NCBI GenBank assembly: GCA_963761335.1
Contig: CAVXGR010000012.1
Location: 480,001 to 544,000, forward strand
Direction: 5' to 3'
Source of the DNA: an uncultured delta proteobacterium
GTDB lineage: Bacteria > Desulfobacterota > Binatia > HRBIN30 > BPIQ01
DNA: 64,000 bases
The translations under genes and the position numbers were made by a program. Shown here one piece after another: positions 1-64,000 of this stretch. Below the pieces are notes generated by a model. That model was not told the origin of the DNA. It ran no database searches and was given only the letters and a program-made list of their open reading frames with translations. How positions within the stretch are numbered: position 1 is the stretch's first letter; every line of letters begins with the position of its first letter.

Positions 1-354
1 CGAGTGCGGCAGCGCATAGCGCTTGCCCTTCGCCCCCGCTGCCAGCAGCCACGCCGCCATGCTCGCCGCCTGCCCGAGGCAGAGGGTGGAGACGTCGGGG
101 CGGATGTACTGCATGGTGTCGTAGATCGCCAAGCCGGCGGTCACCGACCCCCCCGGAGAGTTGATGTAGAAATGGATCTCTTTCTCCGGATCCTCGGATT
201 CGAGGAAGAGCAGCTGCGCCGTGATCAGGTTGGCGATCTCGTCGACGATCGGCGAACCGAGAAAGACGATGCGATCACGCAGCAGGCGAGAGTAGATGTC
301 GTAGGCGCGCTCGCCACGACCAGTCTGTTCAATAACGATCGGGATCAGGCCCAT
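1..354 (-). CDS. clpP: ATP-dependent Clp protease proteolytic subunit (partial, runs off window)
   Basis: Hand translation from ATG at 354 (not in ORF track): [33 protein letters not shown]...[22 protein letters not shown]...CLGQAASM; directly downstream of tig. Confidence 0.97.
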
Positions 355-386
355 GAAGTCCCACTGTTTCGCGTCACGCCAGAATT

Positions 387-1709
387 CTAGCGGCTTTCAT
401 CCGCCCCAGCAACGTCGGCGGACAGCCTTTCGACCTTGCTGATATCGGCGCGGGCGACGATCCAGTCGAGCGCGCGGTTGCGCCGCATGCGCTCGCGTAA
501 GCCCTGGCGCGCTTCCGGACGAGCCGAGAGCGAACGGATGCGTTCTCCGGCCTCCCCCGCCGCCGACGCCGAGCGCTCCACCTCCGCCTCCACCTCTTCG
601 TCGGTCACCTCGATGTTCTCCTGACGCGCCACCGCTTCGAGCAGCAGCGATGCCTTCACCTGATCGCGGGCGCGCGGCCGCAGCTCGTCACGCAGTGCCG
701 CTAGAGCCGAATCCTGCTCCTTCGGCCAGATCCGCCGCGAGCGCCAGTTCTCGACGACGTCCATCATCAGGTACTCGGTCTCGCGCGCCACCATCGCGTC
801 CGGCAGCTCGAACTCGTGACTGGTCACCAGCTGCGACACCGCGGCGCTGCGCACCTGCTCCTCGGCCTGGCGCGAGGCGCTGCTCTCGAGGTGCTGGCGC
901 ACGCGCTCGCGCAACGCCGCGAGGGTGTCGCATTCGCCGTGGTCCTTGGCGAAGTCGTCGTCGAGCGGCGGAACGTCCTTGAGGGCCAGGGCGCGGACGA
1001 GAACCCGGAACTGCACCGTCTGTCCCGCCAGGTCCTCGTGCGGATCATCCGCCGCATAGGTGACCGGGAACTCCAGCGTCTGGCCGACCTCGGCGCCGAG
1101 CAGACGCGCCTCGAAGGCCTCCGGAAAACGCCCGCCGCCGATTTCGCAGGGCCGCTTCTCGCCGCGGGCGATGACGCGCTCGCCGACCTTCCCCTCGTAG
1201 TCGATGACGGCCACGTCGCCCGGCTGCACGGTGCTGCGATCGTCCACCGGGCGCAGCTGCGCGAATGATTCCTGCAAGCTCTTCAGGTAGCGATCGACGT
1301 CGTCGTCGCTGACCCGCACCACCGGGCTCTCCAGCTTGAGATCCTGGTAGCCGCGCGCCTCGACCTCGGGGTAGGTCTCCACGGTGGCTGTGAAGCGCAG
1401 CGGTCCGCCGGGCTCGGCCGACTCGGTGGCCACCTGGGCCTCGCCGACGACGTGGAGGTGCTGCTCCTCAAGGGCTTCGCCGAGAGAGGCGCGCATCAGC
1501 CGATCGACGACGTCGGCCCGCAGGCGATGTCCGTACTCCTTCTCGAGCACGGGGCGCGGCGCCCTGCCGGGTCGAAATCCCTTCACCCGGGCGCTGCGCC
1601 GGAGCTCCGCATAGGCGCTCTCGACCTCAGCCGCCACCTGGTCCGCCGGTACCTCGATTGTCAGGCGCCGGCGAACGGGGCTGATCGTCTCAACATCGAC
1701 CTTGAGCAT
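387..1709 (-). CDS. tig: Trigger factor
   Basis: GFRPGRAP ribosome-binding signature, FKBP-like middle ([10 protein letters not shown]), tig-clpP order. Confidence 0.97.
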
Positions 1710-1875
1710 TCATTATCTTCAGTTAGGGCCGCAGGAATTCTTAAACCACACGCATCCCGGTGATTCAAGGAAGGCGGCGCCGGCACGCATACACCGGGAA
1801 GGGTGGGCTGCCAGGGAATCTCCCGGCGGGGCGCCGGTCCTTGCGACAGGCCATTCTCCATTCCGTCGTTCCCGT

Positions 1876-2003
1876 TCGCATTCCCGGTTCTCGTTCCGTC
1901 GTTTTCCATTGTTCTGTGAGCCCCGGTAGATCGATCAGCTGCGCGGGTCCCTTGCGGCTGTCAGAGCGAATGGAAAACGACGGAACGAGAACCGGGAATG
2001 CGA
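1876..2003. repeat. Perfect 35-bp inverted repeat with 58-bp spacer
   Basis: tcgcattcccggttctcgttccgtcgttttccatt (1876-1910) is the exact reverse complement of 1969-2003. Confidence 0.9.
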
Positions 2004-2232
2004 GCCGGAAATGGCGAAGGGGAATCCTCGCCGCCTCTTTTCCATTGGGCGCCGGCCCTTCCCACTTTCCGGAATCCACCGAAGGCGAGAGGGAGGCTGC
2101 TCCCGCTCAAATTGGCGCCCAACGCGCCGGCCTGCTTCTTGGACGTCGACGGCATTCCGGGGGTGCGGTGTATCATTAGAAGGAGTAGGAAAAAGCATCG
2201 AGGCCGGGGCAGAAGATCGTAAAGGAGGAGAC

Positions 2233-3648
2233 GTGCTGGCGAAGCTCTACAATCTTCTGAATCTCTGTGCCGTGCCCCCCTCCCTCGCCGAGGTCAGCAG
2301 CCGCTCGCCCGCCGAGGTCGACCCGCACAGCGTCGGCGCCAGCCGAGAAGGAGTCGAGGCGGCCTGGAAAGCGGTGGAGCGCTTCTACCGCACCGGCCTC
2401 CATCCGGCAATGCAGCTCTGCGTCCGCCGCCGCGGCGAGGTGATCATCGACCGGGTTATCGGCCACACCGCCGGCAACGGACCGGGCGATCCGCCGGACG
2501 CCGAGAAGGTGCTGGCCACTCTCGACACCCCCTTCTGCATCTTCTCGGCATCCAAGGCAGTGACCGCCATGGTCATCCACCTCCTCGATCAGCAGCACCT
2601 GCTGCACGTCGACGACCCGGTGAGTGAGTACGTCCCGGAGTTCGCCAGCCACGGCAAGGACCGCGTCACCATCGAGCACGTCCTCACCCACCGGGCCGGC
2701 GTGCCCAACATGCCCGCCGGGGAGATGCGGCTCGAGAACCTGCTGGTCCCCGGGCGCATCGTGCAGATTCTCTGCGACGCGGAGCCGACCTGGACCCCCG
2801 GCCGGCGACTCGCCTACCACGCCATCACCGGCGGCTTCATCCTCGGCGAGGTGGTGAAGCGGGTCACCGGCAAGGACGTCCGCACCGTGCTCGGCGAGGA
2901 GATCCTCGCGCCCCTCGGCTTTCGCTGGATGAACTACGGAGTGAAGCGCGCCGATGTCGAGCGGGTGGCGCGCAGCTACTTCACCGGGCCTCCCCTGCTG
3001 CCGCCGATATCGACGCTGTCGCGCCGCGCCCTCGGCATCGATTTCCGCGAGGTGCCGGAGGTCTCCAATGACCCGCGCTACCTGACCGCGGTCGTGCCCG
3101 CCGGCAACGTCGTCTCCAACGCCAACGAGCTGAGCCGCTTCTTTCAGCTGCTGCTCAACGACGGCGAGCTCGACGGTGTGCGCGTCTTCGAGCCGCGTAC
3201 CATCCGCCGGGCGACCTCGGAGCAGTCCTACCTCGAGCTCGACCTGACCCTCGGCGTGCCCACCCGCTACTCGATGGGGTTCATGCTCGGCGGCTTCGGC
3301 TTCTACGGCCCGGGCACCTCGCGCGCCTTCGGCCATCTCGGCTTCATCAACATCGTCGCCTGGGCCGATCCCGAACGGCAGATCGCCGCGGCGCTCACCA
3401 ACAGCGGCAAGCCTCTCTTCTTCGCCGAGCTGTTCTTCCTGTACGACATCATGCGGCAGATCGGGCTGGCGTGTCCGCCGACCGCCAAGGGGACTGCAAG
3501 GAGCGCCAAGAAAGAAGAGAAGAGCGGCAAGGGGAAAACCGCCAAGGGCGCCGGGGGAAGAGGAAAGAGCGCCGAGGGAACTGCAAAGAGCTCTAAGAGG
3601 AAAGGAAAGAAGGGCGCCAAGACAAATGCAAGGGGGAGACGTCGATGA
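2233..3648 (+). CDS. Serine hydrolase, beta-lactamase class C/esterase family, with Lys-rich C-terminal tail
   Basis: SxxK (FSASKA), LTHRAG, YH and GHLG motifs; AAAGGAGG upstream of in-frame GTG 2233 (ORF track starts at 2011). Confidence 0.88.
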   Translation: MLAKLYNLLNLCAVPPSLAEVSSRSPAEVDPHSVGASREGVEAAWKAVERFYRTGLHPAMQLCVRRRGEVIIDRVIGHTAGNGPGDPPDAEKVLATLDTPFCIFSASKAVTAMVIHLLDQQHLLHVDDPVSEYVPEFASHGKDRVTIEHVLTHRAGVPNMPAGEMRLENLLVPGRIVQILCDAEPTWTPGRRLAYHAITGGFILGEVVKRVTGKDVRTVLGEEILAPLGFRWMNYGVKRADVERVARSYFTGPPLLPPISTLSRRALGIDFREVPEVSNDPRYLTAVVPAGNVVSNANELSRFFQLLLNDGELDGVRVFEPRTIRRATSEQSYLELDLTLGVPTRYSMGFMLGGFGFYGPGTSRAFGHLGFINIVAWADPERQIAAALTNSGKPLFFAELFFLYDIMRQIGLACPPTAKGTARSAKKEEKSGKGKTAKGAGGRGKSAEGTAKSSKRKGKKGAKTNARGRRR

Positions 3649-5348
3649 GTGACATCACTGGTGGTGAGCTTCTGGCGCGCTGTCTCGCCGGCGAGAACGT
3701 CAAGTTCCTGTTCGGCCTGCCGTCTCCGGAGATCGACCCGCTGCTGGCGCAGCTACCGGGCCACGGCATTCGCATGGTTCCGGTGCGCCACGAGGCCGCC
3801 GGAGCGCACATGGCCGAGGGCCTCTACAAGACCACGGGTCAGGTGGCGGTCGTCCTCGGCAACCCCGGCCCCGGCTCCGCCAACCTGCTGGCGGGAGTGA
3901 TCACGGCGCGCCACGAAGGCGTGCCGCTGCTGGCGCTCACCTCGCAGCACCGCCTCGGCCTCGTCTATCCCTCACCGCCGTCGACCTTCCAGGGGCAGGA
4001 CCAGCTCGAGGTGTTCAAGCCGGCCGTCAAGTGGGGCGGCCCGATCCTCTCCTGGGAACGCATTCCCGAGGTCGTCCGCCTCGCCTTTCGCGAGATGTGG
4101 AACGGCCGGCCCGGTCCGGTTCACATCGAGCTGCCGGCGCCGGTGCTCTACGCCACCGGCGACGAGCGCAGCGCTCCGGTGCTGCCGCCCTCCGCCTATC
4201 GCGCCCCGCAACCACAGGCCTCGGAGGCGCAGCTGCAGCAGGCGGCCGCCATGCTCGCTGCGGCCCAGCGGCCGCTGGTGGTCGCCGGCTCGGGCGTCGA
4301 TCGCGGCGACGCCAACGCTGCTCTGCTGGAGATCGTCCACCTGCTGAAGTGTCCGGTGATCACCACCATGGCGGGGCGGGCCACCGTTCCCCTGGATCAT
4401 CCCGACTATGTCTTCGGCTTCGGCCGCGGCGGCGATCTGGTCAAGCAGGAGGCCGACGTCGTTCTCGTCGCCGGCTCGCGCCTCGGCAACCTCGACCTCC
4501 CCTACGACAAGTACTGGGGCGATGCGGCGCACCAGCGGCTGATCCAGATCGACGTCGATCCGCGCAACATGGGGGTCACCCGCCCGCTCGCTCTCGGCAT
4601 CGTCGCCGACGTCGGCAATGCGCTCGAGGGGCTGCTGCGCCTGCTGCGCGCCGAGGCGATCCGCAGCGACGGCAGCGACCTGCCCCGCTACCGCCAGGCG
4701 GCGCAGGCGTGGCGAGACGAGCAGCTGGCCGGCGTGTCGAGCTGGTCGGGGCCGGGAATCCATCCGGCACACGCCATGGAGGCCGTGGGCCGCGTCTTCG
4801 GCCGCGACGCCGTGTACGTCACCGACGGCGGCAACACCTCGCTGTGGGCGCATTCGTTTCTGCCGCCGACGCGGCCGCGTTCGTATCACAGCATCCTCGA
4901 GCTCGGCATGCTCGGCACCGGCATCCCGTCGGCGATCGGCGCCAAGCTCGGCGCGCCCGAGCGCGAGGTCGTCTGCGTCAGCGGCGACGGCGCCGCCGGC
5001 TTTCATTTCATGGAGATGCAGTCGGCGGCGCGCGAGGGCCTGAAGCTCACCACGGTCGTCTTCGCCGAGGGCTCCTGGACCATGGAGGAGCCCAACGAGC
5101 GGATGCTCTACGGCCGCACCTTCGGCACCGAGCAGGGGACCATCCGCTGGGACAAGGTCGCCGAGGGGCTCGGCTGTCACGGCGAGTACGCCGAGCGCAT
5201 CGACGACGTCGAGCCCGCCCTGCGCCGCGCCCAGGCCGCCGCTGGCCCCGCCGTCGTCTGCCTGCGCACCGACCGCGAGGCGAATCTCTCCATCCCGCAG
5301 GAGATGATGCTCCGCTTCGCCGAGGTCTACCAGGGACCGATCGGGTGA
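3645..5348 (+). CDS. Thiamine diphosphate-dependent enzyme (acetolactate synthase-like family)
   Basis: RHEAAGAHMA, GPGSAN, GRPGPVHIE and GDG ThDP motifs; ATGA overlap with upstream gene. Confidence 0.9.
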   Translation: MSDITGGELLARCLAGENVKFLFGLPSPEIDPLLAQLPGHGIRMVPVRHEAAGAHMAEGLYKTTGQVAVVLGNPGPGSANLLAGVITARHEGVPLLALTSQHRLGLVYPSPPSTFQGQDQLEVFKPAVKWGGPILSWERIPEVVRLAFREMWNGRPGPVHIELPAPVLYATGDERSAPVLPPSAYRAPQPQASEAQLQQAAAMLAAAQRPLVVAGSGVDRGDANAALLEIVHLLKCPVITTMAGRATVPLDHPDYVFGFGRGGDLVKQEADVVLVAGSRLGNLDLPYDKYWGDAAHQRLIQIDVDPRNMGVTRPLALGIVADVGNALEGLLRLLRAEAIRSDGSDLPRYRQAAQAWRDEQLAGVSSWSGPGIHPAHAMEAVGRVFGRDAVYVTDGGNTSLWAHSFLPPTRPRSYHSILELGMLGTGIPSAIGAKLGAPEREVVCVSGDGAAGFHFMEMQSAAREGLKLTTVVFAEGSWTMEEPNERMLYGRTFGTEQGTIRWDKVAEGLGCHGEYAERIDDVEPALRRAQAAAGPAVVCLRTDREANLSIPQEMMLRFAEVYQGPIG

Positions 5349-5365
5349 GAGACGCGGTGGCGGCG

Positions 5366-5548
5366 TGTTGAGTGTTGGGTGTTGTTGAGGTGCTGGGTGC
5401 TGGGCGTTGGGTGTTGGGGGAAGAGAAAGAGGCAGGGGTCCCGTGGTCGGGGAGACGCCACGACCCATCCAGCACGCCCTAAAACAGCCAACACCCAGCA
5501 CCTCAACACCCAGCGCCTCAGCACCTCAGCGCGTCGGCGCCTCAGCAG
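5366..5548. repeat. Degenerate heptamer tandem repeats in inverted arrangement between convergent genes
   Basis: Left arm of GTGTTGG/GTGCTGG-like units, right arm of CCAACAC/CCAGCAC/TCAGCAC-like units. Confidence 0.8.
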
Positions 5549-5561
5549 TACGGCTTGCCGT

Positions 5562-6530
5562 TCACACGGTCCCGAAAATGCTCGCGGCGGTCGCCACCAC
5601 GTCACCTGGATCGAGCTGCTGGCTGGCGTTGGCGTCGTCGAGCCGGCACTCGGCACGGGTTGCCGCGGCGAGGTGCTCGACGAAGGCGGTGACGTCCGCC
5701 GCGCCGGCGGCCGCATCGCAGTTGGCATCCCCCGGAGGGCCGCCGACTCCGAAGACGTGCTCTGCCGTGTTGTTGCTCTCGTCGGTCTCGAGAAGGGTGT
5801 TGTCGGGGTCCAGCTCCCAGCGCAGCAGATGCGTCCCCGCCGTCGCCGTCCAGCTCGAGGTGCAATAGATCGGTCCCGGATTCTCGGCGGTGAAATCGAT
5901 GGTGCCGGCACACTGCACTTCGCCGTCGACCAGGGCGCGCCCCCCGGCGGGCACGTCGAAGCCAACGCCATCGAGCCGATAGTCGACGTGTAGGAACACC
6001 TCCTCCCCGGCGTTGGCGATCGCCACCTCGTCGCCGCCGTTGGGCGCGGTGCGCAGGTAGGCGCGCTCGGCCACCAGATCCGCGGACGGGTCGCCGACCG
6101 TGAAGACGACCTCGGCGACATTGTTGTCCTCATTGGTCTCGTCGATGGCGAAATCGGAGTCGAGCTCCCAGCGAAGCACGTGCGTCCCCGGGGTCGCCGT
6201 CCAGCTGTCGGTGCAATAGACGACGAACTCGCCCTCCGGCATCAGGTCGACCGCCCCGCCGCATTGCTCCTCGCCGTCCAGCAGCCCGCGCACGTTGGCG
6301 GTGATCGGCATGGTCGTGCCGTCGACGTGATAGGCGACGTGGAGGTAGACAGCCTGCCCTAGCGCCGGGTCCGTCACCGCGTCGCCGCCGTTGGGCGCGG
6401 TGCGCAGGTAGGCGCTCTCGGCGACGATGTCGATCTCCTGGGCCGCGGCGCCGACGGCCATGCCCGAGACGATCAGCAGCAGGGCAGCGGCGGTGCGAAA
6501 CGAACTTCTTGCAGCAAGACCGGTCTCCAT
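5562..6530 (-). CDS. Secreted protein with two CARDB/Ig-like repeats and C-terminal dockerin-like domain
   Basis: Signal peptide; duplicated AYLRTAPNGGD...WTATxGTHxLRWELD...ETxExNNxAE; GDANCD...DDAN tail. Confidence 0.75.
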   Translation of the reverse strand: METGLAARSSFRTAAALLLIVSGMAVGAAAQEIDIVAESAYLRTAPNGGDAVTDPALGQAVYLHVAYHVDGTTMPITANVRGLLDGEEQCGGAVDLMPEGEFVVYCTDSWTATPGTHVLRWELDSDFAIDETNEDNNVAEVVFTVGDPSADLVAERAYLRTAPNGGDEVAIANAGEEVFLHVDYRLDGVGFDVPAGGRALVDGEVQCAGTIDFTAENPGPIYCTSSWTATAGTHLLRWELDPDNTLLETDESNNTAEHVFGVGGPPGDANCDAAAGAADVTAFVEHLAAATRAECRLDDANASQQLDPGDVVATAASIFGTV

Positions 6531-6765
6531 GGCGTTTCCCTCCACCCGGGTTTTGCTCTCGGCCTTAGCGCGGGGCGCGAGAAACGGTCAACAGGGAATC
6601 GCCGACGACGAAGAGAGCTACTCGATGGCTCGGTTGCCTTGAGCGCTTTCTCGGTTGTCCGGATTCAGTGTTCTCGGGTTCCAGCGTCTTCGGGGCAATT
6701 CCAATGTGAACAAACGAAGGAATTGCATTTCCCCCAAGAATCGTCTCAAGATACGGACCATTCCG

Positions 6766-7935
6766 ATGCCAGGGAAGCGCAAAGTGAAGCCCACCGTTCC
6801 CGGTTTTCCAATCTGGTGGCACCTATCGGCAGTCCTCCTTCTGAGTGCAGTGGCTCGTGCCTCCGCTGCACCCTTGAACCCCGGAACGCTAATCGTGCAA
6901 AGCCAAGACGACGGCTACTGGAGCGTAGTTGAAAACGGCGAATTCGTGGGGGAATGTCCCCCGCAAGACGACGGCCAGGTCGGAGGGATGGTTGCCACGA
7001 ATGACGGCTATGTTTTGACGGTGTCGCAGGACAACGGTAACTCGCGAATCTTCGCAATTGGTTAAGGCTGCGAGCCACAGGCTCCGGACGTTACGTTTCA
7101 AGGGGTGGACTTTCTGGGAATCGCACTCGACCCGGCGGGCGATGTCTGGGTGAGCGATACTCGATCCGGAGCACTCTTCGACTTGGATCTTGAGGGGGCA
7201 GCCATTCGTCGGACCATAATGCTTCCGCAGGAAGCTCGTCCACCCTTTCTTCAAGACATCGACGGGGAGGGCAACCTCTACCTCCGGACGACCAATACAT
7301 CTGATGTGTACTCCGTCGCTCCTGCAACCGGGCTGGCCCATCACATCCCGGTCAGGGGCACCTATATTCGTGTCGATCCTTTTGGCCATCTTTGGTTTTC
7401 AGGGAACACCCTACTGGAGGTCACCCGAGACGGGTACGTCCTGAACGAATTCACCCCCCGCATTGCGGGACCCCCGACTTTCGAGTCGGCGCATGTTCTG
7501 TGGTATCCAAGCTTCAACAACGACGATTTCATTCCGCTCACCCGCATTACAACCGCGGGCACGGTGCTTTTCTCAGTGCTTGTCGACTTCGGGTCACCGG
7601 AGAACTATCCGTACATCGCCTTTGTGCCTCCTGCGCCCAAGGGGCCGCTGCCAACCTCTTCGCCCACAGCCCCGCCCACTCCCTCATTGACCGCTACAAG
7701 TACGCCCTCCTCCACTTGGACGGCGTCATCAACGCCGACCGAGTCTCCAACCGCATCTCCAGTCCCCGCAACGAAGACGGAAACACCTCCCGAGCTTCCG
7801 GCTGACGTTGGTGGCTGCCACGTCGACCATGGCACAACGGCAAGCGCATTCCTCATGCTTTCAATACTCTTGCTAGCTGTGGGACGCTGGCGACGAGACT
7901 CTCGGCCTCCACCGAGAGGCGCGCAACCCGGGTAA
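6766..7935 (+). pseudogene. Secreted beta-propeller (NHL-like) protein with P/T/S linker and GGC-TM-RR sorting tail, interrupted by in-frame TAA at 7063-7065
   Basis: ORFs 6655-7065 and 7105-7935 share a frame; signal peptide in first part; GIALDPAGDVWVSD; C-terminal VGGCHV...LLLAVGRWRR. Confidence 0.65.
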
Positions 7936-7996
7936 CCCGAGAACGGTGCGACCGCCGGTATTATCCTTCCGGCCGCGCCTGGGTTATGCTCGGCAA

Positions 7997-8395
7997 ATGA
8001 GCGGACGGGCCGCAGACTGGCTCCGGCAGGGCGAGGCCGACCTGGAGCACGCCGGCGAGGCGCTGCGTGTCGGCCATCACGAGTGGGCGTGCTTCGCAGC
8101 GCAGCAGGCCGCGGAAAAGGCCGCCAAGGCGGCGCATGCCGCCCTCGGTCAGGAAGCCTGGGGCCATGTGGTCACCGAGCTCCTCGAGGCGCTGCGCACA
8201 CACGAGCCTGCCATCGACGACGCCCTGCTCGACCGCGCTCGCAGCCTCGACAAGCTGTACATCCCGACGCGCTACCCAAACGGATTGGCGGGCGGGGCTC
8301 CGGCAGATTTCTACACGCGCGCTGAAGCGGAGCGCGCCATCAGAGACGCGGAGGCGGTCCTTGCGCTGTGTCGAAGAGTGCTATCGCGGGCGTAA
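7997..8395 (+). CDS. HEPN domain protein
   Basis: WLRQGEADL...WACFAAQQAAEKAAKA...WGH...LDKLYIPTRYP. Confidence 0.88.
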   Translation: MSGRAADWLRQGEADLEHAGEALRVGHHEWACFAAQQAAEKAAKAAHAALGQEAWGHVVTELLEALRTHEPAIDDALLDRARSLDKLYIPTRYPNGLAGGAPADFYTRAEAERAIRDAEAVLALCRRVLSRA

Positions 8396-8747
8396 CGTCC
8401 GCGTCTTCCGCCTCGATCGCGAAGCGATCCTGCGCCGCTTGCGCCAGCGAGCCCGCGCCCTGTTGGAGAACGAGGCGGACGTGGCGGAGGTGCGCCTCTT
8501 CGGGTCCCTGGCGCGCGGCGATGCACACCCCGGTAGCGACGCCGACATCTTCATTGTCCTGCGCGACGGCGCAGCACCCTTCATCGATCGCATTCCCCGG
8601 CTGGCGCGCTACTTCGGCGGTATCGGCATTGGATGTGACGTGATCGCGTACACCGAGTCCGAATGGGCCGATATCGCCAGGAGTGGCGACCGTTTTTCGC
8701 GTGCCGTCCTCGACGAGGGCATCGTGCTGGCGGAGCGGGACCGGTGA
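8361..8747 (+). CDS. Minimal nucleotidyltransferase (MNT), partner of HEPN
   Basis: LFGSLARGDAHPGSDADIFIV; start uncertain (TTG 8361); overlaps HEPN. Confidence 0.85.
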   Translation: MRCVEECYRGRNVRVFRLDREAILRRLRQRARALLENEADVAEVRLFGSLARGDAHPGSDADIFIVLRDGAAPFIDRIPRLARYFGGIGIGCDVIAYTESEWADIARSGDRFSRAVLDEGIVLAERDR

Positions 8748-8770
8748 ATCAGCGCCACACCGCACTCCAC

Positions 8771-8808
8771 AACTCGTGAACCCGACGACTCGAAAACCCG
8801 ATAACCCA
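8771..8808. repeat. Degenerate octamer tandem repeat between convergent genes
   Basis: AACTCGTG AACCCGAC GACTCGAA AACCCGAT AACCC. Confidence 0.55.
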
Positions 8809-8809
8809 C

Positions 8810-11800
8810 CTACCACGTATCGACGCAGGGCCGCTTTTTTCCTCGCCGCGACTGCGGCGGCGGCAGGGATCGCAACAGAGAGACTACCCATTGCCGCGAG
8901 TCGGCCGGGTCGATGACGTCGTCGATCTCGAAGTGGCTGGCGCTGTTGAGCGCCTTGCCGTGCTCGTAGGCGCGCTCCACCATGTGCTCGAAGAGCTGGC
9001 GGCGCTGTAGCGGATCCTCCACCGCCTCGAGCTCCTTGCGGAAGCCGAGCTTCACGGCGCCCTCGAGACCCATGCCCCCGAACTCACCGGTGGGCCAGGA
9101 GACGGTGAACAGCGGCGCCTTGTGACTGCCGCCGCCCATCGCCTGCGCTCCGAGCCCGTACGACTTGCGCAGCACGATGGTGAAGAAGGGCACGCTCAGG
9201 TTGGCGCCGTTGACGAACATGCGGCAGCAGTGGCGCACCAGTGCCGTCCTCTCCGCCTCCGGGCCGACCATGATCCCGGGGGTGTCGCAGAGGAAGAGGA
9301 TGGGAATGTCGAAGGCGTCGCAGAGCTGCATGAAGCGGCTGGCCTTGTCGGCGGCGGCGGCATCGATGGCGCCGGAGAGGTGCTTCGGATTGTTGGCGAT
9401 CACGCCGAGCGGCCGGCCCTCGAGGCGGATGAAAGCGGTCACCATCCCCAGACCGAAGTGACGGCGCAGCTCCAGCATCGAGCCGCTGTCCGCGAGCGTC
9501 TCGATCACCGAGCCTATCTCGTACACACGCAGCCGCTTCTCCGGAATGATGCCGCGCAGCCGCCGCTGGTCGGCGCACTCCCAGAAGGCGATCGGCCCCT
9601 GGAAGTAGGACAGGTACTGCTTGGCGACACGCACCGCCGCGACCTCGTCGGCGACGGCGATGTCGACCACGCCGTTCGGCACCTGCACGTCCATCGGGCC
9701 GACGTCCTCCGGCCGGAAGACGCCGAGCCCGCCGCCCTCGATCATCGCCGGACCGCCCATGCCGATATTGGAGTTCTCGGTGGCGATCACCACGTCGCAG
9801 CAGCCGAGCAACGCCGCGTTGCCGGCAAAGCAGCGGCCCGAGTTGATTCCCACCAGCGGCACCAGACCGCTCAGCCGTCCGAAGAGATGAAAGGCCATGC
9901 AGTCGAGGCCGGCCACGCCGGGCGCATCGGTGTCGCCGGGACGCCCGCCGCCGCCCTCGGTGAAGAAGATCACCGGAGCGCGCAGCCGCTCGGCGAGCTC
10001 GAACATGCGGTCTTTCTTGCGGTGGTTCTGAAACCCCTGCGTCCCGGCGAGAACCGTGTAGTCGTACGACATCACCACGCAGCGGGCACCGGGCTCGTCG
10101 AAGAGATCGCCATTGACGCTGCCGACGCCGGCGACCAGCCCATCGGCCGGGGTGCGCTGGATCAGATCCTCGACGGAGCGCCGCTGCCGCTGCGCCGCGA
10201 TCGCCAGGCTGCCGTACTCGACGAAGCTGCCCGGGTCGCAGAGATCGGCGACGTTTTCCCGCGCCGTGCGCTGCCCCGTCCTGCGGCGGCGGGCCACCGC
10301 CTCGGGGCGCTCGGCGTCGCCGGTGAGCGCATGGCGACGGCGCACCTCTTCGAGATCGGCGCGGGCGGCGTCGAGATCGAGGGGCGCCGCTGTCGATACG
10401 TCCTCCTCCGGTGCTTCGCCGAGCTGAATGACCACCAGCACCTGCCCCTCCGGCACCGTATCACCCTGCGCCACTACCAGATGGCGCACCACGCCGCTCG
10501 CCGGTGCGTGCACGACGTGCTCCATCTTCATGGCGTTCATCACCAGCAGCGCCTGGCCCTGGCGGACCGTCTCGCCCTCGGCGATGTCGATGCTGACGAT
10601 CGTCCCCTGCATGGACGAGTGCACCGCCACTGCGTCCTCGAGGCCCGCCAGATCCAGCCCCGGAGCGACCTGCGGCCGCGCCTCGGGCGGGGCGGACGAC
10701 GGCCCCCTCCCCTCACCTTTCCCATAGGCGAGCACCGCCAGCGGATCGGTCGCATCGACAGTCGCGCCGGTGCGCGCGGCGGCCGGGACCTCGGCGACCG
10801 CCGCCGCCAGCTCGGCGGCGTGCTCCTCGACGAAGGCCGTGTGAATGCGATTGGCCGTGAAGTCCGGCTGCTCCAGCAGGCGCGTCAGAAACGGCGCATT
10901 GGTCGCCACGCCGTCCACCCGCAGCTCGGCGAGCGCCCGTCGCGCTCGAGCCACGGCATCCGCAAAGCTCGGGGAGCTCGAGTGCGCCACCAGCTTGATG
11001 AGCAGCGCATCGAAGTGGGGGTTGGTCTGGTAGCCGGGATGAGCAGCGGTATCGACGCGCACCCCCGGACCGCTGGGCAGCCGCAGTGCGCCGATCCTCC
11101 CGCTGGCGGGCCGCGGCGCGCCGTCGGCGCCGAAGGTCTCGGCGTTGATTCGCAGCTGAATCGCGAAGCCGCGCGGCGCCGGCATGCGTGCCGGCTCGAG
11201 GCCGACGGCAGCCAGTGAAGCGCCGGAGGCGAGCTCCAGCTGAACGCGCACCAGGTCGACGCCGGTCACCTCCTCGGTGACGGTGTGCTCGACCTGCAGC
11301 CGGGGGTTCGCCTCGATGAAGGCGTACGCCGGCATCGCCGCTCCGCCTTGCCCCCACGGGCCGTGCGTGTCGATCGCCTCGGCGTCGACGAGAAACTCGA
11401 ATGTTCCGACATTGCGATAGCCGATCTCCTCCGCCATGCGCACCGCGTGGGCCGTGAGCCGCGCCCGCAGCTCGGGAGACAGGCTCGGGCAGGGCGCGAT
11501 CTCCACGAGCTTCTGATGGCGCCGCTGTAGGCTGCACTCGCGTTCGCCGAGGTGGACGACGGCGCCGGAACCGTCGCCGACGATCTGCACCTCGACGTGC
11601 CGCGCCCGCGGCATGAGCTGCTCGACGTAGAGGTCGCCGTTGCCGAATGCCTGCATCGCCTCGGAGCGACAGCGGGCGTAGGCATCGGCGATCTCGCCGG
11701 CTCGATGCACGACGCGCATGCCCCGTCCGCCGCCGCCGGCGACAGCCTTGATGGCAACGGCGGCGTCCTCGTCGAGCGAGGACAGAAACTCGATGGCCTC

Positions 11801-12217
11801 CTCGATGGTCACCGCTGCGGCGGAGCCGCGCAGCACGGGGACGCCGCAGCGTTCCGCCAGCGCCCGCGCCCGCGTCTTGTCACCGAGGATCTCCAGGGTC
11901 TCGGGTCGCGGGCCGACGAAGGCGATCCCCTCGGCCTCCACCCGGCGCGCCAGCGCGGCGCTCTCGCTGAGAAAGCCGTAGCCGGGATGCAGCGCGTCGC
12001 AGCCGCAGCTCCTGGCGGCGCCGAGCAGCTGCTCGGCATCGAGATAGGCCGCCGCGCCGGTGCCGCGCAGCGGCCGCGCCTCGCCAGCGAGGTGGGCGTG
12101 CAGCGCCCCAGCATCGTCCTCCGAATAGACTGCCACGCTGCGCATCCCGAGCTCGGCCGCACCCCGCATGATGCGCACGGCGATCTCTCCGCGGTTGGCG
12201 ACGAGAAGCTTCTTCAT
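8810..12217 (-). CDS. Single-chain biotin-dependent acyl-CoA carboxylase (BC-BCCP-CT)
   Basis: KLLVANRGEIA, HPGYGFLSE, RECSLQRRHQK, NPRLQVEH, biotin site AMKME, C-terminal carboxyltransferase domain. Confidence 0.93.
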   Translation of the reverse strand: MKKLLVANRGEIAVRIMRGAAELGMRSVAVYSEDDAGALHAHLAGEARPLRGTGAAAYLDAEQLLGAARSCGCDALHPGYGFLSESAALARRVEAEGIAFVGPRPETLEILGDKTRARALAERCGVPVLRGSAAAVTIEEAIEFLSSLDEDAAVAIKAVAGGGGRGMRVVHRAGEIADAYARCRSEAMQAFGNGDLYVEQLMPRARHVEVQIVGDGSGAVVHLGERECSLQRRHQKLVEIAPCPSLSPELRARLTAHAVRMAEEIGYRNVGTFEFLVDAEAIDTHGPWGQGGAAMPAYAFIEANPRLQVEHTVTEEVTGVDLVRVQLELASGASLAAVGLEPARMPAPRGFAIQLRINAETFGADGAPRPASGRIGALRLPSGPGVRVDTAAHPGYQTNPHFDALLIKLVAHSSSPSFADAVARARRALAELRVDGVATNAPFLTRLLEQPDFTANRIHTAFVEEHAAELAAAVAEVPAAARTGATVDATDPLAVLAYGKGEGRGPSSAPPEARPQVAPGLDLAGLEDAVAVHSSMQGTIVSIDIAEGETVRQGQALLVMNAMKMEHVVHAPASGVVRHLVVAQGDTVPEGQVLVVIQLGEAPEEDVSTAAPLDLDAARADLEEVRRRHALTGDAERPEAVARRRRTGQRTARENVADLCDPGSFVEYGSLAIAAQRQRRSVEDLIQRTPADGLVAGVGSVNGDLFDEPGARCVVMSYDYTVLAGTQGFQNHRKKDRMFELAERLRAPVIFFTEGGGGRPGDTDAPGVAGLDCMAFHLFGRLSGLVPLVGINSGRCFAGNAALLGCCDVVIATENSNIGMGGPAMIEGGGLGVFRPEDVGPMDVQVPNGVVDIAVADEVAAVRVAKQYLSYFQGPIAFWECADQRRLRGIIPEKRLRVYEIGSVIETLADSGSMLELRRHFGLGMVTAFIRLEGRPLGVIANNPKHLSGAIDAAAADKASRFMQLCDAFDIPILFLCDTPGIMVGPEAERTALVRHCCRMFVNGANLSVPFFTIVLRKSYGLGAQAMGGGSHKAPLFTVSWPTGEFGGMGLEGAVKLGFRKELEAVEDPLQRRQLFEHMVERAYEHGKALNSASHFEIDDVIDPADSRQWVVSLLRSLPPPQSRRGKKRPCVDTW

Positions 12218-12330
12218 GCGCCTTCTGCTCGCACAAACGGGGCGCTCAGGAAAGCGGGCGCGGCCGCTGGCACTGTCCTAGTTTGCCGATCCGACTACGC
12301 AATTATCTCCCGCCCGCCTCGCGCAAGGGT

Positions 12331-12469
12331 CTCCTCTCCCCGCATTCTTTTGGCGGGGAGAGGATCAAGGTGAGGGGCTTCTTTCACTGAAAGTTCGCGA
12401 TTTCTGCGGCGTTCAAGAAGATCGGAACCCTCACCCCGTCCCTCTCCCGCGAAACAATGCGGGAGAGGG
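12331..12469. repeat. Inverted pair of REP-like GC-rich palindromes
   Basis: ctcctctccccgc..gcggggagaggatcaaggtgagggg (12331-12377) opposite ccctcaccccgtccctctcccgc..gcgggagaggg (12428-12469). Confidence 0.75.
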
Positions 12470-12647
12470 CTGTGCATTCCCCAAAATTGGACAGCACTCG
12501 GCCGCTCGCGCCAGAGGGGACGGTGCGTCATGAGCCTGCGGCGCAGCTGCAGACGAACGAAAATCGAGCGGACCCGTAGCGGCAGGGCTTGCCCGGCCCG
12601 GCATCGCCAAGCGGGCTACCCCGCCACGCGGGAGGTTGTGCGTCTTC

Positions 12648-13283
12648 TCAAATCCATCCCAACACGCCGATGAACAGGAGGAGGCAGGCGGCGTCGAATG
12701 CGTAGATTGCCCCGACGGCGGTCACTTTCTGCCGAACCGTCGGCATGTCGTGCACCCAGAAGGCGACCACGAAGAAGATCAGGTAGCCGAAGAGGAAGAT
12801 CAGCCACGGTGTGCGCACGTTCCACCACCAGTAGTCCCAGGTGAGTTGGCCGGCCGCATTCAACACCAGCTCCACGACCACCGCGAGAATCGCCGCCAGC
12901 ACCGCGAACAGCCAACGGTTCGGCACGCCGAAGATCTTTCGGTGTCTGTCGGCCGGCAACGTCTTCGCAACTACGATCCCCATGATCGCGAACATGAAGC
13001 AGATCTCGATGTTGAGGCCGATCAGGATGAGATACGACGTCCGCCCCGGCGCGCCCCACACCGGGGCATGCTGCGTGAAGTGAAAGACCAGAGCGTTCCA
13101 GATCTCGTTGAACCAGTCCATGCCCCACAGGGCCAGGCCGGCGAAGACCACGTCCCAGTTCCGCCGCTCGATCTCGTTGGCGTACACGTACAAAACGAGC
13201 AGCAGGAACGGGATGACGTACCACTGAAACTGTCCGCCGTCGCGAAGGATCGCGAGCGCCCGGCTCGCTGCATCTGTCGGCAT
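12648..13283 (-). CDS. Integral membrane protein, hypothetical
   Basis: Multiple Trp/Phe-rich hydrophobic helices from ATG 13283 (MPTDAASRAL). Confidence 0.75.
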   Translation of the reverse strand: MPTDAASRALAILRDGGQFQWYVIPFLLLVLYVYANEIERRNWDVVFAGLALWGMDWFNEIWNALVFHFTQHAPVWGAPGRTSYLILIGLNIEICFMFAIMGIVVAKTLPADRHRKIFGVPNRWLFAVLAAILAVVVELVLNAAGQLTWDYWWWNVRTPWLIFLFGYLIFFVVAFWVHDMPTVRQKVTAVGAIYAFDAACLLLFIGVLGWI

Positions 13284-13432
13284 GTTCACCTCGGCCTCCG
13301 GCCTATCCCATATTGCATATCGCCAGAGGAGTAGCGATACGCCGTCAGCGATGCGCTGCCTCGACTTCTTGCCGGCAGTCCGCCGCCGCTGCCTTGCGCT
13401 CCGCCGGGCAATCTCGGCATCCTGAGATCGCC

Positions 13433-14395
13433 ATGGGCGGCTTTGATCTGGGGCGTGCGCGCCTGGCGCTTTCCCGGCATCCACGCCTGTACCGGCGGCT
13501 GCGGGAAGCGCGCTGGGCGGCCTGGCGCCTGCGCGCCGGCTCGACCCCGGGCCTCTCCTTCGATTCCGAGGGCGTCCTCTGCACCAGTCCCGAGCGCCTC
13601 CGGCCGCGGGGGGCACGGCGCCGTCCCTGCGGCGACGACGACGAGATCACCGTGCGCATCGGCCGCAATGGAGAGCTCCTGCTGGAAACCGGACAGCGAC
13701 GGCTCGAGCTCGCCAAGCGACAAGGCGCGCCGCAGATCGCCTTCAAGGTGAGCGGTCGCCATCGGCAATGGGTGCGGCTCCGCCGCCAGCTTCTCGTCTA
13801 CGCCGGGGAGAACGGCGGCCGGCTCTATCAGCCGATCACCCATCCCGACCTCTGCGATCTGTCCTCGCATCACGGCGAACGGCGGTGGGCGCTGATCGAA
13901 GCGAGCCTGCCGATCGGCGGAGGAAGCGTTTTGGACGTCGGCGCCAACCTGGGCTACTTCTGCCACAAGCTGGAGACGCGGGGATTCGCTTGCTGGGCGG
14001 TCGAGGACAGCCTGCAGGTCGGCTATTTTCTCGAGCGCTTGCGCCGCGCCGAAGGACGCCGCTTCCGGACGTTCATCGGCTCGATCTTCGACTTTCACGA
14101 GCGCAAGGAGTTCGACCTGCTTCTGGCCCTGAACGTCTTTCACCACTTCCTCAAGACGCGGGAGGACCACGACGCCCTGATGCACCTGCTGCGGCGCCTG
14201 AACATCGAGCATCTCTATCTGGAGACGCATCACCCAGACGAGCCACAGATGGCCGGCGCCTACCGCAACTACCCGCCGGATGAGTATGTCCGCTTCGTGC
14301 TGGAGCACGCCGGGCTGATGGCGGCGCGCTTCATCGGCGAGACCGACGCAGGCCGCCGGCTGTACCTTCTCTCGCGACAGGCCGTACCAAGCTAG
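13433..14395 (+). CDS. Class I SAM-dependent methyltransferase
   Basis: VLDVGANLGYF and FDLLLALNVFHHF motifs; start uncertain. Confidence 0.8.
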   Translation: MGGFDLGRARLALSRHPRLYRRLREARWAAWRLRAGSTPGLSFDSEGVLCTSPERLRPRGARRRPCGDDDEITVRIGRNGELLLETGQRRLELAKRQGAPQIAFKVSGRHRQWVRLRRQLLVYAGENGGRLYQPITHPDLCDLSSHHGERRWALIEASLPIGGGSVLDVGANLGYFCHKLETRGFACWAVEDSLQVGYFLERLRRAEGRRFRTFIGSIFDFHERKEFDLLLALNVFHHFLKTREDHDALMHLLRRLNIEHLYLETHHPDEPQMAGAYRNYPPDEYVRFVLEHAGLMAARFIGETDAGRRLYLLSRQAVPS

Positions 14396-14576
14396 CCCGC
14401 ATTTCTCACCAGCTTTCGTCGCGAGACCGCGGAGAGGCCCGCAGATCAAGGCCGCACGGACTGAGGCCGACGCAGGCATAGTCGTGCACTATGTCGAGGA
14501 GGCCGGAGGGAGTACGGCCTTGAGATGTGGGCCTATCGGCGGTCGCAGCAGAAAGTTGGTGAGAAATGCGGGCTAG
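14392..14576. mobile_element. MITE-like element with terminal inverted repeats bounded by CTAG
   Basis: ctagcccgcatttctcaccagctttc (14392-14417) vs gaaagttggtgagaaatgcgggctag (14551-14576): 25/26 complementary; no transposase inside. Confidence 0.75.
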
Positions 14577-15125
14577 AGATCGATCCCAGAGGTGGCCGGG
14601 GGGAGGGGGTGGCAGCGGCCGTGCTCCGCTGCCACCCCGCGTTAATCGATTGCGGGATCTGCGTATCCCGCGCTTTCGCAAAGAGATCAGTGCACCGTGC
14701 GTGCCAATCTGTCGAAACGTCCGCAAGGCCGGACAGCATTGGATCTGGAGCCGCCGTGCTCCGCAGCGGTCGCGCTACGCAAGAGAGTGAATCGGGAGAT
14801 AGCGACGAGAAGGTGGCGTGATTCTCTGGAAGCAATCGCTTCCACCGCTGGCGCCTGGGTCTTCCGCATGCACGTGATCAGCGCCAGCGCATGTCATGAC
14901 CCGTACGTGCCCGCCGGCACCCGCTCGAGCAATTTTTTCTCATCCTTGCGGAAGCCGGCGGCGAGCCGCATCCGGCAAGGTAGGCGGTGCAAGGCGACCT
15001 TCCCTGGCAAGTCATATGCTGCCCGACATGGCCGGAGGGACTGAGATACGAAACGCTCACTGACGCCTGCCGATCTCGCGCATCCCGACCTCGTCGCCGG
15101 CGCTCTGAGCAGCCTCCTGCGCTGG

Positions 15126-16088
15126 GTGATGCATCCGGTGCGCAACACCCTGGACGACCTCGCCGTCTACGAGGGACGGCCAGTGGAAGAGCTTTTTCCG
15201 CCCCCCAAGCGCGTGCCGGATATGAGCGTGAGCGAGCGCTGGCGGCTCCCCGGTCTGATCAGCGAGGACATCCGCTTCCGCTCCCTCTACGTCCCACTCG
15301 AGCCCAAGTTTCGCCGGCGCTACCGGGAGCACTACCGCGAAGCGCACGACGTATGCGCGCGGCGGATCCGCCCGGCGGCGGCGCGCCGGCGCCCTCGCCT
15401 TCTGTACCTGCATGGGTACATGCAACCGGAAACCTATATCGAGGAGCTGGCGCTGCTGGCGACGATGGCGCTGCAGCTGAACGTGGAGGTCATCCAGATG
15501 CAGTTCCCCTACCACGGGCGCCGCACGCCGCGCGGCTCGTTCTTCAGCGGGGAGCTGTACTGGACGGCCGACCTGGTGCGCAGCTTCGAGGCCCTGCGCC
15601 AGACACTGCTCGACGCGCGCACCCTCTTGAGCTGCCTCCTCCGAGACGACGACCGCCCCGTGGGGATCTCGGGACTCAGCCTCGGCGGAGCGCTGGCGCT
15701 ATGCCTCACCTGCCTGGAAGGGAACTTCGCGTTCTCGGTGCCGCTGATCGCGCACATGGACCTGGAGGCCCTGGTCGCCGACGCGCCGGTTCTCGGCGGC
15801 ATGCGGCGCGATCTTCGCTCTTTCGGCTGGGGGCGCCAGGAGTTCGGCAAATTCGTCGCTGCCGTAGGCTGGCACGAGCTGCGTCCCAAGCTGCCCGCGG
15901 AGCGGATTCTGCTGATCGCCGCCTCGAACGACCGCTTCTTCGATCCGCGCCTGGTCGAGCGCCTGTGGAAGAGCTGGGGCAAGCCGGCGATCCGCTGGTA
16001 CCCCACCAGTCACATGGGCTTCATCGCGCACCTCCCGGAGGCACTGCGCCTGATGCGCCAGTTCATCGACCGACAGGCCGCCGAATGA
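15126..16088 (+). CDS. Alpha/beta hydrolase
   Basis: YLHGY, nucleophile GLSLGG, downstream Asp (NDRFF) and His (TSHMG). Confidence 0.82.
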   Translation: MMHPVRNTLDDLAVYEGRPVEELFPPPKRVPDMSVSERWRLPGLISEDIRFRSLYVPLEPKFRRRYREHYREAHDVCARRIRPAAARRRPRLLYLHGYMQPETYIEELALLATMALQLNVEVIQMQFPYHGRRTPRGSFFSGELYWTADLVRSFEALRQTLLDARTLLSCLLRDDDRPVGISGLSLGGALALCLTCLEGNFAFSVPLIAHMDLEALVADAPVLGGMRRDLRSFGWGRQEFGKFVAAVGWHELRPKLPAERILLIAASNDRFFDPRLVERLWKSWGKPAIRWYPTSHMGFIAHLPEALRLMRQFIDRQAAE

Positions 16089-16413
16089 AGCTCCCGTTTC
16101 CCGTTGCCTTCGCCTTCGGGAGCGGTGGCATCGACGACCTCGTTCGGGTCACCGAGCCGCGCATCGGCGCTCGGCTATGTCCCCGGCGACGCGCAGACCG
16201 ATGTCTCGTTGCTCTCCGTCCGATTCTCGTGCTGCCAAACGGGACAGTTCATACGCCCATCTCGAGCACGAGTCGGGCAGCTCGGCCGCCCGCACCCATC
16301 AGCGTGAGCGCTTCGTGCGCGCGCCGGAGATACGTTTCGCACTGCCCCGCCCGGCGTGCTTGCGAAGTCGTTCCGGAATGGATAGGGGGAGTGGAGATTC
16401 GGGCGCAACGCGC

Positions 16414-16674
16414 ATGGGGCACACGATCGACCGCAATCGGATCACCTGGGACGAGATCGATGGGGAGACCCTCATCATCGATACCGAGAGCGGCTACTAT
16501 TTCTCGCTCGACGGCGTCGGCAGTATCGTCTGGAGCATGCTGACGGCAGGCGCCGGCGAGGACGCCATCGTCGACAGGATCATCGCTGAGTACGACGTCG
16601 ATGGGTCGACGGTGCGAGAGGACGTGTACTCACTCGTCCAATCGTTGCAACGCGAGCAGCTGGTCGGTCGGTGA
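16414..16674 (+). CDS. PqqD-family RiPP recognition element (stand-alone RRE)
   Basis: 86 aa: WDEIDGETLIIDTESGYYFSLDGVGSIVWSML...IIAEYDVD...VREDVYSLVQSLQREQLV. Confidence 0.9.
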   Translation: MGHTIDRNRITWDEIDGETLIIDTESGYYFSLDGVGSIVWSMLTAGAGEDAIVDRIIAEYDVDGSTVREDVYSLVQSLQREQLVGR

Positions 16675-16693
16675 ACGAAGGAGGAGCTGTCTG

Positions 16694-16849
16694 ATGAAGA
16701 AGCCGACGATGAATCGCGACGGAAATGCTGAGCGCGACACCCCTCAGAGCGACACGGCGCACCCGCTCACGATGCCGAAGAAGGTCTATCAGAAACCGGT
16801 GCTGTCGAAACACGAGCAACTGCACGGCATCGGGCTCGGCTCGCCCTGA
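16694..16849 (+). CDS. Putative RiPP precursor peptide (51 aa)
   Basis: MKKPTMNRDGNAERDTPQSDTAHPLTMPKKVYQKPVLSKHEQLHGIGLGSP; YxxPxL motif; AAGGAGG upstream; sits between two RRE-encoding genes. Confidence 0.8.
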   Translation: MKKPTMNRDGNAERDTPQSDTAHPLTMPKKVYQKPVLSKHEQLHGIGLGSP

Positions 16850-16917
16850 GCCCATCGCGTCCGCTTCGCTCCGCCTCGGCAACCCGGGCGGAGGTCCACA
16901 ACCTGCCGATCGGTACG

Positions 16918-18087
16918 GTGCCGATAAGCATCGTCATTGCGGTCCACCCCGGTCATCACCGCACCTCGTTCCTCGGACGTTGCCTGCAGGCGGTGGTGGA
17001 GCAGGTGAATCCGCCGCAGTGCCTCGAAGTGATCCTGGTCGGCGACGGCGTGCAACTCGACCCGTCGCTGGTGCCGGACGGCCTGGCGGCCCGCCGACAT
17101 TCGTTCTCCACCCCGGTCGGCGCCAGCGCGGCGCGCAATCAGGGGCTGCGCATGGCAACCGGCGAATGGGTGGCGTTTCTCGATGCCGACTGTTGGCCGC
17201 GACCGGACTGGCTGGAACGTCTGTACGCCGGTCTGGTTCGCGAAGGCGCCGCCGGCTGCGGCGGCAAGACCCTGCAGTCTCACGATCAACGCGCCCACGA
17301 CGATCGGCTGTCCGGGACCCGCGCCGTGTTGCCGTGCGCCGTGCTGAACAACGTGCTCTTCCGGCGCTCCGTGCTGGACGAGATCGGCGGCTTCGATGAG
17401 CGCCTGGTCGTCTACGCGGAAGAGCCCGACCTGTGCTGGCGGATTTGCCTGAAGGGGCATCGGATCGCCTTCGCGCCCGACGCGATCGTCGAGCACCAGA
17501 CCCACAAGACGACGCGCAAGTTCGTCTTCTACGGGCGGGCACTGCGGCAGCTGGAGTGCAAGTTCGGGCCGCTGCTCGATTTCTCCCGCCGCGAGGAGCT
17601 GCGCTGGATCGCCGAGTCGTATCGGCGCGCGCATGCCGGTGATGGCCCGCTGAGCCTGGCCCAGCGCGCCCGGATGTTGGCCATCGGTTGGGGATACGCT
17701 GGGCGCTGGGCGGCCGACCGGCTCGGGCGTCCGCCCCGGGTGCAAGCGCTGGACCTGTCCGAGCGCACGCTGCAGCAGCAGCATCTGATCCCGGCACTGG
17801 CCGTGGCGGTCGAGGGCCACAAGGTGACCAGACCCAATCACGTGCTCTGGTGGAAGGTAGAGGGTGGATGCTCCGTCCTCGACCTGGCGCATCGGACGCG
17901 CTTCGCGCTCACCGGTGCCGCCGCCGATATCTGGGTCGGCGTGATGAGCGGCCTCGGGGCGGACGAGCTGCGCGGACGACTGGCCGCCGACTTCGAGGTT
18001 CGCCCGGAGACGCTGGCCGCGGACATCGACGAGTTCCTGGGGGCGATGCTGCGCCAGGGCCTGCTGGCGCGCGCGGAGAGCGCATGA
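16918..18087 (+). CDS. Family 2 glycosyltransferase fused to C-terminal PqqD/RRE domain
   Basis: GASAARNQGL, FLDADC, GGFDERL..EEPDLCWR; C-terminal VLDLAHRTRFALTGAAADIW...LAADFEV...LAADIDEFLGAMLRQGLL. Confidence 0.85.
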   Translation: MPISIVIAVHPGHHRTSFLGRCLQAVVEQVNPPQCLEVILVGDGVQLDPSLVPDGLAARRHSFSTPVGASAARNQGLRMATGEWVAFLDADCWPRPDWLERLYAGLVREGAAGCGGKTLQSHDQRAHDDRLSGTRAVLPCAVLNNVLFRRSVLDEIGGFDERLVVYAEEPDLCWRICLKGHRIAFAPDAIVEHQTHKTTRKFVFYGRALRQLECKFGPLLDFSRREELRWIAESYRRAHAGDGPLSLAQRARMLAIGWGYAGRWAADRLGRPPRVQALDLSERTLQQQHLIPALAVAVEGHKVTRPNHVLWWKVEGGCSVLDLAHRTRFALTGAAADIWVGVMSGLGADELRGRLAADFEVRPETLAADIDEFLGAMLRQGLLARAESA

Positions 18088-18659
18088 CCACCGAGTCGCG
18101 AGGCGCCGCCGCCCGGCGGCTGCGCGACACCTTCGCAGCGCACAAAGGAGAGAGCTGGCTGCGCTTTCAGGGCCGTAGCATGCTGCCGATGCTGCGCGAT
18201 GGCGATCTGCTGCGGGTTCGCCATGGCCCGCCATCCGCGATCGGCTGCGGCGCCATCGTGGTGTTCAACGACGGCGACTCGACCATCGTGCACCGCTTGC
18301 TCTATCGCCGGGGACGCGGAGCGGTTCTGGTGACCAAGGGGGACAATGCGTGGCGGATCGATCGGCCGCTCGGTCCCGAGCAGGTGATCGGCGCCGTATG
18401 CGAGATCCGGCGCGGTGCGCACCGCATTCCAGTCGACCGCGGTGAGTGGGGGCGGGTATCGCGCGGCATCGCGCTGGCGTCGATGCTCGAGGGGCTCGCG
18501 TACGCGGGCGCGGTTGCCATCCGCCGGCGGTGCCTTCCGCACCCCCTGGTCGGTCGCCTCGGCGAAGCGCGCCTTCTGGCGGCCGCCGGACGGTGCCGGC
18601 GCGCCATCCTCGATCGGGTGTTGCGCGTCACGGGCGCGACCGGCGCGGCCGCGGAATGA
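18084..18659 (+). CDS. S24/S26-family peptidase
   Basis: GRSMLPMLRDGD, IVHRL, TKGDNA...D..VIGAV; ATGA coupling with upstream gene. Confidence 0.85.
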   Translation: MTTESRGAAARRLRDTFAAHKGESWLRFQGRSMLPMLRDGDLLRVRHGPPSAIGCGAIVVFNDGDSTIVHRLLYRRGRGAVLVTKGDNAWRIDRPLGPEQVIGAVCEIRRGAHRIPVDRGEWGRVSRGIALASMLEGLAYAGAVAIRRRCLPHPLVGRLGEARLLAAAGRCRRAILDRVLRVTGATGAAAE

Positions 18660-18669
18660 GCCGTAGACC

Positions 18670-19698
18670 GTGACGGCAGGCGAATACTTCGAGGCCGTGC
18701 AGGCAGCCTATGCGGACGCCGAGCGGCGCGCCGGCGGGCCGGTGGAGCGCGTGTTTCGCGTCGCCGGGCATCCGCTCCGCCTGCGCTTCGCCGGGCCCGC
18801 CATGGTTTCGGACGCCACCGCCGCCTTCGACCATCTGCCGTCGTCCGGCGAGCGTGCCGAATTCTCCGTGTGTCTGTTCGATAGCGCCTCGACCGGAAGC
18901 GAGCTGCCGCCAATGCCGCGCTCGAGCGGGCCGCACGACGTGCGCGGCGATATTCCCGAGCTGTGCGACGAACGGTTTATCGTCAGCTACTTGCGTTGGA
19001 ACGGGGTGCTCGGCTTGCTCGACCGAAGCCGACGGCGGGCGCTCTTCTGGATTCGTGCCGCGAGCGATTTCCCGTTCAATGAACGCGGCTCGCCACTGCT
19101 GATGAGCCTCCAGGGCTGGCTGGCCGGCCACGATCTGCAGTTGATGCACGCCGGTGCCGTCGGCGGCGCCAACGGGGGCGTGCTGCTCTGCGGCCGTGGC
19201 GGTGCGGGGAAGTCGACCACCGCGATCGCCTGTCTCGTCGCCGGACTCTCGTATGTGGCGGACGACTACTGCGTGCTCGCCGCGCGGCCGCGGCCGGTGG
19301 CCCACAGCCTGTACAACTCCGGCAAGCTGCACTGCGCCGGACTGCACCGGTTCCCGGAGCTGTCCATCGGCGCGGCGTCTCGCGGCGGCGACGACAAGGC
19401 GCTCTTCTTCCTTCACGCACTCTACCCGGAGCGCATGGCCACCAGCGTGCCGATCCGGGCGCTGGTGCTTCCCGTCATCCACGACGGGGCCGACTGCACG
19501 CTCGAGCCCGTGCCGCGCGTCGAGGCGTTGCGCGCCATGGTGAGCAGCACCATCGCCCAGATTCCCGGCGCCAACGGGGGGGTGCTGACCGCCGGCGCGG
19601 CGTTCGTGCGGCAGCTACCCTGCTACCAACTGCGGATCGGCTCCGACCCGACGCGCATCGCCGCGCGCATTGAGGGCCTGCTGCGCGGGGGCATATGA
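18670..19698 (+). CDS. HPr kinase-like P-loop kinase
   Basis: LMHAGAV...GVLLCGRGGAGKSTT...LSYVADD. Confidence 0.85.
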   Translation: MTAGEYFEAVQAAYADAERRAGGPVERVFRVAGHPLRLRFAGPAMVSDATAAFDHLPSSGERAEFSVCLFDSASTGSELPPMPRSSGPHDVRGDIPELCDERFIVSYLRWNGVLGLLDRSRRRALFWIRAASDFPFNERGSPLLMSLQGWLAGHDLQLMHAGAVGGANGGVLLCGRGGAGKSTTAIACLVAGLSYVADDYCVLAARPRPVAHSLYNSGKLHCAGLHRFPELSIGAASRGGDDKALFFLHALYPERMATSVPIRALVLPVIHDGADCTLEPVPRVEALRAMVSSTIAQIPGANGGVLTAGAAFVRQLPCYQLRIGSDPTRIAARIEGLLRGGI

Positions 19699-20813
19699 AG
19701 ATCCTCATGGCCACCGAGCGGTTCCTCCCCGAGGTCGGCGGCGTCGAGGTGTTCACCGCTCGACTCGCGTCGGCGCTGAAGGAACGCGGCCACGAAATCG
19801 CTGTCGTCACCTCGCGCAGCGGACTCACCGAATGCGAGGAGGACCGCCAGGGAGCTGTGCCGGTGTACCGCCTGCCGTTCGAGGCCAGCCTGCGCGCGCG
19901 CGACTACAGACGCGTCATCGCCCTGCGCCGGCGACTCGCCGCGCTCAAGGAGAACCTGCGTCCGGACGTCGTGCACCTCAACACGTCGGGGGCGAGCCTG
20001 CTGTTCCATCTGCTCACTCGCCGAACCGCGCCTGCTCCCCTCGTCCTCACCGTCCACTGGCTGCCCAATTCGGAGAGCGTGGCCGTGGTCTGCGCCCAGG
20101 CGCTCGCCGCGGCCGACTGGATCGTGGGGGTAACGCGTGGATGCCTGGACGAGGCCCTGCTGCTCAATCCGACCATCGCCAACCGCTCATCTGTCGTCTA
20201 CAACAGTCTGCCGCCCATCACTCTCTCGCCCACACCGCTTCGCTTCGATCCGCCGAAGCTGCTCTGTCTCGGCCGGCTCGAGGCGCAGAAGGGTTTTGAC
20301 GTCGCGCTACACGCCCTGGCCGAGGTGTGCCGGCACTTCCCGACGGCGCGGCTCACGGTCGCCGGCGATGGCACCCAGCGTCCGGCCCTCGAAAGCCTTG
20401 CCATCGAGCTCGGCCTGACGGCCGCCGTCCGCTTCATGGGTTGGGTCGCGCCCGACGACGTCCCTCAGCTGATCAACGAGCACACCGTGGTCGTGATGCC
20501 ATCGCGTTACGAGCCTTTTGGTCTGGTGGCGCTGCAGGCGGCGCAGATGTGCCGGCCGCTGGTGGCATCGCGCATCGCGGGACTGTCGGAAGTCGTCCGC
20601 GACGGCGATACCGGCCTGCTCTGCGACGCCAACGACCCCGACGCATTCGCCGCCGCGATCAACGTCCTGCTTCGGCAACCAGCCGCCGCCGCGCACATGG
20701 GCCAGCGGTCACGCAACTACGTCGAGACGGCCTTCCGCTGGGACCAGCAGGTGAGCGCCTATGAGACCCTCTTCCGCAGGGTCCACGCCCAAGCCAGCGG
20801 TCCGTACGCCTGA
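19695..20813 (+). CDS. Family 4 glycosyltransferase
   Basis: GGVE, GRLEAQKG, PSRYEPFGLVALQA, GLSEVVRDGDTG. Confidence 0.92.
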   Translation: MKILMATERFLPEVGGVEVFTARLASALKERGHEIAVVTSRSGLTECEEDRQGAVPVYRLPFEASLRARDYRRVIALRRRLAALKENLRPDVVHLNTSGASLLFHLLTRRTAPAPLVLTVHWLPNSESVAVVCAQALAAADWIVGVTRGCLDEALLLNPTIANRSSVVYNSLPPITLSPTPLRFDPPKLLCLGRLEAQKGFDVALHALAEVCRHFPTARLTVAGDGTQRPALESLAIELGLTAAVRFMGWVAPDDVPQLINEHTVVVMPSRYEPFGLVALQAAQMCRPLVASRIAGLSEVVRDGDTGLLCDANDPDAFAAAINVLLRQPAAAAHMGQRSRNYVETAFRWDQQVSAYETLFRRVHAQASGPYA

Positions 20814-20987
20814 GCGCCTCTGGCCAGGAAGCGCACGATGAAGACCTGGCGCTGGTGAGCAACGAGCGCCTCTCGGACGCGCACGGAGTGCGCCGGATCT
20901 GGCGATGGCGATAGCGCAATAGACCCCTTCTCCGTGCAGGTCCGGTATACCCGCGCGCCACTGGTCTTCCCACCCTGCTAAATGGCC

Positions 20988-21414
20988 GGGCGCCGCGTGC
21001 ACGCGCGCACGGCGCTCGCGCAGCAGCGTCTCGTACGCCACTTCCTGCGTCAGTGGGTGCTTGAATGTGTACTCGGCCACTGGGTAGAGCGCCTGCTCGT
21101 AGACGAACTCGGCCTGTGCCAGGGTGCGCAGCGCGGCGGGCACGTCGGTCGCGGCCGCGTCTCGCGGCGCGACGTCGGCGAGCACCTGCGTCAGCACCGG
21201 CTCGCTGAGCTCCTTGCCGATCACCGCAGCGGTCTGCAGCACCTGCTTCTCGCGCTCTGCCAATCGATCGATGCGTGCCGCCAACACGGCGTGCACGCTG
21301 GCGGGGACGTCGAGCGTCTTCGAGCTCGAACTGCCGGCGCAGCACGCGCAGCGACACGCGGCCGTTCTCCTGCAGGTGGTTCCGCGCTTCGCTGATGATC
21401 TCGAGCAGCCTCAT
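20988..21414 (-). pseudogene. Chimeric remnant of cyclase/ATPase/TPR paralog
   Basis: MRLLEIISEARNHLQENGRVSLRVLRRQFELED joined out of frame to VPASVHAVLAARIDRL...YTFKHPLTQEVAY, then truncated. Confidence 0.75.
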
Positions 21415-24400
21415 GACGTCGATTCCGACAACAGGAGGGAAATGCGTTGCGCCTGCAACGGCGCGCCGATCTGTTCGTAAAGTTGATGAGATTCGCGCAG
21501 CAACTGCACGCGCGTCGCGTCATCGCCGAGGAGGGCTGCCAGCTCGGCGCGCCACTCGCAGAGCGCGGGCGCGAGTGTCTTCGCTCCCGTGCGTTCGATC
21601 AGTGCGGCTGCGCTGGCAAGGGCAGCTTCCGCGGCATCGCGGGCCGCCGCTCCGTCGCGGCGGAGGAGGGCGCGCGCCATGATGCCGTGGGCCTCGGCTT
21701 CGGCGTGGCCACCCAGCGAGCGTCGGCAGAGCGCGATCGCCTCCTCGGCCGCCGCCAGCGCGGCCGACAGATCACCGGCTTGCAGCAGGGCCCAGGCCAA
21801 AAGCATCGCGGAATCGCCCGCAGCGTGCTTTTCCACACGCCCGCAGATCTCCAGGGCGGCACGCGCCGGCGCGATGGCGTCGGCCGCCCGCCCCGCCGCG
21901 AGGTGTGCGCGGGCGAAGGCAAACTGCGCGTACCCGGCCAGCGACAACGGCTCCCCCAGCTTGCGGCCGATCTCTTCGAGCTGCCGCGCGCTGGTGAGTG
22001 CCCGGTCTGCGTCATGAGCGTTGTGGTAGGCCGCGGCCGCCACGACCATGGCGTACCCGATCAACTCCGGTGTGCCGTCCTCCTCGAGCAGACGGCGGGT
22101 GCGTGCGAGCGCTTCGAGCCCCTCCGGCAAGCGGCCCACCCACGTGAGGCAATAGCTGCGCCAGAACGAGAGCAGGGAATAGGGATTGAAGCCAATGATC
22201 CATTCCCCGGAAGGAATGTGGCGCGGAAAGCGAGCAAGCGCTTCCTCCGCCATCTGGAGTGCCTCGGGGAATCGTGCGGCAAAGCTGAGCGCGTCGACGA
22301 GGTAGACACAGGCATTGGCCTGCATCCCAACGTCATCGATCTCGAGTGCCACGCGCCGGTTCTCGATTGCCACCTCGAGATACTCCGCCACGTCGCCGTC
22401 GCCACAGCGCGCGCGGCCATAGACCATCGACAGGCTCAGATGGGCGCGGCGATCGCCAATCGCGTTGGCGAGGGTCTGCCCTTCCTCCAAGAGGGCCTTC
22501 GCCTCGTCGAGCCCCGTGCCGACCCGCCAGCTCCCGTTCAGCAGCTGCATACAGGCAACGATGCCGAGGGCGGCTGCCTCGTGGTCGTCCGGTAGCTGAC
22601 GCAAGAGCTTGCGCACTTGGCCCCAGTGGTGAGTTGCGGCGGCAAAGTCGGTGCGCCCCACCCACTCGGCCGCGCGCCGGTGCCAGCGCGCCCCGCTGAG
22701 CGCCTCGCCGGCCTCCTCCCAGTGGTGCGCCAGCAGCGCCGCGCGTTCGTCGAGATGGTCAGGGTCGTGCAGCTCGATCGCCCGCGCCACGGCGGCGTGC
22801 ACCTGACGGCGACGCTCCTTGAGCTGGCTGCCGAGCGCCACTTCCTGGGTGAGCGGATGCTTGAAGGCGTACTCAACGACCGGATAGATCGCCTGCTCGT
22901 GGATGAACTCGGCACGGCGCAGAGCCGCGAGTGCGGCCTTCAGCTCTTCGGTGGGTAGCTCCGCCACTGCCGCCAGCAACGGCTCGGGGAAGTCCTTGCC
23001 GATCACCGACGCCACTTGCAGCAGCCGCTTCTCGCGCTCCGGCAGCCGGTCGATGCGCGCCGCCAGTACCGCCTGCACGGTGGCCGGCACCGTGAGCTCC
23101 TCGATCGGCGTCACCAGGCGATACGCACCGCGTTCGCCTTCGAGATGCCCCGACTCGATGAGTGTCTGCGCTACCTCCTCGGTGAAGAACGGGTTGCCGC
23201 CGGTACGCGCGTGGATCGGCGCCGTCAGGGCGGCCAGGCTCGGGTCGGTGCCGAGCAGATCCACCAGCAACTCGCCGATCGCGTCGCGCCCGAGCGGCGT
23301 CAGCGGGATCTGCCGGTACCACGACTTCTGCATCCAGTCGGCGCGGTGCTCGGGGCGGAAGTTGAGCAGCAGGAGATTGCGGCTGCCGGCGCGCGCGTCG
23401 ACCATGTGCTCGAGGAACTCGCCGCTCGCATCGTCGAGCCAGTGCAGGTCCTCGACCATCGTCACCGTCGGCTGCTCCTCGCTGACGCTCTGGATCACCT
23501 GACGCATCACGGCGATGATCTGGCGCTGGCGCGCCTCGGGGTCGAGCCGCGGCGCCGGGCGCTGCGAATCGGCGACGCCGAGGAAATCGAAGAGCAGCGG
23601 CAGCGCGTCGGCAAAGCTGTTGTCGAGCAGCACCATGCGCCCGGCGATCTTCTCGCGCGCGCTGCGATCGTCGTCCTCGAGCGTGATGCCGTAGTAGGCG
23701 CGGAACACCTCGAGGATGGGTAGGAAGGGGATGTTGCGGCCGTGGGCGACGGCGCGGCCCTCGTAGACGTGCATGCCGCGGGCGCGGCAGCGCTCGAGGA
23801 ACTCGAAGCACAGGCGACTCTTGCCGGTGCCGGCATCGGCCACGATCCCCACCACCTGGCCGTTGCCCGCCGCAGTCTGCTCGAGCGCATCCTCGAGCGT
23901 GCGCAGATCGGCGGCGCGCCCGACGAAGCGCGAGAGGCCGCGGGCGCGTGAGATGTCGAAGCGCGAACGCGCGGCGCCGATGCCGACGAGGCGGTGGACG
24001 CGCACCGGCTCCGCGACGCCCTTGACGCGAAAGTCGCCCAGATCCTCCAGCGCGAAGTAGCCGCCGGCGAGCGCCGCCGTCGCCGCCGTAAGGTAACACG
24101 AGTCCGGCGAGGCGAGCGCTTCCATCCGCTGTGCCAGACCCACCGTGTGGCCCTGCGCCGTGTAGTCCATGCGCAGGTCATCGCCGATCTTGCCGACCAC
24201 GACCGCGCCCGAGTTGATGCCCATGCGGGTCGAGAAGCCGACGCCGTGCTCGCGCTTCACCTCGGTGGCGTAGCGGGCGATCTCGTCGCGCAGATGCAGC
24301 GCCGCGTAGCAGGCGCGCTGGGCGTGATCCTCGTGGGCGATCGGCGCGCCGAAGAGCGCCATGATCCCGTCGCCGGTGTACTGGTTCAGGGTGCCCTCGA

Positions 24401-24839
24401 AGCGGTGCACGCCTTCGGTGAGGATCTGAAAGAAGCGGTCGAGGATCGTGTGCCACGCTTCCGGGTCGAGCTGTTCAGCGAGTTCCATCGACCCTTTCAC
24501 GTCGGCGAACAGAACGGTGACCTGCTTGCGCTCGCCTTCGAGAGCGGACTTCGATTGCAGGATTTTGTCGGCGAGGTGTTTGGGGGTGTAGGCGCGAGGA
24601 CTGCTGCCAAGTCGAGAGTCGACAGTCGAGAGTCGAGAGTTTTCGACCTTCCCATTTTTGACTGTAGACTGTTGACTGTCGACTAGATTCACGCCGCACT
24701 CGCCGCAGAACTTCGCACCGGAGGGCAGGTTGCTACCGCAGCTCTCGCAGCGCCGGGCGATGGGCGTTCCGCACTCGAGGCAGAACTTCACCCGCTCGGG
24801 GTTGACGTTGCCGCAACTTGCGCAGTTCATGGGAGTCAC
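21411..24839 (-). CDS. Double zinc ribbon - class III adenylate/guanylate cyclase - ATPase - TPR protein (intact)
   Basis: Four CxxC; ERKQVTVLFADVKGS; TGDG; Walker A ADAGTGKSRL; EDLHWLD; GGNPFF; helical-repeat C-terminus. Confidence 0.92.
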   Translation of the reverse strand: MTPMNCASCGNVNPERVKFCLECGTPIARRCESCGSNLPSGAKFCGECGVNLVDSQQSTVKNGKVENSRLSTVDSRLGSSPRAYTPKHLADKILQSKSALEGERKQVTVLFADVKGSMELAEQLDPEAWHTILDRFFQILTEGVHRFEGTLNQYTGDGIMALFGAPIAHEDHAQRACYAALHLRDEIARYATEVKREHGVGFSTRMGINSGAVVVGKIGDDLRMDYTAQGHTVGLAQRMEALASPDSCYLTAATAALAGGYFALEDLGDFRVKGVAEPVRVHRLVGIGAARSRFDISRARGLSRFVGRAADLRTLEDALEQTAAGNGQVVGIVADAGTGKSRLCFEFLERCRARGMHVYEGRAVAHGRNIPFLPILEVFRAYYGITLEDDDRSAREKIAGRMVLLDNSFADALPLLFDFLGVADSQRPAPRLDPEARQRQIIAVMRQVIQSVSEEQPTVTMVEDLHWLDDASGEFLEHMVDARAGSRNLLLLNFRPEHRADWMQKSWYRQIPLTPLGRDAIGELLVDLLGTDPSLAALTAPIHARTGGNPFFTEEVAQTLIESGHLEGERGAYRLVTPIEELTVPATVQAVLAARIDRLPEREKRLLQVASVIGKDFPEPLLAAVAELPTEELKAALAALRRAEFIHEQAIYPVVEYAFKHPLTQEVALGSQLKERRRQVHAAVARAIELHDPDHLDERAALLAHHWEEAGEALSGARWHRRAAEWVGRTDFAAATHHWGQVRKLLRQLPDDHEAAALGIVACMQLLNGSWRVGTGLDEAKALLEEGQTLANAIGDRRAHLSLSMVYGRARCGDGDVAEYLEVAIENRRVALEIDDVGMQANACVYLVDALSFAARFPEALQMAEEALARFPRHIPSGEWIIGFNPYSLLSFWRSYCLTWVGRLPEGLEALARTRRLLEEDGTPELIGYAMVVAAAAYHNAHDADRALTSARQLEEIGRKLGEPLSLAGYAQFAFARAHLAAGRAADAIAPARAALEICGRVEKHAAGDSAMLLAWALLQAGDLSAALAAAEEAIALCRRSLGGHAEAEAHGIMARALLRRDGAAARDAAEAALASAAALIERTGAKTLAPALCEWRAELAALLGDDATRVQLLRESHQLYEQIGAPLQAQRISLLLSESTS
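24611..24685. repeat. Heptamer-repeat hairpin within coding linker
   Basis: gtcgaga/gtcgaca units facing tgactgt/agactgt/cgact units; encodes VDSQQSTV...SRLSTVDSRL. Confidence 0.75.
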
Positions 24840-25042
24840 TCGAGCCCGGCCTGTCGCAGGGCGGCGTTTCGGCGCGCGTCGATCTCGGGGCGCGAGACCC
24901 CGATGCCGCGCTGAAACAGCTCCAGCGACACACGCGGCTCGACGCGGCGCGCTTCGCTGGCGGCTCCTGGCTTGATCCCGAGCCGATCACAGAGGCTCTT
25001 GGGGATGGTGACCTGACCTTTCTCCGAGACGATCGCCTTCAT
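24836..25042 (-). pseudogene. AbrB/MazE antitoxin N-terminus fused to an unrelated C-terminal fragment
   Basis: MKAIVSEKGQVTIPKSLCDRLGIKPG followed by ...RRNAALRQAGLE, which resembles the tail of TPR-type cyclases. Confidence 0.65.
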
Positions 25043-25051
25043 ACTCGCGCT

Positions 25052-25078
25052 GTAGGAATTCCTTACTTCTCGAGTCAA
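25052..25078 (-). promoter_or_regulatory. Putative -35 box and palindromic operator of AbrB module
   Basis: TTGACT followed by quasi-palindrome GTAAGGAATTCCTAC just upstream of ATG 25042. Confidence 0.45.
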
Positions 25079-25159
25079 TTTCGGGGCCTCCCTGGTGGTG
25101 AGCTTGTGATGGCACCGCAAGACTGGGTGTGTCGCTGGACAGGCCCCCCGAAGCTCCAC

Positions 25160-25765
25160 TCACTCGACCGGGCACGGATCGAGGCGCAGGGAGACGGCGG
25201 TTTCCCTGGCCTCGCGGGGGTACAGACCGATTGCAGCGGCGCCCCGGGCCACCGCGTACTTCTCGACCTTGAGTGCGTGGATCGCCTTGACGGTCGCGCG
25301 GTCTTCGTAAAGCACCGGCACCACGCACCGGGTCTCCCCATTCCGGAGGAGCTGAAGGCGCGCTCCATCCAGAGAGTGCTCGACCGCCTTCGAACGCGCC
25401 ATCCCCACCCACTCACCGTCTTCGCGGTCGACGATCCAGAGGCGTAGCTCCGCCGGTTCGCCGGCGCTATCGGTGGCATAAAGCGACACCACTTCTTCGA
25501 GCTCGGCCATCGTGGCGTAAAGCCCGAAGAAGAGCACCACGGGGCTGGCCGCCAGTGCCAGCCAGCAGAGCCCGCGTGGCGTCGCGGGCCACACCAGCAC
25601 ACCGCCGAGCAGCAGCGCACCCAGGCCACCGAACAGGTTCGCGCCGCGGGGCATCGGGTAAGGGCCCTCGTGGTGGAAGCGAACTGCGAAAACGGCGACG
25701 CCGAGGGCAAGGAGCCCGCAGCCAACTATGGTTTGGACCTTGGAAGACGAGCGGGGTTCCATCAC
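25160..25765 (-). CDS. Membrane-anchored hypothetical protein
   Basis: Three hydrophobic segments followed by soluble domain (LRLWIVDREDGEWV...KVEKY); codon pattern fits genome. Confidence 0.65.
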   Translation of the reverse strand: MMEPRSSSKVQTIVGCGLLALGVAVFAVRFHHEGPYPMPRGANLFGGLGALLLGGVLVWPATPRGLCWLALAASPVVLFFGLYATMAELEEVVSLYATDSAGEPAELRLWIVDREDGEWVGMARSKAVEHSLDGARLQLLRNGETRCVVPVLYEDRATVKAIHALKVEKYAVARGAAAIGLYPREARETAVSLRLDPCPVE

Positions 25766-25911
25766 GGGGCTCCTCCAGAGAGACAGTTCATGGTGCCAGT
25801 GTCGTGTCCGATGATTGCGGGCGCAGCTCCCCGAAGCGCGCGAGGGCCTCGTCCAGCGCGTTCATCTCGAACAGCTCGATACGCGTGAGGCGTCCCTGCG
25901 CGACCAGGGCC

Positions 25912-26346
25912 TCATTCGATCACGATGGCGGTCAAACCGAGAGCGCCCGCTCCGCTCCGCTGATGCGTGTCGTGGGTGTGAACCTCGGTAAAGCCTTGCT
26001 GGAGGGCCGTCACCAGATGCAGACAATCAGCCGTGCGCAGGAAGACGTTCGCCGGCAACGTGGTCAAGGTCCGAACCACCTGTTCGATGATACGGCTGTC
26101 GAGAGGAACCCAGGTCCAGTAGCCGACTGCCTCGTCTGTCGAGAATTGGCTCACGACAGTCGCAAACTCATCTTGGCTCCACTTCCGCTCGCGCAATTGC
26201 CGGTGAAAGACGGCGACCAGCTCCGCTCTCGCGAGCTCCGAGAGCAGCACCTGATCTTCGGCGTCGAGGCGGGCACGGACAGCGTCGGATTCCGACTCCC
26301 GCGCGTAATACCTTGCGAGAGTCGACGTGTCGCAGAAGAGCATCGT
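25912..26346 (-). CDS. VapC-like PIN domain toxin
   Basis: FCDTSTLARYY..E, SELARAEL, LRTADCLHL, THD. Confidence 0.88.
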   Translation of the reverse strand, partial: TMLFCDTSTLARYYARESESDAVRARLDAEDQVLLSELARAELVAVFHRQLRERKWSQDEFATVVSQFSTDEAVGYWTWVPLDSRIIEQVVRTLTTLPANVFLRTADCLHLVTALQQGFTEVHTHDTHQRSGAGALGLTAIVIE

Positions 26347-26600
26347 CAGCGGTCGGAGCGTACGGCGTCGAGACTCTCCAGGATGTCCGACGCCTTCCGC
26401 TGCGTGAGAAAGGTGACGTACTCCGGCAGGAGCGTCCGCTGCCGCCGTCGGGTCGTCGGCAAGTTTGGCGGAACGAGTGCGGCGACCACCTTGCCGCGAT
26501 CGGTGACCGGCAGCGGGGTTCGTGCCCTCCCGGCCCGGCGAACGTATTCGCCGGTCCTGGCGTGCAGCTCTTTGATGGTGATCGAACCCTTTTTGGCCAT
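26346..26600 (-). CDS. Phd/YefM-family antitoxin
   Basis: ITIKELHARTGEYVRRA...VTDRGKVVAALVP; directly upstream of PIN gene. Confidence 0.85.
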   Translation of the reverse strand: MAKKGSITIKELHARTGEYVRRAGRARTPLPVTDRGKVVAALVPPNLPTTRRRQRTLLPEYVTFLTQRKASDILESLDAVRSDR

Positions 26601-26601
26601 G

Positions 26602-26616
26602 GTGTCACTGTGTCAC
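26602..26616 (-). promoter_or_regulatory. Direct repeat GTGACAC x2, possible TA operator
   Basis: gtgacacagtgacac abuts the antitoxin start codon. Confidence 0.4.
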
Positions 26617-26714
26617 TTCCAAAAGAGGTAGGCAAGCGGCTCCGGAGTCGAATGACACGCGGCCGTTCTCTTCGAGGTGGCGGCGCACCTCGCGGTCGAC
26701 GTCGAGGAGTTTCA

Positions 26715-28545
26715 TTACGGCAACTCCGCCAGCAACCCTGCCACGCGCTCGGCATGTCCCGTCGCGCCCATCTCCTCGAAGAGGTCCTGGGCTTCGATCA
26801 GCAACTTGCGGTGGCGGATCGAATCGGAGAGCAGGCCCGCTAGGCGCGCGCGTGCGATTACCTGCCGCGTTTCACGATTCTCGGTTGCGCACGATCGGCA
26901 ATTCACCGCCTCACGACTCGAGGTCCAGCACCAGCCGCTCCGCCGGGTCCGGGGCACCCATGGCGCGGTACATGGCCTCCCCGTTCCCGCCTGGCGCCCA
27001 CTGGCCAGGCAGTCGGTCAGGCGTTCTTCACAGGCCGCATACTCCCCGCTCAAGAGCGAGGCGAACGCGAGATTGCTGGACGCGGTGATCTGCGAGTAGC
27101 GGGTGCCGACGGCGGCGGCGATCTCGACCGCCTCGGCAGCGGCGCGTAGCAGGTCGGGAACTACCGCTCCGGATGTCCCGCGGCCGAAGTAGCCGACGAT
27201 GCTCGGCGTGCCGAGCACCCAGGCGAGGTTTTCCTGCATCGCGTGCTCGCGGGCCAGCCGGAGTGCGCGATCCATCCGCGGCCAGCACTCGTCGAAGCGG
27301 CCGGCCTGGGCGAGCGCGATGGCGGACACCTGCTCCGCCCAAACCAACGGGCTGAAGCTGACGATCTCGCGCCCGACCCGCGGATCGCCCTCGGTCCGGT
27401 CCACAATCCGATCCAACACCACGAGTGCGTCCCGAATTCGCCCGGCGACGAGACTCCAGTAGGCGGTCGTAACGTCGATCGCGAGGATCTCGCCGCGTCC
27501 CAACGTGTGGTCGACGAGACCGGCGCATTCCGTGGCGACATCGAGAGCTGCTTGGGCGCGTCCGAGCACGCCGTAGTGGCCGGCAACGCCGACGAGCAGA
27601 TTGGCGACGGCGGCGGGACGCCTCAGCTCCCGGGCCAGTGCGCGGCCCTCGTCGAGCGCCGCGCGCACATCCTCCTCGCTCATGCCGAGGCGCCAGCTAC
27701 CGCCGGCCAGGACGGCGCGGCAGGCGCGCAAGCACGCTTCCTTGCTGGGCTCATCGGGTAGCCCGCGACCCAGCTCGCGCACCTTGGGCAGCGGTGTGCG
27801 CCGTGAGGTACACCTTGCCCGGCTCGGCGATCTGTTCCATGCGCGCCGCGAGCCCGACGGTGTGTCCCTGCGCCGTATAGTCCATGCGCAAGTCATCGCC
27901 GATCTTGCCGACGATCACCTCGCCGGAGTTGATGCCCAGGCGCGCCGAGAAGCTGAGCCCACGGCGCAGGCGCAGCTCGTTGGCATAGCCGCGCAGGCCG
28001 TCCAGCAGGTGCAACGCCGCGTAGCAGGCGCGGCGCGCATGATCCTCGTGCGTGATGGGCGCACCAAACAGCGCCATGATGCCGTCGCCGGTGTATTGGT
28101 TCACCGTGCCTTCGAAGCGGTGCACGCCTTCGGTGAGGATCTGGAAGAAGCGGTCGAGGATCTGATGCCATTCTTCGGGATCCACTTGCTCCGCGAGCTC
28201 CATCGATCCCTTCACGTCGGCGAACAGGACGGTCACCTGCTTGCGCTCGCCTTCGAGGGCGGAGCGGCTCTGTAGGATCTTCTCCGCGAGATGGCGGGGC
28301 GTGTAGGAAAGGGGGTTGGAGGTTACGGGGTTGGGGGTTGGGGAAGATCCAGAATCCCCTAACCCCGAGCCCCCCAACCCCTTGACCCCTTGCAGTTGCG
28401 CGCCGCATTCGTCGCAGAACTTTTGACCGGCCGGATTTGTGGCGCCGCACGACGAGCAAACGGGCTCGCTCACCAGCGACGTCGCACAAGCGCCGCAGAA
28501 CTTGGCGCCCTCTCGATTCTCATGCCCGCATGCCGTACAACGCAT
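26715..28545 (-). pseudogene. Zinc ribbon-cyclase-TPR paralog with ATPase region deleted
   Basis: N-terminal part is highly similar to 21411-24839 up to YLTAHTAA, then jumps out of frame (~27790) to the TPR region, ending LFEEMGATGHAERV. Confidence 0.8.
28311..28389. repeat. G-rich/C-rich short-repeat hairpin in coding linker
   Basis: ggggttg-like units facing aacccc-like units; encodes GVKGLGGSGLG...PTPNPVTSNP before YTPRHLA. Confidence 0.7.
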
Positions 28546-28603
28546 CTTACTGCTCCCCCTTCCCCCCTAACAACATAGCAAACCCCCTTCGGTCATCGCA
28601 CCC

Positions 28604-30200
28604 TCACTCGCCGACCTCCTCGCTGAGGCGTCGAACGTGCCCCGTCGCGCCGACGTCGCGATAGAGCTCGAGGGCTCGGCGCAGCTGCGACCGCGCCTCC
28701 TGCTCGTCGTTGCCCAGCGCCGCCAGCCGGGCAAACTCCTCAGCCACGAGCGGCGCGTAGGCGCGCGCACCACTTTTCTCGACCAGGCGATCGGCGTCCC
28801 CGAGAAGCGCTGCGATTCGCTCGCTCGCGGCGGCGCCGTCGAGGGCGCGGAAGACGCGGGATTGCGAGATGCGGGCGCGCAGTAGATTGGTCCACGCGTC
28901 GGGAACGAGGATCGGCGCCTCGGCCATCTCCCGTGCGCGCTGCTCCTGTCCGACGGCGAGATACGCCTCCGCGAGCACGCCGGTCGTGAGATCCGTCCAG
29001 CCGCGCGCCTGCTTTCCCACGATCTGCTGGTGTCGGGCCCGATCGAGGGTTGTGACAGCCTCGTTCGCGAAGCCGTGAAGCAAGCTACCCGAGGCACCTA
29101 TCGCCTGGCGCAGGCGCTGGACCGCCATGGCGAGCGTTGCCGCCTGCTCGACCTTGCCGTCTTCGAGCCAGGCCAGGGCGATTTCTTCGTAGGCTTCGGC
29201 CATGAGGTGGGGCACGAGCGCATGCTCCTCCCCCAGGTCGATGGCCTGGTGAAGCGAGCGGAGCGCCGCCTTCCGGTCCCCGGGACTGCAGTACAAGCCA
29301 CGCCAGAGGCGAGCCCCGATCTCGACGGTGAGAGCGACGCCCGCCGCGGCCTCGATGGCCTCGTCGAAGTAGCGGTCGGCGCCGTCGAGATCACCTCCCA
29401 CGGCTGCGGCCTCGCCCTGCAGGAGGATTGCCCATGCGATGAACGCTGGGACGCCAACCTGCCGCGCCGTCTCGGCCACCTCGGCCGCCCGTTCAGCTGC
29501 CCGCTCGGGCTCGACGGCCAGCTGCGCCTCGCGCACTAATCCGCGAATCGCCATCGCTATCACCGTGTCACCCGACGCTTCCGCCAGCTCGATGCCCCGC
29601 TGCCCCTGTTCGATCGCCGCCGCGCAGCGCCGCGAGGCGGGCGCGCTCCTCCACCAGGCGCGGCAGGAGTGAGCGCGCGCTCGTCTCCTCGATGAGCACG
29701 GCGGGGCGCGGGTCCTCGCCCTGAAAGGGCGGGACCGGGCCCGCGGAATGAGCGATGCGGACACGGTCACCCACCGCCCAGGTGTTGACCTCGCTCCGCG
29801 GCTCCGCGCGCAGGATCTCCTCGGCCTTCGCGAGGGCCGCGCGCGCCTCCTCAAGCCGCCCCATCTCGCACAAGGCCTGCGAGCGGGAGTGCCAACTCTG
29901 GCTCCAGCCCGGGAAACCCATGGTTGCGAGTCCCAGCTCGTGGTCGCCTTCCGACCATCGGAGCAACTCCTCGAGGTGCGCGAGGGCCTCCGGATATCGC
30001 GCCAGACAGTGCGCGCTGTAGGCGCCGACAACGCGTGCATGTGCGTGGGTCTCGGCAGACATGCCGTCGTCCAGCAGCGCACAGGCCTCGGTGCCCAGGG
30101 CGTGGAAGCGACGCGCGTCGCCAGGGTTGCCGACGAAAATCGCCCAGTACGAGAGCAGCCGGACCTCGCGCTCGCGATCCGATGCGGCGCGAACGATTGG
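28604..30200 (-). pseudogene. Mosaic of several orphan TPR C-terminal fragments
   Basis: Frame-switching helical segments; two copies of the EExARLAAL tail motif; ends LYRDVGATGHVRRL. Confidence 0.7.
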
Positions 30201-30251
30201 GTCGACACGGAGCCCAACTTCGAGCGAAACTCCAAGCTTCTTTCAAAGGGC

Positions 30252-31964
30252 TCACTCGCCGTCGCCCTCCAACAGGCCGTATTTTCTCGCGAGGTCCATA
30301 TACACGTGTGTCCACGATACTTCAGGGACTTTTCCGTAGACCCGGCGCATGCCGGCGATCGTGTAGTGAGGATTCAATTCCCGGATCTTGTGTATGCATT
30401 TCTCGGCTTCATCCGGACGGCCGTCCAACTCATACGCCAAAGCGAGCGTTAGGTATTGGGGGATAAAGTCCGGCGCCATATCTGCGGCATGCCTCAGATG
30501 TGACAAGGCGTCCTGCAATCGCCCCCCGAACAGATACGCACCGCCTAGGCTGGCATAACCCGTCCACTCATGGGGATCGACGCGGACCGCCTGCTCGGCG
30601 AAGGCGATACCTTCGTCTATTTCACCGAGTACCACCAGCGGGACCGCAAAGTGCGCGAGCGCGGTGGGATCGTTGGGATTGAGATCCACGGCCCGACGGC
30701 CGTGATCGCACGCTTCGTCCATGCGGCCTTCGATCGTGCGGAAGAGGCAGAGGACCGCGTGCGTGTACGCATCGTCTTCCTTGAGCGCAAGCGCTTTCTC
30801 CGCCAAATCGATTGGCCGCTGCAGATCCGTCGAGCGCTGATGGAAGAAATCTTCCCACAGCACCCGCGCGAGACCGGCATAGGCGAGACCGAAGTCCGGA
30901 TCCAGAGCGATCGCTTTCTCGAACAGCGCCCGCGCCATGCGAAGACTTTCCGGCGTAAACGTGACATGTAATGCGCGGGCACGGAGATAGAGCTCGTGGG
31001 CCGCGCGGTTCTCTGTGGGTAGGTCTTGCACTCGCTGGCGCTCGCCTGCGGTCAGGCTGACACTCAGGGCTTCGACGATTTCTAGCGTGATCTCGTCTTG
31101 CAGGGCGAAGATGTCCGTCAACGTCCGGTCGTATCGTTCCGACCAGAGGTGGTGGCCCGACCATCATCACCGACTTGTCGAAGGTGAGCGGTCTCCTGGT
31201 CATCGCCCGCCACTCATCATTCACCTACAAGGGGAAGAACGTCGACATCGCCACCGTGGCGCGCGAGCTTCGCGTTTCACATGTCGTGGAAGGAAGTGTC
31301 AGGCGTGTGGGCGATCGCGTGCGCATCACGGCGCAGCTGAAGGCGCCACTGATGCAACCACTGGGGCTGGGTTTGGCTCGCCGATCCTTACCAGATAGGC
31401 ACGAACGGGCTGGGGAATATTCTTCAGGGTGTGTTCACCCAAGTCCGTCGCGTTGAGGGAGAGTTTGTTTCGCACCTGCGCATAAACGGCGTCGGACAGA
31501 CAGAGGGCTCCGGCTTCTCCCAAACTTTCGAGGCGGGCGGCGATGTTGATGCCTTCGCCGTAGAGCCGATCATCTTCTATGCGGACGTCGCCCAAGTGTG
31601 CGCCTATGCGGAACCGGACTTGACGGTCGTCGGGGAGGTCGGCGTTGTGTGTCTCCACTTCGACCTGGATAGCGAGGGCGCACTCAACAGCTTGCAAGGC
31701 ACTCGGAAATTCGGCGAGAAAGTTGTCGCCGACGAAGTCGGCCAAGCCCTTCATGGTTCGCGGGGTTCCGGGTTCGGGGTTCGACCATCTCTGAGCCCTG
31801 GAACTTGAACCCGCGCGCAGCACCGTGCCGCAGCCGTTGCAGAACTTTGCGCCGGGTGGGTTCTCGGTTCCGCAGGCGGCGCACGATGCGCCAAGCGGGG
31901 AGGCGCACTCATTACAAAAGCGCGCGCCCGTGGGGTTCTCGTGTCCGCAGCTCGGGCGATTCAT
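30252..31964 (-). pseudogene. Chimeric zinc ribbon + class III cyclase + TolB-like + TPR gene with internal inversion
   Basis: CGHENPTGARFC; GDNFLAEF..RIGAHLGDV..GEGINIAARLE; HLWSERYDRTLTDIFALQDEI; middle segment 31162-31340 lies on the + strand. Confidence 0.8.
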
Positions 31965-32567
31965 GAGGAGAGAGTCCCCGCAAGCAGCCGCTCCGCGTGC
32001 TCCGATGCACCGATCTCGACGTAGCGAGCGTGCGCGCGGCGGAGCTCTTTGGCCTCTGCGTCGTGGTCGCCTCGCAAGGCCGCCAGACGGGCGTGCTCCT
32101 CGATGATCTGCGGCTCGAGCGTATGCCCCCCGGTCTCGTGTACCAGGGCGAGCGCGCGGGTGAGACAAGCCTGGATCTCTCCGGCGGCACGGGCGCCCGG
32201 ATCGGCGTGAAGTGCCCGCGCGAGAGCGAGCTGACCCATGCATTGGAAATAGAGTGCACCCTGTTTCTGTGCGCAGGCAATCGCTTCTTCAGCCGTGGTC
32301 CGGGCTCGCTGTGCCTCACCTCGACCTAGATACGCGCGCGAGAGGTCGGCAAGCATCGAGGCCTCGGCGTCCAGGTTGTTCCGCCTCGCACGCGCCGTTG
32401 CCAAAGACCATTCGAGAGCGCCCGCGGCCTCGGACCAGTCCCCGTGGAGCACGTGTGCCAGGCCGAGCCCGCGGCGTGCCATGATGCGCAAGAGGTTGCT
32501 GCCGTGCTGCTCGGCGATTTGTTCGGGGACCTCGCGGGCCCGTTGGAGCTTGTCGACAAAACTCATC
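31961..32567 (-). pseudogene. Short paralog N-terminus fused in frame to an orphan TPR C-terminus
   Basis: MSFVDKLQRAREV joined to ...EEHARLAALRGD...YVEIGASEHAERL. Confidence 0.65.
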
Positions 32568-32712
32568 GGGGCTCTTCTTGGCGCCACGTTTCCAGTACAG
32601 GGTTTTCGCGGCAGGCATCCTTGCCCGAAACCGCGCCCGAAAGCGAACGGTGAAGCCTCTCGTGCCCGTGGTACATCAAGGCGGCGATCGACGTGATGCT
32701 GTCCCGCGGCGT

Positions 32713-33159
32713 CTACGCCGGAGTCCCCAGACTCACCTGCACGACGGGTGCACGGACTAATGGAGAAATGATCCCCAGCTTCGGAAAGTAGCTCCGGTAG
32801 CGCGCCGCGTCCCGGGTCAGCAGCTTCATGCCCGAAACGCTGGCGTGCGCGCCGATGTAGAAGTCCGGCAACGGCGATGACCGGATTCCGCCTCGCCTGC
32901 GGTAGGTCAGAAAGCACTTGCCGGCAAGGAACGCGGCTTCCCACGGGAGTGCCAAGCGGTGAAAGGTCCGCGGCGGGAGCGCGGCTTCGATCTCCTCGAT
33001 CCGCACGAATCCGATCGATACCTCTGCATAGATGATCGGGTTGATGGCCAACAGATCCCGGTCACCGTGCTCTGCCAGCGTCTCCATCGACCAAGGAGAC
33101 CAGCGCGGGTCCTCCGTGAGCACGTCGAGGAGAACGTTGCTGTCGACCAGGATCGGCAC
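32713..33159 (-). CDS. VapC-like PIN domain toxin
   Basis: ILVDSNVLLD, NPIIYAEVS, LPDFYIGAHA, LLTRD. Confidence 0.9.
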   Translation of the reverse strand: MPILVDSNVLLDVLTEDPRWSPWSMETLAEHGDRDLLAINPIIYAEVSIGFVRIEEIEAALPPRTFHRLALPWEAAFLAGKCFLTYRRRGGIRSSPLPDFYIGAHASVSGMKLLTRDAARYRSYFPKLGIISPLVRAPVVQVSLGTPA

Positions 33160-33395
33160 TACTTCTCGCCGCGCGTGAGCGCGATGATCTGGTCGGTGGT
33201 CAGACCACTGGTCGCCTTGCCTCTGAGATGCTCAACGATGCTACGACCGCGTCGACGCTTGCGGCCGCCCCGCGCCTTTCTGATCCGTACCGCGGTACCT
33301 TCGACCGTGAACTCCACTTCGCTGTTGGGCAGCAGACCCAGCCGTTCCCGGATCTCGACCGGAATGGTGACTTGCCCCTTCGATGTGACGCGCAT
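33159..33395 (-). CDS. AbrB/MazE/SpoVT-family antitoxin
   Basis: MRVTSKGQVTIPVEIRERLGL. Confidence 0.9.
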   Translation of the reverse strand: MRVTSKGQVTIPVEIRERLGLLPNSEVEFTVEGTAVRIRKARGGRKRRRGRSIVEHLRGKATSGLTTDQIIALTRGEK

Positions 33396-33638
33396 GACAG
33401 CCTCCCAATGGCAATACTTACATGAGTCTTACTATCGCAGGGCGCCTCGATGCGCGTCAAGCTCGGCGCATCGGGCGCGGTGGTCTTGGCGCCGAGGAGC
33501 GCCGTTCGGGACTACCTGCGCCAGCACCCGGAGGCGGCGCATCTCTCGTCGGGCCGTCGCACCATCGCCTGAGGTTGTCGTCTTGCGGACCTGGAGGCAA
33601 TTGCCGGCCCCTCCGCCGCTGTGGCAGATAGCTGCGAG

Positions 33639-34556
33639 ATGAAACTGCCCTTCATCTCCGCCGCGCCGCCGAAGCCCCTGAAGATCGTCGGCCTCGTTCC
33701 GGCGAAGAACGAGGCCAAGCGGATCGCGAGCTGTCTGCGCGTCCTCTGCCTCTTCTGCGACGCCATCGTCTACCTCGATGACAACTCACAGGACGAGTCG
33801 GCCGCCATCGTCCGCTCGCTCGCCGCAGAGTGCCGCATCGAGCGCATCGTCGAGAAGAAGGACGACGAGTTTCACGAGACGATCCGAAGGGCGACGCTGC
33901 TGCAGGCCGGACGCGAGCTGGGGGGAACGCATTTCATCGTCATGGACGCCGACGAGATGCCGACCGCGGCGTGCCGGCGCGGCGGCTTTCTGCGCCGTCG
34001 CGTCTCGTCGCTGCGTCCGGGAGACACCCTGCAGATGGTCTGGCTCCAGCTCTGGCGCTCCCCGATGCAGTACCGCTGCGATCGGTCGATCTGGACGAAC
34101 CAGTATCGGGGCTGCGCCTTCGCGGATGACCGGCGCTGCGCCTACCCCGAGACTTTCATTCATCTGGACCGTATCCCGGCCGGGCTCTCCGGCCGCGGTT
34201 ACCGCATCCGCGGCGACAAGTACGGCGTCATGCACTTCCAGTTTGCCAACTGGCCCAACCTGCTGGTCAAGCAGGCGTGGTACCGCTGCTTGGAGCGCGT
34301 GAATTATCCCCGCAAGCCCGCCGCGGCGATCAACGCGCTCTACGCGCCGAGCAAAGACGAGCGCGGCCTGCGGCTGCGCCCCGCGCCCTCCGCCTGGTTC
34401 GACGGCTATCCCTTCCTCGACCCGCAGTCCCTGGCGCGCCCGGAGCCCTGGCGTGAGCGCCAGGTCCTCGAGTGGTTCGACCGTTATGGCGCGGACTACT
34501 TCCGCGACCTCGATATCTGGGACATCGACTGGGAAACGAGCCGCCGCAGCAAGTAG
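33639..34556 (+). CDS. Family 2 glycosyltransferase
   Basis: PAKNEA, LDDNSQD, MDADE. Confidence 0.82.
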   Translation: MKLPFISAAPPKPLKIVGLVPAKNEAKRIASCLRVLCLFCDAIVYLDDNSQDESAAIVRSLAAECRIERIVEKKDDEFHETIRRATLLQAGRELGGTHFIVMDADEMPTAACRRGGFLRRRVSSLRPGDTLQMVWLQLWRSPMQYRCDRSIWTNQYRGCAFADDRRCAYPETFIHLDRIPAGLSGRGYRIRGDKYGVMHFQFANWPNLLVKQAWYRCLERVNYPRKPAAAINALYAPSKDERGLRLRPAPSAWFDGYPFLDPQSLARPEPWRERQVLEWFDRYGADYFRDLDIWDIDWETSRRSK

Positions 34557-35272
34557 ACGGCAAGGCCGCTCCAGCCGCGCACTTCGACGAGAAGCTGGGT
34601 CGCGAGAAGACCCGCGGACCGCGGCCGCCGCCCAAAATTCGCGGCGCGGCGCTTCTCGAACACGCGCCTTCCAACGAACCAGGCGCGGAGCTGATTCTGG
34701 TGGCGATACGTGGCGTCGTGCGGGCTCAACCCGACGCTGTAGTGGCGGTGCGGAAACAGCAGCGAGCGGGCGTCGACGAGCGCGCCCTCCCGCGTGGCCA
34801 CCTCAGTGAGATCGTCGTCGGCAAATACCGACAGGTAGCCGGGGTAGTAGAGGTAGCCCAGCCGCTCGTAGAGCCCTCGTCCGACGATCGGCAGAGTCAT
34901 GATGCGGCCGTCGATGCCGTCGTCGACCAGCACCGCGACGTCGCGCCGGCCGGCGATGACATCGCGCAGCGCTGTATCCCAATGCTCCGGGCAGCCGAAG
35001 TCGTCGGAGACGACGATCATCACATCGCCGCCGGTCGAGGGCGCGGCCCGGTTCACGGCACCGACGACGGAGCGATTCGCGCCGATCACGACGCCAACCC
35101 CGCGCCGCGCCGCCAGGGAACGGTACTCATCCAGCGCCGGGTCGCCGGCGTCGACGCTCAGCACGTACTCGCATCCGCTCGGATCATCGCACTTCCCCGT
35201 CCACTCGAGGATCGCGGCCTCGGCCATCGTCACCCGCCCCCGCGACGGATGGATGAGACTGAACCGCAACAC
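34496..35272 (-). CDS. GT-A fold glycosyltransferase
   Basis: SLIHPSRGR, VGAVNRAA, IVVSDDF, FADDDL; start may extend to 35338. Confidence 0.72.
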   Translation of the reverse strand: MLRFSLIHPSRGRVTMAEAAILEWTGKCDDPSGCEYVLSVDAGDPALDEYRSLAARRGVGVVIGANRSVVGAVNRAAPSTGGDVMIVVSDDFGCPEHWDTALRDVIAGRRDVAVLVDDGIDGRIMTLPIVGRGLYERLGYLYYPGYLSVFADDDLTEVATREGALVDARSLLFPHRHYSVGLSPHDATYRHQNQLRAWFVGRRVFEKRRAANFGRRPRSAGLLATQLLVEVRGWSGLAVYLLRRLVSQSMSQISRSRK

Positions 35273-35273
35273 C

Positions 35274-36359
35274 TCACCTTCCACGGCCGGCCACCTCGAG
35301 AAAGCTTCCGCGTCCTCCGCTTTGCGCTCTGAATCCACTCTTCCACCGCAGCTCCATGTCGAGTGCGCCGCCGGAGCGCAGCTCGCGAATCCGCCTCAAG
35401 CGCACGTAGCGCCCGCTCTCGAATTCGCGCAGCGCCAACCGATTCGACTTGTACGCGTCGTACAGCTGCTCGATCCCGTCGCGCACCGTCCACTGCGGCC
35501 GGTACGATGGCACTTGCGCCGGCAGCTTGTCGCAGTTGACCCGGTAGCAGCGCGGGTCGGGGCCCCCGCCAGGCGCGTACACGACCTTGCTGCCGGTGAC
35601 GACTTCCTTGACCATGCTTGCCACTTCGCTGACCCGGAAGTTCTCCCCAGTCCTGCCGACGTTGAATGCCTGGTTGTGCACCGCCTCTCGCGGCGCCTGC
35701 AGGACCGCAAGAAAGGCCGCGGCGATGTCATCGACGTGGACCAGCGGACGCCAGGGGCTACCGTCGCTCTTGATCAGGACCTCGCCAGTCAGATACGCGT
35801 GCGCGACCAGATCGTTGACCATCACGTCGGTGCGCAGGCGCGGCGAGACGCCAAAGGCGGTGGCGTTGCGCAAGAACACCGGCGAGAACGAAGCGTCGGC
35901 CAGCTTGCCGAGCTCATGTTCGGCGCGGACTTTGGATGCGGCGTACGGTGTCGCCGGGTTGAACGTCGCCCGCTCGGTGAGCAGTTCGCCGCCGGCGACT
36001 CCATAGAGGCTGCACGACGACGAGAACAAGAAACGAGAGACTCCGGCGTCCTTGGCAGCCCGCGCCAGACCTACGGACGCGTTCAGGTTGATTTCTTCGG
36101 TCAACACCGGATCGAGGCTGCCGAGCGGGTCGTTGGAAAGAGCGGCCAAGTGAACGATGGCATCGACGCCGTCGATGTCGGCAGGGCCGACGTCGCGCAG
36201 ATCCTTGCGCACCGCGGCAACGCCGTTCCGAGCCTCGCCGAAATCGCATCCCTCGAAGAAGAACGTATCGAGGCCGACGACCTCGTAGCCCGCCTCGAGG
36301 AACATCGGGACGAGGACCGAGCCGATGTAGCCGTGATGCCCAGTGACCAGGACCTTCAT
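35274..36359 (-). CDS. NAD-dependent epimerase/dehydratase
   Basis: VTGHHGYIG, HLAALSNDP, SSCSLYG, YAASK; alternative start 36386. Confidence 0.9.
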   Translation of the reverse strand: MKVLVTGHHGYIGSVLVPMFLEAGYEVVGLDTFFFEGCDFGEARNGVAAVRKDLRDVGPADIDGVDAIVHLAALSNDPLGSLDPVLTEEINLNASVGLARAAKDAGVSRFLFSSSCSLYGVAGGELLTERATFNPATPYAASKVRAEHELGKLADASFSPVFLRNATAFGVSPRLRTDVMVNDLVAHAYLTGEVLIKSDGSPWRPLVHVDDIAAAFLAVLQAPREAVHNQAFNVGRTGENFRVSEVASMVKEVVTGSKVVYAPGGGPDPRCYRVNCDKLPAQVPSYRPQWTVRDGIEQLYDAYKSNRLALREFESGRYVRLRRIRELRSGGALDMELRWKSGFRAQSGGRGSFLEVAGRGR

Positions 36360-36390
36360 CTTGCCGAGCCTGCGGTCGCCCTCCATGCGC

Positions 36391-37044
36391 TCAGCTCACG
36401 ACGATCTTGCGGGCGTGAAACGCCTCGGCGAACGCCGTGTTCGACTCGACGCCGCGCAGGCGCATGAGCGCCTGAAAGGTGTCGGCGGTGAACCACGGCT
36501 TGGCGTGCTGGCTCTTGAAGTGCTCGCAGATGAGCTCGACCTTCCGTGCGGCGAGATCGGCCGGCGCTGGAACGTAGCAGTTTGGTGTCCCGAGATCGCC
36601 ATCCCACTTGGGAATCTCGTACTCGAGGACGACGGCGTCGCGAAAGGTCTGCCAGGTGAGCTCAGCGATCGTGCGGTGATCCTGGTGCCGGTCCTGGCGA
36701 TCGTGGGTGAAGATGAGATCGGGACGGAACGCAGCTTTGATTTCTTCGAACCGCTCCTTGAGACGGGCGCCCGCGAACGGCAAGAAGCCGTCCCGGAAGC
36801 CCTCGATCGCGATCTGCGCCGAGCATGCGCCGTTCAGAAAGGCGCGCGCCGCCTCCTCCGCCTCGGCTCTTCGCTCGCCGCGGTCGGCGCCGAGCACCGC
36901 CCAGTAGAACGTGGCGGCTTCATATTGGCGGACGAGTCGCAGCACGGTGGCGCCGCAACCGATCTCGATGTCGTCGCCGTGCGCCCCGAGGCACAAGACC
37001 GCCAGCGGAGCCCTCGGATCGCGGCGGAAAGCCAGCTCAATCAC
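36391..37044 (-). CDS. PIG-L family deacetylase
   Basis: LGAHGDDIEIGCG and HQDH motifs. Confidence 0.88.
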   Translation of the reverse strand: MIELAFRRDPRAPLAVLCLGAHGDDIEIGCGATVLRLVRQYEAATFYWAVLGADRGERRAEAEEAARAFLNGACSAQIAIEGFRDGFLPFAGARLKERFEEIKAAFRPDLIFTHDRQDRHQDHRTIAELTWQTFRDAVVLEYEIPKWDGDLGTPNCYVPAPADLAARKVELICEHFKSQHAKPWFTADTFQALMRLRGVESNTAFAEAFHARKIVVS

Positions 37045-37766
37045 GGCTCTCCCCGCTCCTTCCACACCTCCCAAGGAGCTCGGCCGCTGGCGCAGAGCTC
37101 GTCGAGAGCTTGCTTGTCCTTGAAGGTATCCATGTTCTTCCAGAACCCGTCGTACAGATGCGCCTGCAGAGCCCCGCACCGTACCAAACGCTGGAAGGGC
37201 TCACCCACGAGATCCTCACCCTCGCGCAGATAGTCGAAGATCTGCTTGCGGAAGACGAAGTAGCCGCCATTCACGCGCAAATCCACCTCGTCCGCCGGGG
37301 CGATCTCGGTGACCACCCCGTCCGGCCGAGCCTTCACGAAGTGGTAGGTCAGCGACGGCTTCACGCAGAGGAAGAGGCCGATCTTGTCCTCCGCGAATGA
37401 GCCGATGAGCCTGGGGAGCGGGATGTCGGTGAGCCCATCGGCGTAATTGGCCAGAAAGATCTTCTCGCCTTCCAGGCAGCGCTTGGCCGCGTAGAGGCGC
37501 TCGCCGATGCTCGCCTCGATGCCGGTGGCGGTGCAGGTGACCCGCCATCCGTCCGTCTCGGGGCGATGCCGGCGAAAATACGCTTCGATCAATTCTCCCT
37601 TGTGGCCGAGACAGAGAATGAAGTCGGTGTGGCCGTAGTGAGCGTAGTAGCGCATGAGGTGCCACAGGATCGGCCGTCCGCCAATCTCGACGAGCGCCTT
37701 CGGCAGGTCATCGTAGACGCCGCGCAGGCGCATCCCCTGCCCGCCGCAGAACAACACGACCTTCAT
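37041..37766 (-). CDS. Glucose-1-phosphate cytidylyltransferase-like nucleotidyltransferase
   Basis: MKVVLFCGGQGMRL..PKALVEIGGRPILWH, NYADG, NGGYF, FWKNMDT. Confidence 0.88.
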   Translation of the reverse strand: MKVVLFCGGQGMRLRGVYDDLPKALVEIGGRPILWHLMRYYAHYGHTDFILCLGHKGELIEAYFRRHRPETDGWRVTCTATGIEASIGERLYAAKRCLEGEKIFLANYADGLTDIPLPRLIGSFAEDKIGLFLCVKPSLTYHFVKARPDGVVTEIAPADEVDLRVNGGYFVFRKQIFDYLREGEDLVGEPFQRLVRCGALQAHLYDGFWKNMDTFKDKQALDELCASGRAPWEVWKERGEP

Positions 37767-39079
37767 TCGGCGAGCTTCTCCAGTAATCCGTGCGACAGCA
37801 AGGTGTGCGCTGCCCGCCGAACCGTCGCGAAGTCGATCCCGGCGCGTCGGGCAATCTCGAGCAAGCTGTGCCCGCCGTCCGAAAGGTTGAGCACCCAGAG
37901 CACGGCCATTTCGGCTCGCTCCGCCTCCGCCTGCCCCCCGATCGTTCGATACAAGCCGCGCCGGCCGAGCTGCGGCTCGCATTTCGGGCTGGTGCTGGCG
38001 TAGCGCAGGTCGTTCTCGACGACGTCGATAATCGCGAGGTACCGCCGCAGCGATTCCGCCAGATGCGGAGCGGCGACGAAACCGAGATCGTCGGCGGAGG
38101 TGTGGTACTCGGGGAAGCGACCGTGAGGCGTACGCGTGAGACTGCCGACCGGCAGGTCGAATCCGGGCGAGCAGTACTGTCGTTCGTCGTAGCCGTACGG
38201 CGAGAAGTCGCGGATTTCATAGTCGCCGCCACCGTGCCGCAGGACATGCTCCACGGTGCCGTCGATCGTCGCCGAGCCGCGGCGACTGCGTTTGTAACGA
38301 AACTTACCCCCGTCGCCGACGCAAGCGACGACCAGGCCGTGGCGGATGCGCGAGGCGCGCTGTTCGTTGCGGCTGAGCCAGGTGATCGCCCCGACGGTTC
38401 CGGGAACAAAGAGAAAGCGATAGGAGTGCCGCAGCTCGAGGTCGCCAAGAAGCCGCGCCACTTGCGCCGTCAGCGCGATACCCGACAGGTTGTCGTTGCA
38501 CAGCGACGGATGACAGATGTGACACGAGAAGAGAAACTCCTCTTCCGATGCCCCGGGAACCACGTACTCGCCGTAGGTGAGATGGCCGTCGGCGAGCGTC
38601 GAATCGATGCAGACGTCGTAGGCGTCCTCGTTGAGTTGCTGCCGCTTGTCGTGCTCGAGGCAAAATCCCCACCGTTCCTCGTAATAGGACGTGCGGTACG
38701 GGATCCAGCGCGGATGCTCGGGCAACGAGTACAGGTGGGCTTCCAGCTCCGCCCGACTCACCCGGCGCCGGATCGGCGTGCTGTACTGCAATACGTGCAG
38801 ATTCGATCTGCGGAAATCGATGAGGCGTTCGCCCGCAGGATTCGCTACCCAGGCGTCCCTGATGTTCCACTCCTTCGGAACCACCCAGTCGAAGACTCGG
38901 GTGCCGGTCGGCACCTCTTGCCGCGACAGCTCGAGATTGCGGCCGATAATGTCGAGTGTCCGGCGCACGCCGTTGCCGGTGATGCTTCGGCAGATGGGAT
39001 AGAGCTCGGCGATCAGGCCGTACATCTCGCGCCCGGCGGCATCGAAATCGACGCCCGCAATTCTCTCGTCGATTCTCAT
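37763..39079 (-). CDS. DUF4910-type peptidase-fold protein with C-terminal HTH
   Basis: LYPICRSITGNG, WVVPKEWNI, HICHPSLCNDNLSG, YDERQYCSPG, EYHTSADDL. Confidence 0.85.
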   Translation of the reverse strand: MRIDERIAGVDFDAAGREMYGLIAELYPICRSITGNGVRRTLDIIGRNLELSRQEVPTGTRVFDWVVPKEWNIRDAWVANPAGERLIDFRRSNLHVLQYSTPIRRRVSRAELEAHLYSLPEHPRWIPYRTSYYEERWGFCLEHDKRQQLNEDAYDVCIDSTLADGHLTYGEYVVPGASEEEFLFSCHICHPSLCNDNLSGIALTAQVARLLGDLELRHSYRFLFVPGTVGAITWLSRNEQRASRIRHGLVVACVGDGGKFRYKRSRRGSATIDGTVEHVLRHGGGDYEIRDFSPYGYDERQYCSPGFDLPVGSLTRTPHGRFPEYHTSADDLGFVAAPHLAESLRRYLAIIDVVENDLRYASTSPKCEPQLGRRGLYRTIGGQAEAERAEMAVLWVLNLSDGGHSLLEIARRAGIDFATVRRAAHTLLSHGLLEKLAE

Positions 39080-39633
39080 CGAGGCATCCCTGGCACCCGC
39101 TTGTCTTCCCGGAAATCGGGGAACGAGCGGTCTCGGTCAGAAATCACCGACAGCTCGAGCGGCCACTCGATGCCGAAGGCGGGATCGTTCCAACGGAAGC
39201 CGGCCGCAGCCTCTGCCACATACGGACGTGACATCTGGTAGAACACCTCTGTGTCGTCGGCGAGACTCTGGAAGCCATGGGCGAAACCCTCCGGGACATA
39301 GAGCGCGGCGCGATTGCCGGCAGTGAGCTCGATGGCGAAGTACCGCCTGAACGTCGGTGAGCCGATCCGAAGGTCGACGATGACGTCGTAGATGCCGCCG
39401 GCAGTGCAGCGAACGACCTTGGTCTCGGCGTGTGGCGGCCGCTGCAGATGCAGGCCGCGCACGGTCCCGCGGCGACGATTGAAGGAGACGTCGCATTGCG
39501 CCACTTCCGGGCACAGCCCGTGCGCTTCCATCTCCCGGCCACAGAATGAACGTGCGAAGAAGCCGCGCTCGTCCTCGATCGGCTCCATGGCGATCACGAA
39601 CGCTCCTGCCAGCGACGTTTCTTCGAAGATCAC
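39076..39633 (-). CDS. rfbC: dTDP-4-dehydrorhamnose 3,5-epimerase family
   Basis: DERGFFAR, RGLH, DVIVDLR, YVPEGFAHGFQ, WNDPAFGIEWP. Confidence 0.9.
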   Translation of the reverse strand: MIFEETSLAGAFVIAMEPIEDERGFFARSFCGREMEAHGLCPEVAQCDVSFNRRRGTVRGLHLQRPPHAETKVVRCTAGGIYDVIVDLRIGSPTFRRYFAIELTAGNRAALYVPEGFAHGFQSLADDTEVFYQMSRPYVAEAAAGFRWNDPAFGIEWPLELSVISDRDRSFPDFREDKRVPGMPR

Positions 39634-40865
39634 TCGACGACCTGTGGCACCGGGATGGGGACGATGAAGCGGCCGCCCCAGCGGCGAACCTGGGCCATCT
39701 GCGCCATGATCTCGTCCTTGAGATTCCACGGCAAGATGAACAGGTAGTCCGGTCTGGTTTCGGCGACCCGGCTCGGTGCATGGATCGGAATCCTCGACCC
39801 CGGGAGGAGCTGGCCATGCTTGTGAGGATTGCGGTCGACCGTGTAGCTGATGAAGTCGGTGCCGATGCCGCAATAGTTCAACAAGGTGTTTCCCTTGCCC
39901 GGCGCGCCGTAGCCCACAATGCTGCGCCCCCGCCGCCTCAGATCGATGAGCAGCTCCAGGATACGGCGCTTCGTCTCCTTCACGCGCTCGGCGAACACCG
40001 CATAGCTCTCGAGCTGGTCGAGGCCGGCGGCGCGCTCGTTCCAACGCAGCCCGGCTACCGCCGGTCCGTCAAGCTTGGAGGAATCCGCCGCGTGGCAGAA
40101 GTAGAGACGCAGCGATCCCCCGTGTGTCGGCAGCTCATCGACGTCGAAGCAGCGCAGCGCGTGGGTGGAGAACAGCCGCTCCGCGGCGAGGAAGGAAAAG
40201 TAGGAGTAGTGCTCGTGGTAGATCGTATCGAACTGGTTCCCCCGCATCAGCTGCAGCAGGTGCGGGACTTCGACGGTCACCACGCCGGCCGGGGCGAGAA
40301 GCACCTTGATGCCGCCGACGAAGTCGTGGAGCGTCGGGACCTGGGCGAGGACATTGTTGACGACGATGAGGTCGGCCTGCTGGCGCGTCGCCGCCCGACG
40401 CGCGTACTCTTCGTCGAAGAATGCGACCTCCGTCGGCACCATTTGTTGGCGCGCCGCGGCCGCGACGTTGGCAGCCGGTTCGATACCGAGCACGGGGATC
40501 CCGCCGGCGACGAAATGCCGGAGCAGGTAGCCGTCGTTGCTGCCGAGCTCGACCACGAAGCTGCGAGCCGTCAGACCAAAGCGCCGCCGCGCCATGGCGA
40601 CATACCTCCTGGCGTGCTCGACCCACGTGTCGGAGTACGACGAGAAATACGCATACTCCGTGAACACCTCCTGCGGGCTGACGAGCTGCTCGAGCTGGAC
40701 GAGAAGACAGTTGCCACAGACATAGGCATGCAGCGGATAGGCGAGCTCCGGATCATTGCGGCGGGCGAAGCTGACGAAGCTCTCGCACAGGGGAGTCGTC
40801 CCGAGGTCGACGAACGTATGCCGCAGCGGCTCGGCGCAGAGGCGGCACGCCGGCGGCGGGCTCAT
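39630..40865 (-). CDS. NDP-hexose C-methyltransferase family
   Basis: CRLC zinc site, ELGSNDGYLL, FDTIYHEHYSY, HGGSLR, GYGAPGKGNTLLN. Confidence 0.9.
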   Translation of the reverse strand: MSPPPACRLCAEPLRHTFVDLGTTPLCESFVSFARRNDPELAYPLHAYVCGNCLLVQLEQLVSPQEVFTEYAYFSSYSDTWVEHARRYVAMARRRFGLTARSFVVELGSNDGYLLRHFVAGGIPVLGIEPAANVAAAARQQMVPTEVAFFDEEYARRAATRQQADLIVVNNVLAQVPTLHDFVGGIKVLLAPAGVVTVEVPHLLQLMRGNQFDTIYHEHYSYFSFLAAERLFSTHALRCFDVDELPTHGGSLRLYFCHAADSSKLDGPAVAGLRWNERAAGLDQLESYAVFAERVKETKRRILELLIDLRRRGRSIVGYGAPGKGNTLLNYCGIGTDFISYTVDRNPHKHGQLLPGSRIPIHAPSRVAETRPDYLFILPWNLKDEIMAQMAQVRRWGGRFIVPIPVPQVVE

Positions 40866-41809
40866 CCGTTGTGGTCCGGCTGTGCCGCAGCCACCCGTTC
40901 CTTGCGCAGGCCGGTGGGGAAATTGCCAACCAGCTCGGCCGCGAGAAGCGGCAGACGCAGGAGCGTCCACTTGAACAGCACGATGACGCAGCGGAGCCTC
41001 TCGTCGGCGGGCAGCGGTACCCGGTGGATCGTGCGAAGGTAGCGTGACAGATGGGTCCAGTGACGCCTCGAGGTCATCCCCGCGTTCCGCGGGTCGTAGA
41101 ACACCGCCAGCTCGGCGTCGTGGCGACAGACATGTTGCGGCCGGGACGGATGGTCGCGCCAATAGAAGAGCGGTTCGTGAACTTCGTGAAGCTCTCCGCG
41201 CAGCGCCAGCTCGGCGATCAGAATGACGTCGGAAGCGGGGTAGGACCCGTGCAGCTGGGTGCGCTTCAAGACCTCATGCCGGATCACACCGAACTGGAGA
41301 TGGCAGTAACCCGAATTCCTGACCACCGCATAAAAGCGTTCATGCGGGTGGGGCGAGGTCGCGTCGGCGGGTTCGCGATAGGTGCCCGTGACCTCGCCGT
41401 GGTCGTCGATGACGTACGATTGCGGATAGGCGAGGATCGCTCTCGGGTTGCGCTCGAGCACCTCGATACAGCGCCGGACGCAGTCCGGTGCGCACACGTC
41501 GTCGTATGCCGCCCACTTGAAGTACGGCGAGTGCGCCAGCTCGGAAACCCGGTTGAAGTTCCAGGCGGCGCCGCGGTTGTCGTTCGACCGATGGTATTGG
41601 ATTCGAGGGTCGCGGCGCACATAGGATTCGCAGATTGCTTCGGTCGCGTCGGTCGAGCCGTTGTCGGAGATGATCAAGACGAAGTCGGTGAATGTCTGGC
41701 CGAGCAGGGAATCGATTGCTTGCGCCAGGTAACGCTCGCCATTATACACCGGCAAACCGATGGAAAGTCGGGGTGACCGAGATGCACCGCAAGGTTCGGG
41801 ACGTTCCAT
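40862..41809 (-). CDS. Family 2 glycosyltransferase
   Basis: SIGLPVYNGERYL, SDNGSTD, WAAYDD. Confidence 0.9.
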   Translation of the reverse strand: MERPEPCGASRSPRLSIGLPVYNGERYLAQAIDSLLGQTFTDFVLIISDNGSTDATEAICESYVRRDPRIQYHRSNDNRGAAWNFNRVSELAHSPYFKWAAYDDVCAPDCVRRCIEVLERNPRAILAYPQSYVIDDHGEVTGTYREPADATSPHPHERFYAVVRNSGYCHLQFGVIRHEVLKRTQLHGSYPASDVILIAELALRGELHEVHEPLFYWRDHPSRPQHVCRHDAELAVFYDPRNAGMTSRRHWTHLSRYLRTIHRVPLPADERLRCVIVLFKWTLLRLPLLAAELVGNFPTGLRKERVAAAQPDHNG

Positions 41810-41880
41810 GACCTGCGGCGTTCGTACCCCGGCCTGAACCAGCCGGTCAAGATGGGAACCGCGAGAGCGCCCGGGATCGC

Positions 41881-43410
41881 ATGCTGTTGGATCTGACCCT
41901 CGGTCCATTGACCGAGCCGTTGAGCGGAAAGCATTGGGATCGCGCAACCGTCATCGAGCAATGGCGCCGGCGTTTGACCTTCTACGCCCGGAACAACCTG
42001 GCACCTGGCGACCGCGTCTTTCTTCATTGCGGCAACACCCCCGAATTCTTCGTGGATCTGCTCGCCCTCTGGACCCTTGGCGCCTGCGCCGTCCCGATCG
42101 ACGCCCGGCTCACCCCCTTCGAAGTCGAGACTCTCGCTGCAGCCGCCGCGCCGCGCTTCTCTCTGTGGCTCGCCACTCCCGACCCCGGTTTCGGACCTGC
42201 GCTCGCCGGCCTCGGCGTGGAGATCCTCGACGTTCGCGAAGCTGAAACCGAGACACCGTACGACGGCGCTCCGCCGGGATCGTTGCTCGGCCTCGACACG
42301 GATGCGCTCATTCTCTTCACCTCCGGCACGACCGGCGCACCAAAAGGCGTGGTGCACACGCATCGTTCGCTTCGCGCCCGTTGGGCGGCGCTGCGACAAT
42401 CGCTCGGGGTCGCCGCTTTTCGCAGAACCCTCTGCCTGCTGCCAACTCATTTCGGTCACGGATTGATCTGCAACGCCCTGTTCCCCTGGCTGAGCGGGCA
42501 GCACTTGTTCATCCTGCCGCCGTTCAAACCCGACCTCATCCTGCAGCTCGGTGCCCTCCTGGACGAGCATCAGATCACCTTCATGTCCTCGGTTCCGACC
42601 GTCTGGCGTCTCGCCCTCAAGACGGCGAAGCCGCCGCAATCATCGACCCTACAGCGCGTTTTCTGCGGCTCGGCGCCGCTGTCGGCACACCTGTGGGAGG
42701 ACATCCGCAGGTGGACAGGCACCGACGCGGTATGGAACGCCTACGGCATCACCGAGACCGGCAGCTGGCTGGCGGGGACGTCGGTCGGCGATTTCACTCC
42801 GCAGGACGGCCTGGTCGGCGAGGCCTGGGGCGGCCTGGTGCGCGTTCTCCGCACGAGCGAGACCCGCACCCAACTCGGCGTCGAAGACTCCTGCCCGCCG
42901 GGAGACAATGGACACATCTGGGTCAACACACCGGCCCTGATGCGCGGCTATCTCGACCGTGACGATCTCACAAAAGAGGTGGTGTCCGCCGGCTGGTTCC
43001 TGACCGGCGACGTCGGCTTCATCGACGATCGCGGCTGGCTCTACCTCCGCGGCCGCGAGCGCGAAGAGATCAACAAAGGCGGCATGAAGATCTATCCGGG
43101 AGACGTCGACGCCGTGGTCGAGCGATTCGACGAGACCGTCGACGTCTGCACCTTTGCGTTGGACGACGTGCTTCTCGGCGAAGAGGTCGGTATCGCCGTC
43201 GTGCTGCGAAGCCGCAAAGAACAAACCATGCGCGCTCTCCATCAGTGGATGGCGCAGCGTCTGGCGAGACATCAAATGCCGAAGCGCTGGTACGTGGTGG
43301 AGGAGATCCCGCGAACCTCGCGGGGCAAAGTCAACCGCGCTGCCGTCGCCGCACGCTGCGCATCACTCGAGGCGGTCGATCTCCGCGGTCTGCTGCGCGA
43401 ACCGGGTTGA
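41881..43410 (+). CDS. AMP-binding acyl-CoA/acyl-ACP ligase
   Basis: FTSGTTGAPKG, YGITE, TGDVG, PRTSRGK. Confidence 0.9.
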   Translation: MLLDLTLGPLTEPLSGKHWDRATVIEQWRRRLTFYARNNLAPGDRVFLHCGNTPEFFVDLLALWTLGACAVPIDARLTPFEVETLAAAAAPRFSLWLATPDPGFGPALAGLGVEILDVREAETETPYDGAPPGSLLGLDTDALILFTSGTTGAPKGVVHTHRSLRARWAALRQSLGVAAFRRTLCLLPTHFGHGLICNALFPWLSGQHLFILPPFKPDLILQLGALLDEHQITFMSSVPTVWRLALKTAKPPQSSTLQRVFCGSAPLSAHLWEDIRRWTGTDAVWNAYGITETGSWLAGTSVGDFTPQDGLVGEAWGGLVRVLRTSETRTQLGVEDSCPPGDNGHIWVNTPALMRGYLDRDDLTKEVVSAGWFLTGDVGFIDDRGWLYLRGREREEINKGGMKIYPGDVDAVVERFDETVDVCTFALDDVLLGEEVGIAVVLRSRKEQTMRALHQWMAQRLARHQMPKRWYVVEEIPRTSRGKVNRAAVAARCASLEAVDLRGLLREPG

Positions 43411-43420
43411 TCGGCGCACC

Positions 43421-43669
43421 ATGCCTACGCGTACCGAGCTCCTGACCGCGCTCGAAGCGAGCGGCGCCGACCTGCCCGGCGGTCTGGACGACGAAACGCC
43501 CCTGATCACCTCCGGCGTGCTCGACTCGACGGCCCTCTTCGAGCTTGCCCTGTGGGTCGAGGAACGCGTTTCGCCGGGCCTCGACCTGACGTCCTTCGAT
43601 CTGACGGCCGAGTGGAACACGGTCGCCCAGCTCTTGGCTTTCATCGAGCGCCATGCAGCGCCCCGATAG
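43421..43669 (+). CDS. Acyl carrier protein
   Basis: Small acidic protein with LITSGVLDS phosphopantetheine motif. Confidence 0.85.
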   Translation: MPTRTELLTALEASGADLPGGLDDETPLITSGVLDSTALFELALWVEERVSPGLDLTSFDLTAEWNTVAQLLAFIERHAAPR

Positions 43670-43698
43670 GTGCCCTCCGGGGAACGCGCAGGTCCACC

Positions 43699-44811
43699 AT
43701 GGATTGCGATATCGTCCCGTACAGCCCTGATCTCGACGACGAGATCGCCCGGCTCCAATCGCACTTGTGGGGGGACGACCTCGACCGCAACGCCGCCTAC
43801 CTGAAATGGAAGTACGCCGAGAACCCGTATCTTGACGACATCCTCATCCAGGCGGCGCGCTGCGACGGCGATCTGGTCGGCATGCGAGGAATGTTTGGAA
43901 CCCTGTGGGAGGTCGATGACGCCGGGTCTCGGCACCTTCTCCCCTATGCCGACGACTTCGTCATCAGTCCCGCGCATCGCAACCGCGGCGTCGCCTCGCG
44001 GATCATGCAGGCGAGTCACGAGGAGGCGCGGCGGCGCGGCTTTCGCTTGGCCATCAATCTCAGCGCCGGTCCAGTCACGTTCGTCAGCTCACTTGCCGCC
44101 GGTTGGCGCTGCTCGGGCTCGTTTCGACAGCTGGACTACCGCCGAGCGCCATCCGCCCCCATCCGTCCGCTCAAGTCGGTTGTTCCGCAACGTCTCTACC
44201 AGCGGGTCGCGACCATGGTTCGATCCATCGCGCCGCGAGGCGTCTTCGACCGGCTCGACCAGGCTCGGGCAGACGCCTCGTCGATGATCAGTGTTCATCG
44301 CCAGCCGCGGCCGCAGGCCATGGCGACGCTGGTGAGCCGCCTCCCGTGGGACGGCCGCATCCGCCACGTCCGCGACCAACGCTACTTCTCCTGGCGCTTT
44401 CGGAACCCGCTGCACGAGTACCGTTTTCTCTTCGCCGGCGCCGTCGACTGCCAGGGCTATCTGGTGCTGCAGCGACATCTGTCGAGATGGGCGGATCCCC
44501 ACCTCGTGAATATCGCCGACTGGGAAGCGACCAACGACGGCGTCGCCGCCGCCCTGCTCGACGCCGCTCTCGATTGGGGGCGGCTCGAGCGCGTCCGCGT
44601 CTGGTCGGTCAGCGCCTCGCCGGAGATTCGATCTCTACTCGGAGCGCGCGGCTTCAACGCCTCCGCCTCACCTGGCGTTCGCGCCCGCAGTGCCGGGCTT
44701 CTGCTCCGCTGGCTGAACGACATGCCCGAGGCGCCAGAGCTCCTGGGCAACCGCAACCCGCTGTCGATCGCCGACTGGGATCTGCGCATGCTCTACTCGA
44801 TGGCGGCCTGA
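43699..44811 (+). CDS. GNAT-family acyltransferase
   Basis: YLKWKYAENPY, DFVISPAHRNRGVA, YFSWRFRNP. Confidence 0.8.
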   Translation: MDCDIVPYSPDLDDEIARLQSHLWGDDLDRNAAYLKWKYAENPYLDDILIQAARCDGDLVGMRGMFGTLWEVDDAGSRHLLPYADDFVISPAHRNRGVASRIMQASHEEARRRGFRLAINLSAGPVTFVSSLAAGWRCSGSFRQLDYRRAPSAPIRPLKSVVPQRLYQRVATMVRSIAPRGVFDRLDQARADASSMISVHRQPRPQAMATLVSRLPWDGRIRHVRDQRYFSWRFRNPLHEYRFLFAGAVDCQGYLVLQRHLSRWADPHLVNIADWEATNDGVAAALLDAALDWGRLERVRVWSVSASPEIRSLLGARGFNASASPGVRARSAGLLLRWLNDMPEAPELLGNRNPLSIADWDLRMLYSMAA

Positions 44812-45803
44812 TGCCCACGCCCAGAGTCAGCATCATCATGCCGACGTACAACCGCGTCGCCTACCTTGGCGAGGCGATCGGAAGTGTACTGTCGCAGACG
44901 TGGACGGACTTCGAGCTGCTCGTCGTCGACGATGGGTCGACGGATGAAACCGCCGCCGTGTTGGCGAACGTCGTCGACCCACGAGTGCGCGTTCTGCGCC
45001 GCGATCACCGCGGCGTTTCGGCGACCGTGAACAGCGGCCTGCGCGAGGCCAGAGGCGAGTACGTCAGCCGTCTGGATTCCGACGACGTATGGATGCCGGA
45101 GGCGCTCCAGGTGCTCGTCGGCGTGCTCGATCACAGGCCAGAGGTCGGGGTCGTCTACGCCAAGGGTCAGGCGATGGATGTCGCCGGCCGGCCATTGCCC
45201 TATACCAACGGTCTGCCGCTGCGCTTCCCGGGGGAGAGTTTGCGCAGCCTGGTGTATGAAGACTTCACCTGCAACATCGCCACGCTGGCGCGGCGCTCGT
45301 GCTTCGACCGCGCCGGGGAATACGACGAGTCGTTGCCGGCCAACGAGGACTGGGACATGTGGCTGCGAATCGCCGAGCACGACCAGTTCGCCTTCGTCGA
45401 GCGCGTCCTGGCGCGCTTTCGCTGGCATGAGGGCAACATGACCGGCCCGGCGTCACCGCTGTTTCGGGCCACTCTCGAGACGCGCACGCGACCGCTGGAC
45501 AAGGTCTTCGCACGCCCTGCCCGACCCGCCGCCGTGATCGCCATGAAGGCGACGGCATACGAGAATGTCTACCTATTTCGCTGTCTCCGGTGGCTGCACG
45601 CCCGTGACATCGGCTCTTCCTGGCGCGAGCTCAGGCGCGCCCTGGGGGTGAGCGAGAACCGGCCGAGGACAATCGTTCGAACTGCCTGGTTCATTCTCAT
45701 ATCGGAGCTTCTCGGTCGTTCCGCGGTTGGCCGCCGCTTCGCTGACGGCCTGAGCGCCGCCCGCCACCGCTGGCTTCGCCGGGGCCAGCCCCAATGCCGG
45801 TAG
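44811..45803 (+). CDS. Family 2 glycosyltransferase
   Basis: SIIMPTYNR, VDDGSTD, LDSDD, EDWDMWLR. Confidence 0.92.
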   Translation: MPTPRVSIIMPTYNRVAYLGEAIGSVLSQTWTDFELLVVDDGSTDETAAVLANVVDPRVRVLRRDHRGVSATVNSGLREARGEYVSRLDSDDVWMPEALQVLVGVLDHRPEVGVVYAKGQAMDVAGRPLPYTNGLPLRFPGESLRSLVYEDFTCNIATLARRSCFDRAGEYDESLPANEDWDMWLRIAEHDQFAFVERVLARFRWHEGNMTGPASPLFRATLETRTRPLDKVFARPARPAAVIAMKATAYENVYLFRCLRWLHARDIGSSWRELRRALGVSENRPRTIVRTAWFILISELLGRSAVGRRFADGLSAARHRWLRRGQPQCR

Positions 45804-45952
45804 GGTAAGCCGACGAGAGAGGACCTCCAAGGCGAGGCGGCCGTCGCCGACGCGCCGCTCGGCGCCTGGCCGGTTCTCGTGGCCACACGCCGGACAGGTG
45901 TGGGTCACTGGTCTTGACTCTCGAAGGCCCGCCGCCATGGGAGAACCAGGCC

Positions 45953-47806
45953 TCAGCTGCGACTCGGATAGCGCCGGCGCATTTCCTCGAGCATCCACTC
46001 GCGCGCCGCGGCGTTGCCGGCGACCAGGGCCCGCAAGCGCTCGCGCGAGATGGCGTAGGTGATCATGTGCGTCATGGCGGTGACCGTGGCGGAGCGCACC
46101 GTATCCAGCAGCACGCCGCGCTCGCCGACGACGTCGTGCTCGCCGACCGACGCCACGCCCTTGCGCCCGATGGTAACCACGGCCTGGCCCTCCTCGATGA
46201 TGTAGCACTCGGGAGACTCGCCACCCTCCGTGCACAGGAGATCGCCGGGCTCGAAGCTCATCGGATACGCGGTCGCGGCGAGATGCTCGAGCTCCTCGGC
46301 GCTGCAAGGCGCGAACAGGCTGTTGCTCTGCAGCAGCCCGACCGTGGCCGCCAGGCGCGCGCCGGTGCGAACCGGGACGGAATCCTGCCGGGCCGGGTCG
46401 GTCTCGATGCGTTGCCGCAGCTCGGCGCGCCAGCGCAAGTCGGCACCGGTGTCACCGGCGCGCGGCCGCAGCCCGCGCTCGGCGTGCTCACCGGTTGACG
46501 CTGGGACAGGTGACTCCACCGCCGGCGCCGCCGCGACCGGCTCGGCACTCGCACGTGGACTCGATGACGTTCGGCAGGCGATGTTGAGGGCGGCGAGGCC
46601 GCGCAGCGTCAGACGGTCCTGAAAGCGCGGCTCTTCGCCGGCAAGCTCGATGTGATCGAAGCGCTGCAGCAGCGTGCGAAAGGTGATCTCGATCTCCGTC
46701 CGCGCCAGGGCCGCGCCGAGGCAGAAGTGCACGCCGCCCCCGAAGGTCAGCGGCTGGATGTCCGTGCGCGTCACGTCGAGCCGGTCGGGGTCGGAGAAGC
46801 GCGCCGGATCCCGATTTCCGGCGCCCAGCATGGCGAAGACCTGCTCGCCGGCGGGGATCGTCACCCCGCCGACCTCGACGCTGGCCTCGGTGACCCGGTT
46901 CGCCAGCTGCGCGGTGCCGTCGTAGCGCAGGAACTCATCCGGGAGGTTGGCGAACAGCGAGGCGTCGCGCCGCAGCAGCTCGAGCTGTTCCGGCTGGCGC
47001 AGCAACGCCAGCAAGCCGTTGCCGAACAGGTTGGTGGTGGTCTCGAACCCCGCCGCAAATAGCAGTGAGGCGAGGGTCACCAGCTCGTCGTCCGACAGGC
47101 GATCACCGCCGACCTCCGCCGTCGCCAGGGCGCTCAGCAGATCGCCCCCTGGCTGGCGTCGTTTCTCGGGGATCAGCTTCAGGAAGTAGGCGCGGATGCC
47201 GAGCTGTGCGGTGTCGGCCGCCACCATCTGCTCGTCCGTCGGCTGCATCTCGAAGATGGCCACCAGATCGCGCACCATGCCGCGGAACTGGGGCCGATCC
47301 GCCTCGGGGACGCCGAGCATTTCGCCGATGATCGTCACCGGAAGCGGAAAGCCGACGGCCTCGAGCACATTGCCGCCGCCGGCGTCGGCCACCGGATCGA
47401 GCAGCCGGTCGACGACGCGCTCGATGGTCGGCTTGAGGTTCTCGATCATGCGCGGCGTGAACGACTTGGTGACCAGCTTGCGCAGACGCGTATGCTCCGG
47501 CCCGGTGGTGTTGAGCATGGAGTGCTCGCCGGCCGTCAGCGACGGATGCTTTCGCCAGCCGGGCCCGAAGCGCTGCTCGATCTGCGGCGCGTAGTCCTTG
47601 CCGAGACGCGGATCGCGCATCGCCGCCCAGCAATCGTCGTAACGGCTGAGCAGCCACATCCCCATCTGGGTGCGATGCACCGGCGCTGTCTGGCGGAGCT
47701 GGTGGTAGAGCGGGTACGGATTGGCGCGCCCTTCGGCCGTTAGGAACAGCTTGTTGAACACCGCTTCTGCATCGCTCGGCATGGATTCGTGTGCCTCGCT
47801 GGTCAT
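45953..47806 (-). CDS. Cytochrome P450 fused to C-terminal cyclic-nucleotide-binding domain
   Basis: HTRLRKL, AAGFETT, EFLR, FGGGVHFCLG; C-terminal FEPGDLLCTEG..YIIEEG..VGERGVL..RSATV. Confidence 0.9.
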   Translation of the reverse strand: MTSEAHESMPSDAEAVFNKLFLTAEGRANPYPLYHQLRQTAPVHRTQMGMWLLSRYDDCWAAMRDPRLGKDYAPQIEQRFGPGWRKHPSLTAGEHSMLNTTGPEHTRLRKLVTKSFTPRMIENLKPTIERVVDRLLDPVADAGGGNVLEAVGFPLPVTIIGEMLGVPEADRPQFRGMVRDLVAIFEMQPTDEQMVAADTAQLGIRAYFLKLIPEKRRQPGGDLLSALATAEVGGDRLSDDELVTLASLLFAAGFETTTNLFGNGLLALLRQPEQLELLRRDASLFANLPDEFLRYDGTAQLANRVTEASVEVGGVTIPAGEQVFAMLGAGNRDPARFSDPDRLDVTRTDIQPLTFGGGVHFCLGAALARTEIEITFRTLLQRFDHIELAGEEPRFQDRLTLRGLAALNIACRTSSSPRASAEPVAAAPAVESPVPASTGEHAERGLRPRAGDTGADLRWRAELRQRIETDPARQDSVPVRTGARLAATVGLLQSNSLFAPCSAEELEHLAATAYPMSFEPGDLLCTEGGESPECYIIEEGQAVVTIGRKGVASVGEHDVVGERGVLLDTVRSATVTAMTHMITYAISRERLRALVAGNAAAREWMLEEMRRRYPSRS

Positions 47807-47926
47807 GTCGATCCCCCTATAACCGCGCACCTCGCCTACCTGGATCAGGGCCGCATGCCGCGCGGTGTCCCATGCCCCCCGGGTTCCATCCGGCGAACAT
47901 AGAACAGGCGGGAGAGCGAAAGCCAA

Positions 47927-50694
47927 TCACGCAGACGAGGCAGAGGCCCGCAGCGAGCGGCGCCGCACGCCAAACGCGGCGACCGCGACCAGCAGAGCCG
48001 CCAGGGCAATCAGCCCCCAGCGCGATGCCGCCGGGGCGCTCGCCGACACCGGCAACGCCGGGCCACCGGGATCGACGATCATGCCGTCGCCGGCGGGCGT
48101 ATCGTCGCCGAGTTGGCCGTTGGTCAGCTTGAAGGTCGCCGTCGCCACCGTCGAACCCGTCGCCGGCGGGATCTGCGCCGTGCCAAAGGTCGCAGCGGGC
48201 AACGCGTAGAATTGGGGCGTGTCGAAGCCCGGCGGGATTGGTCCGAACTTCCGATACGCCGTCAGCGGCAGGAAGAACGGCTCGTGGAAGATCAGGGTCA
48301 CGTCGACGCTGGTGGCGCAATCGAGCTGGAAACCCACCATGCCGTACGGGTAGTCGTACTTCGAATCGGTGCCCAACGACGCCTCGCTCGCGGCGTGGAC
48401 CTCTTGCAGCCCACTGCAACCGCCGTTGTCCGCAGGGACCTCGACGGTGATGTACCCCTGCCCGGTCGCGGATGTCAGCGACGCGACGTTGCCCTGCTGG
48501 CTGTCCATGGTGCCGTCGCCGTTGCCGTCGCCGCCGTTCGGCCCGACGTCCTCCACCGCGTCCGGCACGCCGTCCTGGTCGGAGTCCATGGGGATCGGCG
48601 TCACCGTCGGCGTCTCGGTCGGCGTCTCGGTCGGCGTTGCCGTCGGCGTCTCCGTCGGCGTCTGCGTCGGCGTCGCCGTCGGGGTGCTGGTCGATGTCAT
48701 CGTCGGGGTGCTGGTCGGCGTCGATCGTCGGCGTCTGGGTCGGCGTGTGCGTCGGCGTACTGGTCGGCGTCGTCGTCGGCGTGTCGGTCGGTGTTGACGT
48801 CGGCGTCATCGTCGGCGTCTCGGTCGGTGTGTACGTCGGCGTCAGCGTCGGGGTGGCGGTCGGCGTCTCGGTGGGGGTCTCGGTCGGCGTCTCCGTCGGC
48901 GTCTCCGTCGGCGGCGGCAGAGGCACATTGGTTCCCAGGATCGTTCCCACGCCGCCCACCGCCTCGCAGTGGGTGGTTGCGGCGACGCAGCTCACGCCGA
49001 GGAGGCCGTTCGCCGACGGGCTGCTGTCGGCGCTCCAGCTCGAGCCGTTCCAGGACACGATCGCGCCGCCGTCGCTCACCGCCTTGCACCGCGAGGTGGA
49101 AGCGCAGCTCACGCCGTCCAGGGTGCCGGTGGTGTTGCTCGTGTCGCCGCTCCAGCTCGAGCCGTCCCAAGAGCGAATCACGCCACCATTGCCCACCGCC
49201 TTGCACAGCGTCGCTGACGGACAGCTCACGTCGTCGAGCGCGGTCGCGATGCCGCTGGTGTCGCCACTCCAGACACTGCCGTCCCACGAGCGAATCACAC
49301 CGACATTGCCCACCGCCTTGCACAGCGTCGCCGACGGACAGCTGACGCCGAAGAGCTGGGCCGTCGTATTGCTGGTGTCGGCGCTCCAGCTGGTGCCGTT
49401 CCAGGTGAGGATCGTACCGCTGTCGCCCACCGCCTTGCACAGCGTCGTCGAGAAGCAGGCGATGCCGTTGAGGTTCGCCGTCGTGCCGCTGGTGTCGGCG
49501 CTCCAGGTGGCGCCGTCCCACGAGAGAATCGCACCGCTGAAGCCAACTGCCTTGCACAAGGTGGTCGACGGACAGGCGACCCGCTGCAGAGTGACGTTGG
49601 GGGCGGTATCGAGGCTCCACACCGAGCCGTTCCAGGAGGCGACCGTGCCGAAGCCGCCCACGGCCTTGCACAGGCTGCTCGACGGACAGCTCACACCCTG
49701 GAGCCCAATCTCCGAAGTGAGGTTGGTCGGGGCTTCGAGGCTCCACGTGGTCGGGCTCCAGGAGAGGATCCTGCCATGGGCGCCCACGGCTTGGCACAGG
49801 GAGCCGGAAGGACACGATACGCCGCTGAGGCCGTCCGCCGTCCCCGACGACTCGGAGCTCCACGCCGAGCCGTTCCAGGAGCCGGCGATGCCGCTGTCGC
49901 CCACCGCCTGCACTGCGAGCTGGAGGAGCAGCTGACGCTGCGAAGGTTGCCGAACGAGCCGCTGTCCGCGGTCCAATTCGTGCCGTCCCACGAGACAATC
50001 GCGCCGGACAGCCCCACAGCCTTGCATGCCGTGGTCGAGGCGCAGCTCACGCCGAAGAGCTGGTTGGTCATCGACGGAAGCGTATCGGCGCTCCAGCTCG
50101 AGCCGTCCCACGACAGAGCCAGGCCGCTGGTGACGAAGATGTCGTGTCCCACCGCCTTGCACAGCCCCGGTCGAAGGGCAAGAGACGCCGCTGAGGGTGT
50201 TCATCGTGCCGCTCGTCTCGCCGCTCCAGCTGGTGCCGTTCCAGGAGAGAATCGTGCCGGCATCGCCCACCGCCTTGCACAGCATCCCGTCGAAGGGCAG
50301 GAAACGCCGTTGAGGGTGTTGCGTGTCGCTGTTGGTATCGGTGCTCCAGCTCGTGCCGTCCCAGGAGACGATCGTGCCACCGCTGCCCACCGCCTTGCAC
50401 AGCGTGGTCGAGGCAGCACGACACGCCGAGAAGCGAGCTGGTCGTCGGGCTGACGTCGGCGCTCCAGCTCGAGCCGTTCCACGAGTAGATCGTGCCCGCA
50501 TCGCCGACCGCCTTGCACAGCGTCGCCGATGGACAGCTGACGCCGTGGAAGGTGTTCCCTTGCGGCAGCGGATTCTGCCAGACCCAGACGTCAGAGAGGA
50601 TCGCGAGGGCTCTGGGTACGGCGAGCACGCCGTTCACGAGCCCGATTACCAGGAGGACAAGGCCGATGGTGCGGAGACAAGGCGCCGAGCGCAT
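47927..50694 (-). CDS. Large surface protein: Cys/Trp repeats, P/T linker, anchor domain, CTERM-type tail (several frameshifts)
   Basis: Signal peptide; ~41-aa repeats GVSCPSxTLCKAVGxxGTIxSWxGxSWSxDTS; (TPTE)n; DSDQDGVPD; FKLTNGQLGDD..DGMIVDPGGP; SRWGLIALAALL..RRR. Confidence 0.8.
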
Positions 50695-50994
50695 GCGATT
50701 CCACCTCACGTTTCAAGCCACAGGCGGCCGGAGCCGCAACCTTCATTCGGGCGGGCCGCCTCGGCCTACCACCAGGGTGCGCCTCGAGACCTGCCTCAGG
50801 ACCGTCGTGGGCCTCGTGCCCGTTGGTGACCGCGGGGAGAACGACTGCCAGTGCCAGAAGCGTGCGAACCAATGTGCGACGGGAAGGCGACGATTTCTCT
50901 CTCAGGGACACCGGGTCTTTCAGATTTGCCGCATACCGTAAAAGCCGAATCGGGTGCCCATGTCAACTGGGAGAAGGTCCATCGGGTCGGGGTG

Positions 50995-52436
50995 CTAATT
51001 GATTATCCGGTAGACAATGGTGTAGTCGAATTTCGCAACGCGGCGGTACCGATCACTGTTGTCCGCGATAGGGATCAGCGCGTCATAAGGGGGGTACGTC
51101 GGCAGGACGATCCAATCGTTCGCGGCTCTCTTCACCAGAACGGCGAAATGCCCTTTCATTCTCGTCGAATTGCTCCACGACCTCGTAAGCACGCACGCCC
51201 TTCAGGTTGCCGTAGAAGATCAACGAGCGCGTATTGGGGGTGGCGACACGCCCCTCCGGGATTGTCGCCACGACACGGCCCCACTCCTGCGTATAGATCG
51301 CATCACGCCAGTCGAGACAGCGGCCCATCGCCGGATAGACACCGTACGCCTCGAAGTTCGGCACCAATAGACCAATGAGCCCCACCGCCGCGATAGCCGC
51401 CCGCCAAGCATTGCGTTGAACCTGAAAATGACTGACCACGCTTTCGTACAACTTCACGAGCCCGGCGACGCCGAGAACGATCAAGATCGGCAGAAAGGGC
51501 ACGAGGTATCGCTGGAAAGGGATCAAAACAGAACGTGGAGAGCAGAAACAACACACACAGCAGGAGGGTCGGCTGAAGTGCCTTTTGCCGGCGCTGGACG
51601 AACAGAAAGCAGATCCCTCCTCCCAGCAGTCCAAGCGAAAGCTGTCGCAGCATGTTGAGCCAATGAAACTCCCACCACCGCAGCCCGCTGACTCGGCTGG
51701 CGTGAAAGGCCAAGCCTTGCGCCGCTATCACAATCCACGGGGAATAGGCCGCGACGTACAGCGCCACTGTGCCGGCGACCTTTCTCCAATCGCCGTCATA
51801 CCGACGATAGTAGAAGAGCAAGAGTGAGGGCGCGAGATAGAAACCGAAATAATGGGTATAGATCGCGCCGAGAAAGCCACTGGCGATGCATCGTTCGTTG
51901 CCGGACATCAGGCCGTAGACGCAGAGAGTCACAAAGAACGTCAGCATGGCGTACATGGTCGCGGCCTGGGCATATTGCTGATGCAACACATTGAACGTGA
52001 GCAGCGCCGTTGCCCCGAGCGCGGCCCAGTGGGACAGCAGACGCCGGCCAAGAAAATATGTCAAAACGATCGTTGCCCCCGCAAACAACACGGAGGGAAG
52101 CCGCATCGAGACCTCCGCGTAGCCCACCATCCGCCCCCAAGCGGCGAGAAGAAGATAGTGCGCCGGTGGGTGCCGAAAGAAAATGGGATCCGGATAGAAG
52201 TCGCTGTGAAAAGGGTGCTGCGCAAGGTTGACGTATACCGCTTCATCATAAAAGAAGGGCGGCCCGAGGTGCCGGGCGCGAACGGCGACGCCGATGAGAA
52301 CGAGTGCCACGAGCCCGAGAAGTTCTCGGCCTCGGAGAGATTTCACGAGCGGCTGCGTTTCTTCCCCAAGCACGGCGCCGCTATCCCGGCGGCCGATCTT
52401 CGCGTACTTGGTTAGCAGGCGAATTGCGAGGAGCAC
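50995..52436 (-). CDS. ArnT/PMT-like (GT-C) membrane glycosyltransferase, frameshifted near 51530 and 51155
   Basis: FYDEAVY, HPPAHYLLL, MRLPSVLF, YTHYFG, QRYLVPFLP distributed over three frames. Confidence 0.78.
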
Positions 52437-52769
52437 AAGCCGAAGCTCGGCCTACAGCCGCGGCGAGCCGCTCGCAGATTCGTATACCGCAGAACGACGG
52501 CGCGCTCCTTTCTTGGTGTCCGCCGGCGATCGACGTCCCCTCTATCCATCCGCAGGAATGGAAATCGCCGGGGAAACTCATTCCCGACATCGATACGAAG
52601 ACGCGCCGCCGCGGCGGCGGACTCGGGTTGGACAGCTCGCGGCCCGGCATTTGCTTACGCTTCCGGCGTCCGCTTGGACGCCAAGGTGGTGGTTGGCGCG
52701 CTGCGCGGCGATGCGACCCGTCAGACGGGTCGCAAGCCGAGCAGCGCGCCAACGAGAGGGAGTGGAACG

Positions 52770-55700
52770 ATGCCGCAAGCACAGGTCCGCTGCGCAGATC
52801 TCGCCGACGACGACACCGCGGTCGGGCTATCGGTGCTGAACATCCAGCGCACCTGCGTCCACGACGGTCCGGGTATCCGCAGCACGGTCTTCTTTCGCGG
52901 CTGCAACATGCGCTGCAGGTGGTGCCACAACCCGGAAGCGCAGCGGTTCGTTCGCCGCGACGACCGCGCCAGCCGCTGCTCGGTTGCGGAGGTCGTCCGG
53001 GCGGTGCGACGAGACCGGGAGTACTATCGCCACACGCACGGCGGCGTGACCCTGAGCGGAGGGGAGCCGCTGCTCCAGGACCAGGCGAGCCTGGTGAAAT
53101 TGCTCGCGGCGCTGAAAGAGGAAGGGATCGAAGTCGTTATCGAAACTGCGGGCGACGTTCCCTGGCGGGCCTTCCAGGCGTCATTGCCGTTCGTCGATCT
53201 ATTTCTGTTCGATCTCAAGGCGGTCGGCGACGATGCCCTGCATCTCCAGCTGACGGGACGGCCGCGACGGCGGGTCGCGGAAAACATCGCGCGTTTGGTT
53301 GGTGCCGGCGCCAAGGTTCGCTTCCGCATGTGCGTGGTCGCCAGCCTGAACGATTCGCCGGCGAATCTCGAAGCGGTGGCGGCTTTGTTGCACTCGCTCC
53401 GCTGTCCGCGCATCGAGCTGCTGCGCTACTACGACATGCACGAGCAGAAGGCCGCGCACTTCCACCTCGCCCAGGAACCGCTGCACATCACCGCCGAGGA
53501 GAGCGCCGCGGCGCTCGAACGAACGGCCCAGACGCTGACATCGTTGGGAATCGCGGTCGAGCACACCGGTGCGCCGGCCATGCGCCCAACGCCCGCATTC
53601 ACCCAGCGCGTCCACGAGCTGCAGAGGGCCATCCGCGACAGCGGCTATGCCGTCTGCCTCGAATCGGCGCGGCTCAAGACGGCATTCCACAAGACGCACG
53701 GCTTCCACGGCCCGCTCGCGGTGCAGCGCGCGAATTTGCTGCGCCACCTGCTGAACGAGAAGACCGTGGCGGTCTATCCGCACGAGCTGTTGGTCGGCAA
53801 CTTCACCGCAAAGCGGGTCGGCGGCAATGTCTGGCCGGAGTATTTCGGCACCGCCATGGCGGTGAACCTGTGGCGCATCGACCGCCAGAAGCCGGTGGCG
53901 TTCAAATGCTCGCTGGCGGACAAGCTGGCGTTCTACTTCGGCATCCTGCCCTTCTGGATCAGGCACGGGCTCGTCGCCCATGCTTTTCCGTCGCTGCGGC
54001 AGCTCGCGTCCTTCATGGCGCGCACGATCGAGCAACGCGTCGCCTTCAACAACAACATGGCGGCCATCGCTCACTTCATCGTCAATACCGAACGCCTACT
54101 GAAGCTTGGAACCAGCGGGATTGCCGAGGAGGTGAAGGCGCAGCAGCGTGAGAAGCGCGGTGCCGATGACGGCTTCTACGACGGCGTGCTCATCGCTCTC
54201 GCGGCCGTGGAGGCCTTCGCGGAGCGCTACGCCAAGCTCCTGGGCCAGATCCGCCGCCGCGAAGCCGATCCGCAGCGGCGAGCGGAGCTCGAGGCGATGC
54301 GGGAGGTCTGTGGCCGTGTGCCGAAACATCCAGCGCGCAGCTTCCATGAAGCACTGCAGAGCATCTTGTTCATGCACGTGGCGCTGTGCACCGAGTCCTT
54401 CGAGAACGCCATCTCACTCGGTCGGCTCGATCGCGTCCTGCATCCATACTACGCGGCCGACGTTGCCGCCGGCCGTCTCGACTACGACGCAGCCAAGGAG
54501 TTGCTGGCCTGCTTCATCCTGAAGCTGGACGAGATCGTGCTTCTCAACGACGGCGACACCGCCTTCCAGCTCGGCAAGCTCTTCGAGAGCCTGTCGCCGG
54601 TCGAGACGGTCACCATCGGCGGCGTCGATCCGGCGGGCAGGGATTCCACCAACGACGTCACCTACATGATCCTGGACATCTGCGAGCTGCGACCGATCGG
54701 GGTCAACATGGCGGCGCGCATTCACCGCCAGAGCCCGGACGAGTACGTGCGCCGGATCGCCGAGGTCTACCTGAACGGCTCGCCGATGCCGGCACTCTTC
54801 AATGACGGGGTCTACATCCCGGCGCTGCGCAAGCGCTACCCCACCCGGCTCGAGGAGGCGCGCAACTACGGAATCGTCGGCTGCGTCGAGCCGGTCGCCT
54901 CGGAGGATCACTTCGGCAACACCGACGCCGCCAACATCAACGTCGTCATTCCCTTTCTCCAGGCCCTGCAGGGCGACGAGCGACCCCTTTGGGCATACGG
55001 CGCCTTCGGCGAACTCGACCAGAAGGCCCGGCGGCTGCTCGGCTCGGCGATGTGGCGCCGAGGCGGCGCAGCGGCAAACCAGAATGGGTCGCGCCGACGC
55101 CCGCCGGCAACCATCGACGCCCTGATGAAGCGCTTCGGGGCGCGTCTCGACGAAGTCGTCGCCGCCGTCTTGGCCGACCAGCAGCGCATCGAGACGGCGC
55201 TGGCGCGCCATCTCACCACGCCGCTGGCATCCTCGCTCTTTCCCGGATGCGTCGCCTCGGGAAAGGATGCCTACGAAGGCGGCGCGACGTTCAACAGCAG
55301 CGGCATCCAAGCCGTCGGCGTCACCGACGTCGCCGATTCGCTCGTTGCCATCGACGAGGTCGTCTACCGCAGGAATCTCTACGCCATCGAAGACGTGCTG
55401 CAGGCCATCGATGCCAACTTCGAGGGCGAACGCCATGGGGACATTCGACAGGCGCTGCTCGCCGCACCCAAGTTCGGCGATGACACCGCGGTCGAGGCGC
55501 ACCAGTGGATGAATCGAGTCATGGAGCTATACGTGAAGGCGCTGAGCCGGGTCGCGCATCCATCCCGCAACGGCACGTATGTAGCCGGCTACTACGGGTT
55601 GAACGTGAACCGGGTGTACGGCGCCAGGACCCCCGCTCTGCCGTCGGGCCGGCGCCGCGGCGAGCCGCTGGCCAACAGTATCTGCCCGCATTTCGGCATG

Positions 55701-56066
55701 CAGATGATGGACCTGACCTCGGCGCTGAACGCCATTGCACGGGTCGACTTCGCGAGCTTCGCCCCCAACGGCACCACGGTGACGTCGACCATTGATGGCG
55801 CGCTTTTCCCCGGCAACAGCGGCAGCCGCAACCTCGCGGGCGTGATTCGCGGCTTCTTCGCGCAGGGGGGGATGCAGCTCCAGCCGAACCTGGTGAGCCG
55901 CGAGATTCTCCTCGATGCCTACAACCACCCGGGAAAGTACAAGGATCTCGTGGTCCGGATCGCCGGCTACTGCGGCTACTTCGACAATCTCTCGGATGAG
56001 CTGAAACGCGAGATCATCGAGCGCACCTACCACACCGCAAAGCTCGGCTCGACGGCCGGCCTCTGA
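52770..56066 (+). CDS. Fusion of glycyl-radical activating enzyme (radical SAM) and glycyl radical enzyme
   Basis: HDGPGIRSTVFFRGCNMRCRWCHNPE, GGVTLSGGEP; then ELLVG, SLGRLD, GCVEP, DLVVRIAGY in one uninterrupted frame. Confidence 0.92.
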   Translation: MPQAQVRCADLADDDTAVGLSVLNIQRTCVHDGPGIRSTVFFRGCNMRCRWCHNPEAQRFVRRDDRASRCSVAEVVRAVRRDREYYRHTHGGVTLSGGEPLLQDQASLVKLLAALKEEGIEVVIETAGDVPWRAFQASLPFVDLFLFDLKAVGDDALHLQLTGRPRRRVAENIARLVGAGAKVRFRMCVVASLNDSPANLEAVAALLHSLRCPRIELLRYYDMHEQKAAHFHLAQEPLHITAEESAAALERTAQTLTSLGIAVEHTGAPAMRPTPAFTQRVHELQRAIRDSGYAVCLESARLKTAFHKTHGFHGPLAVQRANLLRHLLNEKTVAVYPHELLVGNFTAKRVGGNVWPEYFGTAMAVNLWRIDRQKPVAFKCSLADKLAFYFGILPFWIRHGLVAHAFPSLRQLASFMARTIEQRVAFNNNMAAIAHFIVNTERLLKLGTSGIAEEVKAQQREKRGADDGFYDGVLIALAAVEAFAERYAKLLGQIRRREADPQRRAELEAMREVCGRVPKHPARSFHEALQSILFMHVALCTESFENAISLGRLDRVLHPYYAADVAAGRLDYDAAKELLACFILKLDEIVLLNDGDTAFQLGKLFESLSPVETVTIGGVDPAGRDSTNDVTYMILDICELRPIGVNMAARIHRQSPDEYVRRIAEVYLNGSPMPALFNDGVYIPALRKRYPTRLEEARNYGIVGCVEPVASEDHFGNTDAANINVVIPFLQALQGDERPLWAYGAFGELDQKARRLLGSAMWRRGGAAANQNGSRRRPPATIDALMKRFGARLDEVVAAVLADQQRIETALARHLTTPLASSLFPGCVASGKDAYEGGATFNSSGIQAVGVTDVADSLVAIDEVVYRRNLYAIEDVLQAIDANFEGERHGDIRQALLAAPKFGDDTAVEAHQWMNRVMELYVKALSRVAHPSRNGTYVAGYYGLNVNRVYGARTPALPSGRRRGEPLANSICPHFGMQMMDLTSALNAIARVDFASFAPNGTTVTSTIDGALFPGNSGSRNLAGVIRGFFAQGGMQLQPNLVSREILLDAYNHPGKYKDLVVRIAGYCGYFDNLSDELKREIIERTYHTAKLGSTAGL

Positions 56067-56086
56067 TTCTCATCGCCCGCGGTGGA

Positions 56087-56594
56087 GTGGAGGCCCACGG
56101 CTCCGAGGTGTTGGCGCGCGCCGCCGCCTCCGGCTCGCGCATCGCCGAACGGCGGCTCTCCTCTCCCGATGCGCGCGGCTTGCTGGAAGGCCTGCGCCAC
56201 GCCCGCGACGCGGACGTGGTGAGCCTGCAATCACCGCTCTCGGCCGAGTCCATCCGCCTGCTCTTCCGGGTGTCGGATGCCGTGCTCGCCAACAGCGGTC
56301 ACGAGCCCTTCGGCCTCGTCGGTCCCGAGGCGATGGCGGCAGGAGGTCCTCGCCTGCACGGGGAGCACGGGAGAGGACTACGCCGTCGCCGGTTGGAACG
56401 CCTTGGTGCTGCAGAGCAACGATCCGCGCGAGTTCGTCGCCTACTACCACAGGTTGAAGACCGACGCGGGCGAAGAGTCGGCCCTGCGCCGCCGCGGGCG
56501 TCGCACGGCGGCGCGCTACGCCTGGTCGCAGGTGCTGCAGCGCAACATCCTGCCGGCATTGCACTTCCCCCGGCCGAAGCAGGTCGGCGCGTAG
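56087..56594 (+). pseudogene. C-terminal remnant of a GT4-like glycosyltransferase
   Basis: SDAVLANSGHEPFGLVGPEAMAAG, frameshift, then ACTGSTGEDYA...YAWSQVL. Confidence 0.65.
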
Positions 56595-56621
56595 TCGCGC
56601 TAGCTGAACCGCAGGGCGCCC

Positions 56622-56918
56622 TCAGCTCTGTGGCAGCTTCTGCCCGCTTCGCCCCCCCACATCTCCCGGTGCCCGAAAATAGCCTCTCGGCCGGCCTTCG
56701 CGGTCCCAGTAGCACCCCTGCACGTCGATGTATCCGCGATAGATGCCGTGCTCATCGAAGAAGGCGCCGCTGTCGCTCACCGAGCCGCCAAAGGAGCCGT
56801 CCTGGCTGTAGTAGTGGCCGACCTCGTCGATGTACCCGAGACAGGACCCGAAACGGGTAAAGTGATAGCGCCTGGCGCGACTACCGCGCACCGGACTTGC
56901 GGTCTGGCCTCCGCTCAC
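56622..56918 (-). CDS. Small Gly/aromatic beta-repeat hypothetical protein
   Basis: Repeated GYIDxxGxYxxxxG units. Confidence 0.5.
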   Translation of the reverse strand: MSGGQTASPVRGSRARRYHFTRFGSCLGYIDEVGHYYSQDGSFGGSVSDSGAFFDEHGIYRGYIDVQGCYWDREGRPRGYFRAPGDVGGRSGQKLPQS

Positions 56919-57293
56919 GTCACTCGCCTTCCATGTCGAGACATCGCGTCTCTCGAGCGTCTGAAAGTCCTTTTGCGTCTACAGCAATTTAAGGCGAGTG
57001 GATAGACCGCAGAATTACGCGAGTAGAACTACTCGGTAGCCGCCAGGCTGCATGCTTTTCGCCGGCTGTGTAGGCAGACAGCGTTTCCGGCGCAGGGCGA
57101 ACGATCCCCTCCCGACTCTGAGAACGGGCCACCCGACGGCGGGCAGGAACGCATTGGCGGCAAGCCGGCGGCAAATTTGCAGGAGGTCCGGCCCCGGCGC
57201 CGACCGGGTTCCCGAGCCCGAGATTGACCCATGCCTGCCCGCCATCCCCACAACGACCACCAATCCCTCGGCCACAGGCGCAACGGTAGAGCG

Positions 57294-57948
57294 GTGCCGC
57301 TGAAGCTGGTCACCTCCGCACCGCAACGAGTCACGTCGCAATCCGACCTCATCCCGTCCGTGTGTCTGGCCGTCTTCACAGCTCTGTGGGTCGGCCTCGC
57401 GATCGAGCCCCGCTACCCAGAGGACTGGCTGCTGGAAAATCTCCTCACCTTCGCCTGCGTACCGGCCGCCGTCTTGACGTATCGGCGCTTTCGCTTCACC
57501 GATCAGGCCTACGTCCAGGCCGCGCTCTTCCTGATCCTGCATATTGTCGGCAGCCACTACACATACTCGCACGTGCCGCTCGGCGACTGGGCGCTGGATG
57601 TCTTTGGCTTCTCCCGCAATCACTACGACCGCCTGGTGCCACTTCTCCTTCGGCGTATTGATGCTGCGGCCGATGCGTGAGCTCGTCATCCGCCGGCCGC
57701 GCGCGCTCGGGCGCACTGCGCTGTTCTTCCTGAGCTTTGCCACGATCGCCTGCGCCAGCCTCGGCTACGAGATGCTCGAGTGGTTGGTGGCGGCGGTGGT
57801 CGATCCATCCGCCGGAACCGCCTACCTCGGCACCCAGGGGGACGTCTGGGACGCACAGAAGGACTCGGCCTGCGCCTCCGCTGGCGCGCTCATTGCCACG
57901 GCCATCGACGGCTGGCAGCTACGCGCCGAGACCCGGACTGCAGAATGA
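57294..57948 (+). CDS. DUF2238 (YjdF-like) membrane protein, +1 frameshift near 57639
   Basis: DWLLEN, GSHYTYSHVP, RNHYDRLV(H)FSFG, YEMLEW, YLGTQGDVWDAQKD. Confidence 0.8.
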
Positions 57949-58258
57949 GTCGTTCCGCTTTGACTCAACCACTCGGCCCGAGGCCCGACTCGGCCGCGGA
58001 ACCAGTCGGAGGCAGCAACGGCGATCGGTGCCGGCGCCGCCCGCAGGGGGCAAATTGACCGGGGCGCGCAAGACGGATACTCGTCCCTCAGCATGCAACT
58101 GAAGGCTCCCATGCATGGGAATGAATCTCGCGCCGAGCCGTGAAAAACTGCCAGTTCATTCGAGCCTGAAACCCGGTCCACATCTTGCCGCAGAAAAACG
58201 AGGACGCGACGGGCAAAGGACCAGCGGCCGTTTAGCGCCGTCAGACAGGAGAAGGGAT

Positions 58259-58447
58259 ATGATTCGCTTGGACCTCACCGAGAACGAAGGCGCCACACTG
58301 GTCAAAGTCCTGGATTACTATGTATCCGAGCTGCGCATGGAAGTGACGGACACCGATCTGAAGGACCTGCGCGACCAGTTGAAGGCCGAAGAAGGCGTTC
58401 TGAAGAAGATGCTGGCGACGCTCAAGGAACGGCTCGCGCAGTCCTGA
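58259..58447 (+). CDS. Small helical hypothetical protein
   Basis: MIRLDLTENEGATLVKVLDYYVSELRMEV...; purine-rich RBS upstream. Confidence 0.6.
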   Translation: MIRLDLTENEGATLVKVLDYYVSELRMEVTDTDLKDLRDQLKAEEGVLKKMLATLKERLAQS

Positions 58448-58488
58448 GGCGCGGGTGATCCCGCCGGCTCGGCTTACGCGAGGACACT

Positions 58489-60650
58489 GTGGGCCTCGTT
58501 TGGGTAATTCCGTTCTCCGCCCTGCTCTCCCTGGGCTTCGTCGCATACCTGGCCTGGGATGTCCTGCGGTCCGACAGCGGTACCCCGGAGATGCGGGCGG
58601 TGAGCGACATGGTCTACGAAGGAGCGGTCGCCTTCATCAAGAGGCAGTACACGACGATCGGTGCCATGGCGCTGGTCACGGCTGTCCTCATCGCGGTGCT
58701 GGTCGCCCATTTCGAGAGCTTCTCGGAGACGGCTATCACCGGCTGGCCGCTCGGGATTCGCACCGGCATCGCCTTCTTGGTCGGGGCTGCGGTCAGTACC
58801 CTCAGCGGCATCATCGGCATGTACGTCGCGGTCAAATCGAACGTGCGTACCGCGAGCGCCGCGGGCGGCGGCGTGGGGCCGGCGCTGCGCATGGCCCTCC
58901 GCGGCGGCGCCGTGAGCGGCTTTCTGGTCGTGACGCTGTCGCTCCTCGGCGTGTACGGAATGTTTCTCCTCTACGGTGGGCGCACCGCGCCGCAGCACGC
59001 TCCCTTCCTCATCGTCGGCATGGGCTTCGGCGCCAGCTTCGTGGCGCTGTTCGCTCAGCTGGGCGGCGGCATCTACACCAAGGCGGCAGACGTCGGCGCC
59101 GACCTCGTCGGCAAGGTCGAAGCGGGCATTCCCGAGGACGATCCGCGCAATGCCGGTGTGATCGCTGACCTGGTCGGCGACAACGTGGGCGACTGCGCCG
59201 TCGCGGAGCCGACCTCTTCGAGTCGACAGTCGCCGAGAACATCGGCGCCATGATTCTGGGCGTCACCCTGTTCACCGCCACGCACCGCGTCGAGTGGATC
59301 CTCTTTCCGCTCGTCGTGCGGGCCTGCGGGCTCATCGTCTCCATCGCCGGCGTCTTTGCCACGACCGCCTTCCCCGGGCTGAAATACCGGCCGGGAGAGG
59401 AGCCGACGCGGGCGCTCTATCGGGGATTTGCCGTGTCGGCCGGGCTTGCGGCGCTCTCGCTCTGCGCCGTGGAGGAATCGATGCTCGGCGTCAGGTGGTT
59501 CGCAGCTGCGGGGCTGATCGGCCTGCTCACCAGCGTGGTCTTCGTGCTGATCACCATGTACTACACGGAGGCGGGCTTCTCTCCGGTCCAGTCGATCGTG
59601 CACGCCAGCTTGCGCGGAGCCGGCCCCACCATCATCACTGGGCTCGCGGTGGGCTTCGAGAACGCCGCGGCCCCGGTGCTGACGATCGCCCTCGCCCTGA
59701 TCGGCTCCTACTACTGCGGCACTCAAGCGGCACCCGGTCTGCACGTCTCCGCCTACCAGGGAGGAGTGTACGGAACCGCAGTAGCGACCATGGGCATGCT
59801 CATGCCGGCGGCTTTCATTCTGGCGATGGACACCTTTGGTCCGATCGTCGACAACGCCGGCGGCATCGTGGAGATGGCCGGCGCCTCAGAGGAGATCCGG
59901 CGCGCTACGGACGCCTTGGACGCCGCCGGCAACACCACCAAGGCGCTCACCAAGGGTTACGCCATCAGCTCGGCCGCGCTGGCGGCATTTCTGCTCTTCA
60001 GCGCTTACCTCGACAAGGTCGAGCTCATCCGGCGTGCGCTCGGGCGACCCGCTGCCGAGATCGCCGCCTCGCACACGGTCGACATCGGGAAGATTACCGT
60101 CTTCATCGGCGCGATGATCGGCGTCATGCTGATCTTCCTGTTCAGCTCGCTGGCGTTGCGCGCCGTCAGCAAGACCGCGGAGCGGATCATCAAGGAGGTC
60201 CGGCGCCAGTTCCGGGAGATTCCCGGCCTGCTGGCGGGGACGGGGCGGCCGGATTACGCGCGCGCCGTCGACATCACCACGCGCGGCGCATTGCGCGCCA
60301 TGATCGCCCCGGGATTGCTGGCACTGGGCGTGCCGATCATCGCCGGCGTCGTGCTCGGGGCCGAGGCCGAGGCCGCGCTGCTGATGGTCGGGACGATCAG
60401 CGGAATCGTCCTCGCCTGCGTGATGAACAACAGTGGCGGTGCGTGGGACAACGCCAAGAAGTACATCGAGGTGCACGGCGTGCGGGACGACCAGGGGCAT
60501 ATGCAGGGCAAAGGCAGCGACGCCCACAAGGCGTCCGTGGTCGGCGACACCGTCGGCGCTCCGTTCAAGGATACCGCCGGCCCATCCCTGCACGTCCTGA
60601 TCAAGCTGTTGTCCACGATCACCCTGGTGCTCGCCGCCCTGTTCATCTGA
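58489..60650 (+). CDS. hppA: Membrane-bound pyrophosphatase, predicted K+-independent H+-pump; one-base deletion near 59200
   Basis: GGGIYTKAADVGADLVGKVE, EDDPRN, GDNVGD, GNTTKA, GGAWDNAKK. Confidence 0.92.
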
Positions 60651-60804
60651 AGCGAGGGAGAAACGCGCCTCATCGATCCATGTCCTGGAAGCCCATCGCC
60701 AAGCCGGCGGCGAGCTGGAAAATCGTCCCGAGCCCGTCACCCAACCCCAGCACGCGGGTGCCGTCGGTATCTGTCCAGATCCGCCGCGACCCCAGCTTTT
60801 TCAG

Positions 60805-61188
60805 CTACAGGCCGATCTCGCGGCCGTCATTCAGCGCCAGCCAACCGCGACCGATGCGATAGAGCACCCAGATACCGGTGACGACGACGATCAGCCAGGC
60901 GAACGGAATGCCGATGATGGTGAAGAAGAGAACCGCGGCAATGACGACCCAGAGCAGCGCGTACCAAAAGGTCCGGATCTGCCAGCGGAAGTGCGACGCG
61001 AGGTATGTGCCGCGCACATCGGAACGCCTGGCGTAGTTGAGAATGACCGCCAGGATCGACGGCCAGCCGGTGAGAAACGCGGTCACGACGGCCGCAGACG
61101 AGATCACTCCCATCACCGCGCTGAAGGCGTGCAGAGCATAGATGATGTGCGTCAGGCGGATGAGACCCTCGCGTGGCGTACCGTTCAT
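60805..61188 (-). CDS. DUF4870-like membrane protein
   Basis: YLASHFRWQIRTFW, WVLYRIGRGW. Confidence 0.78.
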   Translation of the reverse strand: MNGTPREGLIRLTHIIYALHAFSAVMGVISSAAVVTAFLTGWPSILAVILNYARRSDVRGTYLASHFRWQIRTFWYALLWVVIAAVLFFTIIGIPFAWLIVVVTGIWVLYRIGRGWLALNDGREIGL

Positions 61189-61363
61189 ATCTCACTCTCT
61201 TACCGCACGGCGCCCCCGCATCCCACACCCTTGAATCGCTTCCTGCGCGAGGTCCCACCCCGCGCTTTCTCCGACCTTGCTGGGCGCAAACACGCGTTGG
61301 TCTGGTATACTAAAGGTGAATCCCTTCCGGCCAACGCAGAACCTGCGACGAGGAGAGTGAGCC

Positions 61364-62623
61364 ATGGCAACGCGATGCGAGCGGCAATCTCTGCAACTGA
61401 CACGGCGGCGCTTCACCGCTCTTGCGGCCGGCGGCATCGCCTCCCTGCTCTTGCCGGATACGCAACGGGGGCCCGCCGCAACGGGCGTCGAGGCGGGGGT
61501 TGCGCCGCTGCGCTACGCAACCGGCGACGGCTCCACGGCCGTTGCGCTGGTGGGTGTGCCGCGCGGCGGCGGTGACGATGTCGTCGAGCGCGCCGTGCAG
61601 CGTGCCGCGCTGGCGGTGACCGACTTTTCATGGCTCGGCCGCGGTGACACCGTACTGATCAAGCCGGTGTGCAACTCCGGCAACGATTACCCCGCCACCA
61701 CCGACCCGGCAGCGCTGCGCGCCATGATCCAGCTGCTCAAGCAGCGCGGCGCCGGACGGGTGCTGGTCGCCGACATGTCGGGGGTCCAATTCGTGCGCTT
61801 CTCGAAGGACCACCTGTCCGGGAGCACACGCGCGCTGATGCGCCGTAACGGCATGCTGCGTTCGATCGAGGCAGCGGGCGGGGAGATGTTCGCTTTCGAA
61901 GAAGCCGGTTGGGACGCCTTCTTCGAGGAGCGGCCGCGTGTCGCCGCGAGCTGGAAGCAGCCGATCCTGCTGCCCAGGCTTCTCGGTGAAGCGGACCACG
62001 TCGTCCTGATGCCGCGCTGCGCGCGCCACCTGCTGGCGGGCAGCACGCTCGGCTTGAAGGCCGCCGTGGGCTGGTGGCGCCACGATTCACGGCTCGAGTA
62101 TCATCACGACGCCACCACCTTCTCCCTCAAGACGGCGGAGGCGAATACGCTTCCGACCCTGCTCGCGAAGCAGCGCCTGGTGCTGACCAGCGCCACCAAG
62201 GTGCTCACCACCTTCGGACCCGACAACGGCTACGTCGTCGAGCCGCCGACCGGCTTGATCATCGCCAGCCCGTCCGTTGTCGCCCACGACATGGTCTCGC
62301 TCGCCTGGCTGCTGCAGACGCGCACCACGGTACCTGCGGCGCGCAAGGACGGCGTCTTCGACGACCCCAACCAGTCGGCCACCTACGTCGACCTCGCCAA
62401 CCGCGTGGTCAACTACTTCCTCGGTGGCGTCGGCGCGGCGCTGACCGCGGAAAGGTTGCCGCGCTACGACCTCGAACGCGTGTGGGACGATCGCGTGCTG
62501 CGCAGCGCCGCCGTGGCTTTCGGCGGCGTGCCGCGCGTCGAGCTCGTCGATGCCCAGGGCTCGGTGCCGGGGACGATCCGCGACGCCATCGCCGGCCAGA
62601 TCGCCTTGCCCGTTGGCGCGTAG
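61364..62623 (+). CDS. DUF362 domain protein with putative Tat signal
   Basis: TRRRF N-terminus; GDTVLIKP..N..YPATTDP; STLGLK. Confidence 0.78.
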   Translation: MATRCERQSLQLTRRRFTALAAGGIASLLLPDTQRGPAATGVEAGVAPLRYATGDGSTAVALVGVPRGGGDDVVERAVQRAALAVTDFSWLGRGDTVLIKPVCNSGNDYPATTDPAALRAMIQLLKQRGAGRVLVADMSGVQFVRFSKDHLSGSTRALMRRNGMLRSIEAAGGEMFAFEEAGWDAFFEERPRVAASWKQPILLPRLLGEADHVVLMPRCARHLLAGSTLGLKAAVGWWRHDSRLEYHHDATTFSLKTAEANTLPTLLAKQRLVLTSATKVLTTFGPDNGYVVEPPTGLIIASPSVVAHDMVSLAWLLQTRTTVPAARKDGVFDDPNQSATYVDLANRVVNYFLGGVGAALTAERLPRYDLERVWDDRVLRSAAVAFGGVPRVELVDAQGSVPGTIRDAIAGQIALPVGA

Positions 62624-62932
62624 CGCAATTCCGGCCGCGGCAACGACCTCGCCGGCAACGTCAGCACAAGGGCGCGGCGGGGTGCCGAGGCGAGCGACCC
62701 CGATCGGGGTGCGGCAAGACGATCAACCTCCGCGTGCGTGCTGTGCGCCGCGGCTCATCGGCGCTCGAGGAGCGATGGACGCAAAGGCGCGAAGACGCAA
62801 AGCTGTCGCTGGTGGGCTGAGGCGATTCTGCCGCGGATCACTCGCCGCGAAAACCGCGCACGTCACCGTTCGCAGAAGCGGCGGTCGGAGCGGTTGTCGC
62901 GGTGACAGGAGGGGCAACGCATGGCGTGGGCC

Positions 62933-63490
62933 TCAGGGCAGCTCGTCGTAGCGGATCGCGATGATCTCGAGCTCTTCGCTGCCGCGCGGTGTTCGCATCG
63001 TGACGACATCGCCGACCGACGCTTTCCGCAGCGCGGTGGCGATGGGCGAGACCCACGAGACACGCCCGCGGCTGGGGTCGAGCTCGTCGACGCCCACGAT
63101 GCTCACGGTCTGTTCGCCGCCGGATTCGTCGGCCACGGTGACGGTGGCCCCGAAGTACACCCGGTCGTGGGTCTTGCCCGCATTGTCGACCACGACCGCG
63201 CTGTCGAGGCGCTTCGAGAGGAAACGGATTCGGCGGTCGATCTCGCGCAGCTTGCGTTTGCCGTAGATGTAGTCGCCGTTCTCCGAGCGATCGCCGTTGC
63301 TGGCCGCCCACGCAATCGTCTCGACGAGCTTCGGCCGGTCGACATGCCAGAGGCGAGCGAGCTCGTCGTTCAGCCGCTTGCGCCCGGCCGGCGTAATGTA
63401 GTTCGTGAATCCGCCGGCGATGGCGGGCTCGTCGGCGAGATCGCGGTCGACGTCGTCACCGTCGGATTCTTTCGTGAATGCTTTGCTCAT
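62933..63490 (-). CDS. greB: Transcription elongation factor GreB
   Basis: NYITPAG, WAASNGDRSENGDYIYGKRKLREIDRRIRFL, SWVSPIA. Confidence 0.95.
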   Translation of the reverse strand: MSKAFTKESDGDDVDRDLADEPAIAGGFTNYITPAGRKRLNDELARLWHVDRPKLVETIAWAASNGDRSENGDYIYGKRKLREIDRRIRFLSKRLDSAVVVDNAGKTHDRVYFGATVTVADESGGEQTVSIVGVDELDPSRGRVSWVSPIATALRKASVGDVVTMRTPRGSEELEIIAIRYDELP

Positions 63491-63536
63491 ACCTCGATCG
63501 ACCTCGCGTCGTTGTCCCAGCCGGTCGCGCCCGCCG

Positions 63537-63680
63537 CTGTTGAGTTGTTCGTTGTTGGGTTGTTGGTTGTTGGGTCAGAAGGGAGCGGAGGTGTTTTGGG
63601 GGTGTAGGAGCGGGGGTCGGGGGTCAGGGGTCGGGGGAAGAACTCTTTGCCAACCCCCGACCCCTGACCCCCAACCCCTG
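63537..63680. repeat. Heptamer-repeat hairpin with cyclase-linker remnant and GTTG-rich tract
   Basis: gggggtc x3 facing gacccc/aacccc units; adjacent minus-strand PRSYTPK remnant. Confidence 0.7.
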
Positions 63681-63746
63681 CAGTCCGGCGCCTGCAACGC
63701 TCCGAAACGCTTCACGACTGTCCGCGATGCTCTTGAGGTGGCGCGG

Positions 63747-64000
63747 TCAGCTTGCCGTCGGGCGAAAGAGATCGATGAGCTCTTTACAATAGCGGACGAC
63801 GGAGCTCAGGTGCTGCGGTGGGGTATTCCCGACTCGGACGACGATCAGGTCGAGCTTCGGGCTGATCAGAATGCGTTGGCCGAAAGCGCCGCTGTAGAAC
63901 AACCCGAGGCTGCCCGCGGCGTCGGCGTCTTGCCGATAGCGCTCGGCGACGATGGCGCCATGCTGTACGACGACGACCGCATTGGTGCGGCCGAGGTCGT
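63747..64000 (-). pseudogene. Serine hydrolase fragment with large internal deletion (partial)
   Basis: TNAVVVVQHGAIVAERY joined within ~10 residues to GAFGQRILISPKLDLIVVRVG; the SxxK region is missing. Confidence 0.6.

Follow-up and report, generated by a model that had tools for sequence, protein, structure and literature searches.

The gene described here, from a soil bacterium, encodes a radical-SAM activase and an oxygen-sensitive glycyl radical enzyme (GRE) on one polypeptide, and this activase-GRE fusion is confirmed as a real arrangement conserved in many uncultured microbes. The fused protein is probably self-activating, within or between chains, and probably performs chemistry of the CXE type. 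The sequence-only reading of the window (the whole stretch of 64,000 nucleotides that was analysed) had proposed a single ORF of about 1100 aa, with the activase N-terminal to the GRE and with the motifs CxxxCxxC, GCVEP and RIAGY. This description holds: the chain read from the ATG at 52770 has 1098 aa, both domains were found by Pfam, and each motif was recovered on translation of the gene (Table 1). The Pfam matches on this chain are Fer4_12 (32-126), Radical_SAM (40-196), PFL-like (279-951; PF02901, E = 1.7e-131) and Gly_radical (971-1071; PF01228, E = 2.7e-16). The same plus-strand ORF is open from a TTG at 52674 or from the ATG at 52770, in either case to 56066. The ATG is preceded by a good candidate for a ribosome-binding site and gives an N-terminal length that agrees with the family consensus. 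Moreover, a 1-nt insertion at 52713 in one soil contig lies upstream of this ATG and would disrupt the longer reading from the TTG. The AlphaFold2 model of the whole fused chain has a mean pLDDT of 89.9 and a pTM of 0.91, values that point to a definite arrangement of the activase and enzyme domains in the predicted structure. No sigma-70-like promoter site was found around the gene, the two terminator-like sites there are within chance, and a riboswitch search with Rfam (E<=1 over 50500-58600) gave no match.

Table 1. Features of the fused gene, in positions of the window
Feature	Position	Strand	Basis
Shine-Dalgarno-like AGAGGGAG, candidate ribosome-binding site, 7 nt 5' of the ATG at 52770	52755..52762	+	Read from sequence
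Fused activase-glycyl radical enzyme CDS, 1098 aa + stop	52770..56066	+	ORF scan, translation, Pfam, NCBIfam
Radical-SAM activase domain, residues 20-262, PFL-AE type without ferredoxin insert	52827..53555	+	Pfam Radical_SAM and Fer4_12; TIGR02494
CX3CX2C cluster motif, C45/C49/C52	52902..52925	+	Translation (CNMRCRWC)
Inter-domain linker, residues 263-278 (16 residues), VEHTGAPAMRPTPAFT	53556..53603	+	AlphaFold2 model, alignment
Glycyl radical enzyme domain, residues 279-1090, PFL2/glycerol-dehydratase-like barrel	53604..56039	+	Pfam, 1r8w match, Foldseek
Cys loop GCVEP: C705, thiyl-radical Cys; E707 of CXE motif	54879..54893	+	Translation; 1r8w alignment
Gly loop RIAGY: G1066, glycyl radical site	55956..55970	+	Translation

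The sequence-only reading had named two findings that would speak against a fusion, namely an indel error at the junction and close homologs that were all split, and it had called for a search for full-length fused homologs and a read check over the junction. Neither threat is borne out. Radical-SAM and PFL-like domains lie on one chain in 117 of the 120 best database matches (52-70% identity, 90-99% coverage). A pattern search of 185,579 species genomes gave 155 matches, 135 of them encoding a relative. Among the 80 related loci that were retained, 68 are intact, with at least 1000 aa in one ORF; another 8 are interrupted by the end of a contig, and 4 show a frame change. The linker itself is placed in the model between a strand (262-265) and a helix (279-290), with a block pLDDT of 75-86, and its columns in the family alignment have an identity of 0.44-0.58. 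Soil DNA contigs from independent short-read runs, of low depth, cover parts of the gene, and two of them (X3 record 14, 53419-53631; X2 record 9, 53365-53586) reach into or across the linker and align there with substitutions but without any gap. The sequencing runs listed for the gene include none of RNA. These data bear on the possibility that the fusion is an assembly artefact, in which a 1-nt indel joined an activase gene to the enzyme gene that follows it. There are some circumstantial data consistent with such an artefact: the assembly has 1-nt frame breaks in two nearby genes, the relative L052 shifts frame exactly in the linker, and in one sister-lineage relative the activase and enzyme genes overlap by ATGA. 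However, the single-ORF form recurs in many independent assemblies, and the linker is both spanned gaplessly by short-read contigs and modelled with the confidence given above. The artefact is largely refuted, and we regard it as extremely improbable.

Six close short matches were aligned as candidates for a natural split form, and they appear to be remnants of fused genes, broken or truncated, and not independent activases. Three of them (P0132, P0134 and P0135) extend into the first GRE helix, in two (P0133 and P0138) the similarity fades close to the linker, and P0139 ends within the linker on a 1.6-kb contig. As far as these alignments go, a rare true split form could still exist among close relatives.

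The activase domain bears the DGPGIR motif and the SAM-binding GGE motif. The three cluster cysteines C45, C49 and C52 are invariant in 110/110 family sequences, and so are D32, G33, P34, G35, R37, G97 and G98. The domain scores 203.1 bits against TIGR02494 (GRE activating enzymes), above the cut-off of 174.35, and 143.3 bits against the PflA equivalog TIGR02493, below the cut-off of 231.75. The proposed lack of an extra ferredoxin insert is also upheld: Pfam finds no Fer4 ferredoxin family in the fused protein at E<=0.01, and the TIGR02494 match falls in two stretches (profile 1-39 and 102-287) that bypass the profile region of the insert. According to a June 2026 review (PMC13450708), an auxiliary ferredoxin-like domain is present in the vast majority of GRE-AEs, and ferredoxin-less activases are otherwise confined to PFL-AE and class III RNR-AE.

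The enzyme domain has the features of the GRE superfamily, namely a PFL-like barrel, a C-terminal Gly radical domain and the Cys-loop Cys. In Foldseek comparisons its target-normalised TM is 0.93 to 1r8w, 0.93 to 2f3o and 0.91 to 9rco. C705, E707, H435, D719 and G1066, as well as R1063 and A1065 of the Gly loop, are invariant in all 110 family sequences. C705, E707 and H435 align with Cys433, Glu435 and His164 of glycerol dehydratase, whose roles are stated in the same review. The C-terminal stretch RIAGYCGYFDNLSDELKREIIER agrees with the GRE fingerprint RVxG[FWY]x6-8[FL]x4Qx2[IV]x2R given there, apart from two residues, an Ile where the fingerprint has Val and Lys1079 where it has Gln. Every sequence of the fused family has K1079; among 74 non-family rows, this position is K in 8 and Q in 64. 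The sequence-only reading had described GCVE as typical of eliminase-type GREs rather than of PFL. A PFL is indeed not indicated: the adjacent Cys-Cys pair of PFL is absent, the sequence being G-C-V-E, and the score against TIGR01255 is 114 bits, where the cut-off is 994. The eliminase type fits C705-V-E707 and the conserved His, but an isomerase is compatible as well, as the CXE motif is described as common to GRE 1,2-eliminases and isomerases (PMC13450708).

The profile search goes no further towards a reaction. TIGR01774 (B12-independent glycerol dehydratase / PFL2-3 subfamily) gives 492.2 bits, below its cut-off of 678.2, and in NCBIfam the fused protein falls far below every cut-off of the equivalog models (HypD, CutC, HpsG/HpfG, YbiW-type PRK09983). 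Therefore, no reaction can be transferred by homology. N717, N722, N945 and N947 of the pocket are family-specific, and the pocket signature, as predicted from the alignment, points to a reaction not yet known.

The host genome may provide some clues regarding the activation of this enzyme. This genome is 99% complete, and its PFL-like genes number just one, the fused gene; apart from the fused gene, a single activase-like gene is present, as a truncated remnant. The activase domain therefore has no other evident client, and the case for self-activation, as proposed in the sequence-only reading, is strengthened. The genome carries four haem-copper oxidase genes, so that the enzyme could work only in anoxic phases; a class III RNR was not found in it. 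As the sequence-only reading had noted, no pathway or microcompartment genes flank the fused gene in the window, and a BMC shell gene was not found in the whole host genome either. The nearby H+-PPase and DUF2238 genes each contain a 1-nt frame break in the assembly; the breaks in these neighbours fall around 57635-57645 and 59190-59200. Neighbour ORFs of the 80 related loci were clustered, and about 200 were run against Pfam or NCBIfam. Across these loci there is no universal neighbour gene or conserved operon, and the recurring sets are clade-specific. GPH-type sugar transporters stand beside the gene in 10 of the 80 loci; sugar-type enzymes (xylose-isomerase-like TIM barrels, FGGY kinases, glycoside hydrolases) adjoin it in a few more, and an iron alcohol dehydrogenase is nearby in five. 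GDPD, PI-PLC and metallophosphoesterase genes also occur among the neighbours. A substrate link to lipid head-groups or polyols, drawn from neighbour genes, is only a lead.

We propose the following mechanism. The activase domain, of a minimal type with one [4Fe-4S] cluster, would cleave S-adenosylmethionine reductively, and the 5'-deoxyadenosyl radical would take a hydrogen from G1066 of its own chain or of an oligomer partner. The radical would then move to C705, which may take a hydrogen from a hydroxyl-bearing carbon. E707 would handle the substrate hydroxyl, and H435 could aid the departure of the neighbouring leaving group. In this way a polar hydroxylated substrate, other than the known ones, would undergo 1,2-elimination or ring-opening isomerisation.

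There are two further readings of the protein to consider. Theoretically, the enzyme domain could be a GRE isomerase, or a C-N or C-S lyase, acting on a sugar phosphate, an amino alcohol or a sulfonate, like YbiW/PflD, HplG and IslA. The shared CXE motif is consistent with this, as are the GPH-type transporters and the sugar-type enzymes at some loci, and the structures of PflD, YbiW, HplG and IseG fit nearly as well as those of the dehydratases (TM 0.85-0.92). However, the best matches in both sequence and fold are glycerol and propanediol dehydratases, the iron alcohol dehydrogenase found near five loci is the usual partner of aldehyde-forming dehydratases, and no equivalog model reaches its cut-off, so that an isomerase or lyase of this kind seems unlikely, if still a serious candidate. 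Far less probable is a protein in which the permanently attached activase domain has chiefly a regulatory or structural role, or acts as an activase for other chains alone, with the radical coming from another enzyme. It was reported that PFL-AE supplied to PFL at 1:1 speeds radical loss (PMC13450708, section 2.4), and an obligate 1:1 ratio might seem disadvantageous; in addition, the dimer interface of GREs is made by their N-terminal helices, with the Gly domain at the periphery (PMC13450708). Against this, the radical-SAM catalytic motifs are all invariant in the 110 family sequences, and the host genome has no other intact GRE activase. A self-activating fusion with CXE-type chemistry is the reading that we retain. 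In a bolder form, to which we give a rather low probability, the protein would be an obligate 1:1 self-contained radical enzyme, in which the radical is re-installed at once on anoxia without a separate activase, to the benefit of bacteria that also respire with haem-copper oxidases, as this soil organism would. It would catalyse an undescribed GRE reaction on a polar substrate, for example a polyol derived from lipid head-groups, and its fixed interface would offer the first complete activation complex that can be visualised.

No description of a natural activase-GRE fusion was found by literature searches or in passages of PMC3543383, PMC11574389, PMC4034769 and the June 2026 review PMC13450708, subscription-only papers being outside the search. 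According to section 2.4 of that review, PFL-AE with a bound 7-residue peptide offers the sole structural view of how a glycyl radical is installed, the flipping of the Gly domain out and back is not understood, and whether partial radical loading stems from half-site reactivity is open. An activase and an enzyme covalently tethered by a short linker, in an inter-domain arrangement modelled confidently (pTM of 0.91), lend themselves directly to cryo-EM or crystallography of the activation complex. The fused protein also permits tests of cis and trans activation by means of mixed mutants. Moreover, the fused family suggests, at the level of sequence, that an eliminase-type GRE can manage with a ferredoxin-less activase. 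Current annotations ('radical SAM protein', 'formate C-acetyltransferase') conceal the fused architecture, which matters for genome annotation.

In the GRE-domain tree, the fused family belongs to a broader clade, in which other fusions have an activase that retains the ferredoxin insert. The ferredoxin-bearing fusions P0245, P0285 and P0252 and the relative G030 (L091) belong to the same clade (SH-aLRT 97-98). These wider-clade relatives are 34-42% identical to the fused protein. A single fused clade is rejected by the AU test (p 0.014), and therefore fusion or fission must have taken place at least twice. P0245, P0285, P0252 and the G030 pair share the activase-first order of the fused family, whereas the activase of the three fusions differs from that of the family in retaining its ferredoxin insert. 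Lys in place of the fingerprint Gln is also present in the complete wider-clade members P0245, P0252 and P0248; P0285 ends before this region. In contrast, activase and enzyme are encoded by two separate genes in the G030 and P0248 forms. In G030 the activase gene precedes the enzyme gene with an ATGA overlap, and no activase was found within 1.4 kb upstream of a second unfused relative (G034:C50); the ATGA-coupled arrangement is thus present in one of the two unfused relatives examined.

Comparison with characterised proteins places the two halves of the chain near different systems. The closest solved activase is PflA (PDB 3c8f), which matches residues 30-227 and, like the activase here, consists of the radical-SAM domain only, without a ferredoxin domain. 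Unlike PflA, the activase here is covalently joined to, and paired with, a single-Cys CXE enzyme and not a PFL. For the enzyme domain, the best sequence match is glycerol dehydratase of C. butyricum (1r8w, 350 bits), and 1,2-propanediol dehydratase (PDB 5i2a, 9rco) matches at 323 bits. These dehydratases are the best fold matches (TM 0.87-0.93), at 28-29% identity to the enzyme domain. Glycerol dehydratase has in common with it the Cys-x-Glu loop, His164 (H435), Asp447 (D719) and the Gly loop. At the pocket positions Ser282 and Tyr339 of glycerol dehydratase, the fused protein has A547 and V611, and the position aligned to Ser642 is Leu. The fused protein further differs from the dehydratases in an insertion of about 26 residues at 736-780. 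While the activases of the glycerol and propanediol dehydratases are separate, here the activase is fused N-terminally and lacks the ferredoxin domain, and the gene stands without a dha or pdu-type operon and without a microcompartment. The second-best sequence match is PFL2 of Archaeoglobus fulgidus (2f3o; 338 bits, TM 0.93, 29% identity), a GRE of unknown function according to PMC13450708. It is not fused, but its active-site strand motif, ENYEQAIS, resembles the ESFENAIS of the fused protein.

The fusion of a radical-SAM activase to a glycyl radical enzyme (GRE) in P0001, the product of the window gene, is real and conserved, and is not an artefact. The gene is a single open frame on the plus strand, which runs from a TTG at 52674 or an ATG at 52770 to the stop at 56066. 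We take the ATG as the putative start because AGAGGGAG sits 7 nt upstream of it, because the resulting 19-residue lead ahead of 'LSVLNIQR' agrees with the family consensus, and because the 1-nt insertion that one soil contig shows at 52713 is tolerable only if this stretch is non-coding. The product is then 1098 aa long, as expected from the sequence-only reading, which had proposed one fused ORF of about 1100 aa, and the three motifs that it listed are all found in the translation. The claimed absence of a ferredoxin insert also holds: Pfam reported no ferredoxin family in P0001, and its match to the NCBIfam activase model TIGR02494 (passed with 203 bits vs 174) consists of two stretches, between which the part of the profile with the ferredoxin insert is skipped.

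Positions of features in the window, in P0001 and at related loci
Feature	Position	Strand	Remark
P450 ORF, 657 aa	window 45953-47926	-	cytochrome P450 domain, C-terminal cyclic-nucleotide-binding domain
Long repeat ORF	window 47817-50501	-	many copies of a ~40-residue motif (…LCKAVG…G.I..W(D/N)G..WS…), Pro/Thr-rich tract
Frame overlapping repeat ORF	window 48451-49935	+	high GC3 too; either strand could be coding
PMT_2 membrane glycosyltransferase	window 51303-52436 (stretch 51083-52436)	-	upstream, divergent from fused gene; G+C lower in this stretch (0.57-0.62)
Fused gene (P0001)	window 52770-56066	+	
Fer4_12	P0001 32-126		Pfam
Radical_SAM	P0001 40-196		Pfam
CNMRCRWC (CX3CX2C)	P0001 C45, C49, C52		translation
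PFL-like	P0001 279-951		Pfam
GCVEP	P0001 C705, E707		translation
Gly_radical	P0001 971-1071		Pfam
RIAGY	P0001 G1066		translation
GT1 (glycosyltransferase family 1) fragment	window 56087-56594	+	directly downstream of fused gene; two frames
DUF2238 membrane protein	window 57231-57948	+	two frames (profile 2-65 and 63-140); apparent extra C (1-nt indel) near 57640
H+-translocating pyrophosphatase	window 58489-60650	+	two frames (Pfam profile 2-210 and 231-645); one base apparently missing near 59195, in the conserved ...DNVGDCAG RGADLFES... stretch
DUF362, then GreA			downstream, beyond H+-pyrophosphatase
L004	residue 421/422		frame change
L032	near residues 155-172		frame change
L081	near residue 576		frame change
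L052 (Spirochaetota MAG)	10735-10773		frame change exactly inside activase-enzyme linker, residues 264-277
Ferredoxin-type activase, host genome	contig 5, 206729-207175 (L082 1396-2046)	-	breaks off past GGE(P) region (profile 2-153 of 293); no adjoining GRE

An indel at the junction of two genes could produce such a frame. Logan contigs from four soil DNA runs, all from one study, were compared with the gene, and those that cross or enter the linker at 53556-53603 (X3 record 14, 53419-53631; X2 record 9, 53365-53586) show substitutions only. Nor are the close homologs split. Among the best 120 matches in a collection of 5.8 billion proteins, 117 combine radical-SAM and PFL-like domains in a single chain, and the other three (917-1029 aa) are without a recorded radical-SAM domain. 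The 117 are 52-70% identical to P0001 across 90-99% of the query; one 633-aa fragment is 97% identical. In a scan of 185,579 species with a peptide pattern, each species being represented by one genome, 155 stretches matched, 135 of them encoding a relative, and 80 loci were kept. Single ORFs of at least 1000 aa are present in 68 of the 80; eight loci are cut by contig ends and four have a frame change, three of these in assemblies whose names suggest long reads. The change at L052 reflects either an indel introduced in sequencing or a natural split of a rare kind. A search for shorter matches found no stand-alone natural activase above about 45% identity, and the six close short matches that were aligned either continue into the N-terminal part of the GRE or cease to resemble P0001 at the linker.

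Both halves of the fusion are conserved in an alignment of P0001 with 109 of its 120 best matches (11 rows were dropped as partial, over-long or missing a domain). Invariant residues include D32, G33, P34, G35, R37, C45, C49, C52, G97 and G98 in the activase, and H435, E542, E545, N546, A547, C705, V706, E707, D719, G1066 and many more in the enzyme. Mean column identity is 0.44-0.58 in the linker and 0.8-0.9 in the catalytic loops. With this alignment, AlphaFold2 modelled P0001 at a mean pLDDT of 89.9 and a pTM of 0.91; only residues 1-15, 764-772 and 1089-1098 are of low confidence, and the block containing the linker scores 75-86. So high a pTM for a two-domain chain suggests that the predicted arrangement of activase and enzyme is a defined one.

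The origin of the fusion was traced by an exhaustive HMMER search of 50%-identity representatives with the enzyme domain alone, which matched 6773 proteins at E<=1e-3 and 1540 at E<=1e-30. The ferredoxin-less family is reduced to a few representatives in this set (P0243 and the N-terminally truncated P0242). The next matches, P0245 (1095 aa, 42% identity), P0285 and P0252, are activase-GRE fusions that retain the ferredoxin insert; P0246 is fused and truncated, and the closest unfused GREs reach at most 39% identity. Two more distant representatives, P0263 and P0268, are GREs that carry an SCP2 sterol-carrier domain at the N-terminus. In GRE-domain trees (FastTree with 89 rows, IQ-TREE quick trees with 28 rows, rows under 740 aa excluded) the ferredoxin-less family is a single clade on a long stem (support 100), and forms one clade with all ferredoxin-bearing fusions and the unfused lineage P0248/G030 (SH-aLRT 97-98). 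The Gln of the Gly-domain fingerprint is Lys in this wider clade. P0252 (1136 aa) has Ser at the catalytic Cys position and PLSGN instead of RVxGY at the Gly loop, and may be inactive as a catalyst or diverged.

The genome G030 belongs to the same order as the window. Here the last bases of a 310-aa ferredoxin-type activase gene are ACATGA, and they overlap the ATG of an 807-aa GRE gene. The activase comes first, as in the fusions, and therefore the loss of one stop would fuse both genes. A second unfused relative (G034:C50) has no activase within 1.4 kb upstream. Forcing all 12 fused rows together, a group defined after the tree was seen, costs 13.3 log-likelihood units (p-AU 0.014). This calls for at least two events, either repeated fusion or one fusion and a later fission. 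Loss of the ferredoxin insert probably postdates fusion and falls on the stem of the ferredoxin-less family.

The host genome (6.26 Mb, 99% complete) has the fused gene as its only PFL-like gene. No class III RNR was found in it, and four matches to haem-copper oxidase subunit I are over the cut-off. The second activase gene, on contig 5, seems to be what is left of a GRE system that was lost. Fused orthologs occur in 2 of 40 genomes of the host's family or order (0 of 2 within the same family), a patchy distribution that is compatible with transfer or repeated loss. Among named genomes, the best matches are Polyangia, Myxococcales and 'delta proteobacterium' MAGs; the wider family extends to Spirochaetota, Smithella and Syntrophaceae, Desulfobacterales, Christensenellales and other Clostridia, and one Promethearchaeota MAG.

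The fused gene stands alone in the window, in agreement with the earlier view that no pathway or microcompartment genes flank it, and no BMC shell gene was found in the host genome. The frame break of the nearby H+-pyrophosphatase means either that the assembly has an indel or that the gene is a pseudogene. L004, the closest relative (83% identity), shares no synteny with the window except the gene itself. At L051 (14949-18254) the next gene downstream of the fused one encodes a distant second GRE (28% identity), which is followed by its own separate activase, the conventional enzyme-then-activase order. Recurring neighbours were counted across the 80 kept loci, with no enrichment test behind the counts: a GntR/FCD regulator directly upstream on the same strand (16 loci, Smithella and relatives), a GPH-type MFS_2 transporter (10, Clostridia), a B12-binding protein (6), DUF2238 (6, the window and five Smithella loci), Fe-alcohol dehydrogenase (5), a metallophosphoesterase cluster (5, plus L020, L022 and L027), a TetR regulator (4), GDPD (4, three directly downstream), PI-PLC-type and PEMT proteins (2 each), and PLD and patatin (1 each). 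Several of these neighbours have phosphodiesters or lipid head groups as substrates, and an alcohol dehydrogenase is compatible with an aldehyde product; both observations are a lead, not evidence.

Foldseek neighbours of the enzyme domain are propanediol and glycerol dehydratases and A. fulgidus PFL2 (target-normalised TM 0.91-0.93, 28-29% identity). In the alignment with glycerol dehydratase (1r8w), C705, E707, H435 and D719 correspond to Cys433, Glu435, His164 and Asp447. According to a June 2026 GRE review (PMC13450708), the CXE motif is kept in all C-O eliminases and in isomerases, its Glu forms a hydrogen bond to the substrate hydroxyl, and in glycerol dehydratase Glu435 takes the proton from the C1-OH and the leaving C2-OH is protonated by His164. 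Given these roles, P0001 has what radical elimination from a hydroxylated substrate requires. The pocket differs: A547, V611 and L944 stand in place of Ser282, Tyr339 and Ser642. N717, N722, Y941, N945 and N947 are invariant or nearly so in the family, whereas the residues at these sites in neighbouring clades are S, L, F, T and H. Neither P0001 nor nine of its nearest relatives reach any NCBIfam equivalog or subfamily cut-off for known GREs. The substrate is therefore probably new.

Full-text literature searches turned up no description of an activase fused to a GRE in nature, and the words 'fusion' and 'fused' are absent from the review (PMC13450708); the architecture is apparently unstudied. 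That review describes a ferredoxin domain in nearly all GRE activases, missing only from PFL-AE and RNR-AE, and places the GRE dimer interface at N-terminal helices, with the Gly domain peripheral. There, the PFL-AE structure that includes a 7-mer peptide is the sole structural insight into activation, and PFL-AE and PFL at 1:1 accelerate radical installation and radical loss alike. The main value of the fusion is as a natural single-chain model of glycyl radical installation, and the family is also a pointer to a GRE reaction so far undescribed. The activase-GRE fusion is not a new kind of system.
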